Positions 1-64,000 of a DNA stretch of 64,000 nt are shown here, piece after piece; the stretch's first letter is position 1; every line of letters begins with the position of its first letter. The position numbers were made by a program, and so were the translations under genes. Source of the DNA: Azonexus sp. (lineage in GTDB: Bacteria; Pseudomonadota; Gammaproteobacteria; Burkholderiales; Rhodocyclaceae); assembly GCA_041917165.1 (NCBI GenBank), contig JAYRYB010000002.1, forward strand, positions 337,327 to 401,326. Reading direction: 5' to 3'. The notes below the pieces were generated by a model that worked only from the letters and a program-made list of their open reading frames with translations, did not search any database and was not told the DNA's origin.

Positions 1-59
1 ACTCAGTTTACGCTGGAAGTGGGGCAGTCGATAATATTGGCATCATCGAACATAGCGAT

Positions 60-458
60 ATGCCCATGCAGCATCTTGATCCCCTTGCCGCTCATGCCTT
101 TCTGCTCGCCCACCCCGAGGCTGTCCTCGTCGATTGCCGGACCGAGATCGAGCACATGTATGTCGGCCATCCGGTGGGTGCCGAGCATGTCGCCTGGCAG
201 GACGGGCCGGACTGGGAGATCGATCCGCGCTTTGCCGACAAGGTGGCAAGAGTGCTCAAGGGCGACCGGGCGCGGCCGGTGCTGCTCATTTGCCGCAGTG
301 GCCGGCGTTCGGTGGATGCCGGTGAGGCGCTGGAGGCAGCAGGTTTCACTCGGGTGATCAATGTGCTCGAAGGCTTCGAGGGCGATCTCGATGAAAACTT
401 TCATCGGGGCACCCTCGGTGGCTGGCGTTTCCGTGGCCTACCCTGGCAGCAGTCTTGA
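60..458 (+). CDS. Rhodanese-like domain protein
   Basis: LVDCRT...E, active-site loop ICRSGRRS, NVLEGFEG and GGW motifs typical of single-domain rhodaneses. Confidence 0.85.
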   Translation: MPMQHLDPLAAHAFLLAHPEAVLVDCRTEIEHMYVGHPVGAEHVAWQDGPDWEIDPRFADKVARVLKGDRARPVLLICRSGRRSVDAGEALEAAGFTRVINVLEGFEGDLDENFHRGTLGGWRFRGLPWQQS

Positions 459-1637
459 GCGGTAACGGGCAAGGGCGGCGAGTCCGCCGGCCAGCATCAG
501 CCCGCCCATGCCGAGCGCCAGGCTGCGTGTCGAGCCCCACAGCATCGGCGCGATCAGCGCCGCGGCCAGGCCATTGAATCCCGATTGCAGGAAGGTCTGA
601 CAGGAAGCGGCAAGGCCGCGCTGGGCCGGGAAGGGGTCGAGGGCGAAAATCGTCAGGCAGGGCATCGCCAGTGACATGCCGAAGGTGTAGACGAACAGCG
701 GCGCCACCGCCCAAGGCAAGGCCGGTGTGGCACCCAGATTGAGCAGCAGATTGCCGAGCGCAGCTGAACTCATGATGCCGTAGCCGAGCGCGATGCTGCG
801 ATTCAACGACAGCTTGCCCGCCAGCCGGCCGGAGGTCCAGGAGCCGGCCATCAGTCCAGCCATCGCCGGGCCGAACAGCCAGAGAAAGGCGGTTTCGGGC
901 AGGCCGAGGTGCTGCATCAGGAAGACTGGTGCCGAGAGGACGTAGATGAAAAATCCGGCGAAATTCATCGACAGGGCGAGACAAGCGAGCAGGAAAGGCG
1001 GCGAGGTCAGCACTTGCCAGTAGGTGCGTCCGAGATAGGCGGGGCGTAGCGATTGCCGCTTTTCGACGGGCAGGGTTTCCGGCAGCAGGTACCAGCAGGC
1101 AACCAACAGCGCCAGCGTCGCCAGTACGAGAAAGGCAAAAATCGCACGCCAGCCGAAAAGCACCTGCAACCAGCCGCCGATCAGTGGTGCGATGGCCGGT
1201 GCCAGTGCGAACATCATGGTGATCTGCGACATCAGCCGCTGGGCGGCAGCGCCGTCGTACAGGTCGCGGACAATGGCGCGGCTGATGACGATGCCGGCGC
1301 CGGCGCTGATGCCCTGGATCGCCCGCCAGAACCAGAGATGCTCGATGCGGCTGGCGGAGACGCAGCCGAGCGAAGCCAGTCCGAACAGCGCCAGTGCCCA
1401 GAGAATGACCCGGCGCCGGCCGAAGTGGTCAGAAATGGCGCCATGCCACAGGGTCATCACGGCGAAGGAGAGCAGATAGACCGAGAGCGTTTGCTGGACG
1501 TCGAGCTGGCTGGCGCCCAGCGTGCTGGCGATATCCGGGAAAGCCGGCAGGTAGGTGTCGATCGAAAACGGGCCGAGCGCCGACAGCGAGGCGAGCAGGG
1601 CGGCGATTCCGCGCGTGGCGCGTCTTTGCTCAGGCAT
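438..1637 (-). CDS. Bcr/CflA-family multidrug efflux MFS transporter
   Basis: LGPFSIDTYLPAFP N-terminal motif, GAISDHFGRR MFS motif A, about 12 hydrophobic segments. Confidence 0.9.
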   Translation of the reverse strand: MPEQRRATRGIAALLASLSALGPFSIDTYLPAFPDIASTLGASQLDVQQTLSVYLLSFAVMTLWHGAISDHFGRRRVILWALALFGLASLGCVSASRIEHLWFWRAIQGISAGAGIVISRAIVRDLYDGAAAQRLMSQITMMFALAPAIAPLIGGWLQVLFGWRAIFAFLVLATLALLVACWYLLPETLPVEKRQSLRPAYLGRTYWQVLTSPPFLLACLALSMNFAGFFIYVLSAPVFLMQHLGLPETAFLWLFGPAMAGLMAGSWTSGRLAGKLSLNRSIALGYGIMSSAALGNLLLNLGATPALPWAVAPLFVYTFGMSLAMPCLTIFALDPFPAQRGLAASCQTFLQSGFNGLAAALIAPMLWGSTRSLALGMGGLMLAGGLAALARYRSRLLPG

Positions 1638-3117
1638 GCGCCAGCCGGCGATACTGGATGGCTTCGGCGATATGCGCGGCGTTGATCACCTCGCTGCCGG
1701 CGAGATCGGCAATCGTGCGGGCGACCTTGAGCACGCGGTGCCAGGCGCGGGCAGAGAGGCCCAACTGGGCCGACGCGCGTTGCAATAGCTGGCCGCCGGC
1801 GGCGTCTGGCTGGCAGAGCCGGTCAATGGCGGCGGTGTCGAGGCGGGCGTTGCTTCCCGCCTGCCGCACCTGTTGACGTGCCATGGCGGCGACAACGCGT
1901 TGCTGCACGTCGGCTGAAGATTCGCCGTCGGCACTGGCAGCCAGTTGCTCGGCGGTGACAGCGGGCACTTCGATGAGCAGGTCGATACGGTCGAGCAGCG
2001 GGCCTGAGAGGCGGCCGCGGTAGCGGGCGATCTGGTCGGGCGTGCAGCGGCAGCGGGCAGCCGGATGGTGTCCACAGGGGCAGGGGTTCATGGCGGCGAT
2101 GAGCTGGAATTCAGCCGGGAATTCGGCCTGACGCGCCGCGCGGGCGATATGGATGCGGCCGGTTTCCAGCGGTTCGCGCAGGGTCTCCAGCACCTTGCGG
2201 TCGAATTCCGGGAGTTCATCGAGAAAGAGGATGCCCTGATGGGCAAGGCTGATCTCACCCGGCCGGGGCGGATTGCCACCGCCGACCAGTGCGACCGCCG
2301 ACGCGGTGTGGTGCGGCTGCCGATAGGGTCGCTGGCCAAAACGGGCGGGTTGAAACTGCCCGACCAGCGACAGGACGGAGGCCGAGGCCTGCGCCGCTTC
2401 GCGCGGCAGCGCCGGGAGTAGCCCGGGCAGGCGGGCGGCAAGCATCGATTTGCCGGCGCCGGGCGGGCCGATCATCAATAAGGAATGTCCGCCAGCGGCA
2501 GCGATCTCCAGCGCCCGTTTCGCCTGTTGCTGGCCGCGAACGTCGCGCAGGTCAGGCAAATTTGGCGTGTTTTCAAGGTTCACCGCAGACGGTGCTGAGA
2601 GCGACGCGCGAGCACTCAGGTGGGCGCAGACGGCGAGCAGGGAGTCGGCAGCGAGGATGCCGTCGTGCCCGGTGAGCGCGGCCTCGCTGGCGCTGTCGCC
2701 GGGCAGGATGAATACCTTGCCGTCACCAGCGGCCTGCAGCGACATGGCCAGCGCGCCGCGGATCGGGCGCAGGGAGCCGGAGAGGGAGAGCTCGCCGGCA
2801 AATTCGTAATCAGCCAGGGAGGCTGCAGGAATCTGGCTGCTGGCGGCGAGAATGCCAAGCGCGATCGGCAGGTCGAAGCGCCCCGATTCCTTGGGGAGAT
2901 CGGCCGGGGCGAGATTGACGGTGATGCGTTTGGCCGGGAATTCGAAGCCGGAGTTGATGATCGCCGCGCGGACGCGGTCCCGGGCTTCCTTGACCTCGGT
3001 ATCCGGCAGGCCGACGAGGGTGAAACTGGGCAGGCCGCTGGTGAGGTGAACCTCGACGGTGACTGCCGGCGCATTCAGGCCATCCAGCCCGCGGCTGTGG
3101 GCGATGGCCAGTGCCAT
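1630..3117 (-). CDS. comM: YifB/ComM Mg-chelatase-like AAA+ ATPase
   Basis: GLPSFTLVGLPD, NLAPADLPKE, Walker A GPPGAGKS, LFLDELPEF, AAMNPCPCG. Confidence 0.9.
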   Translation of the reverse strand: MALAIAHSRGLDGLNAPAVTVEVHLTSGLPSFTLVGLPDTEVKEARDRVRAAIINSGFEFPAKRITVNLAPADLPKESGRFDLPIALGILAASSQIPAASLADYEFAGELSLSGSLRPIRGALAMSLQAAGDGKVFILPGDSASEAALTGHDGILAADSLLAVCAHLSARASLSAPSAVNLENTPNLPDLRDVRGQQQAKRALEIAAAGGHSLLMIGPPGAGKSMLAARLPGLLPALPREAAQASASVLSLVGQFQPARFGQRPYRQPHHTASAVALVGGGNPPRPGEISLAHQGILFLDELPEFDRKVLETLREPLETGRIHIARAARQAEFPAEFQLIAAMNPCPCGHHPAARCRCTPDQIARYRGRLSGPLLDRIDLLIEVPAVTAEQLAASADGESSADVQQRVVAAMARQQVRQAGSNARLDTAAIDRLCQPDAAGGQLLQRASAQLGLSARAWHRVLKVARTIADLAGSEVINAAHIAEAIQYRRLAHA

Positions 3118-3123
3118 GTTGGC

Positions 3124-3366
3124 TTAGCTGCCGCTGCGGGCTTTTTCGAGCGCGTCGACGCGGGCTTCGAGTGCCTTCAGCTTTTCGCGCGTTCTGGCCA
3201 GTACTTGCGATTGAATGTCGAATTCCTCGCGGGTGACCAGGTCGAGCTTGGAAAAAACGCCACTGAGCACGGCTTTGGCGTTCTTTTCAATGTCGCGCGC
3301 CGGAGAGTTGGCGAGCAGAGCGCTCATCTTGGCACTAAATTCTTCAAGGATTTTTGGGTCGAGCAT
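3124..3366 (-). CDS. ubiK: Ubiquinone biosynthesis accessory factor UbiK (YqiC/BMFP family)
   Basis: KLDLVTREEFDIQ...L..TREKL..LEARV motif; usual position between comM and glnK-amtB. Confidence 0.85.
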   Translation of the reverse strand: MLDPKILEEFSAKMSALLANSPARDIEKNAKAVLSGVFSKLDLVTREEFDIQSQVLARTREKLKALEARVDALEKARSGS

Positions 3367-3457
3367 GATCTTCCTCCGTGGCGGCGCAGTTTAACACAGC
3401 GTCGTAGCCGTCTCCGACCCGCCATTCGCCCGCGGCTGGTGCGCACCGGATCGGCTC

Positions 3458-3487
3458 GGCACCGAATTGGTGCGCCAAAATGGTGCG
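3458..3487. promoter_or_regulatory. Two overlapping NtrC binding sites
   Basis: GGCACCGAATTGGTGCG (3458-3474) and TGCGCCAAAATGGTGCG (3471-3487) match TGCACC-N5-GGTGCA. Confidence 0.75.
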
Positions 3488-3537
3488 TGAATGGCGATAT
3501 AGGGCAAATTTCTTTGATAAACATCAAAAAATCGGCC

Positions 3538-3553
3538 TGGCACGGCTCATGCT
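3538..3553 (+). promoter_or_regulatory. sigma54 (-24/-12) promoter
   Basis: TGGCACGGCTCATGCT matches TGGCACG-N4-TTGCW; lies downstream of the NtrC sites and upstream of the porin-glnK-amtB operon. Confidence 0.85.
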
Positions 3554-3613
3554 TTTGCTGTGTTGCACAAAATTTCTTTTTGTTAATTGATTGTTTATTT
3601 CAGGAGAGACCAC

Positions 3614-4387
3614 ATGAAAAAGTCACTGATCGCCGTTGCCCTCATCGGCGCCTTTGCTGCCCCAGCCATGGCGGCTGAAGAAGCCAAGGCCGAGAGCGCC
3701 CATACCTTCACCGGTAACGTCGGCCTTGTCAGCAACTACATCTTCCGCGGTATCAGCCAGACCCAGCACAAGCCGGCGATTCAAGGCGGTTTTGACTACA
3801 GCCATGCCTCCGGTTTCTACGTCGGTACCTGGGCTTCAAACGTGAACTGGGTTCGCGATACAGGCTTCAAGACCGAAAACAGTATGGAATGGGATTTCTA
3901 CGGCGGCTTCAAGAAGAGCGTCGGCGACTTTTCCTTCGACGTCGGCGCCCTGCAGTACTACTACCCGGGTGACCGTGTCGCAAACCTGAACGACACCAAC
4001 TCGACCGAAGTTTATGCTGGTCTGGGCTGGAAGTTCCTGACTCTGAAGTACAACTACACCGTCTCTCCGTACCTCTTCGGCTGGCAGGGTGTGAATGGCG
4101 AAACCACTCGCGGCAGCGGCTACCTCGATCTGGCGATGAACTATGACATCGGCAGCGGCTGGGGTGTCAATGCCCACGTTGGCCGTCAGTGGATCCGCAA
4201 CTACAGCCACGCCTCCTACACCGACTGGAAGCTCGGCGTGACCAAGGACGTTGGCTTCGGCGTCGTTGGCCTGTCCTACACCGATTCCAATGCACGTGCT
4301 TGCAGTGATCAGCTGCTTCCGTACTGCTGGAACGGCAAGGATGTGGGCAAGACCATGGGCGTGCTGTCCTTCACCAAGTCTTTCTAA
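3614..4387 (+). CDS. TorF-family putative porin (TIGR02001-like)
   Basis: RBS CAGGAG, signal peptide, SNYIFRGISQT..PAIQGGFDY motif, C-terminal Phe. Confidence 0.85.
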   Translation: MKKSLIAVALIGAFAAPAMAAEEAKAESAHTFTGNVGLVSNYIFRGISQTQHKPAIQGGFDYSHASGFYVGTWASNVNWVRDTGFKTENSMEWDFYGGFKKSVGDFSFDVGALQYYYPGDRVANLNDTNSTEVYAGLGWKFLTLKYNYTVSPYLFGWQGVNGETTRGSGYLDLAMNYDIGSGWGVNAHVGRQWIRNYSHASYTDWKLGVTKDVGFGVVGLSYTDSNARACSDQLLPYCWNGKDVGKTMGVLSFTKSF

Positions 4388-4810
<423 letters not shown>

Positions 4811-4820
4811 GGAGCGCACC

Positions 4821-6305
4821 ATGAAACGCGTACTCGCATTACTGGCCCTGGTCAGTGCCGTCGCCTTCGGCGCGCCGGCCTGGGCTGAAGAGAAGGCGGC
4901 CGCCCCGGTCGCAGCCGCTGCCGTTGAGGCGGCACCCGCTGCGGCTGCAGCAGCAGCCCCCGCCGCGGAAGCCGCGCCGGCCGCCGCACCGGCTCCGGTG
5001 GTCAACAAGGGCGACAACGCCTGGGTGATGGTCAGCGCTGCGCTGGTCATCCTGATGTCCATCCCGGGCCTGGCCCTGTTCTACGGCGGTCTCGTCCGCA
5101 GCAAGAACATGCTGTCGGTGCTGATGCAGGTGTTCACGGTCTTCTCGCTGATTACCCTGCTCTGGGTGATCTACGGGTATTCGGCGGCATTCACCGAGGG
5201 CAACGAGTTCTTCGGCACGCTGGACAAACTCTTCCTGAAGGGCATCACGCCGGAATCGGTCGGTGCGACTTTCTCCAAGGGTGTCGTCATCTCCGAACTG
5301 GCTTTCGTGATCTTCCAGGGAGCCTTTGCAGCCATCACCTGCGGCCTGATCGTCGGTGCCTTTGCTGAACGTGCCAAGTTCTCCGCGATCCTGGTCTTCA
5401 TGGTGATCTGGTTCACGCTCTCCTACATTCCGATGGCCCATATGGTCTGGTACTGGGCTGGTCCGGATGCCTACACCGATGCCGCTGCTGCTGAAGCTGC
5501 AGGCAAGACGGCTGGCTTCCTGTTCCAGAAGGGTGCTCTCGACTTCGCCGGTGGTACCGTGGTTCATATCAACGCCGCCATCGCCGGTTTGATCGGTGCC
5601 TACATGGTGGGCAAGCGTACCGGCCTCGGTAACGTCGCCATGGCCCCGCACTCGCTGACCTTCACGATGATCGGTGCTTCGCTGCTGTGGTTCGGCTGGT
5701 TCGGTTTCAACGCCGGTTCCGCCCTCGAAGCCTCTGGTGGTGCTGCGCTGGCCATGGTCAATACCTGGGTCGCGACCGCTGCTGCTGCGCTGTCCTGGAC
5801 CTTCGCCGAGTGGATCCTGAAGGGCAAGCCGTCCATGCTGGGTGCTGCTTCCGGTGCGGTTGCCGGTCTGGTGGCGATCACCCCGGCGGCTGGCTTCGTC
5901 GGTGTCATGGGCGCCATCATCATGGGCCTGATCGCCGGTGTGGTCTGCCTGTGGGGCGTCAATGGCCTGAAGAAGCTGCTCGGTGCAGATGACTCGCTCG
6001 ACGTCTTCGGCGTCCATGGCGTCGGTGGCATCCTCGGTGCGATCCTGACCGGCGTGTTTGTCGATCCGGCTCTCGGCGGTACGGGTGTCTATGACTACGT
6101 GGCCAACAAGGTCGGCGATTTCGACATGACCACGCAAGTGATCGCCCAGCTCTGGGGTGTCGGTACCGTTGTCGTCTGGTCTGGCGTCGTCTCCATCGTC
6201 GCCTACAAGCTGGTCGATATCGTTATCGGTCTGCGTGTGCCGGAAGACGAAGAGCGTGAAGGCCTTGACCTCACCTCGCACGGCGAAAGCGCCTACCACC
6301 ACTAA
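4821..6305 (+). CDS. amtB: Ammonium transporter AmtB
   Basis: RBS AAGGAG; PGLALFYGGLVRSKN, DFAGGTVVHI, WFGWFGFNAGS, DDSLDVFGVHG. Confidence 0.97.
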   Translation: MKRVLALLALVSAVAFGAPAWAEEKAAAPVAAAAVEAAPAAAAAAAPAAEAAPAAAPAPVVNKGDNAWVMVSAALVILMSIPGLALFYGGLVRSKNMLSVLMQVFTVFSLITLLWVIYGYSAAFTEGNEFFGTLDKLFLKGITPESVGATFSKGVVISELAFVIFQGAFAAITCGLIVGAFAERAKFSAILVFMVIWFTLSYIPMAHMVWYWAGPDAYTDAAAAEAAGKTAGFLFQKGALDFAGGTVVHINAAIAGLIGAYMVGKRTGLGNVAMAPHSLTFTMIGASLLWFGWFGFNAGSALEASGGAALAMVNTWVATAAAALSWTFAEWILKGKPSMLGAASGAVAGLVAITPAAGFVGVMGAIIMGLIAGVVCLWGVNGLKKLLGADDSLDVFGVHGVGGILGAILTGVFVDPALGGTGVYDYVANKVGDFDMTTQVIAQLWGVGTVVVWSGVVSIVAYKLVDIVIGLRVPEDEEREGLDLTSHGESAYHH

Positions 6306-6332
6306 GCAAAGAATTCGTAGTCTCTCTCCCTT

Positions 6333-6360
6333 TGGGCACCTTCGGGTGCCCACTTTTTTT
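6333..6360 (+). terminator. Rho-independent terminator after amtB
   Basis: TGGGCACC-TTCG-GGTGCCCA followed by a T7 tract. Confidence 0.9.
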
Positions 6361-6476
6361 GTGGGGTGCGAATTTACGCTGTGCGGTTGGGGGTTAATCT
6401 TGTCCGGCAATCAAGCGTGCCGGGATGTGGTCAGCCGAGCCGCAACCACGGCAGGCGTTGGCGCAACGGCCGGGAG

Positions 6477-7019
6477 CTACTTGATCAGTGGCAGTAGGCT
6501 GCGGAAGTCATCGGTACCGGCCCGATGCAGCCACTCGAAGAGCACCATCTCGGTCGTCACGATGTGCACGCCACAGGCGCGCATGCGTTCGATGGCCAGC
6601 TGGCGGTTTTCCGGGGTCCGTGACGAAGCCGCGTCGGCAACGAGAAAGACGTCGAAATCCAGCGCCTTCAGCCCCAAGGCTGTCTGCAGGACGCAGACAT
6701 GGGTCTCCATGCCGGTGACAAGTATCTGCCGCCGGCCGGTTGCGAGCAGTCGCTCGACCACCCCCGGTTCGGCGGCGCAGCCAAAGTGGATTTTTTCGAA
6801 GAATTCGGCGTTCACCGCAGCAGTCCGGATCGCGGGCAGGCTGTGGCCGAGGCCACGCACATACTGTTCGGAGACAAAGGCGGGCACCGCGAGCTGAGCG
6901 GCGGCGGTCAGCAGCCGGACGTTGTTGGCAGTTGCTGCCTCGGCATCGTGAATGGCCGGCGCCAGTTTTTCCTGGATGTCGACCACCAGCAGCAAGGAAT
7001 CTTCGCGACGGATCAGCAT
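6477..7019 (-). CDS. Isochorismatase-family hydrolase
   Basis: LLVVDIQEKL, SEQY..GLG, GMETHVCVLQT. Confidence 0.9.
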   Translation of the reverse strand: MLIRREDSLLLVVDIQEKLAPAIHDAEAATANNVRLLTAAAQLAVPAFVSEQYVRGLGHSLPAIRTAAVNAEFFEKIHFGCAAEPGVVERLLATGRRQILVTGMETHVCVLQTALGLKALDFDVFLVADAASSRTPENRQLAIERMRACGVHIVTTEMVLFEWLHRAGTDDFRSLLPLIK

Positions 7020-7882
7020 CAGCGGAACACCACGGTCTTGTTGCCATGGACCAGCACCCGGTCTTCAAGGTGATAACGTAGTCCGCGCGCCAGAACGGTC
7101 TTTTCGATGTCCTTGCCGTAGCGCACCATATCCTCCGGTGAATCGGAGTGGTCGATACGGATCACGTCCTGTTCGACGATCGGGCCGGCATCCAGTTCGG
7201 CGGTCACGTAGTGGCAGGTGGCGCCGATCAGCTTGACGCCGCGCTCGTAGGCCTGATGGTAGGGCTTGGCGCCGGCAAAGCTGGGCAGGAAGCTGTGATG
7301 GATGTTGATGATGCGGCCGGAGAGCGCTTCACACAGTTCCGGCGAAAGAATCTGCATGTAGCGGGCCAGTACCATGGTGTCGCCGCGGACGTCATCGAAA
7401 ATCCGCTGGATTTCCGCGTAGGCGCCCGCCTTGTTGTCCTTGGTCACCGGCACGTGAATGAAGGGGATGCCGTGCCATTCGACGAAACCCTTGAAGGTGT
7501 CGTGATTGGAAATGACGCAGGGGATCTCGATGTCGAGTTCCTTGGCCTGCCAGCGGGCCAGCAGATCATAGAGGCAGTGTTCCTGCTTCGACACCAGCAC
7601 GACGACGCGTTTTTTCACCGCGCTGTCGTTGATCCGCCAGGTCATCTGCAATGGTTCGGCCACTTCGGCGCGGAAGCGTTCGCGGAACTCGGCGAGCAGG
7701 AAAGGCAAGGAGTCTGCCTTGATCTCGATGCGCATGAAATAGCGACCGTCAACCGCGTCGGCATGAAAGCTCGACTCGAGAATCCAGCCGCCATTCTGGG
7801 CGATGAAGCCGGAAACGCGGGCAATGATGCCGACCTGATCGGGGCAGGAGGCGGACAGGGTGTAGAAGCGGTCTTTATGCAT
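7019..7882 (-). CDS. purU: Formyltetrahydrofolate deformylase
   Basis: ACT domain SCPDQVGII, LARYMQILS, INIHHSFLPSF.GAKPYHQA, GNKTVVF. Confidence 0.95.
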   Translation of the reverse strand: MHKDRFYTLSASCPDQVGIIARVSGFIAQNGGWILESSFHADAVDGRYFMRIEIKADSLPFLLAEFRERFRAEVAEPLQMTWRINDSAVKKRVVVLVSKQEHCLYDLLARWQAKELDIEIPCVISNHDTFKGFVEWHGIPFIHVPVTKDNKAGAYAEIQRIFDDVRGDTMVLARYMQILSPELCEALSGRIINIHHSFLPSFAGAKPYHQAYERGVKLIGATCHYVTAELDAGPIVEQDVIRIDHSDSPEDMVRYGKDIEKTVLARGLRYHLEDRVLVHGNKTVVFR

Positions 7883-7953
7883 GATGGCTCGGTGCTGACT
7901 CGCGGCCGCCGGCTCCTCAGGAGACGGCAAGCCAGACGAGCGGGGGGCGAAAG

Positions 7954-8565
7954 TCAGGCGACTTTCGCGAAGGCCTTGTCGATTTCGGCGCGCAGGTTGT
8001 CGTAAGAGAGCACGACCGGGAACTGCGGGAATTCGCGAATGACGTTTTCCGGGGGGTGGAAGAGGATGCCGCCGTGGGCTTCGCCGAGCATCGCCGTGTC
8101 GTTGTAGGAATCGCCGGCAGCAACGATGGTGAAGTTGAGTTCCTTGAAACGCTTCACGGCTTCCTGCTTCTGGTTCGGCATGCGCAGATGATAATTGACC
8201 AGCATGCCGGAAGCGTCGGCTTCCAGTGAGTGGCAGAACAGCGTCGGCCAGCCGAGCTGGCGCATCAGCGGGTGAGCGAACTCGTAGAAAGTGTCGGACA
8301 GGATGATGACCTGATAATCCTCGCGCAGCTGGTCGAGGAAGGCACGGGCGCCTTCCATCGGGCCCATTTCGGCGATTACCTTCTGGATATCCGGCAGGCC
8401 CAGCTTGTGCTCGCGCAGGATGTTCAGGCGATAGGTCATCAGCTTGTCGTAGTCCGGCTCTTCACGCGTCGTCCGCATCAGCTCGGGGATGCCCGTGCGC
8501 TTGGAAAATTCGATCCAGATTTCAGGAACAAGGACCCCTTCGAGGTCTAGGCAGACGATCTTCAC
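7954..8565 (-). CDS. thrH: Phosphoserine phosphatase/homoserine phosphotransferase
   Basis: CLDLEGVLVPEIW, ILSDTFYEF, AAGDSYND. Confidence 0.95.
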   Translation of the reverse strand: MKIVCLDLEGVLVPEIWIEFSKRTGIPELMRTTREEPDYDKLMTYRLNILREHKLGLPDIQKVIAEMGPMEGARAFLDQLREDYQVIILSDTFYEFAHPLMRQLGWPTLFCHSLEADASGMLVNYHLRMPNQKQEAVKRFKELNFTIVAAGDSYNDTAMLGEAHGGILFHPPENVIREFPQFPVVLSYDNLRAEIDKAFAKVA

Positions 8566-8612
8566 GGCTAAACTCCCAGCGCATTATTCGGAAAGACGCT
8601 GATTTTACCCGA

Positions 8613-10964
8613 TCAGGATGGGGTAATTTCTCCGACCGGGAAGGAAAGGTAATAACCCTGCGCGTAATCGACACCAATCTCGGCAAGCAGCGCCAGCGTT
8701 TCAGCGTCGCCGACAAATTCGGCCACGGTCTTTTTGCCCAGCCCGCGGGCGACTTCGACGATGGCGCGGACGAACACCTGATCCTCGCGGTTACCCACCA
8801 GGCTACGGATGAACATGCCGTCGATCTTCAGCACATCGGCCGAAAGGTGCTTGAGGTAGGCAAAGGACGAGAAGCCGACGCCGAAATCGTCGAGGCAGAC
8901 GGTGCAGCCGAGGCGGCGCAGGTCGTCGATGAAGCGTTCGGAATCCTGAATATTGGCGAGGGCCGAGGTTTCGGTCAGTTCGATGATCAGGCGTTCCGGC
9001 GCGACGCCGTATTCAGCCAGCAGGCCGCTGATGACAGCGGCGAGCGTCGGGTCATCGAAAGAACGTGCGGAGATGTTGACTGCCAGTCCGGGCAAGGTCG
9101 GCATTGCCGCCAGCTTGCCGATGGCGGCACGGATCACCCAGCGGTCGATATCGACAATGCGCCCGGTGCGTTCCGCTGCCGGGATGAAGACGCCGGGGGC
9201 GATCAGTTGATCCGGATTGTCGGCATCGACCATCCGCACCAGCGCCTCGTAGTGCTTCACGTTGCGGCTGACGGTCTCATGCACGCCCTGAAAATGCAGG
9301 ACGAAGCGATTCTCGGCAAGCGCCGCCTGAATTTTTTCATTCCAGCCGAGCTGACTGAGCATGTGCGCTGATTCGTCCAGCTCCGGCCGGTAGAGTCGCC
9401 AGCAGTTCTTGCCACTGCGCTTGGCCTGGTACATCGCGGCATCGGCATGGGCGACCAGCGTTTCGGCATCCTGCGCATGATCGGGCAGCAGGGCAATGCC
9501 GAGGCTGATGGTGAGTGCGAAGCGCCGGCCGTCGAAATCGAAATGCAGGCCGGTCAGGGCGCGAACGACGCGCTCCGCCAGTGCCTGTGCCCCGGCCTGG
9601 TCGGCGCCGGGGGCGATGATGGCGAATTCATCGCCGCCTAGCCGTGCAAAGACCTCGTCACTACGTACCAGCCGGCCGACCGCATCGGCGGTGCGGACCA
9701 GCACGTTGTCGCCGGCCCGGTGGCCGAAGGTGTCGTTGATCGTCTTGAATTCGTCGAGGTCGAAATAGAGCAGCGCGCCACGTTGGCCCGGATCGCGCTG
9801 GGCGTGGCCGATCAGGCGCTCGAGTTCGGCATTGAAACGGCTTCGGTTTGCCAGCCCGGTCAAGGCATCGCGTTCCGCCATGAAGACCAGCCGTTCGGCG
9901 ATCTGCCTTTCGCTGGTGACGTCCTCGAAAATCCACAGCCGCCCGAGCGTACCGCCACCGGGGCTGGTCACCGGCACGCTCTGCTGGGTGATGAGGCGAC
10001 CCTCGGGCAACTGAAGTTCGCAGGGCGTGCCGTCGCCTTCGAACAGCTGCTTGCGGCTGTTCTCGCTCAGGCTTTCACCCAGCCAGCGGCGCAAATCAGC
10101 GACGGGCAGACTGGCGAGATGATGATCGAGGTCGACCGTCCACAGGCCGGCGAAGGCCGGGTTCAGATAGGCAAGCCGCTCGTCGGGATCAACGAAAACG
10201 AGGCCGAGGCGCATTGCCGACAACAGAGCATCCAGCCGGGCGCGTTCGGCGTCAATGGTGGTCGCCAGCAGGCGTTGTCGCGATTCGGCGTCCTGCAGTT
10301 CGTGCATTCGACGTTCCAGGCTGCCGGCCATCTGATTGAAGGCGGTGATGACCTCACCGATGTCGTCGTTGCTGCTACCCGCTACTAGCTGAAACGCTTC
10401 GCCGCTGGCCAGACGGTGACTCGCGTCGGAAAGCAGGGCGAGTCGCCGCGTCAGCCAGAGCGCAATACTGCCCAGCGCCAGCGAGGAGACCAGAACGCCG
10501 ACAATTGCCAGCGCGATGTTCTGCAGCAGGATCTCGCGGCGCGCCTCATCGAGGAAGCCCAGATCCATCCCGATGGCAAGATCGCCATAGCGCTGTTGCT
10601 CGAGGACGATTGGGATGCGGAATTCGTGCAGGTGCTCACCGTTGGCCATACGGTCGGCATTGGCCGAGGCAATGCGCTGGCCTTCGCCGTCGTACATCAC
10701 CAAGGCGCTGATTCCCTGCAGCTTTTGCGCATTGTCGAGGGTATCGCTGATCGCGGCGTAATCGCGTTGTGCCATGGCCGGCGCGATGGCGGCCTGCAAC
10801 AGGAGGCTGATTTCTGCTCGACGCAATTCGAACTGACGGACCAGATGCTCCTCGGTCAGGCGCTGGCTGTTCCAGACAATGGCCGAGATCATCACGATTT
10901 CGACGACGACCGTCAGCGCGATCAGCCGGCTCCGCAGCGAAGTGAATATGCGTGTAAGCATCAA
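8613..10964 (-). CDS. Membrane HAMP/PAS-GGDEF-EAL c-di-GMP signalling protein
   Basis: Two TM helices, HAMP, DALTGLANR, RLGGDEF, YEALVR, LDDFGVGFSS, VAEFV. Confidence 0.92.
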   Translation of the reverse strand: MMLTRIFTSLRSRLIALTVVVEIVMISAIVWNSQRLTEEHLVRQFELRRAEISLLLQAAIAPAMAQRDYAAISDTLDNAQKLQGISALVMYDGEGQRIASANADRMANGEHLHEFRIPIVLEQQRYGDLAIGMDLGFLDEARREILLQNIALAIVGVLVSSLALGSIALWLTRRLALLSDASHRLASGEAFQLVAGSSNDDIGEVITAFNQMAGSLERRMHELQDAESRQRLLATTIDAERARLDALLSAMRLGLVFVDPDERLAYLNPAFAGLWTVDLDHHLASLPVADLRRWLGESLSENSRKQLFEGDGTPCELQLPEGRLITQQSVPVTSPGGGTLGRLWIFEDVTSERQIAERLVFMAERDALTGLANRSRFNAELERLIGHAQRDPGQRGALLYFDLDEFKTINDTFGHRAGDNVLVRTADAVGRLVRSDEVFARLGGDEFAIIAPGADQAGAQALAERVVRALTGLHFDFDGRRFALTISLGIALLPDHAQDAETLVAHADAAMYQAKRSGKNCWRLYRPELDESAHMLSQLGWNEKIQAALAENRFVLHFQGVHETVSRNVKHYEALVRMVDADNPDQLIAPGVFIPAAERTGRIVDIDRWVIRAAIGKLAAMPTLPGLAVNISARSFDDPTLAAVISGLLAEYGVAPERLIIELTETSALANIQDSERFIDDLRRLGCTVCLDDFGVGFSSFAYLKHLSADVLKIDGMFIRSLVGNREDQVFVRAIVEVARGLGKKTVAEFVGDAETLALLAEIGVDYAQGYYLSFPVGEITPS

Positions 10965-11824
10965 CGCAGCACGGGCCCGAGCAGACGTCGGGTCTCCGGT
11001 AGCGCCCGATCGAGCAGGGCATTATCGACAGCCGTCGGTTCGCGAAAGCCTTCGTTGCGGGTCTTTTCGAAGAAGGCCTGGCCTTCGGTACTGCGCTCGA
11101 ACGCGAGCAAGGCCGCCTTGATCGCCTTCTGCCGGGCCTCGGGCAAGCGGTTGTGTGCGACATAAAACTGACCCGGAATCTGGGCCAGTTCACGCCATAT
11201 AACCGCATCCCGCTGCAGTTCGTTGGGGGCGAGCAGCAGGGCGGTCTGCGTGACCAGTGCGGCTGCGGCCTTGCCGGAAACGGCGCTATGCAACGCGCTG
11301 GCATGGCTGGGCGCCTCGACAAAACGGTAGTCCTTGTCTTCGCGCAGGCCAAGATCCGCCAAGGCGGCCGTTCCGACGATGACCAGCAGGGCGCTGCGGT
11401 CAGCGATGGCGATGGTTTTGCCGCGCAGGTCGTCGGCGCTGGCCAGCGGCTGCGCCCGAGCGGTGACGAGGACGCCGCGGATCGGTGCCTTGTGTGCCAG
11501 CAGGGCCTGGTAGCCGTACTCCCGGATCGCCAGTCGTGCGTAGTGCGGCGGCGCGATGGCCAGATCGAAATCGCCACTGACCAGCCTTTTGACGAAGGTA
11601 TCGAAATCGGGGGCGGTCTGGATCTGCACCGGCTGCTGCAGGTTGGCTTCGAGGCTGCGGGCCAGCGGCTGGTGAATGGCCAGCAGGTTGCGGGTGCTCA
11701 GGTAGGGGACGATGCCCAGTGTCAGGGCAGGGGCGTTGCGTTCGGCGTCGCTGGCGCGCGCCGGCCAGGCGGCAGCCAGAAGCATGCACAACAGTGCCCA
11801 GACCATTCCAGCCGAGAAACGCAT
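10961..11824 (-). CDS. PhnD/PtxB-like periplasmic substrate-binding protein
   Basis: Signal peptide; LTLGIVPY, DLRGKTIA motifs of the phosphonate-binding family. Confidence 0.8.
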   Translation of the reverse strand: MRFSAGMVWALLCMLLAAAWPARASDAERNAPALTLGIVPYLSTRNLLAIHQPLARSLEANLQQPVQIQTAPDFDTFVKRLVSGDFDLAIAPPHYARLAIREYGYQALLAHKAPIRGVLVTARAQPLASADDLRGKTIAIADRSALLVIVGTAALADLGLREDKDYRFVEAPSHASALHSAVSGKAAAALVTQTALLLAPNELQRDAVIWRELAQIPGQFYVAHNRLPEARQKAIKAALLAFERSTEGQAFFEKTRNEGFREPTAVDNALLDRALPETRRLLGPVLR

Positions 11825-11885
11825 CCGAACCCCCTCAAATTCAGTAGCTAATTCGGATTATAGACGCTGGCGCCGGGTCCGGGTC

Positions 11886-13793
11886 TCAGTCCGGCGAGGG
11901 CAAGGCGTCGAGGGCTTCGTGCAGGTCCAGCCAGCGCAGCTCCAGTTCGTCGATTTCATCGCCGAGGTTCGCCGCGTCCTTGTGCAGTTTTTCGCTCTTT
12001 TCACGGTCGACCGTAGCGTAGAACTCGGGATCGGCAAACTGCGCGTCCAGTGCTGCCTTGGCTGCCTGACATTGCGCCAGTCGCTGGTCGAGTTTCTCGA
12101 TTTCCCGCGTCAGCTTGCGCCGTTCGGCCAGCAGCGCCTGCCGGTTGGCCTTGGCTTCGGCGCGTTGTTGCAGGCGCTCCGCCTTTTCGGCCACGGCGTC
12201 GGGTTCCGGTGCCTTCTCGGCACTACGCTGCGCCGCCAGCCAGGCAGCGTAATCGTCGAGATCGCCATCGAAGGGCTCGGCCTTGCCGTCGGCGACCAGC
12301 AGCAGTTCGTCGGCGCAGGTGCGCAGCAGGTGACGGTCGTGCGACACGAAAACCATGCCGCCCTCGAAATCCTGTAGCGCGAAGGTCAGCGCCTCGCGCA
12401 TTTCCAGATCGAGGTGGTTGGTCGGTTCGTCGAGCAGCAGCAGATTGGGTTTGGTGCGAATGAGCAGTGCCAGCGCCAGCCGCGATTTTTCGCCGCCGGA
12501 AAAAGGCGCGACGGCACGGGTGGCCATATCGCCACGAAAATCGAAGCCGCCCAGATAGTCACGCAGCTCCTGTTCCGGCGTCAGCGGCTCCAGTCGCTGC
12601 AGGTGTTGCAGCGGAGACTCGTCCTCGCGCAGTTGTTCCAGTTGGTGCTGGGCAAAGTAGCCGATGTTCAGCGCCTTGGCTTCCTTGCGCTCGCCACCCT
12701 GCTGCGGGATGGCGGCGGCGAGCAGCTTGATCAGTGTCGACTTGCCGGCGCCATTGCGGCCAAGCAGGCCGATGCGGCAGCCGGGGCGCAGGGTCATGCC
12801 GATTTTGGCGAGAATTTCGCGTTCACCGTAGCCGACGCTGGCGCCCTCGATCACCAGCAGCGGATCGGGCAGGGCGGTCGGTTCGCGGAAGCTAAAATGG
12901 AAGGGTGAGTCCACATGGGCGGCAGCGACGATTTCCATGCGTTCGAGCATCTTGACCCGGCTCTGTGCCTGCCGCGCCTTGGTCGCCTTGGCCTTGAAGC
13001 GCTCGACGAAGCGTGTCAGGTGGGCGATCTCGCGCTGCTGCGCTTCAAAAGCCGCCTGCTGCGTTGCCAGTCGTGCCGCCTTGGCACGCTCGTAGTCGGA
13101 GTAGCCGCCGCTGGTCAGGTTCAGGCGCTGCTGGTCGATGGCGATGATCTGGCCGACGACGGCGTCGAGAAAATCGCGGTCGTGCGAGATCAGCAGCAGC
13201 GTTGCCGGCGTGCTTTTCAGCCATTGCTCCAGCCAGAGCACGGCATCCAGATCGAGGTGGTTGGTCGGTTCGTCGAGCAGCAGCAGGTCGGCACGGCACG
13301 ACAGGGCGCGGGCGAGGTTCAGGCGTACCCGCCAGCCGCCGGAAAAATCGGCGACCGGTCGGGAAAAGTCGGCGTCGGTGAAACCCAGGCCGTGCAGTAC
13401 CTCGGCAACTCGGGCCTTGGCCGAATAGCCGCCGATTTCGCCATAACGGGCGTGCAGGTGGCCAATGGCTTCGCCGTCGCCCCTGGCTTCGGCCTCCGCC
13501 AGTTCGCGTTCGACCCGGCGCAGTTCGCTGTCGCCGTCGAGCACGAAATCAAGCGCGCTGTCGGGCAGGGCCGGCGTTTCCTGTGCGACGCGGGCGATTT
13601 GCCAGCTGACCGGCAGTTCAACATCGCCGGACTCGGCGTGCAGTTCGCCGCCGAGCAGTGCGAACAGGCTGGACTTGCCGCAGCCGTTGGCGCCGACGAC
13701 GCCGACCTTCCATCCGGCATGCAGCTGAACAGAAGCGTCGACGACCAGCGGACGGCCGGCACGGGCGAAAGTGACTTGACGTAGGGCGATCAT
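11886..13793 (-). CDS. ABC-F ATPase (YheS-like)
   Basis: Two NBDs (GANGCGKS/FSGGW, GRNGAGKS/FSGGE), LLLDEPTNHLD twice, KATKARQAQSR linker, no TM segments. Confidence 0.92.
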   Translation of the reverse strand: MIALRQVTFARAGRPLVVDASVQLHAGWKVGVVGANGCGKSSLFALLGGELHAESGDVELPVSWQIARVAQETPALPDSALDFVLDGDSELRRVERELAEAEARGDGEAIGHLHARYGEIGGYSAKARVAEVLHGLGFTDADFSRPVADFSGGWRVRLNLARALSCRADLLLLDEPTNHLDLDAVLWLEQWLKSTPATLLLISHDRDFLDAVVGQIIAIDQQRLNLTSGGYSDYERAKAARLATQQAAFEAQQREIAHLTRFVERFKAKATKARQAQSRVKMLERMEIVAAAHVDSPFHFSFREPTALPDPLLVIEGASVGYGEREILAKIGMTLRPGCRIGLLGRNGAGKSTLIKLLAAAIPQQGGERKEAKALNIGYFAQHQLEQLREDESPLQHLQRLEPLTPEQELRDYLGGFDFRGDMATRAVAPFSGGEKSRLALALLIRTKPNLLLLDEPTNHLDLEMREALTFALQDFEGGMVFVSHDRHLLRTCADELLLVADGKAEPFDGDLDDYAAWLAAQRSAEKAPEPDAVAEKAERLQQRAEAKANRQALLAERRKLTREIEKLDQRLAQCQAAKAALDAQFADPEFYATVDREKSEKLHKDAANLGDEIDELELRWLDLHEALDALPSPD

Positions 13794-13848
13794 GGGCAGG
13801 CTACCGGGAAGGGGGCAAATTATAGCGGTGGCCTGCTAGAATCCCCGC

Positions 13849-15054
13849 ATGATCAAGCAGATTCGCACCGAACAACTCCTGCCGGGCATGTACATCCACG
13901 ATCTCAATTGTGGCTGGCTTGATCATCCTTTCATGACGAATGCCTTTGCCGTGCGCGATCAGGCGACGGTGGACAAGATCATTTCGCTGGGCATCCGCGA
14001 AGTCTACATCGATACCCTCAAGGGCGCCGACGTCTGGCTGGCGCGGCCGCAGGCCGACGTCAATGCGGAAATGGAGCGCCGCCTGCAGGAGATCGCGACC
14101 AAGCAGACCGACAAGCCGGTCATTGTCGACCTCAAGGACGAGACGGCACGTGCCCGGCGACTGCACGGCGAGGCCAACAAGATTGTTCGGGTGATGATGG
14201 ACGATATCCGGCTCGGCCAGCAGGTGCGCATTGAGCGTATCGAGCCACTGGTCGACAGCATGGTCGAGTCGATTTTCCGCAATCAGGACGCACTGCTGCC
14301 GCTCGCTCGTCTCAAAAACCACGATGACTACACCTTCGAGCATTGCGTAGGGGTCTGTGCGCTGCTCGTTGCTTTTGGTCGCGCGCAAAACATGCCCAAG
14401 GACGAGATCCGCCAGCTCGCGCTGGGGGGCTTGCTGCACGATATCGGCAAGGCGAAGATTCCGGACAGTATCCTTAACAAGCCGGCTAAGCTGACTGACG
14501 ACGAATTCGCCCGGATGAAAGACCATGTTGCAGCCGGCTTCAACCAACTCAAGGAGACGCCGGGCATCGGGCCGATTGCGCTGCGTGTTGTCGCCGAGCA
14601 TCACGAACGCTTCGACGGCACCGGCTATCCCCGCAAGCTCACTGGCGAGAAGATCTCGCTGCACGGCCAGATGGCGGCCATCGTCGATGTCTATGACGCC
14701 ATTTCTTCCGAGCGCGTCTATCACAAGGGCATGTCGCCGACCCAGGCGCTGAAGAAGCTGCTGGAGTGGAGCGACCACCACTTTGATCCCAAGCTGGTGC
14801 AGTCGTTCGTCCGCGCCATCGGCATCTATCCGACCGGGACGCTGGTGCGGCTGGAGAGCAATCGCATGGGCGTGGTTATCGAGCAGAACGAAGGCAAACT
14901 GCTGGAGCCGGTGGTGCGGGTCTTCTATCACGCCGTCAAGCAACATTACGTCCCGCCGGAAATCGTCGATCTGTCCAAGGTGCCGGATCGCATCGCCAGC
15001 TTCGAGAATTACGACAAATGGAAAATCGATCCCTATCAGTGGTTGCCCTCCTGA
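13849..15054 (+). CDS. HD-GYP phosphodiesterase with DUF3391-like N-terminus
   Basis: LLPGMYI N-terminus, YTFEH, LLHDIGK, HHERFDGTGYP. Confidence 0.9.
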   Translation: MIKQIRTEQLLPGMYIHDLNCGWLDHPFMTNAFAVRDQATVDKIISLGIREVYIDTLKGADVWLARPQADVNAEMERRLQEIATKQTDKPVIVDLKDETARARRLHGEANKIVRVMMDDIRLGQQVRIERIEPLVDSMVESIFRNQDALLPLARLKNHDDYTFEHCVGVCALLVAFGRAQNMPKDEIRQLALGGLLHDIGKAKIPDSILNKPAKLTDDEFARMKDHVAAGFNQLKETPGIGPIALRVVAEHHERFDGTGYPRKLTGEKISLHGQMAAIVDVYDAISSERVYHKGMSPTQALKKLLEWSDHHFDPKLVQSFVRAIGIYPTGTLVRLESNRMGVVIEQNEGKLLEPVVRVFYHAVKQHYVPPEIVDLSKVPDRIASFENYDKWKIDPYQWLPS

Positions 15055-15623
15055 GCGGTCTGCTGCTGATGCCGCTGCCGGCGCTGGCCGACAATGGCCC
15101 CGACGCGCAGCAGACGGCGGACTGGACGCAGCGGCTGGAGCGGGCGGGCGAACTGCAGCGCGAAGGCCGGCGCCTGCAGGAAGCCGCTGATCAGGCGTTT
15201 GAGGCGGAAAGCAAAGCCTGTTTCAGCCGATTTCAGGTCACTGCCTGCCAACAGGCGGCAAAAAAGACGCACGTTGCAGCGACCCGAGAGGCGCGCAAGC
15301 TGGAAAACGAAGGCTCCGCACTTGAGCGCACGGTGAAGAAGGAGCAGCAGGCCGACAAGGCAGCCCGCCGCGAAGCCGATGCCCCGCGTCGTGAAGCAGA
15401 ACTGAAGGCGCGCGAAGCGGAGACCGCGGAGGCGCGTGCCGCGGCCAGCCAGAATGCCGAGGCCCGGCAGGCCGACAAGGCCCGTCAGGCGGAAGAGGGC
15501 GCCCGCCGCAAGGCAGCCGATGCCGAGCGCCAGCGCAAGAAACGCGAAGAGCACGAAGCCAAAGTCGCACGGCGGATGGCCGAAGCCGAACGGCGTGCTG
15601 CCGGCGAAGCCAAGAAGCCCTGA
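15018..15623 (+). CDS. Exported coiled-coil hypothetical protein
   Basis: Signal peptide, C-x7-C motif (CFSRFQVTAC), long Ala/Glu/Arg/Lys-rich helix. Confidence 0.7.
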   Translation: MENRSLSVVALLSGLLLMPLPALADNGPDAQQTADWTQRLERAGELQREGRRLQEAADQAFEAESKACFSRFQVTACQQAAKKTHVAATREARKLENEGSALERTVKKEQQADKAARREADAPRREAELKAREAETAEARAAASQNAEARQADKARQAEEGARRKAADAERQRKKREEHEAKVARRMAEAERRAAGEAKKP

Positions 15624-15635
15624 GTCGAGCACGGC

Positions 15636-16850
15636 GTGATCCGCAAGATTCCGCTTGCCGAATTGCTGCCCGAGATGTTCGTCGTCGACCTGCACAAACC
15701 GTGGATCGAGCATGCCATCTGGCGTTCCCGATTCCGGGTTCGCGACGAAGCGCATATCCGCAAGTTGCGTGAGGCCGGCATCGTCGAAGTCAGCATCGAC
15801 ACCGATCAGGGTATCGACCTGCCGCCACCGCCGATGTCCCGTCTGCACGATGTCGAGCAGCGTTTTTACCGGCTGGCCGAACGGCCGCGCCCGCAGGCGC
15901 CGCGCAAGGTTTCGCTGGGCGAGGAGCGGCGCCGCGCCGGTCGCCTGCTGGCGGAAGCCAACGATAATCTGACTGAACTGATGTTCGCCGCCCGCGCCGG
16001 GCGTCAGGTCGAGGCCGGCCGGCTGGAGCCGGTGGTCGGCAAGATGATCGAATCGGTGCTGCGCAATCCCGATGCGCTGGTGCCGCTGGCCCGCCTCAAG
16101 CAACTCGACGCCTATGCCACCGAACATGCCGTCGCGACGACGGCGTTGATCATAGCCCTCGGCCACCAGCAGCACCTCACGGCTGCCGAGCTCGAAAAGC
16201 TGGCCATGGGCACCTTGCTCAAGGATGTCGGCCATGCCTCGATCGATGCCCGGCTGACCAGCAAACCGGGCATGCTTTCGCGGGATGAATATTCCTTGGT
16301 CCAGAGCCACGTCGAGGAAGGACTGGCCGTGCTGGAAGCGACCGCCCGGCTGCCGGAAATGTCGGTCGCGGTCGTCCTCGAACACCACGAGCGCTACAAC
16401 GGCTGCGGCTATCCCTATCGCATGGCCGGTGACGAGATCTCGCTGGCCGGCCGTATGGCGGCGATTGTCGACACCTATGACGCGATGACCTCCGACCGAC
16501 CCTACCGCGCAGCCCTGTCGCCGGCACAAGCGTTACGCCAGCTCTACGACCAGGGGGGTACCCAGTTCGATCCGGCGCTGGTTGCCGCCTTTGTCCGCAC
16601 GGTCGGCGTTTATCCGGTCGGTACCCTGGTCATGCTTGAAAGCGGCCATCTGGCGGTGGTCGAGGAACTGCACCCCGAGCAACTGCTGCAGCCGGTGGTG
16701 CGGGTCATCTACCACGCCGGCCGGCGCCAGTATGTCGCGCCGGTGCGTGTCGATCTCGCGCGCAAGGTCGGCAACCACTACGGCCAGATCAAGCGCGCCG
16801 AAACCTACGAACGCTGGGGCCTCAGTCCGCAGCGCTGGCAACCCGCCTGA
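15636..16850 (+). CDS. HD-GYP domain protein with degenerate HD motif
   Basis: Paralogue of 13849-15054; LLKDVGH in place of LLHDIGK; HHERYNGCGYP retained. Confidence 0.88.
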   Translation: MIRKIPLAELLPEMFVVDLHKPWIEHAIWRSRFRVRDEAHIRKLREAGIVEVSIDTDQGIDLPPPPMSRLHDVEQRFYRLAERPRPQAPRKVSLGEERRRAGRLLAEANDNLTELMFAARAGRQVEAGRLEPVVGKMIESVLRNPDALVPLARLKQLDAYATEHAVATTALIIALGHQQHLTAAELEKLAMGTLLKDVGHASIDARLTSKPGMLSRDEYSLVQSHVEEGLAVLEATARLPEMSVAVVLEHHERYNGCGYPYRMAGDEISLAGRMAAIVDTYDAMTSDRPYRAALSPAQALRQLYDQGGTQFDPALVAAFVRTVGVYPVGTLVMLESGHLAVVEELHPEQLLQPVVRVIYHAGRRQYVAPVRVDLARKVGNHYGQIKRAETYERWGLSPQRWQPA

Positions 16851-17853
16851 TCAGCTTGCGGATCGGCGTCGGAACGCCGGCGTCGGCGGCATCCGCCAGC
16901 GGCAGCCACTGCCAGCCGGCTTCCTGACAAGCCATCCCCGGTGCCACCCGGCACAGTACCGGCAGCAAGGTCAGGCGGAAGTGGGTGAAGGCATGTTTCA
17001 GCGGCGGTAGCGTTTCGGTACTGAGCGCGGTCATCCCGAGCTGGCCCAGAATCGTCTCCGGGTCACCCTCCGGCGGCACCAGCAGTCCGCCCCATAGTCC
17101 GCTGTCGGGACGACGCGCCAATAACAGGCGTTCACCGTCGGTGATGAAAACAAATTGGCTGCTGCGCGTTGGCACACTGGCGCGTGGCCGCGCCTCTGGC
17201 AGCGTCGCCTGCCGTCCATCGCGCCGGGCGATGCAGCCGCTCGCCAGCGGGCAGTGTTCGCATTTGGGCCGGTTGCGCGTGCATACCGTTGCGCCCAGGT
17301 CCATCAAACCCTGTGTGTAGGCTTCGATATCGCCTTCCGGCAGCAGGGCGTCGGCCAAGGCCCACAGCTTGCGCTCGACCGCGGCCGCACCAGGAAAGCC
17401 TTCAATCCCGTAAAACCGGCACAGCACACGCTTGACGTTGCCGTCCAGAATCGCCACCCGCTCCCCGGCGCTGAAGGCAGCGATGGCCGCTGCCGTCGAG
17501 CGGCCGATCCCCGGCAGTTCGGCGAGGATCGCCGCCGATTTCGGGAAGTCTTCGGCGTAGACCGCAGCAACCGTCTGCGCGCAGCGATGCAGATTGCGGG
17601 CACGGGCGTAGTAACCCAGGCCGGCCCAATGGGCCAGCACCGCCTCGACCGGCGCCCGCGCCAGCGTGCCCACATCGGGGAAAGAGGCGAGAAAGCGGGT
17701 GTAATACGGGATCACTGTCGCCACTTGCGTCTGCTGCAACATGATCTCCGAAAGCCAGATCCGGTAAGGATCGCGGGTATTCTGCCAGGGCAGGTCATGG
17801 CGACCGGCCTGTTTCTGCCAGGCGATCAAGGGGGCGGCGAACGGGACATCCAT
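16822..17853 (-). CDS. mutY: A/G-specific adenine glycosylase
   Basis: WLSEIMLQQTQV, WAGLGYYARARNL, HhH LPGIGRSTA, 4Fe-4S C-x6-C-x2-C-x5-C. Confidence 0.96.
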   Translation of the reverse strand: MDVPFAAPLIAWQKQAGRHDLPWQNTRDPYRIWLSEIMLQQTQVATVIPYYTRFLASFPDVGTLARAPVEAVLAHWAGLGYYARARNLHRCAQTVAAVYAEDFPKSAAILAELPGIGRSTAAAIAAFSAGERVAILDGNVKRVLCRFYGIEGFPGAAAVERKLWALADALLPEGDIEAYTQGLMDLGATVCTRNRPKCEHCPLASGCIARRDGRQATLPEARPRASVPTRSSQFVFITDGERLLLARRPDSGLWGGLLVPPEGDPETILGQLGMTALSTETLPPLKHAFTHFRLTLLPVLCRVAPGMACQEAGWQWLPLADAADAGVPTPIRKLIRRVASAAD

Positions 17854-17923
17854 GCTCAAAATCTGCCTCGACGGGGGGCTTGGGAGCACGGATAATACGA
17901 CTTTTCAATAAAAACAACGCCCG

Positions 17924-18415
17924 ATGACCCAACCCCAGACAGACACCCGCGCGCTGCGCAACGCGCTCGGACGCTTCGCCACCGGCGTCGCCATCGTCAC
18001 GGCCATCGACCCCGACGGCCAGCCGGTCGGGCTCACCGTCAATTCCTTTTCTGCCGTCTCGCTCGATCCGGCCCTGGTGCTCTGGTGCCTCGACAACAAC
18101 TCGCACAACCTTGCGGCTTTTCGCAAGGCCAGTCACCACGCCATCAACATCCTGGCTGCCAACCAGCAGGAACTCTCCAACCGCTTTGCCACCTGGCCAG
18201 CCGACCGCTTTGCCGGCCTGCCCTGGCAAACCGGTATCGGCGGCGCACCGGTTTTTCCCGGTTGCTGTGCCACCTTTGAAGTCGCCAACGAAACCGCTCA
18301 TGCCGGCGGCGATCACACCATTTTTGTCGGCCGGGTCGAACGCTTCGGCGAGCGGGTCGACCTTGCTCCGCTGCTCTTTCACGCTGGCCAGTACCGGGCA
18401 CTGGCGGAAAGCTGA
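17924..18415 (+). CDS. Flavin reductase family protein
   Basis: LRNALGRFATGV, GLTVNSFSAVSLDP, GGDHTIFVG. Confidence 0.92.
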   Translation: MTQPQTDTRALRNALGRFATGVAIVTAIDPDGQPVGLTVNSFSAVSLDPALVLWCLDNNSHNLAAFRKASHHAINILAANQQELSNRFATWPADRFAGLPWQTGIGGAPVFPGCCATFEVANETAHAGGDHTIFVGRVERFGERVDLAPLLFHAGQYRALAES

Positions 18416-18420
18416 TTGCA

Positions 18421-18449
18421 TTGAACTGGCTGCGTTCTGCGCTTAGAAT
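18421..18449 (+). promoter_or_regulatory. sigma70 promoter of tRNA-Gly
   Basis: TTGAAC-17 bp-TAGAAT ending 19 bp upstream of the tRNA. Confidence 0.6.
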
Positions 18450-18467
18450 GCAGCCTTCGTGCCCAGA

Positions 18468-18541
18468 GCGGGCGTCGTATAATGGTAATACCTCAGCTTC
18501 CCAAGCTGATGCCGAGGGTTCGATTCCCTTCGCCCGCTCCA
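18468..18541 (+). tRNA. tRNA-Gly (CCC)
   Basis: Acceptor stem GCGGGCG/CGCCCGC, anticodon arm TCAGC-TTCCCAA-GCTGA, T-loop GGTTCGATTCC, encoded CCA; 74 nt. Confidence 0.97.
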
Positions 18542-18571
18542 CCTGATTTCATTCAGGTCATTGATCTGAAA

Positions 18572-18642
18572 TGTGCCGTTAAGCATAATGTGTCCGCCCG
18601 GACAGCTTATGCTTTATTTTCCGATAGGACACATTTTGCTTT
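18572..18642. repeat. tRNA-proximal transposon end with three TnsB-type sites
   Basis: AAGCATAATGTGTCC 18581-18595 (reverse), GGACAGCTTATGCTTT 18600-18615, GGACACATTTTGCTTT 18627-18642. Confidence 0.85.
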
Positions 18643-18699
18643 ATCGGAAATTTGTGGCTGACAAGACAAGGTTTTTTCAAGGCGCCAATCGCTAGGCGT

Positions 18700-18723
18700 A
18701 AAAAAACCGGCCACATGGCCGGT
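18700..18723 (-). terminator. Terminator downstream of the tniQ remnant
   Basis: Minus strand ACCGGCCA-TG-TGGCCGGT hairpin running into a T tract. Confidence 0.7.
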
Positions 18724-18749
18724 CCTTCCTGTTCCCGGAATTCCTCCGG

Positions 18750-19664
18750 CTACTTTTCTTCTTCTGATTCGGAATCTGGTCTCAACAGGTGGCTTTGTAC
18801 GTCCTTGAGATTTAGGAGGAGATTGCTCAAGGGGGCGAGAATTGGAGCTGGCACCCGGGCGATGACCTCACGTAGGGTGACAGACTTTCCCTCTGCCCAA
18901 ATATCAATGCAAGCCTGCTCGAGATGCGGCCATGCATTGACGACATGTTCATCCTGACGCCGGCGTAGATATTCCTTCCAGCGCTCGCCAAGTTGCCGAG
19001 CGAGCGTATTCGCGCGCAGATAAAGCAGTCTGGCGTCGATATTTAATCGCCTCCCCGCTTCACGCACGGTGATTGGCGTCGGCAACAAAAGAAATGCCCG
19101 AAGTTGGTTTTCAATTTCTGCCCAGTTTCGCTCACGCTTTACCGTGCGAGTGCGTGGTTTGGGCTGGGGCAGGTTCAGAACAAGCTGAGGCTCTACTTGC
19201 GGACACACCCACTGCGATAAATCTCCGCTCAAAAGCTGTGTCAGACTTGCTCCGCTGTGAGCCGCAATCTTTAGGCTGGCCTTCAGGGTCGGTGTGCCAT
19301 CACCCTTCAACCAGTTGTGGACCGTGCTTTTCGCTAAACCGATACGTCGAGCAAAGAGAGCACTTTGCCCGTTGTCCATTTCCTCGATGATTTGCGAGAT
19401 TGCATTGATGAGGTTGTCGCGCATTGGTGTGCTCGCCAAAGTTTGCTGAGCGAAAACCAATTCACCGATTTGCCGTGCAGCCCATCGTGCGGCAGGGTCG
19501 ATTGAGGCGTTACTTGCTATTGCTCCCGCTTTCCCAAGGAACTCTCCACAATGAGTACACCAGCCGGGAACTACATATGCAGATGTATGGCGAATATTGT
19601 CTTTTCCGCAATGAGGGCAATGTCTCTCCAGCGAGCAAGCGTGTCGTGAACAAACGGAATGTAT
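18750..19664 (-). pseudogene. tniQ: 5'-truncated TniQ/TnsD-family target-selection protein
   Basis: Manual in-frame extension beyond the listed ORF gives VCSRHACSLERHCPHCG..PGWCTHCGEFLG (TniQ zinc-finger region), then an XRE-like HTH (FARRIGLAKSTVHNW); no start codon, in-frame stop at 19665-19667. Confidence 0.85.
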
Positions 19665-19975
19665 TCAGCGTATCTAATCATCCATCAGCATTGCCGATAC
19701 GACTGGATGAGGCTGATATACGTGAGACTTATCCTTGGGAGTACAAGAACCTGACCCAACGTCTCCGCCTGAGGTATGAAAACTTCAAGGAAAACATTCG
19801 CTACCACCAAATCCGTAAGGAGCTTGAGGGCGATAGTCGTTTCTGTAGGGAGCGCCTACTTGACCCCCTCAAGCCAGATGGTACGAAGAAAAAATTCTAC
19901 AACCCCAACATATTGCGTGAATTTGACCCTCACTACGTCAGGAGCAAAAAACCTGTGAATCCAGAAACGGCATAG
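19660..19975 (+). pseudogene. 3' fragment of a cargo gene resembling the C-terminus of DUF3644-type proteins
   Basis: YPWEY..LT..LR.RY.NFKEN..YH.IRK.LE...LDP..P...KKKFYNPNIL.EFD.HY recalled from that family; 5' part lost at the deletion junction. Confidence 0.5.
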
Positions 19976-19985
19976 GGCCTGAGGG

Positions 19986-20022
19986 TAAAAGCAAGAAGCC
20001 CATGTCTCTGAACATGGGCTTC
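19986..20022. terminator. Hairpin/terminator between convergent cargo genes
   Basis: GAAGCCCATGT-CTCTGA-ACATGGGCTTC with an A-rich flank (T tract on the minus strand). Confidence 0.55.
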
Positions 20023-20278
20023 GTAAATCTTGAACCTTGGCGCTGACGGCCAAGGTGAACGGTTCATTACCGTTGGGGTGCTACTTGGTCATTTTGTCGA
20101 ACTGCGGCGGATTTTCAGTCATGCTGCCTCCAATCGCGTTGTTCCTGAAGAGCCTGACCAACTGCCCGTCAGGCTTCAATTCCAGATTACTCCTCCAGAC
20201 AAAAAAGTCCACTAGCGGTACGGAGAAACGGCCCGCCAATTGGCGAGCCGTAGTGACACCTGTTTGCGGCGAACTTGG

Positions 20279-20953
20279 TTAGTCGTTGCTGGAGAATCCG
20301 AGCAGTTGCAGCACCGACAGGAAGAGGTTCAGCACATTCAGGTACATGCTGACCGCAGCCATCACATAGTTGGTTTCTTCACCACGCACCAGACGGCTGG
20401 TGTCGTACAGAATGAAGCCGGAGAACAGGAGCGCGGCAACGGCCGATACGCCAGCCTGCATGGCCGGGACGAACATCGCAGCAATGCTGGCCAGGATGAC
20501 GACAATCAAGCCGGCGAACAGGAACCCGCCCATGCGGGAGAAATCCTTCCCGGTTTTATGGACGTAAGCCGTCAGCGCCAAGGTAACTGCGGTGGTTATC
20601 ACGGCTGCCGTGAGCACCGTGCTGCTGCCACCAGGCATGTTGATGTAGTGGGTCAGCGTCGGGCCGATACCCATACCGCTGAGGGCGGTAAAGGTGAGCA
20701 TGGCCGGCACGGCTGCCGCAGTGTTCCGTTTCTTGTGCAGATAGAACAGCGGCACCAGGCCCAGCAGGGTAAATACGATACCGGCCAGCGGACCAAAACC
20801 CGCCAGCATGCTGATACCTGCACCGACGCCGGTAACAGCCGTTGAAAGGGCGAGCAGTTGGTAGGTATTGCGAATGACACGGTTGGTGTCGGGCGCCGCA
20901 AACGTGCCATATTCGGTTCTGCTCAGGTCGATAACACGTGCTTCAGTGCGCAT
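20279..20953 (-). CDS. yccA: Bax inhibitor-1/YccA family membrane protein (transposon cargo)
   Basis: NRVIRNTY.LL, GPTL..Y, KDFSRMGGFL, LFSGFILYDTS, TNYVMAAVSMYL..LNLF; RBS GGAGGAG. Confidence 0.92.
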   Translation of the reverse strand: MRTEARVIDLSRTEYGTFAAPDTNRVIRNTYQLLALSTAVTGVGAGISMLAGFGPLAGIVFTLLGLVPLFYLHKKRNTAAAVPAMLTFTALSGMGIGPTLTHYINMPGGSSTVLTAAVITTAVTLALTAYVHKTGKDFSRMGGFLFAGLIVVILASIAAMFVPAMQAGVSAVAALLFSGFILYDTSRLVRGEETNYVMAAVSMYLNVLNLFLSVLQLLGFSSND

Positions 20954-21185
20954 GGTGGATAACTCCTCCAGTGGTTGGTGACGTCACTGTAAGTCGTAGC
21001 TCGTTACCAAAAAACCAACCCACTGCTGAGCTTATATTCGAAAAAACAGAATCAATGTAACTTGTTGGTGAGTTTTTGCAGGATGCTGACCCCAATGGGC
21101 ACCTTCATCCATTGGCCTGGGTGGCGAAGGTGATTTTTGTGGGAAACAGGTCGAAATCTCCCTGTTTTCTAAGCCAATATTTTTT

Positions 21186-21318
21186 GGACACCTTATGCTT
21201 TATTTCCTACCGATAGGACAGGTTATGCTTGATTGGTAGAGGGGCCAGACCAGCATCCAGACTGAGCTTGAGGACAGTTTGTGCTTTAATGCTTGGACCT
21301 TTTATTCGTAACGCCACA
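21186..21318. repeat. tRNA-distal transposon end with four TnsB-type sites
   Basis: GGACACCTTATGCTTT 21186, GGACAGGTTATGCTTG 21216, GGACAGTTTGTGCTTT 21272, GGACCTTTTATTCGTA 21295, then terminal ACGCCACA. Confidence 0.85.
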
Positions 21319-21324
21319 TGAAAT

Positions 21325-21356
21325 GAAAAAAGCCAACCCAAGCGGTTGGCTTTTTT
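21325..21356 (+). terminator. Bidirectional terminator, probably the original tRNA-Gly terminator displaced by the insertion
   Basis: AAAAAAGCCAACC-CAAGC-GGTTGGCTTTTTT immediately after the right target duplication. Confidence 0.85.
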
Positions 21357-21516
21357 GCGCTCTGCGACTTGATTCTGACTCGATGATACCTGGCCGGAGG
21401 GGCTCAAAGGGTACGATGTATAAGTCCTGACTAATTGTTATTGATTTAAACGTTAATTGGACTAAATGTTTCTGGACTGGAATAGTGCGCGCCATTGAAA
21501 CAGAATTTCCAATGCG

Positions 21517-22464
21517 ATGCCTTTCGAACCCGTCATCCTCTTCTTTCTGCTCGGCGTGGTGGCCGGCCTGGCGCGGTCGGATCTGAAGATTCCGGCCGTC
21601 CTTTACGAATCCCTGAGTATTTTTCTGCTGCTCGCCATCGGTCTCAAGGGTGGGGTCGAGCTGGCGCGGCAGTCGCTGGCGGAGCTGATCCTGCCAGCGC
21701 TGGTGGTGGTCGGTGTGGGCGCGCTGTTGCCCTTGGTCGCCTTTCCCATCCTGCAGCGACTGGGCAAGCTGTCGCGGGCGGATGCGGCTTCGGTGGCGGC
21801 GCACTACGGCTCGGTCAGCGTTGTGACTTTCGCGGTGGCGGCCGCATATCTGGCCAATCTCGGGCAGGACTACGAGGGGTACATGGTGGTCTTCCTGGTG
21901 CTGCTTGAGTTTCCGGCGCTGATGATTGGTGTCTGGCTGGCGAAAAGCGGCCAGGGGGCGGCGGATTCCAACATGGGCAAAGTCCTGCATGAGGTGTTTG
22001 CCGGGAAGAGCATCGTGCTGCTGGTAGGCGGCCTGCTGATCGGCTGGTTGGCAGGGGCGGATGGCCTGAAGCCGCTGGACAAGGTGTTCTTCGATCTGTT
22101 CAAGGGGCTGCTGGCGATCTTCCTGCTTGAAATGGGTCTGGTGGCGGCGAGCCGGATCGGCGATCTGCGTCGGGCGGGCGGCTTCCTGCTGGGATTTGCG
22201 GTGATCATGCCGTTATTCGGCGGTATGCTGGGCGTCTTGACCGCCACGCTGCTTGGTCTGTCGGTGGGCGGCGCGATGCTCCTCGGCACCCTGTACGCCA
22301 GCGCGTCTTACATTGCCGCGCCGGCAGCGATGCGTATCGCCGTGCCGGAGGCGAACCCCGCCCTGTCGATCGGTGCCGCGCTGGGGATCACCTTCCCGTT
22401 TAATCTGGTGGTTGGGATTCCGATCTACCATTGGCTGGCTGGCCAATTTCAAGGAGTTGTCTGA
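21517..22464 (+). CDS. Sodium-dependent bicarbonate transporter family permease (SbtA-like)
   Basis: SDLKIP, LL.IGLKGG, AAHYGSVSVVTF, ASASYIAAPAAMR, LGITFPFN. Confidence 0.9.
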   Translation: MPFEPVILFFLLGVVAGLARSDLKIPAVLYESLSIFLLLAIGLKGGVELARQSLAELILPALVVVGVGALLPLVAFPILQRLGKLSRADAASVAAHYGSVSVVTFAVAAAYLANLGQDYEGYMVVFLVLLEFPALMIGVWLAKSGQGAADSNMGKVLHEVFAGKSIVLLVGGLLIGWLAGADGLKPLDKVFFDLFKGLLAIFLLEMGLVAASRIGDLRRAGGFLLGFAVIMPLFGGMLGVLTATLLGLSVGGAMLLGTLYASASYIAAPAAMRIAVPEANPALSIGAALGITFPFNLVVGIPIYHWLAGQFQGVV

Positions 22465-22772
22465 TGGTTGCGAGTTATACCCGCCGCACGCTGCTGACCG
22501 TGATCTGTGAGGCGTCGATTGAAGCGCGTGTCGTAGCCGATGCCCGGCGCCTCGGCGCTCACGGTTACACCGCCACTGAGGCGCGTGGTGGTGGCCAGCA
22601 TGGTGAGCGTGACGGCCACTGGCCGATGAGCGGCAATGTACGCATCGAGATCCTCTGCGAGGCGGCAGTGGCCGATGCCATCGCCCTGCATCTGCAGTCG
22701 GCCTATTTTGCGACTTACGCGATGGTTTGCTACCTGAGCGACGTGTCGGTACTGCGCTCAAACAAGTTTTGA
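22464..22772 (+). CDS. P-II-like regulator (SbtB-like)
   Basis: LLTVICEASIE, GAHGYT..EARGGG..GER, NVRIEILC, VLRSNKF; ATGA-type overlap with the permease stop. Confidence 0.85.
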   Translation: MVASYTRRTLLTVICEASIEARVVADARRLGAHGYTATEARGGGQHGERDGHWPMSGNVRIEILCEAAVADAIALHLQSAYFATYAMVCYLSDVSVLRSNKF

Positions 22773-22785
22773 GCGCCGTCTGCGG

Positions 22786-25550
22786 TCAACCTGAATTATT
22801 GCCCCGTTTCAGGACACTGAGCAGCGTGGCGTAGAGTTCTTCCGGCTCAACCGGCTTGGCGAGGAAGTCGTCCATGCCGGCATCAAGGCAGCGCCGGCGG
22901 TCTTCGGCAAAGGCGTTGGCGGTCATCGCCAGGATGGCCACCCGGTCGCCGTCGGGCAGGGCGCGGATGCGCCGCGTGGCCTCGAGGCCGTCCATGTGTG
23001 GCATCTGCATGTCCATCAGGATCAGGTCATAGCGGTTGTTGCGACAGCGCTCGACTGCCACGGCGCCGTCTTCGGCCTCCTCGACTTCGGCGGCGACTTG
23101 CTCAAGCAGGATGCGCGCGATTTCCCGGTTCACCGCTTCATCCTCGACGATCAATACCCGGCAGCCCTTGAAATCGCGAGCCAGGGCTGTCTCCGCTGCA
23201 GAAGTGGGTTGCGGCGTCGCCATGTTATTGCCGACGGCCTTGTTGAGGCGGACGGTGAACCAGAAGCAGCTGCCCTGACCTAGGGTGCTGGCTGCGCCGG
23301 CATCGCCCCCCATCTGTTGCGCCAGCTTGCGGGTAATCGCCAGCCCGAGACCGGTGCCGCCATGGCGACGGGTGGTGGAGTTGTCCACCTGCTCGAAGGG
23401 CGAGAACAGCCGTTGCAGGTCGTCCGCAGCAATGCCCGGCCCGGTATCGATCACCTCGAAACGCAGCAGAACATTGTCGGCGCCGTCTTCGAGCGTCTGA
23501 CAGCGCAGCGTCACGCCCCCCTGTTCGGTGAACTTGACCGCATTGGTCGCATAGTTGAGCAGCGCCTGGGTGATGCGCGTGGCATCGCCGCGCAACCCGT
23601 CGGGAAGAACCGGCAATTCGTTGACCAGCGAAATTCCCCGGCTGCGCGCGCGCTCCGCGAGCATCGACACGACGTTGCCGGTGATCTGCTCGATGTGCAC
23701 CGGGTTGTCCTCAAGGACAAACTTGCCGGCTTCGATTTTCGACAGATCGAGGATGGCATTGATGATCTCCAGCAAATGCTGGCCAGCGGCCTCGATCTTG
23801 TCGAGCCGGTCAATCTGCGCCGGATTCAGTCCGGAACGGCGCAGGAGATAGGACATGCCGGTGATGGCGTTGAGCGGGGTGCGGATTTCATGGCTCATGT
23901 TGGCGACAAAGCTGCTTTTCGCCAGATTGGCGGCTTCGGCGGCTTCCTTGGCTGTCTGCAATTCGGCCGTTCGTCGATCCACCAGTTCCTCAAGGTGGTC
24001 ACGATAGTCGATCAGTGCCAATTCACTCTGCCGGCGGGCGGTAATGTCCTCGCCCGATGAGAGAACACCGACAAATCCCCCCGCTTCATCGCGAATGACC
24101 ACGTTGTTCCAGGCCATCAGCAGCGAATTGCCCTGGGCGTCCAGAATTCGGTTCTCGAAATGGTCCAGCGATGCTTGCTGACCCTCGACCAGTGCATGGA
24201 AGTACTGGCGAACGGCCTTGCGTTCAGCCTCCGGCAGAAAATTGTCGAACCAGTTCATGCCGATCAGGCGATCGACCGGCAGGCCGATCATCTCGGCACC
24301 ACGGCGGTTGATCATCGAGATGCAGCCGGTTTTGTCGATCACCAGCAGCATGACGCCGGCGACATCGAGGTAACGCTGGGCGTTGTCACGTTCCAGACGC
24401 AGGGCGTCGGTGCGCTCGCGCACGCGGGCTTCCAGTTCGCCAGTCGCCCGCTGGATGGCGTCTGCCATCTGGTTGAAGGCGCTGGCAAGGTCGCGGGTCT
24501 CGGCACTATCCAGCGGGTCGGGCGTTGCCCGCACATCGAGATTGCCCTGGCCCAGACGTCGGGCGTGGGCGGCGAGGCGGCGCAGCGGGCGGCTCATGCC
24601 GCGTGCCGCCAGCCCGATCAGCAGCAGTCCTACCGCCCCAATCAGCAAGGCGATGATGCCCAGATTGAGCAGCCGCCCTTGCAAGCCGCCGAGTGCATCG
24701 GCGGTGCGCTGATACTGCAGCAGCGTCAGCGCCTGCGTGCCGCTGAGCGGCAGATGGCGGGAGCTGACCAGATAAGCTTCCCCGTTGTCGTCGTTGAGGG
24801 TCAATGTGCCCTCGAAGCCGGGGGAAACCTGCTGTCGGTATTGCGCCAGCGGCAGCGGGCCGCCGGTTTGTGCGACCAGCTGGCCGCTGCCATCGATCAG
24901 CGCACTCTGGCTGTCGGACGGGCTGGTGTTGAGCCTTGGCTGGGCAATGAATTGCGCGGGTGCCATCAGGGCGACGATGATGCCGACCGGCTGGCCATTG
25001 AATTGCTCCGGCGCGGAGGCCTCGAGGCTGCGGATCTGGCGGGCAATCAGAATGAAACTGCTGTCGTTCAGTTCCAGCTGGTCCACGAGCTCGCTGGTGC
25101 CGGGGCGGCTGGCGGCTAAGGACAGCGACTGATCTGGAAAGGGCTTGCCCAGCCATTTGGGGTCGGATGCGGCCTGTACGATGCCGTCACCGGGCGTCAG
25201 CAGGAAAAAGGCGTGAAATCGGTCGGGGTAGGCGCGCTGCAGGCGGTCATGGAGACGCTCGAGATTGTCTTGCAGCGCGGGCGAACGGCTGGCGAGCAGG
25301 CGGGCGAGGGTGACGTTCTCGGCGAGATTGAGCAGTTGCCCCCGGTCCTCCTGCAGGCGGTTGTTGAACCAGGCGGCCATGTGATCGGCTTCTAGCTCAA
25401 GGACGCGGGTTGCTTCACCGAGTCGTTGATTGCTGGCGCCGACAAAGCCGAGTGAGGGCAGGCCATTGAACCAGAGGAAAAAAACAGCCCGATGGCACCC
25501 AGGAACAGTGTTCCGAAGTAGCTGACGATGCGGGTCGAGAGGCGTTGCAT
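22786..25550 (-). pseudogene. Hybrid sensor histidine kinase (periplasmic-HAMP-PAS-HisKA-HATPase-REC) with a frameshift near the 5' end
   Basis: [28 protein letters not shown]; ATG at 25550 ([23 protein letters not shown]) is out of frame with the body at an A7 run (25478-25484). Confidence 0.75.
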
Positions 25551-25562
25551 GGAGAGCCCGGC

Positions 25563-26711
25563 TCAGTCCCGATAATCGAAGCGGCCGGTTTCGTGGCGGC
25601 GGGGTTCGGTCTGGACGCGCGGCAGCAGGTCGTTGTTCAGCGCGTCGGCGACCCGGCTCCATTCGCCATCGGCTGGCAGCTTGTTGAGGCGCTTGAGAAA
25701 CTCGAACTCGCCGAGCAGCGGTGGCGGGGCCTTGGGGTTGTTGATGATGCTCGGCGCCGATGGCACGTTGAGCAGCTCGCGGCGGGTGATGGCAACGATC
25801 TTCTCGACCGGCAGCGGCGAGGGACGGCCGGAGAAGCTTTCAGCATCGGCCTGCGCCCAGCGGGCAGCGCGCTCGATATTCTTCTGTGACAGTCGCAACC
25901 ACTCGATGGCCCGCACGTAGCCGGCAACCAGCGCATCGACTGCGGCTGGGGAGCGCCGGACAAAGGCTTTGCTGACAACGAAATAGTCACTGCTCAAGCC
26001 GCGAAAGACGATGCGATTGGCCGGGTTGGCCGCGAGCGCGATCGACGGAGCCGGCTCCCACGCGGCGAAAGCATCGATTTCGCCGCGCTGGAGCGCATCG
26101 GGCATGTCGTCTACCCGCATCGGCAGCAGCCGGACGTCGCTGTCCTTCAGTCCGGCTGCCGAAAGGCCTTGCAGCAGCGTCTGATGGGCGCTGGAAGCTT
26201 CGACATAGGCGATGCGCTTGCCCGCCAGACCCCGTACCTGGGTCTGATCGCGGGCGACGATGGCGGTCGGGCTTTGCTTGGCGAGGCCGACAATCGAGAC
26301 GTCGCCGCTGGCGGCCGCGAGCAGGGTTGGCATGTCGCCGAGCAGCCCGGCTTCAAGTCGCTTGTCGGAGAAAAGCGTCAGCATGTCAGCGCCACGCCGG
26401 AAGGGGTGGGTCTGCAGCGGCTGCCCGAGTGCGGCCAGGTGGCTTTTGAGAATCTCGTCGTGGCGGAGTACGGCGGTGAGGACACCGGCGGGATAACCGA
26501 GCGGCTGGATGCCGACATCGACGGCGGGCGAGGCTGGCGTCAGGCCGTAGCGATCGTAGTAGGGTACTTCCTCGGCGTGAGCCTCTCGCAGCGTCAGACC
26601 GGCGAGCGTCAGCAGCAGGGCTGTCGCCGCACGAAAGCGTGCTGCCCATCGAATTGGAGGTCTGCGTGAAATCAACGGTAAATCTCCCTGCCACCATGCT
26701 GATGCCATCAT
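25563..26711 (-). CDS. SsuA/NMT1-like periplasmic substrate-binding protein (start uncertain)
   Basis: Hydrophobic signal-like stretch, [24 protein letters not shown]. Confidence 0.8.
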
Positions 26712-26828
26712 TCAAGTGTGGCACAGCCTGAGCGTAATTGCATGCGTGTAATGATGTGTGACCGGTGGAAACTTTCTGGTGCCCGGGGCTGTCATTCGTG
26801 CACCCAACACCAACAAAGGAGACATGCC

Positions 26829-27269
26829 ATGCCTAATCGTCCCGTGATCAAGATCATTCAAAACCGTGACTTCCTGACCTCGACGCCCGAGAAAAGCGTT
26901 CGTGCGGTGGCTGCGCACATGAAGCAGTATCACGCGGGCGCCGTGCTGGTCGTCGATCCCGACGATGGCAAGTTGATCGGTATTTGTACGGAGCGCGATC
27001 TGGCCTTCAAGGTGCTCGCTGAAGGGCTGGATGCCAATACGACGCCGGTGCGTTCGGTAATGAGCGCCAACCCGGAAAGCATTGCGCCGGAAAAGCCGTT
27101 TGGTCACGCGCTGCATCGCATGTTCGAGGGCGGCTTCCGCCACATGCCGGTGGTTGATCCGCTCGGCCGGCCGAGCGGTGTGATTTCGGCGCGCGATGCG
27201 CTGGGCGTCGAACTGCTGCATTTCCGCGAGGAAGTCGAGCAGCGCGATCATATTGCGGAAGTGTTGTAA
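26829..27269 (+). CDS. CBS-domain pair protein
   Basis: RBS AAGGAG; GAVLVV..LIGICTERD, FRHMPVVD, GVISARD. Confidence 0.9.
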   Translation: MPNRPVIKIIQNRDFLTSTPEKSVRAVAAHMKQYHAGAVLVVDPDDGKLIGICTERDLAFKVLAEGLDANTTPVRSVMSANPESIAPEKPFGHALHRMFEGGFRHMPVVDPLGRPSGVISARDALGVELLHFREEVEQRDHIAEVL

Positions 27270-27383
27270 TTGTTGTGCCTAGGGGGCCGCCTCAGGGCGG
27301 CCATTTTTGACGAATTTTCGCGTTGACCGCAGATAGCGAGTACGCCGCAGAGTTTCAACGCGACTAGATGAGGAATCGATGTC

Positions 27384-27641
27384 ATGTTGCCCATCAGCTA
27401 TGTCAATCTTGCCAATGTGCCGGCGTTTCGCTCGGTGCAGGTGCGGGACGGGCTGGTGGCACGACAGGATCGAGTGCCTCCGGCCGAGCAGGTCGACCTG
27501 CCTGAAATTCAGGAGAGCTTCCGCGTCAGTTTCAGTGACGATGCGCGCCTGACCGAAAGCATGGCGACGCGCAACGCCCTGGCGTCGCCAGCGCAAGCCC
27601 AAGACCCGACGAAACTCTACCGGCAGGTCGCCGCCCTGTGA
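27384..27641 (+). CDS. Hypothetical protein
   Basis: RBS GAGGA, 85 aa, GTGA overlap with the next gene. Confidence 0.55.
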   Translation: MLPISYVNLANVPAFRSVQVRDGLVARQDRVPPAEQVDLPEIQESFRVSFSDDARLTESMATRNALASPAQAQDPTKLYRQVAAL

Positions 27642-28171
27642 TCGGCGCCGGCGACGCGGCGCTGCTGGGCTGGCTGGCGGCGCAGCGGCAGCCCTGGCTG
27701 GATGCCGTGATGTTCGCGCTGACGTGGCTGGGCTCGCTGTGGCTGTTGCTGCCGGCGCTCGGGCTGATTACGCTGCGCTGGCGTCAGGCCGGTCTGCGGA
27801 CCTTGGTCGCCTTGCTGTCGGCCAGCGTCCTTTGCCATGTTTTGAAAGTATTGATCGACCGGCCCCGCCCTGATCTGTGGTCCGGCGTGTTGCCGCTGCC
27901 GGCCGATGCCGCTTTCCCCAGCGCGCATTCAGCGCAGGCGATGGCGGTGGCCGTTGCGCTCCTCTACCTGATGCCGTCCCATTGGCGAATGCGGTTTGGT
28001 AGTGGCTTGATCCTGCTCGCCGGACTGGTCGGTCTGTCGCGGCTGTATCTGCAGGTGCACTGGCCGAGTGATGTCGTCGCTGGCTGGCTGCTCGGCGCCG
28101 GTGTGGCCATCCTGAGTTTGCGCCTGGCGAAGGTCTGGCGAGCGGGTCGCGCGCTTCAGTCCAGCAGCTGA
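27638..28171 (+). CDS. PAP2-family phosphatase
   Basis: K-x4-RPRP, FPSAHS, SRLYLQVHWPSDV. Confidence 0.92.
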   Translation: MIGAGDAALLGWLAAQRQPWLDAVMFALTWLGSLWLLLPALGLITLRWRQAGLRTLVALLSASVLCHVLKVLIDRPRPDLWSGVLPLPADAAFPSAHSAQAMAVAVALLYLMPSHWRMRFGSGLILLAGLVGLSRLYLQVHWPSDVVAGWLLGAGVAILSLRLAKVWRAGRALQSSS

Positions 28172-28788
28172 CGCTGGTCGAGGAATTTTTCGAGGATTTC
28201 CAGCCGGGCCAGCGGGTCGTCGAGTTCGAGCAGCTTCTGTTTGGCCAGATTCTGGATCGGCAGCACTTCGGTGATCCGGTAGCCGACCCAGAGCGCGTTG
28301 TCGTAGTCATGCGGCTCGGGAATCCGCTCCGCACCGAGATCGGCGACCACGCGGCGGAGCAGCGGCAGCAAACGGCGTCGTTCCGGCGGCAGCGCGACGG
28401 CGCCGGGCTCCGGCAGCAGTTCGACCTTGGCACGCAGCAGCTTGTCATCGTCAACATGACTGTCGATGATGCGGAAGCGCCGCCCGCCGCGCGTACTGAT
28501 GAGCAGGATGCCCAATTGCTCCATTTCCCAGTCGGCAATGCTTGCCAGCGTGCCCAGCACATGCGGCGTTGCCGCCTCGCCGACCTCGTTGCCCTTGTCG
28601 ATCAGGCAGATGCCGAAGGGACTGGCGTCCTTCATGCAGGCGGCGGCCATGTCGAGATAGCGTTGCTCGAAGATCTTCAGTGGCTGCACGCCGCCGGGAA
28701 AAAGCACGGTATTGAGCGGAAAGATCGGGATGTCGAGCATCTCGACGCCGGTGCCGCTGGGGGCGCGGGTGAAGTCGAACCAGCCCAT
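28156..28788 (-). CDS. LON peptidase substrate-binding domain protein
   Basis: IPIFPLNTVLFPGG..PLKIFEQRYLDM, KQKLLE. Confidence 0.9.
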   Translation of the reverse strand: MGWFDFTRAPSGTGVEMLDIPIFPLNTVLFPGGVQPLKIFEQRYLDMAAACMKDASPFGICLIDKGNEVGEAATPHVLGTLASIADWEMEQLGILLISTRGGRRFRIIDSHVDDDKLLRAKVELLPEPGAVALPPERRRLLPLLRRVVADLGAERIPEPHDYDNALWVGYRITEVLPIQNLAKQKLLELDDPLARLEILEKFLDQRQLLD

Positions 28789-28789
28789 C

Positions 28790-29404
28790 TCAGCGGGCCT
28801 CGCCCCAGCGCTGCATCAGGGTGTGTGGCACGCCGACCTGGTCGAGAACGCGGGCGACGACAAAATCGACGATATCGGCGACGGTCTGCGGATGGTTGTA
28901 GAAGCCGGGGCTGGGCGGGACGATGCTGGCGCCGGCTCGTGCCAGACGCAGCATGTTTTCGAGATGGATCACTGAAAACGGCGTCTCGCGCGGCACCAGC
29001 ACCAGCTTGCGGCCTTCCTTGAGCACGACGTCGGCGGCGCGTTCAATCAGGTTGTCGGCCAGCCCCTGCGCAATCGCCGCCAGCGTGCCCATCGAGCACG
29101 GACAGATGACCATCGCGTCCGGCGGATTGGAGCCGGAGGCGACCGGCGCGAACCACTCCTCGCGTCCGTAAATTTGCAGGTTTTCCGGGTTCACCGCAGA
29201 CGGCAGCCGGGCGAGCAGCGCTTGGCGCGCATCGGCCGGGCGCGACGGCAGTTCGAGATCCATCTCCTGCCGGGCGACGACCTGCGCTGCTTGCGAATAC
29301 AGCAACTGGACCCGGCAGCCGGCAGCGAGCAGGCAGTCGAGCAGGCGCAGGCCGTAAGGCATGCCAGAGGCACCGGTGAGAGCGAGGCAGATGGTTTTAG
29401 GCAT
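28790..29404 (-). CDS. ubiX: Flavin prenyltransferase UbiX
   Basis: LTGASG, PCSMGTL, RAADVVLKE, VPRETP, PPSPGFY. Confidence 0.95.
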   Translation of the reverse strand: MPKTICLALTGASGMPYGLRLLDCLLAAGCRVQLLYSQAAQVVARQEMDLELPSRPADARQALLARLPSAVNPENLQIYGREEWFAPVASGSNPPDAMVICPCSMGTLAAIAQGLADNLIERAADVVLKEGRKLVLVPRETPFSVIHLENMLRLARAGASIVPPSPGFYNHPQTVADIVDFVVARVLDQVGVPHTLMQRWGEAR

Positions 29405-29981
29405 CGGGAGGGCTTTCCACAGCGGGGGTGTCAGCCAGCAGTTTAGCTGCGATCAGGCCGTTGAGGGTGCCGAAGACCAGCGCCGCGCCGGCAAACACCG
29501 GTGTCAGCAGAAAAACGCCGTCGTGCGGGATCAGCCACAGCCGCGCCAGTAACAACTGGCCGCCAATGTGGGCGAAAGCGGCGAGGATGGAGAGTGTCAC
29601 CGGCCCGAACCAGCGTGCCGGCAGGTGACGGGCGAGGCCGAGGGTCAGCAGGCTGAGCGTCGTACCGGTGAGGGACAGGAAGAAGCCGGGCGCAAGGAAG
29701 TAGCCGAGCAACAGGCTGCCGGCGAGCACGCGCAGCACGCTGACCCAGACAGCAGTACCCCAGCCGTAGCGGATGAGGACGACCAGCGTGACGATGTTCG
29801 CCAGCCCCGGCTTGACGCCGGGCAAGGGCGAGGGAATGGCGGCATCGACCAGCGACAGACCGACGGCGGCGGTCGCCAGCCAGGCGACCCGGCGGTCTTC
29901 GTCCGTCACTTCAAGCCGGGTCACGCCGGGACCGGGAGGGCGCCCCGATTCCATGCCCTCTTCAATAGCTGATCGAGTCAT
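29397..29981 (-). CDS. Gx transporter / heptaprenyl diphosphate synthase component I family membrane protein (start uncertain)
   Basis: IPSPLPGVKPGLAN, H..GQL motifs; multiple TM segments. Confidence 0.85.
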   Translation of the reverse strand: MTRSAIEEGMESGRPPGPGVTRLEVTDEDRRVAWLATAAVGLSLVDAAIPSPLPGVKPGLANIVTLVVLIRYGWGTAVWVSVLRVLAGSLLLGYFLAPGFFLSLTGTTLSLLTLGLARHLPARWFGPVTLSILAAFAHIGGQLLLARLWLIPHDGVFLLTPVFAGAALVFGTLNGLIAAKLLADTPAVESPPDA

Positions 29982-30345
29982 AGACCTTGGTCCGTCCGGC
30001 AACCTGGACGCTGACGCGGTTGGGCGCGCAGATGGCGATTTCGCCGGGGCGCATCAACCAGCCCTGACGAACGCAGTATTGTTTGGGCCCGGGATCGGAG
30101 ACGACGCGGACACGCCCGGGCTCGATGGCGATCAGCGTATTGCCCAGCGGCCCGGGTACCTGCAGTTCGCGCCGGGTACGCAGGTCGATCTCGGCAAACA
30201 CCTGGCCGTCCTGACGCACGATGGCCTTGTCGGCAATGCCGCCCTGCCAGAACAGCGGGACGCTGACTGCAACCACCGCTGCGCCTGCGAAAAAGACCAG
30301 CCAGTCGCCCGCACGGACCAGGCGCAGCCAGGGAGCGAGGGACAT
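29962..30345 (-). CDS. NusG domain II-containing protein (DUF1312-like)
   Basis: GD + TM helix, GPLG.T.I, P.QYCV.QGW...GE.AICAPN. Confidence 0.85.
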   Translation of the reverse strand: MSLAPWLRLVRAGDWLVFFAGAAVVAVSVPLFWQGGIADKAIVRQDGQVFAEIDLRTRRELQVPGPLGNTLIAIEPGRVRVVSDPGPKQYCVRQGWLMRPGEIAICAPNRVSVQVAGRTKVYDSISY

Positions 30346-30366
30346 TGAAACTGCAAACCCCGGGGG

Positions 30367-31227
30367 CTAGCCGAGCCCGGCCAGTGTCCGGTGGCGGACC
30401 AGCACGCGGGCGTGGTCGGCAAATTCGCGGCCCAGCCATTCGGCCAGATACACCGAGCGATGCTGGCCGCCGGTGCAGCCGATGGCGACCGTCAGGTAGT
30501 TGCGGTTGTCCTTGATGTAGCAGGGCAGCCAGGTCGCGATGAAGCGGCGGATGTCGTCGCGCATCTGGCAGACCTCGGCTTCGGCTTCGAGAAAGTCGAT
30601 CACCGCTTGGTCGCGGCCGGTCTGTGGGCGCAGTGCCGGGTCGTAGTGCGGGTTGGGCAGGCAGCGGACATCGAAGACGAGATCGGCGTCGAGCGGAATG
30701 CCGTGCTTGAAACCGAAGGACTCGAACATTAGCGTCAGGCCCTGGCCAGGGTCGGATTCGATGAACTGGCGCACCCATTCGCGCAAGGCATTGGCCTTGA
30801 GATTGCTGGTGTCGATGCGATGGCCAAGCGCAGACAGCGGCTCCAGTAATTCGCGCTCGGCGCGGATCGCCTCAACCAGGGTGACGCCTTCGCCAGCCAG
30901 CGGGTGACGGCGACGTGACTCGGAATAGCGTTTGATCAGTGCCTCATCGCTGGCGTGCAGGAAGAGCAGGGTGACGCGCGTTTCACCATCACCGTCGCTG
31001 CGGGCGAGTTTGGACAATTTTCCTGGCAACTGTTCGATGCCGTGCCCGGATCGGGCATCGACCGCGACTGCGACCTTGCGCACGCCCTCTTCCCGCAACA
31101 TGCCGACCAGCACATTGAGCATGACGACCGGCAGGTTGTCCACGCAGTAATAGCCGGCGTCCTCAAGCAGGTTGAGGGCGACCGACTTGCCGGAGCCGGA
31201 GAGGCCGCTGATGAGCACGATTTCCAT
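30367..31227 (-). CDS. rapZ: RNase adapter RapZ
   Basis: [44 protein letters not shown]. Confidence 0.96.
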
Positions 31228-31300
31228 GCATCGCAGCATAATTCATGGCGGCGCCGGCAATCAACCTTGGGCATAATAAAGCGTCCTCAGGAGACTCCCC

Positions 31301-32464
31301 ATGCAACTGCTCGACCTTCCTTTCCTGCACGAACTGACCATGCTGCGCCGTGACATCCACGCGCACCCGGAACTGGCCTTCAATGAAACGCGGACCGCTG
31401 ATCTGGTCGCCGCCGAACTGACCCGCTATGGTCTGGAGGTGCATCGCGGCATCGCCAGGACCGGTGTCGTCGGTGTGCTACGCGCCGGCACCTCGCCACG
31501 GATGATCGGCCTGCGTGCCGACATGGATGCTTTGCCGCTGAGCGAACTGAATGAATTTCCGCATCACTCGAAATACCAGGGGAAGATGCACGCCTGCGGC
31601 CACGACGGCCACACCGCGCTCCTGCTCGGCGCCGCCCGCTACCTCGCCGGCAATCCCGATTTCGATGGCATCGCCGTCTTCATCTTCCAGCCCGCCGAGG
31701 AGTCGGAAGGCGGTGCGGCAGTGATGATCGAGGAGGGACTCTTCGAGCGCTTCCCGGTCGAGGCGGTCTTCGGCCTGCACAACTGGCCCGGCATTCCGCT
31801 TGGGCAGATGGCGGTGATGCCCGGCCCGGTGATGGCCGGAACCTGCGCCTTCGAGATCACCATCCGTGGTCATGGCTGCCACGCCGCGATGCCGCATCAG
31901 GGCGTCGATGCCATTGTCGCCGGCGCCCAACTGGTGCAGGCGCTACAGACGGTGGTCAGCCGCACGCTGCATCCCTGCGAGTCGGCGGTGGTCAGCGTCA
32001 CCCAGTTCCATGCCGGCGAGGCCTGGAACATCATTCCCGAGGAAGTAGTGTTGCGCGGCACCATCCGCAGCTTCAAGCCGGAGGTGCAGGAGAACATCGA
32101 GCGCGCCATCGAGCGGCTGTGCAGCGGCATCGCTTCAGCCAATGGTGCGCAGATCGGCGTCCGCTTCGATCACCGCTACCCGCCGACGGTGAACTCGGAA
32201 AACGAGGCAAACTTCTGTCGCAAGGTCGCCGCGTCCGTGCTCGGTGCCGCCAACGTCCAGACCAACACGCTACCGTCGATGGGCGCCGAAGACTTCGCCT
32301 ACATGCTGCGCGAAAAGCCCGGTTGCTACGTCTGGCTGGGCAATGGCCCCGGCACCGGCGGCTGCACGCTGCACAACCCGCACTACGACTTCAACGACGA
32401 CGCGCTGGTGGCCGGCGTCAGTTACTGGGTCGAACTGGTGCGGCAGGCGCTGCCCAAGACCTGA
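31301..32464 (+). CDS. M20D amidohydrolase (hippurate hydrolase-like)
   Basis: HAHPELAF, LRADMDALP, MHACGHDGH, FQPAEE, MGAEDF, LHNP.YDFND. Confidence 0.93.
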   Translation: MQLLDLPFLHELTMLRRDIHAHPELAFNETRTADLVAAELTRYGLEVHRGIARTGVVGVLRAGTSPRMIGLRADMDALPLSELNEFPHHSKYQGKMHACGHDGHTALLLGAARYLAGNPDFDGIAVFIFQPAEESEGGAAVMIEEGLFERFPVEAVFGLHNWPGIPLGQMAVMPGPVMAGTCAFEITIRGHGCHAAMPHQGVDAIVAGAQLVQALQTVVSRTLHPCESAVVSVTQFHAGEAWNIIPEEVVLRGTIRSFKPEVQENIERAIERLCSGIASANGAQIGVRFDHRYPPTVNSENEANFCRKVAASVLGAANVQTNTLPSMGAEDFAYMLREKPGCYVWLGNGPGTGGCTLHNPHYDFNDDALVAGVSYWVELVRQALPKT

Positions 32465-32467
32465 GCT

Positions 32468-33382
32468 TCAGGGGGCGAGCAGCCAGCCATCCTCGCGACG
32501 GATGGCATTCACCAGCAGCAGTTCGCGCTCGGCGCGGCTGGCGAGTTCTTCGGGCGGCAAGCCTAGATAGCGGCGATTAACGTCGTCGGCGAAGGCCAGG
32601 TTGCTCATGAATTCGGGCAGTGTCGCCGAAGGCAGGCGGCGGCGTTCGAGGATGGAAAAGGCGAGGATGACCTTGATCGCGTGCCAGGCCAGTTGTTCGA
32701 TGTTGCGGCTGAACTGGTCCAACCGGCGAAAGGCGCGCTCGAAGGCCGCGTCGATGTCGCCAAAGGGGCGACCGTGGCCGGGAATGACAACGTCGATGGG
32801 CAGACGCGACAGGGCTTCCAGTGTCGCCCGCGTGTGGGCGAGGCCGTCGGCTTCGCCGAGCAGTTCCGGGAAGATGACGCCGAAGCCGTTTTCCCACAGC
32901 GCATCGCCGGAGATCAGGATGCGCCGCTCCGGGTTGTAGTAGGCCAGCGCCTCCATGTCGTGGCCGGGGACGGCGATGGCCTGCCAGTTGAGGCCACCCA
33001 TTTCGATTTCGCTGCCGCCTTCAATCAGCGCATCATGCTGGAAGCGGGCCGCCTGCTGGCCCAGCGGCGAGAGCAGCAGGGCGTTTTCGTCCCAGTCGGC
33101 GATGGTCGCGTGCAGGCCGGCGGGGACGATGATCCGGCAGTCGAAGGCTGCCTTGAGCGCAGCGTTGCCGCCGATGTGGTCGGAGTGGGAATGGGTGTTG
33201 ATGACCCGGTCGAGGCGGCGGCCAGCGAGCGCGCAGGTAACGAGGTCGACGGTCTGCTCGGCGTGGGTGACGTAGCCGCTGTCGACCAGCGTCCCGCCAT
33301 CGCCTTCGAGAAAGACAATATTGTTTGCCGACAGCCAGCCGCGCTCGAGGACGAGCATGCTTGCGGGCAGGGCGGGCATCAT
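32468..33382 (-). CDS. MBL-fold metallo-hydrolase
   Basis: THSHSDHIGG, PGHD, ISGDAL, IPGHG. Confidence 0.9.
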   Translation of the reverse strand: MMPALPASMLVLERGWLSANNIVFLEGDGGTLVDSGYVTHAEQTVDLVTCALAGRRLDRVINTHSHSDHIGGNAALKAAFDCRIIVPAGLHATIADWDENALLLSPLGQQAARFQHDALIEGGSEIEMGGLNWQAIAVPGHDMEALAYYNPERRILISGDALWENGFGVIFPELLGEADGLAHTRATLEALSRLPIDVVIPGHGRPFGDIDAAFERAFRRLDQFSRNIEQLAWHAIKVILAFSILERRRLPSATLPEFMSNLAFADDVNRRYLGLPPEELASRAERELLLVNAIRREDGWLLAP

Positions 33383-33558
33383 TCCGGTGTATCCGGATCG
33401 CCCGATTTTGGCGGTTTTTCAGGGTTTACCGCAGCAACGACCTCGGCGACGACGATGGGTGTATCCATCGGTGGCCGGCCGCAGCCGAGGCAATAACCGG
33501 AGTCGGGGTCGGCCATGCAGATGCCGACGCACTGATAAAGCGCCTCGTTATCGCTCAT
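33379..33558 (-). CDS. DUF1289-like small Cys-rich protein
   Basis: CVGIC.....GYCLGCGR; ATG at 33558 overlaps the upstream paralogue. Confidence 0.65.
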   Translation of the reverse strand: MSDNEALYQCVGICMADPDSGYCLGCGRPPMDTPIVVAEVVAAVNPEKPPKSGDPDTPE

Positions 33559-33748
33559 GGCGGGGGCTCGCAGCGGGGGAACGGGCCAGCGCTTGCCGGC
33601 GCCGCGGCAGGTCGTCGACGATCTGGCGGCGGGCGCGTTCATCGAACCGCGTCCAAAGGGTGATTTCATCGATGGTGCGGTAGCAGCCGGTGCACAAGCC
33701 ACTGGCGGCGTCCATCTTGCAGACGTTGATGCAGGGAGAGGGGGTCAT
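33548..33748 (-). CDS. DUF1289 family protein
   Basis: SPCINVCKMD..GLCTGCYRTIDEI..W. Confidence 0.88.
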   Translation of the reverse strand: MTPSPCINVCKMDAASGLCTGCYRTIDEITLWTRFDERARRQIVDDLPRRRQALARSPAASPRHER

Positions 33749-34737
33749 CAGAGCAGGATGTAACGTTTTTGTTGATCGCGGGACTTTTCGACCGCGGCAA
33801 GGGCTTCTTCGCGGGTGACACGCACCAGCGTCGCGATGTGCTGACGCCGGTCACGGCTGGAAAGTTCCGGAAATTTCAGCGTCTGGACCTGGTCGTCCGG
33901 GGTGTCGTCACGCTGGACGATGCCGAGACGGTCGACGCGCACCGTCACCGGGGTCAGGCTCAGCGCGGTTTCCGGGTGGCGCAGGAAGTCGGCCAGCGTT
34001 TCGACGAGGTTTTCCGGCATCAGCGAATCGGCGTTCTGCGACAGGCGGAATTCCAGTTCAGCGAGGTGGCGGGTGTGTTCGGCGGTGTGTTCGGCGTCGT
34101 CGTGTTGCCGGCTGACCAGCAGTTGTGCATGTTCGACCGAAAGATCGGCGCGCAGGTTGAGGCGGGCGCGGCGCAGTGCATCGACGTGGCTGTTGAAGGC
34201 AGTGAGCAGGCTTTCCAGCGCCCGGGCCCGCAGGCGGTCACGGGTCCGGTCGAGGTCGCAGGTCGGCTCGATCAGCGTCTGATCGGAAAAGTAGAGCACT
34301 TCCTGCGGCACGTCGTTGCGAATGATGTCGCCCTGCTGCGCCATGCCGAACTGCTTTTTCTGCTGCCGACGGGCGGCGAGCATGGCGCAGAAGCAGTCGG
34401 CCTCCCAGCACTCCGGGCGTTCCAGATAATCGCGGATGGCCTGGCTGCGACCGAGCATGGCATCGATATCGGCGGCGGTGGCAAACAGCGCGTGGATCAG
34501 CGGATCCTGGCTGAAGGCCTGGCGGTTGATTTCCAGCGGGCCGGGCAGTGCGGCGACCAGCCCGGCACAGTAGCCCAGCGCGTGCTCGACGGCGCCGGCC
34601 AGATGTTTTTCAAGATGCGGTGCGGCACGCACCAGCGGGTCCGTCATGCCGATCACGCGATCCAGCGCCGCTGCGACCTCCGGGTCGGGGGGCGGGGCGG
34701 GTTTGATCAGTTCGGCAATGGCGGAAAACAGGCTCAC
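33748..34737 (-). CDS. Hypothetical protein
   Basis: 329-aa ORF overlapping both neighbours by 1-4 nt; no recognisable motif. Confidence 0.7.
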
Positions 34738-35639
34738 GCAGTGGCAGTACAGAGGGCCCGGCCGGCCTTGGCACCATTCGGGCGATTGATGGCACTGGAA
34801 ATCCAGTCGCCGATAGCCGCCAGTTTAGCCAGATCGATGCCGGTTTCAATGCCCAGCCCCTGCAAGAGATAAACGACATCCTCGGTGGCAACGTTGCCGG
34901 AGGCGCCTTTGGCATACGGGCAGCCGCCGAGGCCGGCAATCGAGGCATCGAAAACTGCCACGCCCAGCTGCAGCGACGCATGGATGTTCGCAATCGCCAT
35001 GCCGTAGGTGTCGTGATAATGCCCAGCCAGTTTTTCGATGGGCACGACGCGGGCGCAGGCCTCGATCATGCGCTGGATGCTGGCCGGATTGCCGACGCCG
35101 ATGGTGTCGCCGAGCGAGACCTCGTAGCAGCCCATGTCGTACAGCGTCTTGGCGACGCTCGCCGCCTGCTCCGGCGCGACGGCGCCCTCGTAGGGGCAGC
35201 CGACGACGCAGGAAACATAGCCGCGAACCTTCATTTCCAGCGCCGACGCGGCCGAAACCACCGGTTCGAAGCGTTTCAGGCTCTCGGCAATGGAGCAGTT
35301 GATGTTCTTCTTCGAGAAAGACTCGGAGGCGGCGCCGAATATCGCCACCTCGGTGGCCCCGGCGGCAACGGCCGCATCGAAGCCTTGCAAATTTGGCGTC
35401 AAAACCGGGTAGACCGCAGCCGGATGGCGGGTGATGCCGGCCATCACCGCGCTGTTGTCGCCCATCTGTGGCACCCACTTCGGTGACACGAAGGAGGTCG
35501 CTTCGATGACGCGGACGCCGGCATCGGCCAGTCGGTTGATCAGTTCGATCTTGGTTTCGGTCGGGACGACCTGTTTTTCATTCTGCAGCCCGTCACGCGG
35601 GCCGACTTCGACGATCTTGACGTGGGAGGGGAGAGACAT
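34734..35639 (-). CDS. liuE: Hydroxymethylglutaryl-CoA lyase
   Basis: [48 protein letters not shown]. Confidence 0.95.
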
Positions 35640-35749
35640 GGCAATCAATCCATTCAAATGGCCAGGCAAGGGGAACGTGCCCCTTGCCGGCAGGAGGTCA
35701 TCGGCGTAGCGTTGAATGCGGTGCCTGTCCGCCAGAACAAGGAGGAATC

Positions 35750-35953
35750 ATGACCGACGAACAAATCCGCGGCGCAATCAAACTGGGCATGCCGTTTTTC
35801 GGTGTCACCGGGCACGGCGAAGTGCTGGCCCGTTACATTCCCTATGGCCCGGTCTTCAAGTGGGAGCGCAACCAGATCATTCCGATGCCGCTCCAGGGCA
35901 GTGACCTGCTCTGGTGGCTGAAGGTATCGGATGAAGAGGACCATGAGGGCTGA
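35750..35953 (+). CDS. Small hypothetical protein (67 aa)
   Basis: Strong RBS AAGGAGG, fills the gap between liuE and liuD on the opposite strand. Confidence 0.7.
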   Translation: MTDEQIRGAIKLGMPFFGVTGHGEVLARYIPYGPVFKWERNQIIPMPLQGSDLLWWLKVSDEEDHEG

Positions 35954-35962
35954 GTCCGACGA

Positions 35963-37963
35963 TTAAGCGCCGACGTCGAACTCGACCAGCGGCGCACCAT
36001 CGCTGACCTGCTCGCCAGCGGCGTAGCAGAAGGCCTTCACCGTGCCGGATGCCGGGGCGGTGATGGTGTGTTCCATCTTCATCGCCTCCAGAATCAACAG
36101 CGGCGTACCCTTCTCGACCTTCTGGCCCGGCTGGGCGAGCAGGGCGACAACCTTGCCCGGCATCGGCGCCGTCAGGCCGCCGCCGTGACTGTCGCCGGCA
36201 TCGACGCGGTGCAGCGGATCGTCGCGCAACAGGGTGTAGGTGCTGCCCTGCAGGAAGATGCTGCGCTTGTCGTCGACAGCCACCACCGAAGCAATCAGGC
36301 GGCGGTCGTCGAGCTCGACGGCGAAACGGTCGCCATCCAGCTTCTTGCCGCGGGCCAGCGTCGTTTCGCCGCCAAGGGTGATCTGCCACTGGTCGCGCTG
36401 GTAGCGGACATGGGCGTCGACCAGCGTTTCACCGTCCTTGAAGCTGATCGTGCGAGCCGCTGACAGGTTCATCCGCCAGCCGTCGCGGGCGTGCCAGGGC
36501 GAGTGCGGATCGCCGCTGGCCTTGGCGGCGCTGCGGGCTTCGTGCTGTTCCCAGAGCAGTTCGCCCACGGTGGCGACGAGCAGCGCATCGCGCGGCACGG
36601 CCTGAACGTCGGGGAAGAGGAATTCCTTCTGGCGCTCAATCAGGCCGGTGTCGAGGTCGGCACCGGCAAAGGCCGGGCAGGCGACGAGGCGCGACAGGAA
36701 ATCGATGTTGGTCGTCAGGCCGGCTACCTGATAGTCAGCCAGCGCCTTGCGCATGCGCGCCAGCGCGCCGTCGCGGGTTTCGTCCCAGACGATCAGCTTG
36801 GCGATCATCGGATCGTAGAAAGGCGTGATCTCGTCGCCTTCCTCGACGCCGGTGTCGACGCGGACGTTGATCGACTCGGCCGGCGGCGCGAGGCGGATCA
36901 GGCGGCCGGTGGCGGGCAGGAAGCCCTTGTTGGCGTCCTCGGCGTAAATGCGCGCTTCCAGTGCGTGGCCGCGGATTTCCAGTTGTTCCTGCTTGAGCGG
37001 CAGGGGCTGGCCGGCGGCGACACGCAACTGCCATTCGACGAGGTCTTGCCCGGTGATCATTTCGGTGACCGGATGCTCGACCTGCAGGCGGGTGTTCATC
37101 TCCATGAAGTAGAAGGTGCCATCCTGCATGGCGATGAACTCGACCGTGCCGGCGCCGACATAGCCGACGGCCTTGGCGGCGGCGACGGCAGCTTCACCCA
37201 TCTGGCGGCGGCGCTCTTCCGGCATGCCCGGGGCGGGTGCTTCTTCCAGTACCTTCTGGTGGCGACGCTGTACCGAGCAGTCACGCTCGAACAGGTACAC
37301 GCAGTTGCCCAGCGTGTCGGCGAAGACCTGAATCTCGATATGGCGCGGCTTGGTGATGTATTTCTCGATCAGCACATGGTCGTCACCGAAGCTGGAAATC
37401 GCCTCGCGCTTGCACGAGGCCAGCGCATCGGGAAAATCCGCCGACTTCTCGACCAGGCGCATGCCCTTGCCGCCACCGCCGGCAGCGGCCTTGATCAGCA
37501 CCGGGTAGCCGATCTGGTCGGCCTCCTTGTGCAGCAAATCCGGCGTCTGGTCATCGCCGTGGTAGCCCGGGGTCAGCGGGACGCTGGCGGCGCCCATCAG
37601 CTTCTTGGCTTCGGACTTCGAGCCCATGGCGCGGATCGCCGAAGCCGGCGGGCCGATGAAGGTGATGCCGTTGGCGGCCAGGGCCTCGGCAAACTCCTCG
37701 TTTTCGGACAAAAAGCCGTAACCCGGATGCACGGCCTGTGCGCCGGTGCGCTTGCAGGCCTCGATGATCTTGTCAGCGACGAGATAGGACTCGCGCGCGG
37801 CGGCCGGACCGAGCAGCACGGCCTCGTCGGCCAGGCGGACGTGGCGGGCGTTGGCATCGGCTTCGGAATAGACGGCGACGGTGCGGATGCCCATGCGGCG
37901 GGCAGTCTTGATCACGCGGCAGGCGATCTCTCCGCGGTTGGCAATCAGAATCTTGGTGAACAT
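35963..37963 (-). CDS. liuD: 3-methylcrotonyl-CoA carboxylase alpha subunit
   Basis: ANRGEIA, HPGYGFLSEN, GGGGKGMR, EMNTRLQVEHPVTE, biotinylation motif EAMKM; liu context. Confidence 0.93.
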   Translation of the reverse strand: MFTKILIANRGEIACRVIKTARRMGIRTVAVYSEADANARHVRLADEAVLLGPAAARESYLVADKIIEACKRTGAQAVHPGYGFLSENEEFAEALAANGITFIGPPASAIRAMGSKSEAKKLMGAASVPLTPGYHGDDQTPDLLHKEADQIGYPVLIKAAAGGGGKGMRLVEKSADFPDALASCKREAISSFGDDHVLIEKYITKPRHIEIQVFADTLGNCVYLFERDCSVQRRHQKVLEEAPAPGMPEERRRQMGEAAVAAAKAVGYVGAGTVEFIAMQDGTFYFMEMNTRLQVEHPVTEMITGQDLVEWQLRVAAGQPLPLKQEQLEIRGHALEARIYAEDANKGFLPATGRLIRLAPPAESINVRVDTGVEEGDEITPFYDPMIAKLIVWDETRDGALARMRKALADYQVAGLTTNIDFLSRLVACPAFAGADLDTGLIERQKEFLFPDVQAVPRDALLVATVGELLWEQHEARSAAKASGDPHSPWHARDGWRMNLSAARTISFKDGETLVDAHVRYQRDQWQITLGGETTLARGKKLDGDRFAVELDDRRLIASVVAVDDKRSIFLQGSTYTLLRDDPLHRVDAGDSHGGGLTAPMPGKVVALLAQPGQKVEKGTPLLILEAMKMEHTITAPASGTVKAFCYAAGEQVSDGAPLVEFDVGA

Positions 37964-37967
37964 CGGA

Positions 37968-38756
37968 TTATTCCCCCATCCAGTTGGGATGACGTTTGTC
38001 GAGGAAGGCCGAGATGCCCTCGCGTGCTTCCGGTGTCGCGCGCAGGTGGGCGATGCGGTGGGCGGTGTCTTCGACGACGTTGTCGTTGATCGGCTGGTTA
38101 TCGACGGCGCGGATCAGGTCCTTGGCGGCGGCTTGCGCGCAGGGGCCGCCGACGAGCAGGGCGTCGACGATTTCCTTGACCTTGGCATCCAGGTGCTCCG
38201 GTTCGACGGCTTCATGCACCAGCCCGATTTCGCGGGCGCGGGCGGCGTCGATGCGTTCGGCCGACTGGAAATAGCGGTAAGCCTGACGGGCGCCGATGGC
38301 GCGCACGACGTAGGGCGAAATGGCCGACGGGATGATGCCGAACTTGACCTCGGAGGTCGCGAAGACGGCCTTGGTCGAGGCGACGGCGATATCGCAGGCG
38401 GCGGTCAGGCCGGTGCCGCCACCGAGTGCCGCACCTTGCACGCGGGCGATGGTCGGCTTCTTCATCTCGGCCAGCACGCGCAGCATTTTCGCCAGTGCGC
38501 GGGCGTCGTTGAGGTTGTCATCGACGCCATTATTGGCGGCGCGTTTCATCCAGTTGAGGTCAGCCCCGGCCGAGAAGCTCTTGCCACGGCCGGCGAGGAC
38601 GACGACGCGGACGTCCTTGTCGTCATCGAGGGCGATGCAGGCGGCGGTCAGCTCGGCGATGAGGACTTCATCGAAGGCGTTGTGCATGTCCGGGCGGTTC
38701 ATCCAGATCGTGGCGACCGGGCCGGAGAGTTCGATTTCCAGGGTGGTGAAGGGCAT
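37968..38756 (-). CDS. liuC: Methylglutaconyl-CoA hydratase (crotonase family)
   Basis: FSAGADLNWM, GAALGGG, SEVKFGIIP; between liuB and liuD. Confidence 0.88.
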   Translation of the reverse strand: MPFTTLEIELSGPVATIWMNRPDMHNAFDEVLIAELTAACIALDDDKDVRVVVLAGRGKSFSAGADLNWMKRAANNGVDDNLNDARALAKMLRVLAEMKKPTIARVQGAALGGGTGLTAACDIAVASTKAVFATSEVKFGIIPSAISPYVVRAIGARQAYRYFQSAERIDAARAREIGLVHEAVEPEHLDAKVKEIVDALLVGGPCAQAAAKDLIRAVDNQPINDNVVEDTAHRIAHLRATPEAREGISAFLDKRHPNWMGE

Positions 38757-38834
38757 TGTTGTTTGTCTCCTGAATTTTTTGATTGTTGGCTAGTTGTGGG
38801 CGTTTTGTTTGGCGCTGGGTTCCGCGCCTGACGC

Positions 38835-39296
38835 GCGGGCGTACTTTTTCTTGCTTCGCCAAGAAAAAGTAGCCAAAAAGAAGGCGACCCCCGGGTCGGC
38901 GCCCCGCTGAGCGGGGTTCCTTGTGCTACTCGGGGCGCCGGGCGGCTGGCTAAACTCGCCGCTGCGCGGCTCAGACAACGCCAGCCGAAATCCCCCGTCA
39001 CCCCTGCGTTGCTCAGCGCCTCTCAGGGGGAAGGAAAAGCGTCCTCCGAACGAACGTCTCCGGTGAACCCGAAAAACCGTCGAAAACCGGGTGGTGTGAA
39101 ATGCCGCCTTGGAGACGCCGAGTAACGCAGGCTGGCCGGGGGTAGTCGGCTGGCGTCTGTCCGAGCCGCAGGCGAGTTTAGCCAGCCGCCCGGTCAGTCG
39201 AGTAGCGCAGGGGACCGGGCGAAGCCCGGCGTCGACTCGGCGGTCGCCTTTTCTTTGGCTACTTTCTTTTGGCGAAGCAAAAGAAAGTACGCCCGC
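38835..39296. repeat. Long imperfect inverted repeat (two ~190-bp arms, ~80-bp spacer) with internal hairpins
   Basis: Arm 38835-39027 aligns along its length to the reverse complement of 39107-39296 (e.g. GCGGGCGTACTTT, CCGGGCGGCTGGCTAAACTCGCC). Confidence 0.9.
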
Positions 39297-39367
39297 CGAC
39301 AAGGCGGAACACAGCGGCTTAACAGAACCACCGGCTTGAAAAGACGAGAAAGCCACAGACAACCCCA

Positions 39368-40975
39368 TCACATCCGGAAAATCCCGAACTTCGTCTCCTC
39401 CGCCGGCGCATTCATCGCCGCCGACAGCCCGAGACCAAGCACCCGCCGCGTATCCGCCGGGTCGATAATCCCGTCGTCCCACAGCCGCGCCGAGGCGTAG
39501 TACGGGTGCCCCTGCTGCTCGTACTGTTCGCGGATCGGTGCCTTAAAAGCGTCTTCTTCCTCGGTGCTCCAGGTCTTGCCGCTGGCCTCGATGCCGTCGC
39601 GCTTGACGGTGGCCAGCACGCCGGCCGCCTGTTCGCCGCCCATCACCGAGATGCGCGAGTTCGGCCACATCCACATCAGGCGTGGCGAGTAGGCGCGGCC
39701 GCACATGCCGTAGTTGCCGGCGCCGAAGCTGCCGCCGATGACGACGGTGAATTTCGGCACCTTGGCAGTGGCGACGGCGGTCACCATCTTGGCGCCGTCG
39801 CGGGCGATGCCCCCGTTTTCGTACTTCTTGCCGACCATGAAGCCGGTGATGTTCTGCAGGAAGACGAGCGGAATGCCGCGTTGGGCACAGAGCTCGATGA
39901 AGTGGGCGCCTTTTTGTGCCGATTCGCTAAACAAGATGCCGTTATTGGCGACAATGCCCACTGGATAGCCGTAGACGCGCGCAAAGCCGCAGACCAGCGT
40001 ATTGCCGTAGCGAGCCTTGAATTCGTCGAAGTCAGAGCCGTCGACGATGCGGGCGATGATTTCGCGGACGTCGAAGGGTTTCTTCGAGTCGGTCGGGATC
40101 ACGCCGTAGAGTTCTTCGGCGGCGTACAGCGGCTCGACCGGGGCGGTCAGGCTGACCGGTGGCTGCTTCTGCCAGTTGAGATCCTTGACGATGCGGCGGG
40201 CGATGGCCAGCGCATGGGCATCGTTCTCGGCCAGATGGTCGGCGACACCCGAAATGCGCGTATGGACGTCGGCGCCGCCGAGGTCTTCGGCGCTGACCAC
40301 TTCACCGGTCGCCGCCTTCACCAGCGGCGGGCCGCCGAGGAAGATGGTGCCCTGGTTCTTGACGATGATCGACTCGTCGCACATCGCCGGCACGTAGGCG
40401 CCACCGGCTGTGCACGAGCCCATCACCGCGGCGATCTGCGGGATGCCCTTGGCCGAGAGGTTGGCCTGATTGAAGAAGATTCGGCCGAAGTGCTCCTTGT
40501 CCGGGAAGACCTCGTCCTGCATCGGCAGGAAGGCGCCGCCGGAATCGACGAGATAAACGCAGGGCAGGCGGTTTTCCAGTGCGATTTCCTGCGCGCGCAG
40601 GTGCTTTTTCACCGTCAGCGGGTAGTAGGTGCCGCCTTTGACCGTCGCATCGTTGGCCACCACCATGCACTCGACGCCATGGACGCGGCCAATGCCGGCA
40701 ATCACCGAAGCCGCCGGCACATCGCCGCCGTACATCCCATAAGCCGCGAATTGTCCTATCTCGAGGAAGGGGGTGCCGGGATCGAGCAGGCCGTTGACCC
40801 GCTCGCGTGGCAGTAGCTTGCCGCGCGCCAGATGCTTTTGACGTGCCGCTTCCGGGCCGCCGAGGGCGATTTTCTCGACTTTCTCGTGCAGGTCGTCGAC
40901 CAGTGTCCGCATCGCTGCCGCATTGGCCTGGAAATCCGCGCCACGCGGATTGAGTTGTGATTTCAGGGTAGTCAT
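39368..40975 (-). CDS. liuB: 3-methylcrotonyl-CoA carboxylase beta subunit
   Basis: [50 protein letters not shown]. Confidence 0.95.
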
Positions 40976-41035
40976 GTCTCCTCGCTTTTTTGCTTGTGTT
41001 TGTCCTGAATGAATCGCGTGTGTGTCGCTATGCCG

Positions 41036-41635
<600 letters not shown>

Positions 41636-41642
41636 GGCGCGC

Positions 41643-42260
41643 TCAGAATCCACCCGTTTCCAGCCAACGCTCAATCTGCGGCAGGCGGTCGGCGCCGAAG
41701 AAGTGTTCGCCATCGACGATCACGTGCGGCGAGCCAAAGACACCGGCGGTCAGCGCCTGCTCGCATTCGTCCTTGAGCCGGGCCTTGATCTCGGGCGTCT
41801 GCAGCGCGGTTTCGAGGCTGCTGCGGTCAACACCAATTTTTGCCGCAATATCGAGGACGGTTTCCGGCGATGAAATGTCGAGATCGTCCACGAAAAAGCC
41901 GCGATAAACCGCCTGGGCGAAACGACGGGCCAGCGCGCAGTCCTGGCCGTGCAGCCAGTAGTAGGCGCGGGCGGCGTTCTGCGTCGGCAGCGGGAAGCGG
42001 CTGGGCGGGTTGTAGGGCACGCCCATGAAACGCGCTGAACGGTGGAAGTCGTTGTAGACGTACTTCGCCTTCGGGCTGTTGCCCTCGACCGGCGGGCGGC
42101 TGCCGGTGGCCTGGAAGATGACACCGAGCAGAATGGGGTGCCAGCGCACCTTGCGGCCATGCTTTGCCGCGACCTCGTCAATCTTCTTCGCGAGCAGGTA
42201 GCCGTAGGGGCTGGAAAAATCGAACCAGAAGTCGATGGGGGCTTTTTCGATATCGGTCAT
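41643..42260 (-). CDS. 2-hydroxychromene-2-carboxylate isomerase / kappa-GST family protein
   Basis: FWFDFSSPYGY, GVFGSP, FFGADRL. Confidence 0.88.
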   Translation of the reverse strand: MTDIEKAPIDFWFDFSSPYGYLLAKKIDEVAAKHGRKVRWHPILLGVIFQATGSRPPVEGNSPKAKYVYNDFHRSARFMGVPYNPPSRFPLPTQNAARAYYWLHGQDCALARRFAQAVYRGFFVDDLDISSPETVLDIAAKIGVDRSSLETALQTPEIKARLKDECEQALTAGVFGSPHVIVDGEHFFGADRLPQIERWLETGGF

Positions 42261-42336
42261 AGTTGTCTCCTCGTTGGCGGCAGTTCCCGGAAAAGAGTCC
42301 ATTTTGGGCGATTTTCCGGGTTGACCGCAGATGCCC

Positions 42337-43473
42337 TTATTCAGCAGCGATGGAACGTCCGATTACCAGACGCTGGATGTCGTTGGCGCCTTCGTAGATC
42401 TGGGTGATGCGTACGTCGCGGGCGATGCGTTCGACCGCCGTTTCATCGGTATAGCCGCAGCCGCCATGAATCTGGATGGCATCGGAACACACCTTCTCGG
42501 CCATCTCGGACGCGTACATCTTGGCCATCGAGGCTTCGACCAGGCAGGGTTTGCCGGCATCCTTGAGGGTGGCGGCGCGCCAGACCATCAGGCGGGCAGC
42601 GTCGATCCGGGTGGCCATGTCGGCCAAGCGGAAATTGACGGCCTGATGTTCGATGATCGGCACGCCGAAGGTGACGCGCTCCTTGGCGTAGGCGACAGCC
42701 GCCTCGAAGGCGGCGCGAGCCATGCCGACCGACTGGGCGGCGATGCCGATGCGTCCGGCTTCCAGATTGGAGAGGGCGATCTTGTAGCCTTCGCCTTCCT
42801 TGCCGAGCAAGGCCGACGCGGGAATGCGGCAGTCCTCGAAGACGATCTGGGCGGTGTCTGAGGCGTGCTGGCCCATCTTGCGCTCGATGCGGGCGACCTT
42901 GTAGCCCGGTGTCGCGGTCGGCACCAGGAAGCAGGAGATGCCCTTCTTGCCGGCTGCCTTGTCGGTGACGGCGAAGACGATGGCGACATCGGCGTGGCTA
43001 CCGGTGGTGATGTAGTGCTTGACGCCATTCAGTATGAAATGGTCGCCGTCACGGTCGGCGCGGGTGGTGATGGCGGATGCGTCGGAGCCGGTGTGCGGCT
43101 CGGTCAGGCAGAAGCAGCCGAGCTTTTCGCCTCGGGCCAGCGGCTTGAGCCATTCTTCCTTCTGGGCGTCGGTACCGTACTTTTGCGTAATGCCGCAGGC
43201 CAGCGAGTTCTGCACCGAGACGATGGTCGAGGTGGCACCATCGCCGGCGGCGATTTCTTCCAGCGTTAGCACCAGCGACATGTAGTCCATGCCGGCGCCG
43301 TCCCATTCTTCCGGCACGACCATACCCATGGCGCCCAGTTCGCCGAGCTCCTTCAGCGCTTCGGCCGGGAAGGTATGGTTGCGATCCCATTCGGCGGCGA
43401 AGGGGGCAAGGCGCTCCTGTGCGAAGGCACGCATCGAGTCGCGGATCATTTCCTGTTCTTGCGTCAGAATCAT
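42337..43473 (-). CDS. Acyl-CoA dehydrogenase (short/branched chain)
   Basis: FCLTEPHTGSDA, GRIGIAAQ, QIHGG.GY, QIYEGANDIQR. Confidence 0.93.
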   Translation of the reverse strand: MILTQEQEMIRDSMRAFAQERLAPFAAEWDRNHTFPAEALKELGELGAMGMVVPEEWDGAGMDYMSLVLTLEEIAAGDGATSTIVSVQNSLACGITQKYGTDAQKEEWLKPLARGEKLGCFCLTEPHTGSDASAITTRADRDGDHFILNGVKHYITTGSHADVAIVFAVTDKAAGKKGISCFLVPTATPGYKVARIERKMGQHASDTAQIVFEDCRIPASALLGKEGEGYKIALSNLEAGRIGIAAQSVGMARAAFEAAVAYAKERVTFGVPIIEHQAVNFRLADMATRIDAARLMVWRAATLKDAGKPCLVEASMAKMYASEMAEKVCSDAIQIHGGCGYTDETAVERIARDVRITQIYEGANDIQRLVIGRSIAAE

Positions 43474-44381
43474 GCTGTTTTCTCCAGAGTTGTTTTTTGT
43501 AGGGTGGCCAGCGTGACGCCGGCAATGACCAGCAGGCCGCCGAAAAGTACGGGTAGGCCGAGGCGTTCATCGAGCAGCACGGCCGCTTGCAGCACGGCGA
43601 ACACCGGTACCAGATTGATGAACACCGAGGCATGGCCGGCGCCAAGGCGCTGCACGGCGGCGGTGAACCAGGTGTAGGCGATGGCGGTACCGAAAATGGC
43701 AAGGAAGCTCATCCCGGCCCATACCCGCCACGACCACGCCTGCGGGTGGATGTCGCCTTGCACCAAGGCCGCCAGCCCGAGCAGGATGGCGCCGGTGAAA
43801 GAGGCGTAGAGCGTAGTCGCCAGCGCCGAGAAATGGCCGGTCGCCTGCCAGCCGATGAAGGTATAGGCTGCCCAGCTTATGACGCAGCCGATGATCAGCC
43901 ATTCGCCCAGTCCGACCGAGCCTTGCAGCAGGGCGAGCGGGTCACCATTGCCGATGACGGTCAGGCAGCCAATGAAGGCGATCAGGCTGCCAATGGCCTT
44001 TTTCAGCGTCATCCGCTCCTTGCCGAGTAGCCAGGCGAGGACGACGATGACCACCGGGTTGAGCGCGACGACCAGCGCGCCGCGCCCGGCGGGGATGCGT
44101 TGCAGCCCGAAAAAGAAGCACAGGCCGTAGAGAAAGATGCCGAAAAACCCGAGCGCCCAGACCAGCGACCATTCCTGACGCCCATGCGGCAGCGGGATGC
44201 CGCCTTCAGAAGCGAGCATGACACCGGCGACGACCAGACCGGCGAGCACGAAGCGCAGCGAGGCGACGGCGAGCGGCGCCGTCAGCTCCTGCGCAATGAC
44301 GCGCCCGGCGATCCAGGTGCCGCCCCACATGGCCATGGCTGTCACCAGTTTGACGTAAGTGAGCGTTCGGGTTTCGCTCAA
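43470..44381 (-). CDS. DMT/EamA family transporter
   Basis: WGGTW, ten hydrophobic helices in two repeats, FINLVPV, LLDE. Confidence 0.88.
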   Translation of the reverse strand: MSETRTLTYVKLVTAMAMWGGTWIAGRVIAQELTAPLAVASLRFVLAGLVVAGVMLASEGGIPLPHGRQEWSLVWALGFFGIFLYGLCFFFGLQRIPAGRGALVVALNPVVIVVLAWLLGKERMTLKKAIGSLIAFIGCLTVIGNGDPLALLQGSVGLGEWLIIGCVISWAAYTFIGWQATGHFSALATTLYASFTGAILLGLAALVQGDIHPQAWSWRVWAGMSFLAIFGTAIAYTWFTAAVQRLGAGHASVFINLVPVFAVLQAAVLLDERLGLPVLFGGLLVIAGVTLATLQKTTLEKTA

Positions 44382-45572
44382 TTAGAGCATCTCGACGGCC
44401 AGTGCCGTCGCCTCGCCGCCGCCGATGCACAGCGAGGCGATGCCGCGCTTGCCGCCGCGGGCCTTGAGGGCGCCGAGCAGGGTGACGAGGATGCGGGCGC
44501 CGGAAGCACCGATCGGGTGGCCGAGCGCACAGGCACCACCATTGACGTTGACCTTGGCCGGGTCGAGCTTCATGTCATGCATGCCGGCCATGGTGACAAC
44601 GGCAAAGGCTTCGTTGATTTCCCACAGATCGACGTCATCGGTCGTCCAGCCGGCCTTGGCCAGCATCTTCTGCATCGCGCCGACCGGTGCGGTCGGGAAC
44701 AGGGCCGGGGTGTGGGCGTTGGTGGTGTGGCCGACGATCTTTGCAATCGGCTTGAGGCCGAGTTCGGCCGCCTTGGAGGCGCGCATCAGCACCAGCGCGG
44801 CGGCGCCGTCGGAGATCGACGACGAGTTGGCCGGAGTGACCGTGCCATCCTTGCGGAAAGCCGGCTTCAAAGTGGGGATCTTTTCCACGTTGACCGTGAA
44901 CGGGCCTTCGTCCTTGCTGACCACGACGTCACCCTTCTTGCCGCTGACGGTGACCGGGGCGATTTCCCAGTCGAAGGCACCGCTGTTCGAGGCGTCGATG
45001 GCGCGGGTGGTCGAGCGGATGGCGAATTCGTCCTGAGCTTCGCGGGTGAAGTTGTAGCTGGTGGCGCAGTCTTCGGCAAAGGTGCCCATCAGGCGGCCCT
45101 TGGTTTCCTTGGAGTAGGAATCTTCCAGTCCGTCAAAGAACATGTGGTCGAGCATCTGACCGTGGCCGAGGCGGTAGCCGCCGCGGGCCTTGGGCAGCAT
45201 GTAGGGGGCGTTGGTCATCGATTCCATGCCGCCGACGACGGTGATCGCCGACGAGCCGGCGAGGATGCCGTCGTGGCCGACCATGGTCGCCTTCATGCCG
45301 GAACCGCAGACCTTGCTGATCATGGCGCAACCAGCCGATAGCGGCAGACCGGCTTGCAGCGCGGCCTGGCGGACCGGCGCCTGGCCGAGGCCGGCCGGCA
45401 GAACACAGCCGAACAGGACCTCTTCGACCAGCTCCGGCGCGATGCCGGCGCGCTCGACGGCGGTCTTGATAGCGACGGCACCGAGCTGCGGCGCCGTCAG
45501 GCTGCCGAAGACGCCCTGAAAGGCGCCCATCGGGGTGCGGACGGCGGAAACGATAACGATCGGGTCATTCAT
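44382..45572 (-). CDS. Acetyl-CoA C-acyltransferase (thiolase)
   Basis: KVCGSGM, EINEAFA, GHPIGASG, LCIGGG. Confidence 0.95.
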   Translation of the reverse strand: MNDPIVIVSAVRTPMGAFQGVFGSLTAPQLGAVAIKTAVERAGIAPELVEEVLFGCVLPAGLGQAPVRQAALQAGLPLSAGCAMISKVCGSGMKATMVGHDGILAGSSAITVVGGMESMTNAPYMLPKARGGYRLGHGQMLDHMFFDGLEDSYSKETKGRLMGTFAEDCATSYNFTREAQDEFAIRSTTRAIDASNSGAFDWEIAPVTVSGKKGDVVVSKDEGPFTVNVEKIPTLKPAFRKDGTVTPANSSSISDGAAALVLMRASKAAELGLKPIAKIVGHTTNAHTPALFPTAPVGAMQKMLAKAGWTTDDVDLWEINEAFAVVTMAGMHDMKLDPAKVNVNGGACALGHPIGASGARILVTLLGALKARGGKRGIASLCIGGGEATALAVEML

Positions 45573-45611
45573 GCTGTGTTCTCCTTGACGGTTTTTTATG
45601 GGTAAATCGGT

Positions 45612-46760
45612 TCAGGCCTCAAGTGCCTTCAGTGCCGCGTCGTAGCGCACCGAAGCGTCGGCCGGGCAGTCGATGGTGATGCCGAGGTCGTGCATCAGGC
45701 CGTCCTTCAGGCCGTAGATCCAGCCGTGGATGGTCAGGTCCTGACCACGGTCCCAGGCATCCTTGATCACCGGCGTGTTGGACAGGCTGACCACCTGCTC
45801 GAGGACGTTCAGTTCGCACAGGCGGTCGTGCTGCAGTGCGACCGGCAGGCTATCCACCTGCGTGCGGTGCTTTTCATGGACGCGCTGCACGTTGTCGAGC
45901 CAGAAATCGACGATGCCGACACGGGTCTTGTTCAGTGCGGCGAGCACGCCGCCGCAGCCATAGTGGCCAACGACCATGATGTGCTTCACCTTGAGGACAT
46001 CGACTGCGTACTGGATGACCGACAGGCAGTTGAGGTCGGTGTGCAAAACGAGGTTGGCGACGTTGCGGTGGACGAAGACCTCGCCCGGCAACAGGCCGAC
46101 GATTTCATTGGCCGGAACGCGTGAGTCGGAGCAGCCGATCCACAGCAATTCGGGGGTTTGCAGCTTGGCCAGGCGGTTGAAGTAATCGGCATCGACTTCC
46201 TGCATCTTGCGCGCCCAGGCGCGGTTGAAATCGAACAGATGCGACAGGTTTTCGCTGCGCACTTCCTCCTCCGACCAGTTTTCGAGGTCGAGCGCGAGGA
46301 ACATCGTGCCTTCGATCGGCGTCTGGTAGTAGGCCGGGGCCTCGTTGAAGCCGAGCTCGCGGTAGAGCTTCACCGCCATGCGCATGTTCGGCAGGGTGTC
46401 GAGCATCAGCTTCTTGTAGCCGATCTCCTTGGCCGCCTTGATCGCCGCCATCGCCAGCGCGGCGCCGACACCCTGACCACGGGCTTCCGGCGCGACATAC
46501 AGGCGCTTCATCTCGCACAGCCCTTCGCTGTCAGGCAGCGGGCGCACGCCCACGCAACCGGCCGGCTGACCGTCGATTTCGGCAAAGAACAGCCGTCCCT
46601 GCGGGGCCGCATAGGCGCCGGGCAGCGAAGCCATTTCCTGGTCGAAATTCTGGTAAGACAGGTCGACGCCCAGCCAGGCCGCGTAGTTGCGGAAATACTG
46701 GCGAACCTGCTCAAGGGCTTCGCTGTCTTCGGCGGTGAGGGTGCGTAGGGTGATGGTCAT
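45612..46760 (-). CDS. GNAT acetyltransferase fused to beta-carbonic anhydrase
   Basis: N-terminal EMKRLYV..RGQGVG..LY.ELGF; C-terminal WIGCSDSRV, HRNVAN, HYGCGG in one uninterrupted frame. Confidence 0.9.
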   Translation of the reverse strand: MTITLRTLTAEDSEALEQVRQYFRNYAAWLGVDLSYQNFDQEMASLPGAYAAPQGRLFFAEIDGQPAGCVGVRPLPDSEGLCEMKRLYVAPEARGQGVGAALAMAAIKAAKEIGYKKLMLDTLPNMRMAVKLYRELGFNEAPAYYQTPIEGTMFLALDLENWSEEEVRSENLSHLFDFNRAWARKMQEVDADYFNRLAKLQTPELLWIGCSDSRVPANEIVGLLPGEVFVHRNVANLVLHTDLNCLSVIQYAVDVLKVKHIMVVGHYGCGGVLAALNKTRVGIVDFWLDNVQRVHEKHRTQVDSLPVALQHDRLCELNVLEQVVSLSNTPVIKDAWDRGQDLTIHGWIYGLKDGLMHDLGITIDCPADASVRYDAALKALEA

Positions 46761-46867
46761 GAATCGGAGGCTCCTGGTAGCGGCAGCAGCGGGTAGGCTG
46801 CTGCGGGTTGCGGGGTTTGCGCGTGTGGCGCGACCCCCGCATTCTACCTGTGCCGGTAATTATGAAT

Positions 46868-48040
46868 TCAGCGTGTCTCCGCCATCAGTTCGCGGCCGAT
46901 CAGCATGCGGCGGATCTCGCTGGTACCGGCGCCGATCTCGTACAGCTTGGCGTCGCGCCAGAGGCGGCCGGTGGCGTACTCGTTGGTGTAACCGACGCCG
47001 CCCAGCGTCTGGATCGCTTCGCCGGCCATCCAGGTCGCCTTTTCGGCGGAGTAGAGGATGGCGCCAGCGGCATCCTTGCGTAGCGTGCGGGCATGGTCGG
47101 CGTTGTCACAGGCGCGGCCCAGCGCGTATACATAGGCACGGTTGGCCATCCAGGTCGAGTACATGTCCGCGACCTTGCCCTGCATCAGCTGGAATTCGCC
47201 GATCGACTGGCCGAACTGCTTGCGCTCGTGCAGGTAGGGCACGACAATGTCCATGCACGCCGCCATGATGCCGAGCGGGCCGCCGCAGAGCACGGCGCGT
47301 TCGTAGTCGAGGCCGGACATCAGCACCTTGGTACCGTTGCCGACGCCGCCAAGGACGTTTTCTTCCGGGACTTCGCAATCGTCGAAGAAGAGCGGGAAGG
47401 TGTTGGAGCCGCGCATGCCCAGCTTGTCGAGGTGAGTGCCGTGCGAGAAGCCCTTCATGCCCTTTTCGACGATGAAAGCGGTCATGCCCTTGGCGCCGGC
47501 CTCCGGGTCGGTCTTGGCGTAGACGACCAGCGTGTCGGCGTCGCCGCCGTTGGTGATCCACATCTTGGCGCCGTTGAGCACGTAGCGGTCGCCTTTCTTC
47601 TCGGCCTTGAGCTTCATCGACACGACGTCGGAACCGGCGTTCGGTTCGGACATCGCCAGCGCGCCGACGTGGTCACCGGAAATCAGCTTGGGCAGGTATT
47701 TCTGCTTTTGCGCTTCGCTGCCGTTGCGGCGGATCTGATTGACGCACAGGTTGGAGTGGGCGCCGTAGGAGAGGCCGACCGAAGCCGAGGCGCGGGAGAT
47801 TTCTTCCAGCGCGACGATGTGGGCGAGATAGCCCATGTTGGTGCCGCCGTATTCTTCACCGGCGGTCATGCCGAGCAGGCCCATGTCGCCAAATTTCTTC
47901 CACAGGTCAGCCGGGAATTCATTGACGCGGTCGATTTCCGCGGCGCGCGGGGCGATCTCGGCGTCGGCAAAGGCCTTCACCGCATCGCGCAGCATGTTGA
48001 TGTCTTCGCCGAGGCCGAAGTCGAGGCTGGGAATGTTCAT
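46868..48040 (-). CDS. liuA: Isovaleryl-CoA dehydrogenase
   Basis: [38 protein letters not shown]. Confidence 0.95.
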
Positions 48041-48120
48041 GTGGTTGTCTCCGTATTGTTGATATGTTCGATGCTTGGACGGCAGCCGCGAAGGCGGCCA
48101 TCCAATGGGTGATTTTTTGG

Positions 48121-48594
48121 CTATTTTTCGGGTTCTCCGCGGGTGGCCGTTTTCGGCTTCTCGCTGCGGGTGACGGTCATGATGGTCTGCTGCATCAGGG
48201 CGCACAAGCTTTCCTTGCCATCCTTCAGGGCAAAGACCTCGGCCTGGGTGACGATCAGTGTTTTGCCCGGACGCACGACCTTGCCGCGGGCGATCAGCTT
48301 CTCGCCATCAGCAGGGGCGACCAGATTCATCTTGTATTCGACCGTCAGCACCGAGGCTTCTGCCGGCACCACGGTCATCGCCGCGTAGCCGGCGGCCGAG
48401 TCGGCAATCATGCCGACCACACCGCCATGCACGAAGCCGTGCTGCTGCTCGATGCCGTCCCAGTGCGGAACATGGATTTCGGTACGTCCAGCCTCGACCA
48501 GCGGCAGCGTAGCGCGGATCAGCGTCATCGCGTGCTGCAGCGCAAAGCTGGCGCGGACGCGGTCGGCAAATTGCGGGTCGCAGGTGCGGGTCAT
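48121..48594 (-). CDS. PaaI family thioesterase
   Basis: QQHGFVHGG...[15 protein letters not shown]. Confidence 0.9.
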
Positions 48595-48629
48595 GGGAGG
48601 CTCGTCGAAGTGCAAGTGGTGTGATTGTA

Positions 48630-48652
48630 TTGACGTTTACGTTAACGTCAAC
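48630..48652. promoter_or_regulatory. LiuR operator overlapping the liu operon promoter
   Basis: GTTTACGTTAACGTCAAC matches sTTTACGTwwACGTAAAs; minus-strand TTGACG-16 bp-TACAAT overlaps it. Confidence 0.85.
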
Positions 48653-48763
48653 TATCTGCGAAAAATCGTCGGCGCGGCTTGTCAACTTACGGTCAGGATT
48701 CGCGGATAGAGTGGCTCTGCGGCCTTCTGCCGCCCATCTTCAACACCCTCGGGGAGACGCAAA

Positions 48764-48790
48764 ATGGCCAAGCGCAAAAAGAAGAAGTAA
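48764..48790 (+). CDS. Putative leader peptide MAKRKKKK
   Basis: GGGGAG 7 nt upstream of ATG GCC AAG CGC AAA AAG AAG AAG TAA. Confidence 0.55.
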   Translation: MAKRKKKK

Positions 48791-48811
48791 TCGACAACCC
48801 AACCCAATACG

Positions 48812-48843
48812 AAAAGCAGGCGAAAGTCTGCTTTTTTTGTTTT
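48812..48843 (+). terminator. Terminator/attenuator upstream of the ABC-like gene
   Basis: AAAAGCAGGC-GAAA-GTCTGCTTTT followed by a T-rich tract ending 10 nt before ATG 48854. Confidence 0.8.
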
Positions 48844-48853
48844 CAGCCTGGCC

Positions 48854-50353
48854 ATGAACACAACTGTCTTCACCCGCAGGGATTTCCTGCACTTTCTCGC
48901 CGGTGCCGCATTTTTTGCGATGCTTGGGCTTATCGTCATGCAGGAGCTGCTGGGTGCAGCGACGACCTGGCTGGTCATCCGCCTGGCGCGCGGTATGGTC
49001 GATGGGCAGGTCGAGGCCGGCGCCTTCGGCTGGATCGTGGTTACCCAGACGCTTTCCTACGCCGCGGGCGCGGTGAGCTGGCTCTATGCCGAGCGGGCCG
49101 GTTTCTCTGCATTCGGCAGATATCTGCTGCAATTTGCCCGCCTCAACCGCTTCCAGGCCGGCCTGCTGGCGGATGCGGAGGTCCGCGAGGGCACCGAACC
49201 TTTCCTGACCAACGAAACATTCCGGGTCTGCTTCGACCTGATGTACGACCTCCAGTTTTATACGCGGCTGTTCTTCAATCTCGTCTTCAACGCCATCGTC
49301 TTCGGTATTGAAATCGACGCCGGCTTGCCGGCTGCTTACGGGCTGGCGTTTGCGGTGCTGGTCATTCTGCAATGGTTGTTACGCAAGCCGCTGGCAGCGG
49401 CCTACATGACCAACCAGCGCATGACCAACCGCATGCTGGCCCGAACCTATAACGCCTGGGACAACATTTTTGCCGGCAATCGTTACAACTTCGGGCTGTG
49501 GCATGCCGATTTCCGGGAGCGACTCGCCGCGGCACTACGGGCGCAGATCCGGGCCATCATGGCGCGCGAAGGCTGGAGCGCGCTGAGCGGCGTCATTGCT
49601 CTGCTCATCGTCCTTGGTGCTGCCGCCTGGGTGGCGGTGCAGGGCGCCGGCAACGCAGCACTGATGGTGGCGCTGGCGGCAACACTGCCGCGCCAGATCG
49701 AAATGACCGTCGACATGCATCAACTGACCGCCGGCATGACGGATCTGCTGGCCATCTGGACACGCCTGAAGGGGGTTTGCGAACACATGCAGCCCGTGGT
49801 CGGCAGCGACGTGCAGGCACGGATCGGCTTCGGCCAACTGGCCTTGCGCGATGAGCACCGAGCGCAGACCTGTGACTCGCTGGCCGCTGCGGTGAGCGTT
49901 GTGCTGGCGCGGCCGACTGGGATTGTTTCGGTGCGTGGCGGCAATGGTGCCGGCAAATCCAGCCTGCTGACGGCGCTGAAATGCCATTTCCGCGGCCAGG
50001 CCTACTACCTGCCGGCGCACGACCGGCTGGCCTACCGCTTTAACGTACTCGCGTCCGCGCCGCTTCCCCCGAGTGCCGATGCTGATGACGACGAGGACGA
50101 GGAACCGGAAGACATCGTGGCCGAGGAAGCGGCGCGCGAACGGTCTGGTTATTCGTCCGGCGAGCGTCAGTTGGCGGTACTGGCCGAAATCGTCCAGCGC
50201 ACGGCCGCGCCGCTATATCTGCTTGATGAATGGGATGCCAACCTCGATCCTGCAAATCGTCAGCGGGCGATGCTGCTGGTGGAACAACTGGCGCAGCGGG
50301 CGCGGGTCATGGAAATTTCCCACCGCGACCCGGACGATCAGTCCTCAGCTTGA
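48854..50353 (+). CDS. Atypical fused ABC exporter-like protein (TMD plus compact NBD)
   Basis: About six TM helices; Walker A GGNGAGKS, signature YSSGERQ, Walker B LYLLDEWDANLD, H-loop ISH. Confidence 0.75.
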   Translation: MNTTVFTRRDFLHFLAGAAFFAMLGLIVMQELLGAATTWLVIRLARGMVDGQVEAGAFGWIVVTQTLSYAAGAVSWLYAERAGFSAFGRYLLQFARLNRFQAGLLADAEVREGTEPFLTNETFRVCFDLMYDLQFYTRLFFNLVFNAIVFGIEIDAGLPAAYGLAFAVLVILQWLLRKPLAAAYMTNQRMTNRMLARTYNAWDNIFAGNRYNFGLWHADFRERLAAALRAQIRAIMAREGWSALSGVIALLIVLGAAAWVAVQGAGNAALMVALAATLPRQIEMTVDMHQLTAGMTDLLAIWTRLKGVCEHMQPVVGSDVQARIGFGQLALRDEHRAQTCDSLAAAVSVVLARPTGIVSVRGGNGAGKSSLLTALKCHFRGQAYYLPAHDRLAYRFNVLASAPLPPSADADDDEDEEPEDIVAEEAARERSGYSSGERQLAVLAEIVQRTAAPLYLLDEWDANLDPANRQRAMLLVEQLAQRARVMEISHRDPDDQSSA

Positions 50354-50737
50354 GGCGCGGCGGGCCAGTTCCTGCTGGCACTGGGCTTCGAACTGGCTGA
50401 TTTCGGCGAGCATGCTTTCGATATCTTCGCGCTGCTGCTGCAGGGCGAGGCGCCGCTTTTCCATGACCCGCACGCATTCGAGCAACTGGGGCGTTTCGTC
50501 CTCGGTCGAACTGTACATGCCGATCAAATCCTTGATGTCGGCCAGCGATAATCCAAGGCGTTTGCCGCGCAGGGCCATCTTCAATCGGGCACGGTCGCGG
50601 CGGGTGAAGACCCGTTTGTTGCCGGCGCGTTCTGGCGCGACGATGCCCTGATCTTCCCAGAACCGGATGGTGCGGGGGGTAATGCCGAACTCGCGGGCGA
50701 GGTCGGATATGGTGAAGGTCTGGCCTTGCTCGGTCAC
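50345..50737 (-). CDS. liuR: MerR-family regulator LiuR
   Basis: FTISDLAREFGITPRTIRFWED, RDRARL..LRGKRLGLSL; GTG start with GAGGA; adjacent to the liu cluster. Confidence 0.88.
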   Translation of the reverse strand: MTEQGQTFTISDLAREFGITPRTIRFWEDQGIVAPERAGNKRVFTRRDRARLKMALRGKRLGLSLADIKDLIGMYSSTEDETPQLLECVRVMEKRRLALQQQREDIESMLAEISQFEAQCQQELARRASS

Positions 50738-50851
50738 GCGATGGTCCTCAGGAAGTCGGGCAAGTAAATCAGAGAAAGCGGCTTCCGAAAAGGGGCTTCT
50801 TTCTATCCGGTACCGTATGGTAACTTGCCGGACTCGACCGAGAAATTCATC

Positions 50852-51892
50852 ATGACCCTGCATTACCCCTTCACCCGCGCGCCGGAATCCGGTTCCCTGA
50901 CCGAAGTGGCCGACGGCATTCTCTGGCTGCGCATGCCGCTGCCGTTCCAGCTCGACCACATCAACCTCTGGCTGTTGCGCGACGGTGACGGCTGGGTGAT
51001 CGTCGATACTGGCTTCCCCGACGACGCCGTTCGCGAAACCTGGTCCGGCATCATCGACCGCCTCGACGGTCCGGTGACCCGCATCGTCGTCACCCACTTC
51101 CACCCCGATCATCTTGGTCTTGCCGACTGGCTGATGGAAAAAACCGGTGCGCCGCTGTGGATGACCAGCGGTGAATTCCTGACCGCGCACGTGGTGTGGA
51201 ACGAAGTCGGTGGTCATGGCGCGCGCTTCATGGTTGAGCAGTTCCGGATGCACGGACTGGATGCCGAGCGCCTCGCTAAGTTCGAGAAGCGCGGATCGGG
51301 CTATCGCAAGGCGGTGCCGGCCTTGCCGCAACATTACCAGCGTCTGATGGCCGGTGATTCGCTCACGGTGAACGGCAAAAAATGGCGAATAATCATTGGT
51401 CACGGTCACTCCCCTGAACATATGGCGCTTTACTGCCCGGAACTTGACGTGTTAATTTCCGGCGACATGCTTTTGCCGAGAATTTCCACCAATATCAGTG
51501 TCTTCGCAGCGACGCCGGATGCCAATGCACTCGGCTGGTTTCTCGATTCCCTGGACACGATGGCCGCGGAAATTCCTGGTTCGGCACTGGTCTTGCCGTC
51601 GCACGGGCTGCCTTTCAGAGGTGTGCAGCCGCGCGTTGAGGCGCTGCACGCGCATCATGCGGACAGACTGGCCGCCCTGGAAAGCAGTTGTGAACAAGCG
51701 CCGAAGAGCGCAGCCGAGTTGCTCGACGTGTTGTTTAACCGGGCGCTCGATACGCACCAAACCATGTTCGCGATGGGGGAGGCGATTGCCCATCTGAACT
51801 ATCTTGAACAAGCCGGCCGGCTGTCGCGCAGCATCGACGCTGGCGGGGTGATTCGTTTTTCGCGGTTGCAGCCCGGGACCGCCGCAAACTGA
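50852..51892 (+). CDS. MBL-fold metallo-hydrolase
   Basis: LPFQLDHINLW, THFHPDH, GHSPEH, LPSHG. Confidence 0.9.
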   Translation: MTLHYPFTRAPESGSLTEVADGILWLRMPLPFQLDHINLWLLRDGDGWVIVDTGFPDDAVRETWSGIIDRLDGPVTRIVVTHFHPDHLGLADWLMEKTGAPLWMTSGEFLTAHVVWNEVGGHGARFMVEQFRMHGLDAERLAKFEKRGSGYRKAVPALPQHYQRLMAGDSLTVNGKKWRIIIGHGHSPEHMALYCPELDVLISGDMLLPRISTNISVFAATPDANALGWFLDSLDTMAAEIPGSALVLPSHGLPFRGVQPRVEALHAHHADRLAALESSCEQAPKSAAELLDVLFNRALDTHQTMFAMGEAIAHLNYLEQAGRLSRSIDAGGVIRFSRLQPGTAAN

Positions 51893-51909
51893 CAGAGGGA
51901 GCTTCAAGT

Positions 51910-53745
51910 ATGTCGCAGCAAACCAACGAACCGGCGGTCAATCTGCCGAACCCGGCCGAGCTGGCCAAGACCTATGCCGAGGTGGCCCAGCGTGCATCGC
52001 GCGTGATCACCCAGTACATGGAAAAGAAGGCCAAGGACGGCGTCGAAGCGCCGGCCGACGAGCTCGGCGTCGCCAAGGCCTTCATGGACCTGTCCGCCCG
52101 TCTGATGGCCAATCCGTACAAGCTGGCCCAGACCCAGATGAACATGATGTGGGACTACTTCTCGCTGTGGCAGGGTTCCATGATGAAGATGATGGGCATG
52201 CCCGGTGCTGCCCCGGTTGCTGCCCCGAAGAAGGGTGATAACCGCTTCAAGGACGAAGAGTGGGAGCAGCATTTCCTGTTTGACTACGTGAAGCAGTCAT
52301 ACCTGATCGCCGCCCGTCACATTCATGACACCGTCGCCGAAGCCGACGGCCTCGATGAAGCCACCCAGCAGAAGGTCAACTTCTTCACGCGTCAGTACGT
52401 CGACGCCATGTCGCCGTCCAACTTCGCACTGACCAACCCGGAAGTCTTCCGCGAGACCGTCAAGTCGCACGGCCAGAACCTGATCAAGGGCCTGAACAAC
52501 CTGCTGCACGACGTTGAAGCCGGCGATGGCCAGCTGCGCATCCGTATGACCGACACCTCGGCTTTCGAGATGGGCAAGAACGTTGCCACGACGCCGGGCA
52601 AGGTGGTGTTCCAGAACGAACTGTTCCAGCTGATCCAGTACGATCCGCAGACGCCGGACCAGTACAAGAAGCCCTTCCTGATCGTGCCGCCGTGGATCAA
52701 CAAGTACTACATCCTCGACCTGCGCGAGAAGAACTCGATGGTCAACTGGGCAACCAGCCAGGGCCACACCACCTTCATCATGTCCTGGATCAACCCGGAC
52801 GAGAAAATGGCACAGAAGTCCTTCGAGAACTACCTGCTCGAAGGCTCGCTGGAAGCCATCAATCAGGTTTGCGCCCACACCGGCGAAGACAGCGTCAATC
52901 TGGCCGGTTACTGCCTGGGCGGCACGCTGACCATGACCACGCTGGCCTATATGGCGGCCAAGAAGGACAAGCGCGCTAACTCCGCCACCTTCTTCACCAC
53001 CATGCTCGACTTCTCCGAGCCGGGCGAACTGGGTGTCTTCCTTGACGAAGGCGCAGTCGCCGGCCTGGAAAAGCGCATGGCTGAACGTGGTTTCCTCGAA
53101 GGCTCCGAAATGGCCGGCACCTTCAACATGCTGCGCGCCAATGACCTGATCTGGTCCTTCGTGGTCAACAACTACCTGATGGGCAAGGATCCGTTCCCGT
53201 TCGACCTGCTGTACTGGAACTCCGATTCAACGCGCATGCCGGCTGCAATGCACAGTTTCTACCTGCGCAACATGTACCTGGCCAACAAGCTGAAGGATCC
53301 GGGTGGCATCGAACTCGGCGGCGTCAAGATCGACATCAGCAAGGTCAAGACCCCCTGCTACTTCATCTCGACCATTGAAGATCACATCGCCCCTTGGAAG
53401 AGCACCTACATGGGCGCCCGTCTGCCGACCGGCAAGACCAAGTTTGTACTTGGCGGCTCGGGTCACATTGCCGGCATCGTCAATCCGCCGGCTGCCAACA
53501 AGTACGGTTTCTGGACCAATGACGCGACCGACGGCAACCTGCCGGAGAGCCCGGATGACTTCCTCGCCGGTGCGACGCAGAACGCCGGTTCGTGGTGGAC
53601 GCACTGGCACCAGTGGGTGACCAGCCTGCCGGGTGGCTCGACCAAGGTCAAGGCCCGCAAGCCGGAAGATGGCGCACTCAAGGTGATCGAACCCGCGCCG
53701 GGCAGCTACGTCAAGTTCCGTCTGGACGCCCAGAAGAAGAACTGA
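51910..53745 (+). CDS. phaC: Class I poly(3-hydroxyalkanoate) synthase
   Basis: PPWINKYYILDL, lipase box GYCLGG, DHIAPW, SGHIAG, APGSYV. Confidence 0.96.
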   Translation: MSQQTNEPAVNLPNPAELAKTYAEVAQRASRVITQYMEKKAKDGVEAPADELGVAKAFMDLSARLMANPYKLAQTQMNMMWDYFSLWQGSMMKMMGMPGAAPVAAPKKGDNRFKDEEWEQHFLFDYVKQSYLIAARHIHDTVAEADGLDEATQQKVNFFTRQYVDAMSPSNFALTNPEVFRETVKSHGQNLIKGLNNLLHDVEAGDGQLRIRMTDTSAFEMGKNVATTPGKVVFQNELFQLIQYDPQTPDQYKKPFLIVPPWINKYYILDLREKNSMVNWATSQGHTTFIMSWINPDEKMAQKSFENYLLEGSLEAINQVCAHTGEDSVNLAGYCLGGTLTMTTLAYMAAKKDKRANSATFFTTMLDFSEPGELGVFLDEGAVAGLEKRMAERGFLEGSEMAGTFNMLRANDLIWSFVVNNYLMGKDPFPFDLLYWNSDSTRMPAAMHSFYLRNMYLANKLKDPGGIELGGVKIDISKVKTPCYFISTIEDHIAPWKSTYMGARLPTGKTKFVLGGSGHIAGIVNPPAANKYGFWTNDATDGNLPESPDDFLAGATQNAGSWWTHWHQWVTSLPGGSTKVKARKPEDGALKVIEPAPGSYVKFRLDAQKKN

Positions 53746-53769
53746 TCGTCATTCAGATCGGTAACCAGG

Positions 53770-53797
53770 ACGGGAGGCTGCGGCCTCCCGTTTTTTT
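53770..53797 (+). terminator. Terminator after phaC
   Basis: ACGGGAGGC-TGC-GGCCTCCCG hairpin plus T7. Confidence 0.9.
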
Positions 53798-53852
53798 CGA
53801 ACTCTGTTTCGAGAGTCGGGTCTGACAAGAGCCTGAACAAAGGAGGTGCATC

Positions 53853-54401
53853 ATGCTTGCAGATTCCCCGGTTGTTACGGTTCATGTTCCCCCGCAATTA
53901 CGCTCGCTGGCCGGTGGCCATGCCGAAATCCTTGCCAGTGGCGATACCGTTGCGGAGGTTTTGGAAGCCGCTGCCCACGGCTACCCGGCGATGCGCGGCC
54001 ATCTGGTGGCGGCTGATGGCGCGCTGGCGCCCGGACTCGAGGTTTATCTCGGTGGGCGCAGCGTCAGCGAGATGCAGGGGCTGAAAACACCGATCGAGCT
54101 CGAAGAGCTGGTCAGTATCGTCCCGACCGGCTATCTCGCCGGTGAGTCAGCGTCCGGCGATCGGCAGTCGTGGCAGGCTGGGCAAGGACGGCCACTCGAC
54201 GGCGTCGAGCATGTTCTTCACCAGCAAGCCGAGTTCGGTGTCGCCGGTGATCTCCAGTTCGCGGTTGAAGAAGAGCGTGTCCGGGTCTTCCTGGCGGGCG
54301 AGCAACTGGAGGTAGGCCGACAGATTGGCGGAGAAAGCCAGGTCGGGCTCGCGATCGGGCCGGAAGACTGGGCGAAACGTGCCATTTCGATAGGTGAATG
54401 A
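53853..54401 (+). CDS. MoaD/ThiS-like ubiquitin-fold protein (3' end uncertain)
   Basis: RBS AAGGAGG; V.VP..LR.LAGG..TVAEVL..GL.TP..VSIVP; no terminal Gly-Gly and the ORF runs antisense into ubiT. Confidence 0.6.
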   Translation: MLADSPVVTVHVPPQLRSLAGGHAEILASGDTVAEVLEAAAHGYPAMRGHLVAADGALAPGLEVYLGGRSVSEMQGLKTPIELEELVSIVPTGYLAGESASGDRQSWQAGQGRPLDGVEHVLHQQAEFGVAGDLQFAVEEERVRVFLAGEQLEVGRQIGGESQVGLAIGPEDWAKRAISIGE

Positions 54402-54608
54402 CGCTTCGCCACCCGTATCCCGGACGCGGACGAAGAACAGCTTGTCGTTGAGTTCAGCCAGGCTGTCTTCCGGCAACAGCTTCATTTGCTTGGCGACATT
54501 GAGGCCGGCGATCAGCGCCAGTGCGTGTGGCCACTGCGGCAGCTTCTGGCCCAGACTGGCGATGAAGCCCGGCAGTTGAAACTTCGGGATGGTGAAGGCG
54601 TTCGACAT
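54147..54608 (-). CDS. ubiT: Anaerobic ubiquinone accessory factor UbiT (SCP2 domain)
   Basis: EDPDTLFFNR.L.I.GDTELGL.VKN. Confidence 0.9.
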   Translation of the reverse strand: MSNAFTIPKFQLPGFIASLGQKLPQWPHALALIAGLNVAKQMKLLPEDSLAELNDKLFFVRVRDTGGEASFTYRNGTFRPVFRPDREPDLAFSANLSAYLQLLARQEDPDTLFFNRELEITGDTELGLLVKNMLDAVEWPSLPSLPRLPIAGR

Positions 54609-54609
54609 G

Positions 54610-56525
<1,916 letters not shown>

Positions 56526-56580
56526 CGAAGGCTTCCGGATGAGTGAACGGGGCAGTATAGCCAGCCTTGTCACGCGCCCC

Positions 56581-56594
56581 TTGATCCTCGTCAA
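56581..56594. promoter_or_regulatory. FNR/ANR box upstream of ubiUVT
   Basis: TTGAT-CCTC-GTCAA (9/10 to TTGAT-N4-ATCAA); minus-strand TATACT at 56554-56559 puts its centre near -41. Confidence 0.75.
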
Positions 56595-56638
56595 ACAGGG
56601 GCGATATGCTAGACGTTATAGATCAACAGAAAGGCAAG

Positions 56639-58372
56639 ATGAATTCCCTCGTGCCATCCGATGCCGAGGCGCTCCAGCGGCACCATGTGCTGTCGCTGAC
56701 CCGGCCAGCCCGGCGTGTCGGGCTGCTGCTTGCCCTGGTGCTGGCGATACTGCCGCCCGGCCTGTATTTCCTGATCGAAGCCGAAAAGGCGAGCGAGCAG
56801 GTGGCGACCGAGGCGCGCGCCCAGGCCAATCTTGTGACGCGTGTTGTTGCCCGCCAGAGCGAGGATTGGGCGCAGCATCCCGAGGCCGTGTCGGCAGCGG
56901 TGATCGACGTCCGCCATCCCGCCCATCGCAGTGAGATCCATACCGCGGACGGCGCATTGGTATTGTCCATTGGCAATGATCAGGAGTGGCCGCAGCGCAC
57001 GGCCGTAGCGGAATTTCTCTACGGTGGCCGCGTCATCGGTGCCGTCACCGTGACCACCTCGCTGCGGCCGGAGCTTGGCTTCACGCTGCTGGTGTCGCTG
57101 GCCAGTGGCCTGTTTGGAGCGGTCTTGTTCTACCCGCTATATCGGCTGCATCTGCGCGGCCTGCGTCGGGCGAGCAGTGATCTGGCGCGCAGCGAGGCAC
57201 GATTTCGCGATCTGGCGACGATTTCCTCGGACTGGGTCTGGGAGCAGGATGCCAGTTTGCGTTTCGTCGACATGTCCTCAGGATTGCAACGGGCAGGCCT
57301 GAGCAGTCCGACGACACTTGGCAAGCTGCGCTGGGAGTTGCCCGTCCTGCTCGATGAAGCGGGCTGGGTGGAGCACAAGGCGACGCTGGCGGCACATCAG
57401 CCCTTCAGCAACTTCGAATATCCGATTCGCAATGAACGCGGTGAAATCCGCTGGTTTTCCATCTCTGGCAAGCCATTGTTCGACGATGATGGCCGTTTTG
57501 CCGGCTATCGCGGAACCGGGCGGGACGTCACCAGAGCCAAACTCGCCGAGGCCGAAGTTCGCTCGCATCGCGATACCTTGCAACGGGAGGTCGAGGCGCG
57601 AACCGCCGACCTCCAGCAGGCACTGGCCCAGGCTGAGCGCGCCAACCGGGCCAAGAGCGAGTTTTTGTCCAACATGTCGCATGAACTGCGCACGCCCTTG
57701 CATGGCATGTTGTCCTGCGCCCGCCTGGGGGGTGATCGCGTGGACAGTGCCGCACCAGAGAAGCTGCGTGAGTATTTCCGTCTGATTCATGAGAGCGGCC
57801 AGCGTTTGCTCGTCCTGCTGAACGACTTGCTTGATCTCGCCAAGCTGGAGGCTGGCAGGATGGAATTCCGCATGGCGCCTCTGGATCTTGCATCCATCGT
57901 CCGCAATGTTGCCGGTGAATTCGGCCCCCTGTTCGAGACACGCCAGCAGGCGGTGAAGCTGAGGCTTCCCGAGGCTGCCGCCATGCGCGGTGATGCCGAA
58001 CGGCTGGCGCAGGTGGTGCGCAACCTCTTATCCAACGCCGGCAAGTTTTCGCCGGCGGGGGCAGAGATCGGGGTCAGCCTCGAAATGGCTGAACTGGCGT
58101 CGGCACCTGCCTGGCAACTCAGTGTCGAGGATGCCGGGCCGGGTATCCCCGAGGCTGAACTGGCCACCATTTTCGAAAAATTTGTGCAATCCAGCCTGAC
58201 TGCCACCGGCGCCGGTGGCACGGGTCTTGGCCTTGCCATTTGTTACGAAATTGTTAATCATCATTGCGGTATGATCACGGCTGCCAACCGGCCCGCCGGT
58301 GGCGCCCGTTTCACTGTCCTGCTGCCGGCAACGCCGGTAGTATCCGGCCCACCGGAGATGCCTGGTGTCTAA
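56639..58372 (+). CDS. PAS-domain sensor histidine kinase
   Basis: Two TM helices, PAS (SDWVWEQD), FLSNMSHELRTPL, NLLSNA.KF, GGTGLGL. Confidence 0.92.
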   Translation: MNSLVPSDAEALQRHHVLSLTRPARRVGLLLALVLAILPPGLYFLIEAEKASEQVATEARAQANLVTRVVARQSEDWAQHPEAVSAAVIDVRHPAHRSEIHTADGALVLSIGNDQEWPQRTAVAEFLYGGRVIGAVTVTTSLRPELGFTLLVSLASGLFGAVLFYPLYRLHLRGLRRASSDLARSEARFRDLATISSDWVWEQDASLRFVDMSSGLQRAGLSSPTTLGKLRWELPVLLDEAGWVEHKATLAAHQPFSNFEYPIRNERGEIRWFSISGKPLFDDDGRFAGYRGTGRDVTRAKLAEAEVRSHRDTLQREVEARTADLQQALAQAERANRAKSEFLSNMSHELRTPLHGMLSCARLGGDRVDSAAPEKLREYFRLIHESGQRLLVLLNDLLDLAKLEAGRMEFRMAPLDLASIVRNVAGEFGPLFETRQQAVKLRLPEAAAMRGDAERLAQVVRNLLSNAGKFSPAGAEIGVSLEMAELASAPAWQLSVEDAGPGIPEAELATIFEKFVQSSLTATGAGGTGLGLAICYEIVNHHCGMITAANRPAGGARFTVLLPATPVVSGPPEMPGV

Positions 58373-59258
58373 AGAACGCGTATTGGTCGTGGATGATGAG
58401 CAGCTGAACCTGTTCATCATCGAAGAATTCCTCGAAGGCGAGGCGCTGCAGCTCGACGCCCACAGCGACCCGCTGGCCGCCTGGGATAGCCTGCAGTTTG
58501 CCGATCCGCCGTTCTCGCTGGTCATTCTCGACCGCATGATGCCCAACCTCGACGGCATGGAATTCCTGCGCCGGATGAAGGCCGAGCCGCGCTTTGCCGA
58601 CATCCCGGTCATCATGCAGACGGCCGCCTCGTCACCGGATCAGGTGCGCCAGGGGCTCGAGGCTGGCGCCTATTACTACCTCACCAAGCCTTACGAGCCT
58701 GAGGCACTGATTTCGATCACCCGGGCCGCACTCGAGGATAGGCGCAGCCGGCAGCAACTGATCAGTCGCGCCATCCGCCTTGAAGAAGCGCAGCGCCTGA
58801 TCAGCAATGTCGAATACCGTTTCGTTACGCTTGAGGATGTGGCCCATCTGGTGCCGGTGCTGGCTGCGATGTGCCCGCAACCGGAAGTCGTGGCGCCGGG
58901 CTTGTCCGACCTGATGGTCAACGCCGTCGAGCATGGCAATCTGGGCGTGACCTACCGCGAAAAATCCCTGCTCAAATGGGAGGGCGACTGGGAGGGGGAA
59001 ATCCGTCGCCGACTCGAATTGCCGCAGTTCAAGGGGCGGGTGGCGTCGGTTCGCGCCGAGTTATCGCCGCAGGCCATTGTCTTTACCATCACCGATCAGG
59101 GTGAGGGCTTCGACTGGCAGAAGTTCATGCAATTCGATCCGGAGCGTGCCTTCGACCCGAACGGGCGGGGCATTGCCATGGCCAAGGCGATGAGTTTCAG
59201 CAGTCTGTGCTATCAGGGCAAGGGCAACGTCGTCGTGGCTTCTGTCGCAGTGGCCTGA
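58365..59258 (+). CDS. Response regulator with C-terminal RsbW-like HATPase (anti-sigma kinase) domain
   Basis: VLVVDD, ILDRMMP, YLTKP; NAVEHGNLG, DQGEGFDW, NGRGI. Confidence 0.85.
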   Translation: MSKERVLVVDDEQLNLFIIEEFLEGEALQLDAHSDPLAAWDSLQFADPPFSLVILDRMMPNLDGMEFLRRMKAEPRFADIPVIMQTAASSPDQVRQGLEAGAYYYLTKPYEPEALISITRAALEDRRSRQQLISRAIRLEEAQRLISNVEYRFVTLEDVAHLVPVLAAMCPQPEVVAPGLSDLMVNAVEHGNLGVTYREKSLLKWEGDWEGEIRRRLELPQFKGRVASVRAELSPQAIVFTITDQGEGFDWQKFMQFDPERAFDPNGRGIAMAKAMSFSSLCYQGKGNVVVASVAVA

Positions 59259-59269
59259 GCCACTGCCAT

Positions 59270-59295
59270 AAAAAAACCGGCGCCGAAGCGCCGGT
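59270..59295 (-). terminator. Terminator of the Tim44-like gene
   Basis: Minus strand ACCGGCGC-TTC-GGCGCCGG hairpin plus T tract. Confidence 0.8.
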
Positions 59296-59316
59296 AGCAT
59301 TCACACGCGGGGGTAA

Positions 59317-60204
59317 TTACTGGACCTGCTGGATCCCGGCGATGACCCAGCCACGGCTGCCGTCGGTCGGCTTGGTCATGTGCCACATTTCGTCGAAGGG
59401 CTGCGGGGCCTGGCCATCTTCGCCGATCAGGCCGGTGAAGCGGACGCTGACAATGTAGCGGCTGCTTTCTTCCGTAACATCCACCACCTCGGCATTGAGT
59501 TGGGCGACGTCGGTCGTTTGGGCAGCACCCTTGCGCTCCGTGATCGCCATCTTGATTTCGGCGAACATTTCCGGCGAGGTGAATTCGCGGATGTCGTCGA
59601 GATTGCCGGCGTCGTTGGCGGCCTGCAGGCGGATGAAATTCACCTTGGCATTGCGGACGAAGCCTTCGACATCGAAGCCGGCTGGAATCGAAGCCATCGC
59701 GGCAGGGGCAGCGGCGGCGCTGGCATAGCTACCACCGGCCGGCGTGAAGTCCTGCGGCGGGGGCGATGCCTGACCGTAACCGGCGCCAGCCCCGGCGTAC
59801 TGCATGCCCTGATGGCCCTGTGCAGCGGCCTTCTTGCGCATGAAGAAACCAATGGCGGCAATGACGACCATGGCCAGCAGTGCGATCATCATGAAGTTGG
59901 CGAGTTCTTCACCGAAGCCGAAATGCGAGGCCAGCGCAGCGAGGCCGAGACCGGCGGCGAGACCGGCGAGCGGTCCCATCCACGAGCGCTTGGGCTGGGC
60001 GGCGGGCTGTCCGGCAGTGGCCGGCGCGGCAGCCTGACGCGGCGCCTGCGTTGGCGTAGCCTGGTTGGCGTTGTTCGGTGCGACGGACTGACGCTGCATG
60101 CCGGTCGAGCCACCACCGCCGAGGCGCTTGGCAGCTTCTGCATCGCTGATCGTCAGCGTGGCGCCGAGCACGAGTGCGGCAGCCATCAAGACGAAGTTTT
60201 TCAT
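59317..60204 (-). CDS. Tim44-like domain protein
   Basis: AEAAKRLGGG.S.G.Q, WMGPLAGLAAGLGL, FIRLQAANDAG, W.IAGIQQ. Confidence 0.88.
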   Translation of the reverse strand: MKNFVLMAAALVLGATLTISDAEAAKRLGGGGSTGMQRQSVAPNNANQATPTQAPRQAAAPATAGQPAAQPKRSWMGPLAGLAAGLGLAALASHFGFGEELANFMMIALLAMVVIAAIGFFMRKKAAAQGHQGMQYAGAGAGYGQASPPPQDFTPAGGSYASAAAAPAAMASIPAGFDVEGFVRNAKVNFIRLQAANDAGNLDDIREFTSPEMFAEIKMAITERKGAAQTTDVAQLNAEVVDVTEESSRYIVSVRFTGLIGEDGQAPQPFDEMWHMTKPTDGSRGWVIAGIQQVQ

Positions 60205-60305
60205 GGTGTGTCTCCTGGTGGGTAATGTGACGGTGCAAGTTTAACGGGAATCGCCGCCAGTAAAACAAGAGTAAATCGTAGTTAAACTTCGTAAAAATCG
60301 TAGTG

Positions 60306-61583
60306 TTAGCTGAGTAGTGCGGCGACGGCGGCGGGGTTGGACGGGAAGTAGAAATGCACATAGGACGCCGTCAGGCGCCGGACGCGGAAAATGGCCTCAC
60401 CTTGCCGGCCATCGGTGGTACGTGCGTGCGCCAGCGGCGTCAGCGGTGTTTCGCTTTTCGAGTAGTGGAAGGTATGACCCGAGACCTCGCCTTCGGGCAG
60501 GCTGACGAACTGCGTGCCGAGCGCCGCCAGACGCTTCTGCATCACCGAGCGTCCCGGTAGCAGGCCCCCAAAGGCATGTGCGACACCCGCCTTGTCGATG
60601 ACGGTCTCGAACAGGCTCATCATGCCGCCGCACTCAGCGAGCAGCGGTTTGCCGGCATCGACATGGGCGCGCAGGGCATTCCACAGCGCCGTATGGCCGC
60701 TGAGTGCTGAAGCATGCAGTTCCGGGTAGCCGCCGGGGAGCCAGACGGCATCGCAAACCGGCAGCACATCGCCGGCAACCGGTGAGAAGAAGCTAAGCTC
60801 CGCTCCCAGCATGCGCAGCGTGTCGAGATTGGCAGGATAGATGAAGCCGTAGGCAGCATCATGGGCAATGGCAATCGTCTTGCCGGCAAGCAGCGGTTTG
60901 ATCGCCGGCGGCGGGCAGTCGTCGAACTGAACCGGGGGCGGCAGGTCGACGCTGGCCGTGGCCGCCAGTGCATCGGCGAGTTTGTCGAGCCGGGTGCCGA
61001 GGTCGTCAATTTCGGCGGCCTGCAGCAGCCCGAGATGCCGTTCCGGCAGGCTGTCGTCGGATTTTGGCAGCGCGCCGAACCAGCCCATGCCCTGCGGCAG
61101 GCTTTCCCGCAGCATATCTGCGTGGCGCGGGCTGCCGACGCGGTTGGCGAGGACGCCGGCAAAGGGCAGGCCGGGTCGGTAAGAGGCGAGTCCATGCGCA
61201 ACGGCGCCGAAGGTTTGCGCCATCTTGCCGGCATCGATCAATGCCATGACCGGGATGCCGAAGCGGATGGCGATATCGGCGGCGGAAGGCTGGCCGTCGA
61301 ACAGGCCCATGACGCCCTCGATTAGGATCAGGTCGCTTTCTGCGGCGGCCCTAGCCAGCCGCCAGCGCGCATCGGCCTCGCCGCACATGCCGAGATCGAG
61401 GTTCTGACAGGGGCGGCCGGATGCGAAGGCGTGGATCTGCGGGTCGAGAAAGTCCGGGCCGCATTTGAAGACGGTGACTCGCCGGCCCTGTCGCATATGC
61501 AGGCGGGCGAGGGCGGCGGTGACGGTGGTCTTGCCCTGGCCGGAGGCAGGGGCGGCAATGAGGAGGGCGGGGCAGGCGGGCAT
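60306..61583 (-). CDS. cobB: Cobyrinate a,c-diamide synthase
   Basis: SGQGKTT, FKCGPDFLDP, IEGVMGLFDG, LPERHLGL, GGYPE, AECGG. Confidence 0.93.
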   Translation of the reverse strand: MPACPALLIAAPASGQGKTTVTAALARLHMRQGRRVTVFKCGPDFLDPQIHAFASGRPCQNLDLGMCGEADARWRLARAAAESDLILIEGVMGLFDGQPSAADIAIRFGIPVMALIDAGKMAQTFGAVAHGLASYRPGLPFAGVLANRVGSPRHADMLRESLPQGMGWFGALPKSDDSLPERHLGLLQAAEIDDLGTRLDKLADALAATASVDLPPPVQFDDCPPPAIKPLLAGKTIAIAHDAAYGFIYPANLDTLRMLGAELSFFSPVAGDVLPVCDAVWLPGGYPELHASALSGHTALWNALRAHVDAGKPLLAECGGMMSLFETVIDKAGVAHAFGGLLPGRSVMQKRLAALGTQFVSLPEGEVSGHTFHYSKSETPLTPLAHARTTDGRQGEAIFRVRRLTASYVHFYFPSNPAAVAALLS

Positions 61584-61615
61584 GGATGGTTTGGGCGGAT
61601 CAGAAGAGTGGATTA

Positions 61616-61647
61616 TTGGTCATTCCCGCCTGCGCGGGAATGACCAA
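61616..61647. repeat. Intergenic palindrome with an ATTCCC-N8-GGGAAT core (dRS3/REP-like)
   Basis: TTGGTCATTCCCGC-CTGC-GCGGGAATGACCAA, perfect 14-bp stem. Confidence 0.75.
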
Positions 61648-61652
61648 GGGGG

Positions 61653-63767
61653 TCAGAAGCTGGCGCGCAGGCCGATGCGGAAACTGCGGGGCTCCAGCGG
61701 GTGGACGAGCCGGCTGTCGATGCCGGTGCCGCTGCCACAGCCGCCGCTGCCGGCCACCGCTTCGCTGCGGGTACAGGCGCCGCCCCAGTACTCGATGTCG
61801 TTGGCCTTGCGGTCAAAGAGATTGAGGACGTCGAACGTCAGTTGCAGCTTGGGGGTGACGCGGTAGCCGGCCTTGAGATTGGCCATCCAGAAGGCAGTGG
61901 ACTTGTGCTCGCCGGTTTCCTCCAGCGCATAGGCGCCAAGATAGCGCAGGCGCAGCCCGCCGAAGAAACGCCCGCCGTCGTCGGCGGTGAGGCCGAGCGA
62001 GGCAGTGAGCGGGATGGCATTCGGCACGTGGCGGCCGCCATTGCTGGCTTCCGGCGTCTTGAAGCGGGCTTGCGACCAGGCGATGTCGGCATCGATGATC
62101 CAGCCGTCGGCGGGGGTGATGTAGTTGGTCCACTCGACCCCGTGACGGCGTGAGCCGCCTTTCGGCTCGGTCACGCCCTCGTCGCCGACAAAGACCAGTT
62201 CCGAGGCGAGATCCTTCTGCCAGAGTGCGAGGCTGCTGTGCCAGGACTTGACCGGGGTGATGCGCATGCCGACTTCGCTGCCGCGGGCCTTGACGATCAG
62301 CGGCACGGCTTCGGCGGCGCTGCCATCCTGCGGATTGCTGCGGGCGGTGGCGCCGCGGGCGTCGTTGCTGTGGAAGCCGTTGCCCCAGTTGGCGTAAAAC
62401 TCGGTCGGTCCAAGCAGCTTGAAGGGGCCGAGGACGATGCCCAGTTTCGGACTGGTCTGGCCGGCGGCGGCATGTCCGCCGTTATCCTGGTTGAACTGGC
62501 CGGCCAGCGGGGTGACGTCGGCACGGATTTCGTCGCGGCGGAGGCCGATGGTCGAGCGCAGCCAGTCGTGCCACTGCGTGCGGGCCTCGAGGCTCAGGCC
62601 CAGTGAGCTCTGGCGGATGCGGTCTTCACGAACCGTCTGGGTGCGACGGCGGTTTTCGGTGTTGTGCAGGCCGACGGCGTGAGTGCGATCCTGCCGGAAC
62701 TGCAGACCGGCGCTGATCTCGGTATCCCGCCAGTCGGGTCCGAGAAACCAGCGCTGTCCGAACTGGCCGCCCCAGATCGTGCGCTCGTCAGCCTGTTCGT
62801 GCTGGTCGCCCTGCAGGCCGTTGATATAGCCGGAGGGGGCTGAAAAGAGATTCAGCGCGTAGTCGATGACGTAAACGCTGGCCTTGCTGGCACCGCGTTC
62901 GCTGGTTCGCGCCCAGTCAGCCGACAGGCTGTAACGGTGGGTCTTGCCGCCATCGTTGGCGGAAAGATAACCGAAGCGGCCGATTTCGCCGCTCTGGATG
63001 GCGCGCTCCGGCACGTGCTCGGTGGCGGTCCAGTCGGCGCGGTAGAACATGCCGGTCAGCGAGAAGCCGTTGTTGGCGGTGCCCGAAGTCAGGCGGAGCA
63101 GGCCGTTGTATTTCTCCAGATTCTGTTCCTGTGTCCATGGGCCGTCGTAACCGCCGGTCTCGAAGGCACCGACCAGGTTGAGGTCGCCGAGGCTGTGGCC
63201 GCCGGCGGCCAGTAGTCGCCGGAAATTGTGCTTGCCGAGGCTGAGGTCGACAAAGCTGTGATCCAGCCGGCGCAGGTAGTCGATGCGGGCGCTGCCGGTG
63301 GTACTGAAATCACCATCCGCGGCGGCATAGACGCCCTTGCGGTAGTTGATGCTGCTGATCAGCTCCGGCATCAGGAAGTTGAGATCCATGTAGCCCTGGC
63401 CGTGCGCATGGCTGACCATATTGGCCGGCATGCCCATCACCGTCGTCGCAAAATCGCTGCCATGGTCGAGATTGAAGCCGCGCAGGAAGTACTGGTTGGC
63501 CTTGCCGTCGCCGGAGTGCTGGGTGACGATCATGCCGGGGATGGTTTCCAGCGCTTCTGCCGGGCGCAGCAAGGGGCGGTTGGCCAGCTGCCGGTTGCTG
63601 ACGGTCCCTTCGGTGGCGCTGTCGGCAATGCCGGTCAGATTCTGTTTGCCGCTGCTAACGGTGACCTCCTGCAGGGTCGGCAGGCCGCCGGCGTGGGCCA
63701 GGTTGCCGGCAGCGAGGGCCAGCGCGATCAGGGAGCGCCGTAAAGGCGCGGATTGGGGGTGGTGCAT
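61653..63767 (-). CDS. TonB-dependent outer-membrane receptor (cobalamin-regulated)
   Basis: Signal peptide, TonB box EVTV, QHSGDGKANQYFLRGFNLDHG plug, NLFD..HPLEPR..F C-terminus. Confidence 0.9.
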   Translation of the reverse strand: MHHPQSAPLRRSLIALALAAGNLAHAGGLPTLQEVTVSSGKQNLTGIADSATEGTVSNRQLANRPLLRPAEALETIPGMIVTQHSGDGKANQYFLRGFNLDHGSDFATTVMGMPANMVSHAHGQGYMDLNFLMPELISSINYRKGVYAAADGDFSTTGSARIDYLRRLDHSFVDLSLGKHNFRRLLAAGGHSLGDLNLVGAFETGGYDGPWTQEQNLEKYNGLLRLTSGTANNGFSLTGMFYRADWTATEHVPERAIQSGEIGRFGYLSANDGGKTHRYSLSADWARTSERGASKASVYVIDYALNLFSAPSGYINGLQGDQHEQADERTIWGGQFGQRWFLGPDWRDTEISAGLQFRQDRTHAVGLHNTENRRRTQTVREDRIRQSSLGLSLEARTQWHDWLRSTIGLRRDEIRADVTPLAGQFNQDNGGHAAAGQTSPKLGIVLGPFKLLGPTEFYANWGNGFHSNDARGATARSNPQDGSAAEAVPLIVKARGSEVGMRITPVKSWHSSLALWQKDLASELVFVGDEGVTEPKGGSRRHGVEWTNYITPADGWIIDADIAWSQARFKTPEASNGGRHVPNAIPLTASLGLTADDGGRFFGGLRLRYLGAYALEETGEHKSTAFWMANLKAGYRVTPKLQLTFDVLNLFDRKANDIEYWGGACTRSEAVAGSGGCGSGTGIDSRLVHPLEPRSFRIGLRASF

Positions 63768-63896
63768 GGTGAAACTCCATCGACGACTGCCTGCCGCAGG
63801 CAGCTGCGGTCGACGCGGAAAATGCGCCAAAATCGCAGCTGCCCGCATCCCCGCAGACAGTCCGTTGCAATCGCTGCCGCACGGGCGGTCAGCACG

Positions 63897-64000
63897 AAAC
63901 AGCAGGCCGGTCTCCGGGCTCGCCAGTCTTGACGCGTCGCCTTCCCGGTGTGACCCAGTGGCCTGATGACGCGCCCGCACTGACTTACCGTTGCGGGGGC
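63897..64000 (-). ncRNA. Cobalamin riboswitch (5' part outside the window)
   Basis: Minus strand GCCCCCGCAACGGT...GCCACTG...GGGAAGG...AGCCCGGAGACCGGCC (B12 box). Confidence 0.92.

Follow-up and report, generated by a model that had tools for sequence, protein, structure and literature searches.

An internally deleted Tn7-like transposon, both ends retained, behind tRNA-Gly(CCC) of an Azonexus genome

Tn7 of Escherichia coli uses TnsABC together with TnsD for insertion at glmS. In the TnsAB clade of Tn7-like elements, in which TnsA and TnsB are fused, the left end carries sites in both orientations, faces the target and is inserted about 29 nt behind a tRNA (PMC9881144, excerpts). Deleted cyanobacterial TnsAB elements that target CRISPR arrays retain an intact tnsD and both ends, are found in several identical copies and have been proposed to be mobile in trans (PMC11837452, excerpts). 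Here we analyze an element of 2,747 bp (positions 18572-21318 of the 64,000-nt stretch of DNA studied, referred to as the window) in the genome of an Azonexus sp. (G000), which is bounded by TGT and ACA and flanked by a TGAAA duplication. It is an internal-deletion remnant, as documented by its ends, the duplication, empty sites, intact relatives at the same tRNA and the deletion junction. We hold with considerable confidence that it is a Tn7-like transposon that lost its middle but retained both ends and a 5-bp duplication, that TnsAB, TnsC and TnsD of relatives likely placed it behind tRNA-Gly(CCC), and that it is now likely stranded.

Target site and ends of the element

The target gene, an intact tRNA-Gly(CCC) on the forward strand (18468-18541; ARAGORN; RF00005, 62.5 bits), was the only feature above threshold in an Rfam scan. 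The left copy of the duplication (18567-18571, +) starts 26 nt after the last A of the tRNA CCA, the TGT of the element begins 30 nt behind the tRNA, and the right copy (21319-21323, +) is followed by a host terminator-like hairpin with a 13-bp perfect stem and a T run (21326-21356, +). These coordinates, as well as the identity of the two ends in 18 of 24 positions, had been reported in a first-pass annotation of the window and all held on recheck. The annotation had also claimed that the terminator would adjoin the tRNA once the element was removed, and a hairpin directly behind tRNA-Gly, i.e., an empty site, is indeed present in 17 of 30 loci. Genomes G003, G051, and G013 have a single TGAAA ahead of the same terminator, which is the state of the empty site that had been predicted for relatives.

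The target-proximal left end (18572-18642, +), delimited by a site matrix and by comparison with the intact element of genome G127, consists of TGT and three predicted TnsAB sites, one inward (18580-18595) and two inverted (18600-18615 and 18627-18642), which is the target-side layout of the TnsAB clade. The distal right end (21186-21318, -) comprises four predicted sites in a single orientation (21186-21201, 21216-21231, 21272-21287, and 21295-21310) and ACA. With the 16-bp matrix the left-end sites score 26.3, 25.2, and 24.6 and the right-end sites 26.0, 21.4, 19.7, and 7.7; the outermost right-end site (7.7) falls below the range of the training sites (14.3-26.9), which were taken from ends of relatives only and score high by construction. 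Six sites of the element are the top six of 100 matrix matches in the whole genome, and clusters of three sites occur nowhere in that genome but at its two ends. Pairs of TGT and ACA spaced 0.5-30 kb apart with a 5-bp flanking duplication occur 17 times in the genome at an identity of at least 16/24 and twice at 18/24 or more (the element and one other). Taken alone, the end and duplication criteria of the first-pass annotation are only moderately strong evidence; it is the binding-site arrays inside TGT and ACA, three sites on the left and four on the right (one weak), that decide for a real Tn7-like element. The first 80 nt of the left end are identical to the intact G127 element in 77 positions. 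For the outermost 80 nt of the right end no match was present in any relative found, and the immediate parent was therefore not seen. Promoter-like sites are at chance level (three versus 2.2), and a 17-nt inverted repeat (20034-20050/20568-20584) was rejected as a feature, since it is complete only in the window among five loci and thus likely due to chance.

Internal deletion, remaining genes, and mobility

Next to the left end lies a 5'-truncated tnsD (18750-19659, -) whose open frame corresponds to residues 144-445 of a 445-aa TnsD and is 91.5% identical to that of G127. The C-terminal two thirds, with the zinc-finger half, an XRE-type HTH and the C-terminal helices, are retained; the TniQ core is gone, PF06527 spanning residues 22-153 of intact TnsD. 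The statement of the first-pass annotation that tnsA, tnsB, and tnsC are absent stands for the element, but tns sequence is present in the form of this remnant, which had been overlooked, as had the TnsAB-fusion clade. The tnsD match stops at 19659 and a DUF3644 match begins at 19658, and this defines a deletion junction (19658-19659) at which two nucleotides (AA) are shared and the start of tnsD, tnsC, tnsAB, and most of the cargo are missing. What follows is the 3' stub of a DUF3644/PADLOC PDC-S19 candidate defense gene (19658-19975, +; residues 232-336 of 336, 92%; PDLC04954, E 1e-33). The only whole gene of the element is yccA (20279-20953, -), a cargo gene recurring beside the right end, which encodes a 224-aa membrane protein of the Bax inhibitor-1 family (PF01027, E 3e-48) and has a terminator-like hairpin at its 3' side (19995-20022, -; consensus match only). 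A second yccA copy belongs to an island behind tRNA-Phe on contig C11 that also has an ORF judged by eye to be integrase-like.

An assembly artefact that joined two parts of a longer element would also yield a short form, and this is very improbable. The assembly is incomplete and consists of 27 contigs, and three of four sequencing runs have no listed contig across the junction. A 1,663-nt contig of run X1, however, covers 18466-20123 and thereby the junction with no difference, and two shared nucleotides are too few for a repeat collapse. Contigs of runs X2 and X3 are identical to each half and part at the junction, as expected if an undeleted parent of almost the same sequence were present; X2 and X3 are apparently duplicate entries of one data set, and X1 possibly represents the source sample. 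As for the age of the deletion, dN/dS of the tnsD remnant (0.10-0.19) is close to that among intact copies (0.11-0.15), which fits a recent event; the idea that truncated TnsD is kept as a site guard is unsupported by these values.

The internal deletion, together with the lack of tnsA, tnsB, and tnsC, bears out the reduction to a 2.7-kb non-autonomous form that the first-pass annotation had proposed. By analogy to cyanobacterial relatives, TnsD would bind the DNA of the 3' half of the tRNA gene and load the AAA+ ATPase TnsC, which would recruit fused TnsAB sitting on the end arrays; TnsAB would then excise the element and insert it left end first, so that the tRNA stays whole and the terminator is pushed to the far side. 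A full-length parent with the DUF3644 gene and yccA would have been inserted first, and a later deletion at the 2-nt microhomology, spanning at least about 5 kb, would have taken out tnsAB and tnsC as well as the TniQ-core part of tnsD, although the element may also have been deleted before it arrived. For the remnant to move again, TnsAB, TnsC, and TnsD would have to be supplied by another element.

Such helpers were searched for in G000, whose assembly is 87% complete. tblastn with the TnsB part and with whole TnsAB and TnsC of two lineages revealed no helper, and profiles PF06527, PF09299, and PF08722 gave no match in G000 and were positive in G127 every time. Three further candidates were dismissed: a TnsC match came from tnsD, to which the frameshifted end of the G005 query aligned; a single PF05621 match was weak, lay in a 792-aa frame and belongs to a family positive in 13 of 14 control genomes; and a weak TniQ-like match (C1:809645-809935, E 7e-4) was without PF06527 support. 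In this 87%-complete assembly the element is single-copy and no helper was found, unlike MITE-like derivatives, which have several copies or a helper in the same genome, so that it is likely stranded here; given the completeness, a helper may be unassembled.

We consider it unlikely that the element is instead an active mini-transposon, moved as a 2.7-kb unit by the helpers of another element and carrying yccA as payload. Both ends and a perfect duplication are retained, the left end is nearly that of an intact element, and yccA is under purifying selection (dN/dS 0.03-0.08 versus four relatives); the multicopy cyanobacterial elements mentioned above, with tnsD and ends, have been proposed to move in this way (PMC11837452, excerpts). 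Against it stand the single copy, the negative helper searches, the low score of the outermost right-end site relative to training sites that score high by construction, and the fact that none of 40 relatives matches across the junction.

Intact relatives and sister elements

TnsD relatives with 85-100% identity were detected in seven of 129 genomes of the genus, including G000, and in all seven the locus is at tRNA-Gly(CCC). Five lie directly behind the tRNA, one follows an 18-nt stretch copied from the 3' terminus of the tRNA (G005), and one is displaced by an island. CCA and TGT are 28-31 nt apart in this Gly lineage, across unrelated downstream sequence. Perfect 5-bp duplications are present in five of the seven (TGAAA, ATCTG, TTGAG, CAATT, and TCTGA) and imperfect ones in two (G089 and G004), as well as in one (G114) of four other elements compared. 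G067, whose element ends lie on two contigs, has nearly the same host flank as the window with the duplication shifted by 2 nt, and is therefore an independent insertion into the same site. The complete element of G127 (28,904 bp) contains intact tnsAB, tnsC, and tnsD, a type I RM system, AbiD, Wadjet, and yccA. TnsB, TnsC, and TniQ/TnsD, of which the window copy has only residues 144-445 of TnsD, are encoded in G127 and G067, where homologous ends flank intact tnsAB, tnsC, and tnsD; the first-pass annotation had expected full-length elements with tnsABC. The domains of these intact parents are PF08722, PF00665, PF09299, PF05621, and PF06527. Deletion breakpoints in G000, G005, G089, and G131 are unlike one another. 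Named records with 94-100% identical TnsD come from Dechloromonas, Azonexus, Rhodocyclaceae, and an uncultured betaproteobacterium, titles that fit the assignment to Rhodocyclales, and with the intact relatives they support the earlier proposal of a Tn7 lineage targeting tRNA-Gly in this order. The G005 copy behind the tRNA fragment and a viral contig (L165) behind an ssrA-like 3' end were rejected as proof of a minimal target, since later integration of an island explains them equally well.

These relatives also bear on the view that an integrase-type island, inserted at the 3' end of the tRNA, left the remnant at this locus and that the Tn7-like parts are passengers, to which we give almost no credence. 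Other islands use tRNA-Gly(CCC), foreign sequence being present right behind it in six of 30 loci, and the second yccA copy lies in the tRNA-Phe island mentioned above. Yet the far boundary lacks a copy of the tRNA 3' end, no integrase ORF is found inside, TGT/ACA, a 5-bp duplication and site arrays mark the boundaries, insertion points shift by a few nucleotides between genomes in a transposase-like manner, and intact TnsABCD elements with the same ends largely refute this view.

Beyond the Gly lineage, sister elements are found at tRNA-Val, tRNA-Ser, tRNA-Lys, a CAT tRNA, and ssrA; left ends are identical in 60-79 of 80 positions, yet the targets, tRNA-Gly(CCC) included, are six different RNA genes. 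The T-loop of a tRNA or ssrA is located upstream of TGT in 22 of 25 left ends, at 25-30 nt counted from CCA, and none was seen in three; a fixed offset and a single orientation at a conserved gene, as in Tn7-like elements, are thus observed. In a quick TnsD tree, whose deeper forks are unsure, the window copy falls into the Gly lineage (six rows, support 100) beside Ser(TGA) elements (eight rows, 100). The broad branch includes 215 proteins at E<=1e-30 among 7,999 scored; one other match was obtained in 400 genomes of the class and eight in 400 of the order, and among plasmid records only three megaplasmid relatives (41-48%) were found. No description of the betaproteobacterial branch was found in the literature searched. 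Tentatively, and with more doubt than conviction, we propose that the element is a relic of a betaproteobacterial branch, so far undescribed, of Tn7-like transposons with three genes and nearly the same ends, in which at least six RNA-gene targets would be switched by a change of TnsD. Having no Cas proteins, TnsE or second TniQ, its members might spread from cell to cell by inserting just within the margins of islands and prophages for which these tRNA ends also serve as sites. If true, the branch would amount to a naturally occurring toolbox for site-specific integration with exchangeable members, each able to move this mini-element to a different tRNA. The window copy itself is an ordinary decay product, its value being the lineage that it exposes. 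The sister series lends itself to studying how TnsD comes to recognize another target and by what route a Tn7-like element that has a single selector enters new cells. In their wastewater and freshwater hosts the parents bring along defense genes (type I RM, AbiD, Wadjet, and PDC-S19), and a possible use of tnsAB, tnsC, and tnsD is safe-site integration in Rhodocyclales and Burkholderiales.

Comparison with known Tn7-like systems

TnsAB of the intact parents, absent from the window copy, has 901 aa with PF08722 at 74-166 and rve at 501-607, and its best PDB sequence match is 9bw1_M (898 aa over the whole of TnsAB, E 2e-139, aligned over 4-848). The best matches of TnsC and of intact TnsD (445 aa, PF06527 and HTH_3) are 8fcu_Q (E 2e-42) and 8v32_J (E 2e-30, over 8-375). 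We take 8V32, 9BW1, and 8FCU to be structures of PmcCAST. Judged by best matches and end layout, the lineage appears akin to the cyanobacterial tRNA-targeting TnsAB-fusion clade; for the cyanobacterial members this kinship rests on best-hit scores, the TnsD tree having contained no cyanobacterial rows. In G127, one PF06527 match was found, and none of 16 long ORFs in or beside the element belongs to a Cas family in Pfam; with PADLOC, one primase-helicase ORF scores to PrimPol and weakly to Cas3 helicase models. Neither Cascade nor a second small TniQ, which with an array mark CRISPR-associated transposons, was seen among these long ORFs.

With Tn7 of E. coli the element shares TGT/ACA ends, TnsB-site arrays, a 5-bp duplication and a fixed offset behind a conserved gene in one orientation; Tn7 differs in that TnsA and TnsB are separate, its sites all point the same way, glmS is the target, and a TnsE pathway exists. 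In the part of Table S1A consulted (Benler 2021, PMC8649781), Tn7-like elements of Pseudoalteromonas and Vibrio cidicii have the end motif GGACACYTTATGCTTT, which matches the sites described here, but their tnsB genes of about 1.8-1.9 kb contrast with the 2.7-kb fusions, and Rhodocyclales entries among the rows listed have other motifs or none. The Cupriavidus Tn7-like element of PMC3384475 (excerpts) is a different element.

The closest likeness is to the cyanobacterial clade with PmcCAST (type I-B2), McCAST, and CyCAST (type I-D), which has the same fused TnsAB and TnsC (PMC9881144, PMC10293859, excerpts) and a large TnsD with a TniQ core and a C-terminal HTH, as in the intact relatives. Common to both are the 5-bp duplication, the left end on the target side with sites in both orientations, and the offset behind the tRNA, which is 29±1 nt in McCAST and 30-33 nt in CyCAST according to these excerpts and 28-31 nt here. 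TnsD-guided tRNA targeting with fused TnsAB has been characterized in cyanobacteria; the present branch is a broad betaproteobacterial one that likely, by analogy, aims at tRNA genes with one DNA-binding protein, TnsD, which is about 25-30% identical to the cyanobacterial TniQ-family matches. Unlike CAST members, the complete G127 element has one TnsD, with no Cas protein or second TniQ found among the long ORFs scanned. Targets here are Gly(CCC), Val(CAC), Ser(TGA), Lys(TTT), a CAT tRNA, and ssrA, whereas the excerpted text of PMC11837452 names Val, Ala, and Leu. The window copy, which lacks a transposase in contrast to that clade, is a Tn7-like derivative and a non-autonomous member of its lineage. 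It shares the loss of tnsAB and tnsC with retention of the ends with the deleted cyanobacterial TnsAB elements (PMC11837452, excerpts), but those target CRISPR repeats, have an intact tnsD and often occur in several copies, whereas the Azonexus element is single and its tnsD is without the TniQ core.

Boundaries and ends of the element

The element at window positions 18572-21318 is a real, well-bounded and internally deleted Tn7-like transposon of the tRNA-targeting kind with a TnsAB fusion, and it belongs to a betaproteobacterial branch with new targets. The tRNA-Gly(CCC) gene (18468-18541), the left (18567-18571) and right (21319-21323) copies of TGAAA, the TGT starting the left end (18572), the ACA terminating the right end (21318) and the terminator-like hairpin (21326-21356) are all present as described in the first-pass annotation, and its 18/24 identity between both ends holds. 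Genome-wide, G000, the genome containing the window, has 17 TGT/ACA pairs flanked by a 5-bp duplication with at least 16/24 and two with at least 18/24 identity; the end match alone is not far beyond chance. The element is accepted as real because of its predicted binding-site arrays, which settle the matter, rather than the end match alone. Members of one repeat family occur at either end, and a binding-site matrix trained on 26 distinct sites, all taken from relatives, placed six sites of the element in the top six ranks among 100 hits in G000, where the only two clusters of predicted sites are the two ends. A seventh, outermost site at the right end scores 7.7, which is below the training range of the matrix. 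The outer 80 nt of the right end are unlike those of all seven relatives found (128 genomes), with the site spacing retained. The G+C content is about 0.65 in the flanks and drops within the element to 0.46-0.61.

Gene content, deletion and mobility

The description of the content in the first-pass annotation had overlooked a minus-strand remnant of tnsD (18750-19659; 91.5% match to residues 144-438 of an intact TnsD of 445 aa), which has no in-frame stop and lacks the TniQ core (residues 22-153 of the intact protein). At a junction with two shared nucleotides (19658-19659), it meets the stub of a DUF3644/PDC-S19 gene on the opposite strand, comprising the last 105 codons; the only whole gene is yccA of the Bax inhibitor-1 family (20279-20953). 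The junction is crossed with zero differences by one contig of sequencing run X1, which may be the source sample, and contigs of X2 and X3, two runs that are probably a single data set, are identical to each half and diverge exactly at the junction. The dN/dS of the remnant versus intact copies (0.10-0.19; intact pairs 0.11-0.15) fits a recent deletion.

Mobilisation in trans had been envisaged for the element. Homology searches, with the related genome G127 as positive control in those by protein family, found no TnsAB, TnsC or TniQ helper in the 87% complete G000 assembly, the element is present there in a single copy, and no match across its junction was found among 40 relatives. For these reasons, an active mini-element appears improbable, and a stranded remnant is the likely interpretation.

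The region downstream of yccA (19988-20278) is conserved alongside this gene in many relatives (70-94% DNA identity) and gave no Rfam match and no convincing ORF. Another G000 contig (C11:50147-53303) carries a further copy of yccA (88% identical DNA) together with a portion of this downstream region. The copy is within an island behind tRNA-Phe that contains an Mrr-like gene and, as judged by eye, an integrase-like ORF; a search for transposon ends around it found none.

The tRNA-Gly(CCC) site in related genomes

The tRNA region was matched in 112 of the 129 genomes of the genus. Among the 30 best-scoring loci, a set which favours filled sites, the tRNA is followed directly by the terminator at 17, by a Tn7-like end at five (the window, three close relatives and one of another end type) and by other foreign sequence at six; two showed no match to the tRNA pattern. 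Unoccupied sites with a single TGAAA, as anticipated by the first-pass annotation, were found in G003, G051 and G013. TnsD matches occur in 16/129 genomes, seven of them, G000 included, at 85-100% identity, and all seven of these copies are located at tRNA-Gly(CCC). The distance from the CCA is 30 nt in the window and 28, 28, 29 and 29 nt in others; one copy lies 31 nt behind a duplicated tRNA end of 18 nt, and one is displaced from the tRNA by an island. Target duplications are perfect in 5/7 copies and imperfect in G089 and G004. The G067 element, whose two ends are on separate contigs, offers the strongest control: the right flank is nearly that of the window, yet the duplication reads TCTGA and is displaced by 2 nt, and this element is therefore an independent insertion at the same site. 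The tRNA-Gly(CCC) of G106 is followed after 28 nt by a Tn7-like end with only 44/80 identity (L140:3773); a second lineage thus uses this site too.

Homologous ends beside tns genes, also anticipated, are provided by the complete G127 element (28,904 bp), in which the left end is followed by tnsD, tnsC and tnsAB, all oriented toward the tRNA, and then by a DUF6471 gene, type I RM, AbiD, primase-helicase, Wadjet, WYL, yccA and the right end. The tns genes are also intact in G067. Further deletion derivatives with differing breakpoints are present in G131 (19.1 kb), G089 (7.1 kb; cargo order as in the window, but DUF3644 gene whole) and G005 (5.0 kb). The left end of the G131 element is cut to 11 bp (L068:4743-4753), its TTGAG duplication being still perfect. 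Beside the G005 derivative (L022:14506-19980) lie putative LysR and DegP-, HtpX-, PsiE-, thioredoxin- and FtsH-like genes, as judged from their translations; together they resemble a stress-tolerance island.

tRNA-Gly(CCC) contains a group II intron (RF02012 and RF00029 in Rfam) at 7/7 loci scanned outside the window (L149, G131; L141, G076; L142, G126; L144, G090; L145, G045; L146, G142; L147, G008). The reverse transcriptase of the intron has about 555 aa and is shortened in G131, where the intron follows tRNA nt 39. Immediately upstream of the reverse transcriptase gene lies a second tRNA-Gly(CCC) gene, which is complete; Rfam lists the tRNA in 7/7. One tRNA-Gly(CCC) of G131 bears both the intron and the 19-kb element. 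A literature search on group II introns in tRNA-Gly(CCC) found nothing relevant.

Other targets and relation to known Tn7-like systems

Related elements, grouped by left ends 60-79/80 identical to that of G127, are located 27-29 nt behind tRNA-Val(CAC) (four), tRNA-Ser(TGA) (three), tRNA-Lys(TTT) (two, one tRNA not typed by ARAGORN), a CAT tRNA (one) and ssrA (two). More distant elements lie behind Ser, Ala and CAT tRNAs at offsets of 25-26 nt; one of them, G017c, lacks an adjacent tRNA. Hosts known by name include Methyloversatilis, Oxalicibacterium, Ralstonia and Caballeronia. Two related elements in G017 (L028:6538 to L026:15675) are arranged in tandem, 7 nt apart, with one shared TTCCC duplication and no adjacent tRNA, and a viral contig (L165) carries tnsC, tnsD (41%) and, 28 nt behind a 3' end resembling that of ssrA, a left end with 93% identity. 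Compared with TnsD of the elements at tRNA-Gly(CCC), TnsD of those at tRNA-Val is 45% identical in the TniQ part and 23% in the C-terminal part, and that of those at tRNA-Ser(TGA) 64-69% and 64-65%, respectively. This pattern fits, though it does not prove, that the C-terminal part may choose the target. The best solved-structure matches of TnsAB (9bw1_M, E 2e-139, nearly whole length), TnsC (8fcu_Q, E 2e-42) and TnsD (8v32_J, E 2e-30) are to entries which we take to be PmcCAST.

The kind of element is already known; the betaproteobacterial branch was not found in print, the search covering openly accessible papers on Tn7-like and TniQ elements with tRNA-Gly or Dechloromonas. Six terms for hosts or targets were all absent from the supplements of PMC10293859, and large surveys may hold loci of the branch without naming them. 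In the part of the Benler table (PMC8649781) that was covered, Rhodocyclales entries are of other types, and the same end motif is given for elements of Pseudoalteromonas and Vibrio, whose tnsB genes are shorter.

For the cyanobacterial clade of these structure matches, Hsieh and Peters (PMC9881144) describe fused TnsAB, insertion 29±1 nt behind the tRNA, a left end adjoining the target and, within that end, sites of either orientation; each of these four features is seen here. The offset given for CyCAST is 30-33 nt (Faure et al., PMC10293859). TnsD contacts have been located on the tRNA gene's end, the C-terminal HTH is shown to be essential, and deleted elements are proposed to move in trans (PMC11837452). 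Because the G127 element has one TniQ-family gene and no Cas family was found among 16 long ORFs in and beside it, it is probably not a CAST, yet it would work like the homing pathway of these systems.
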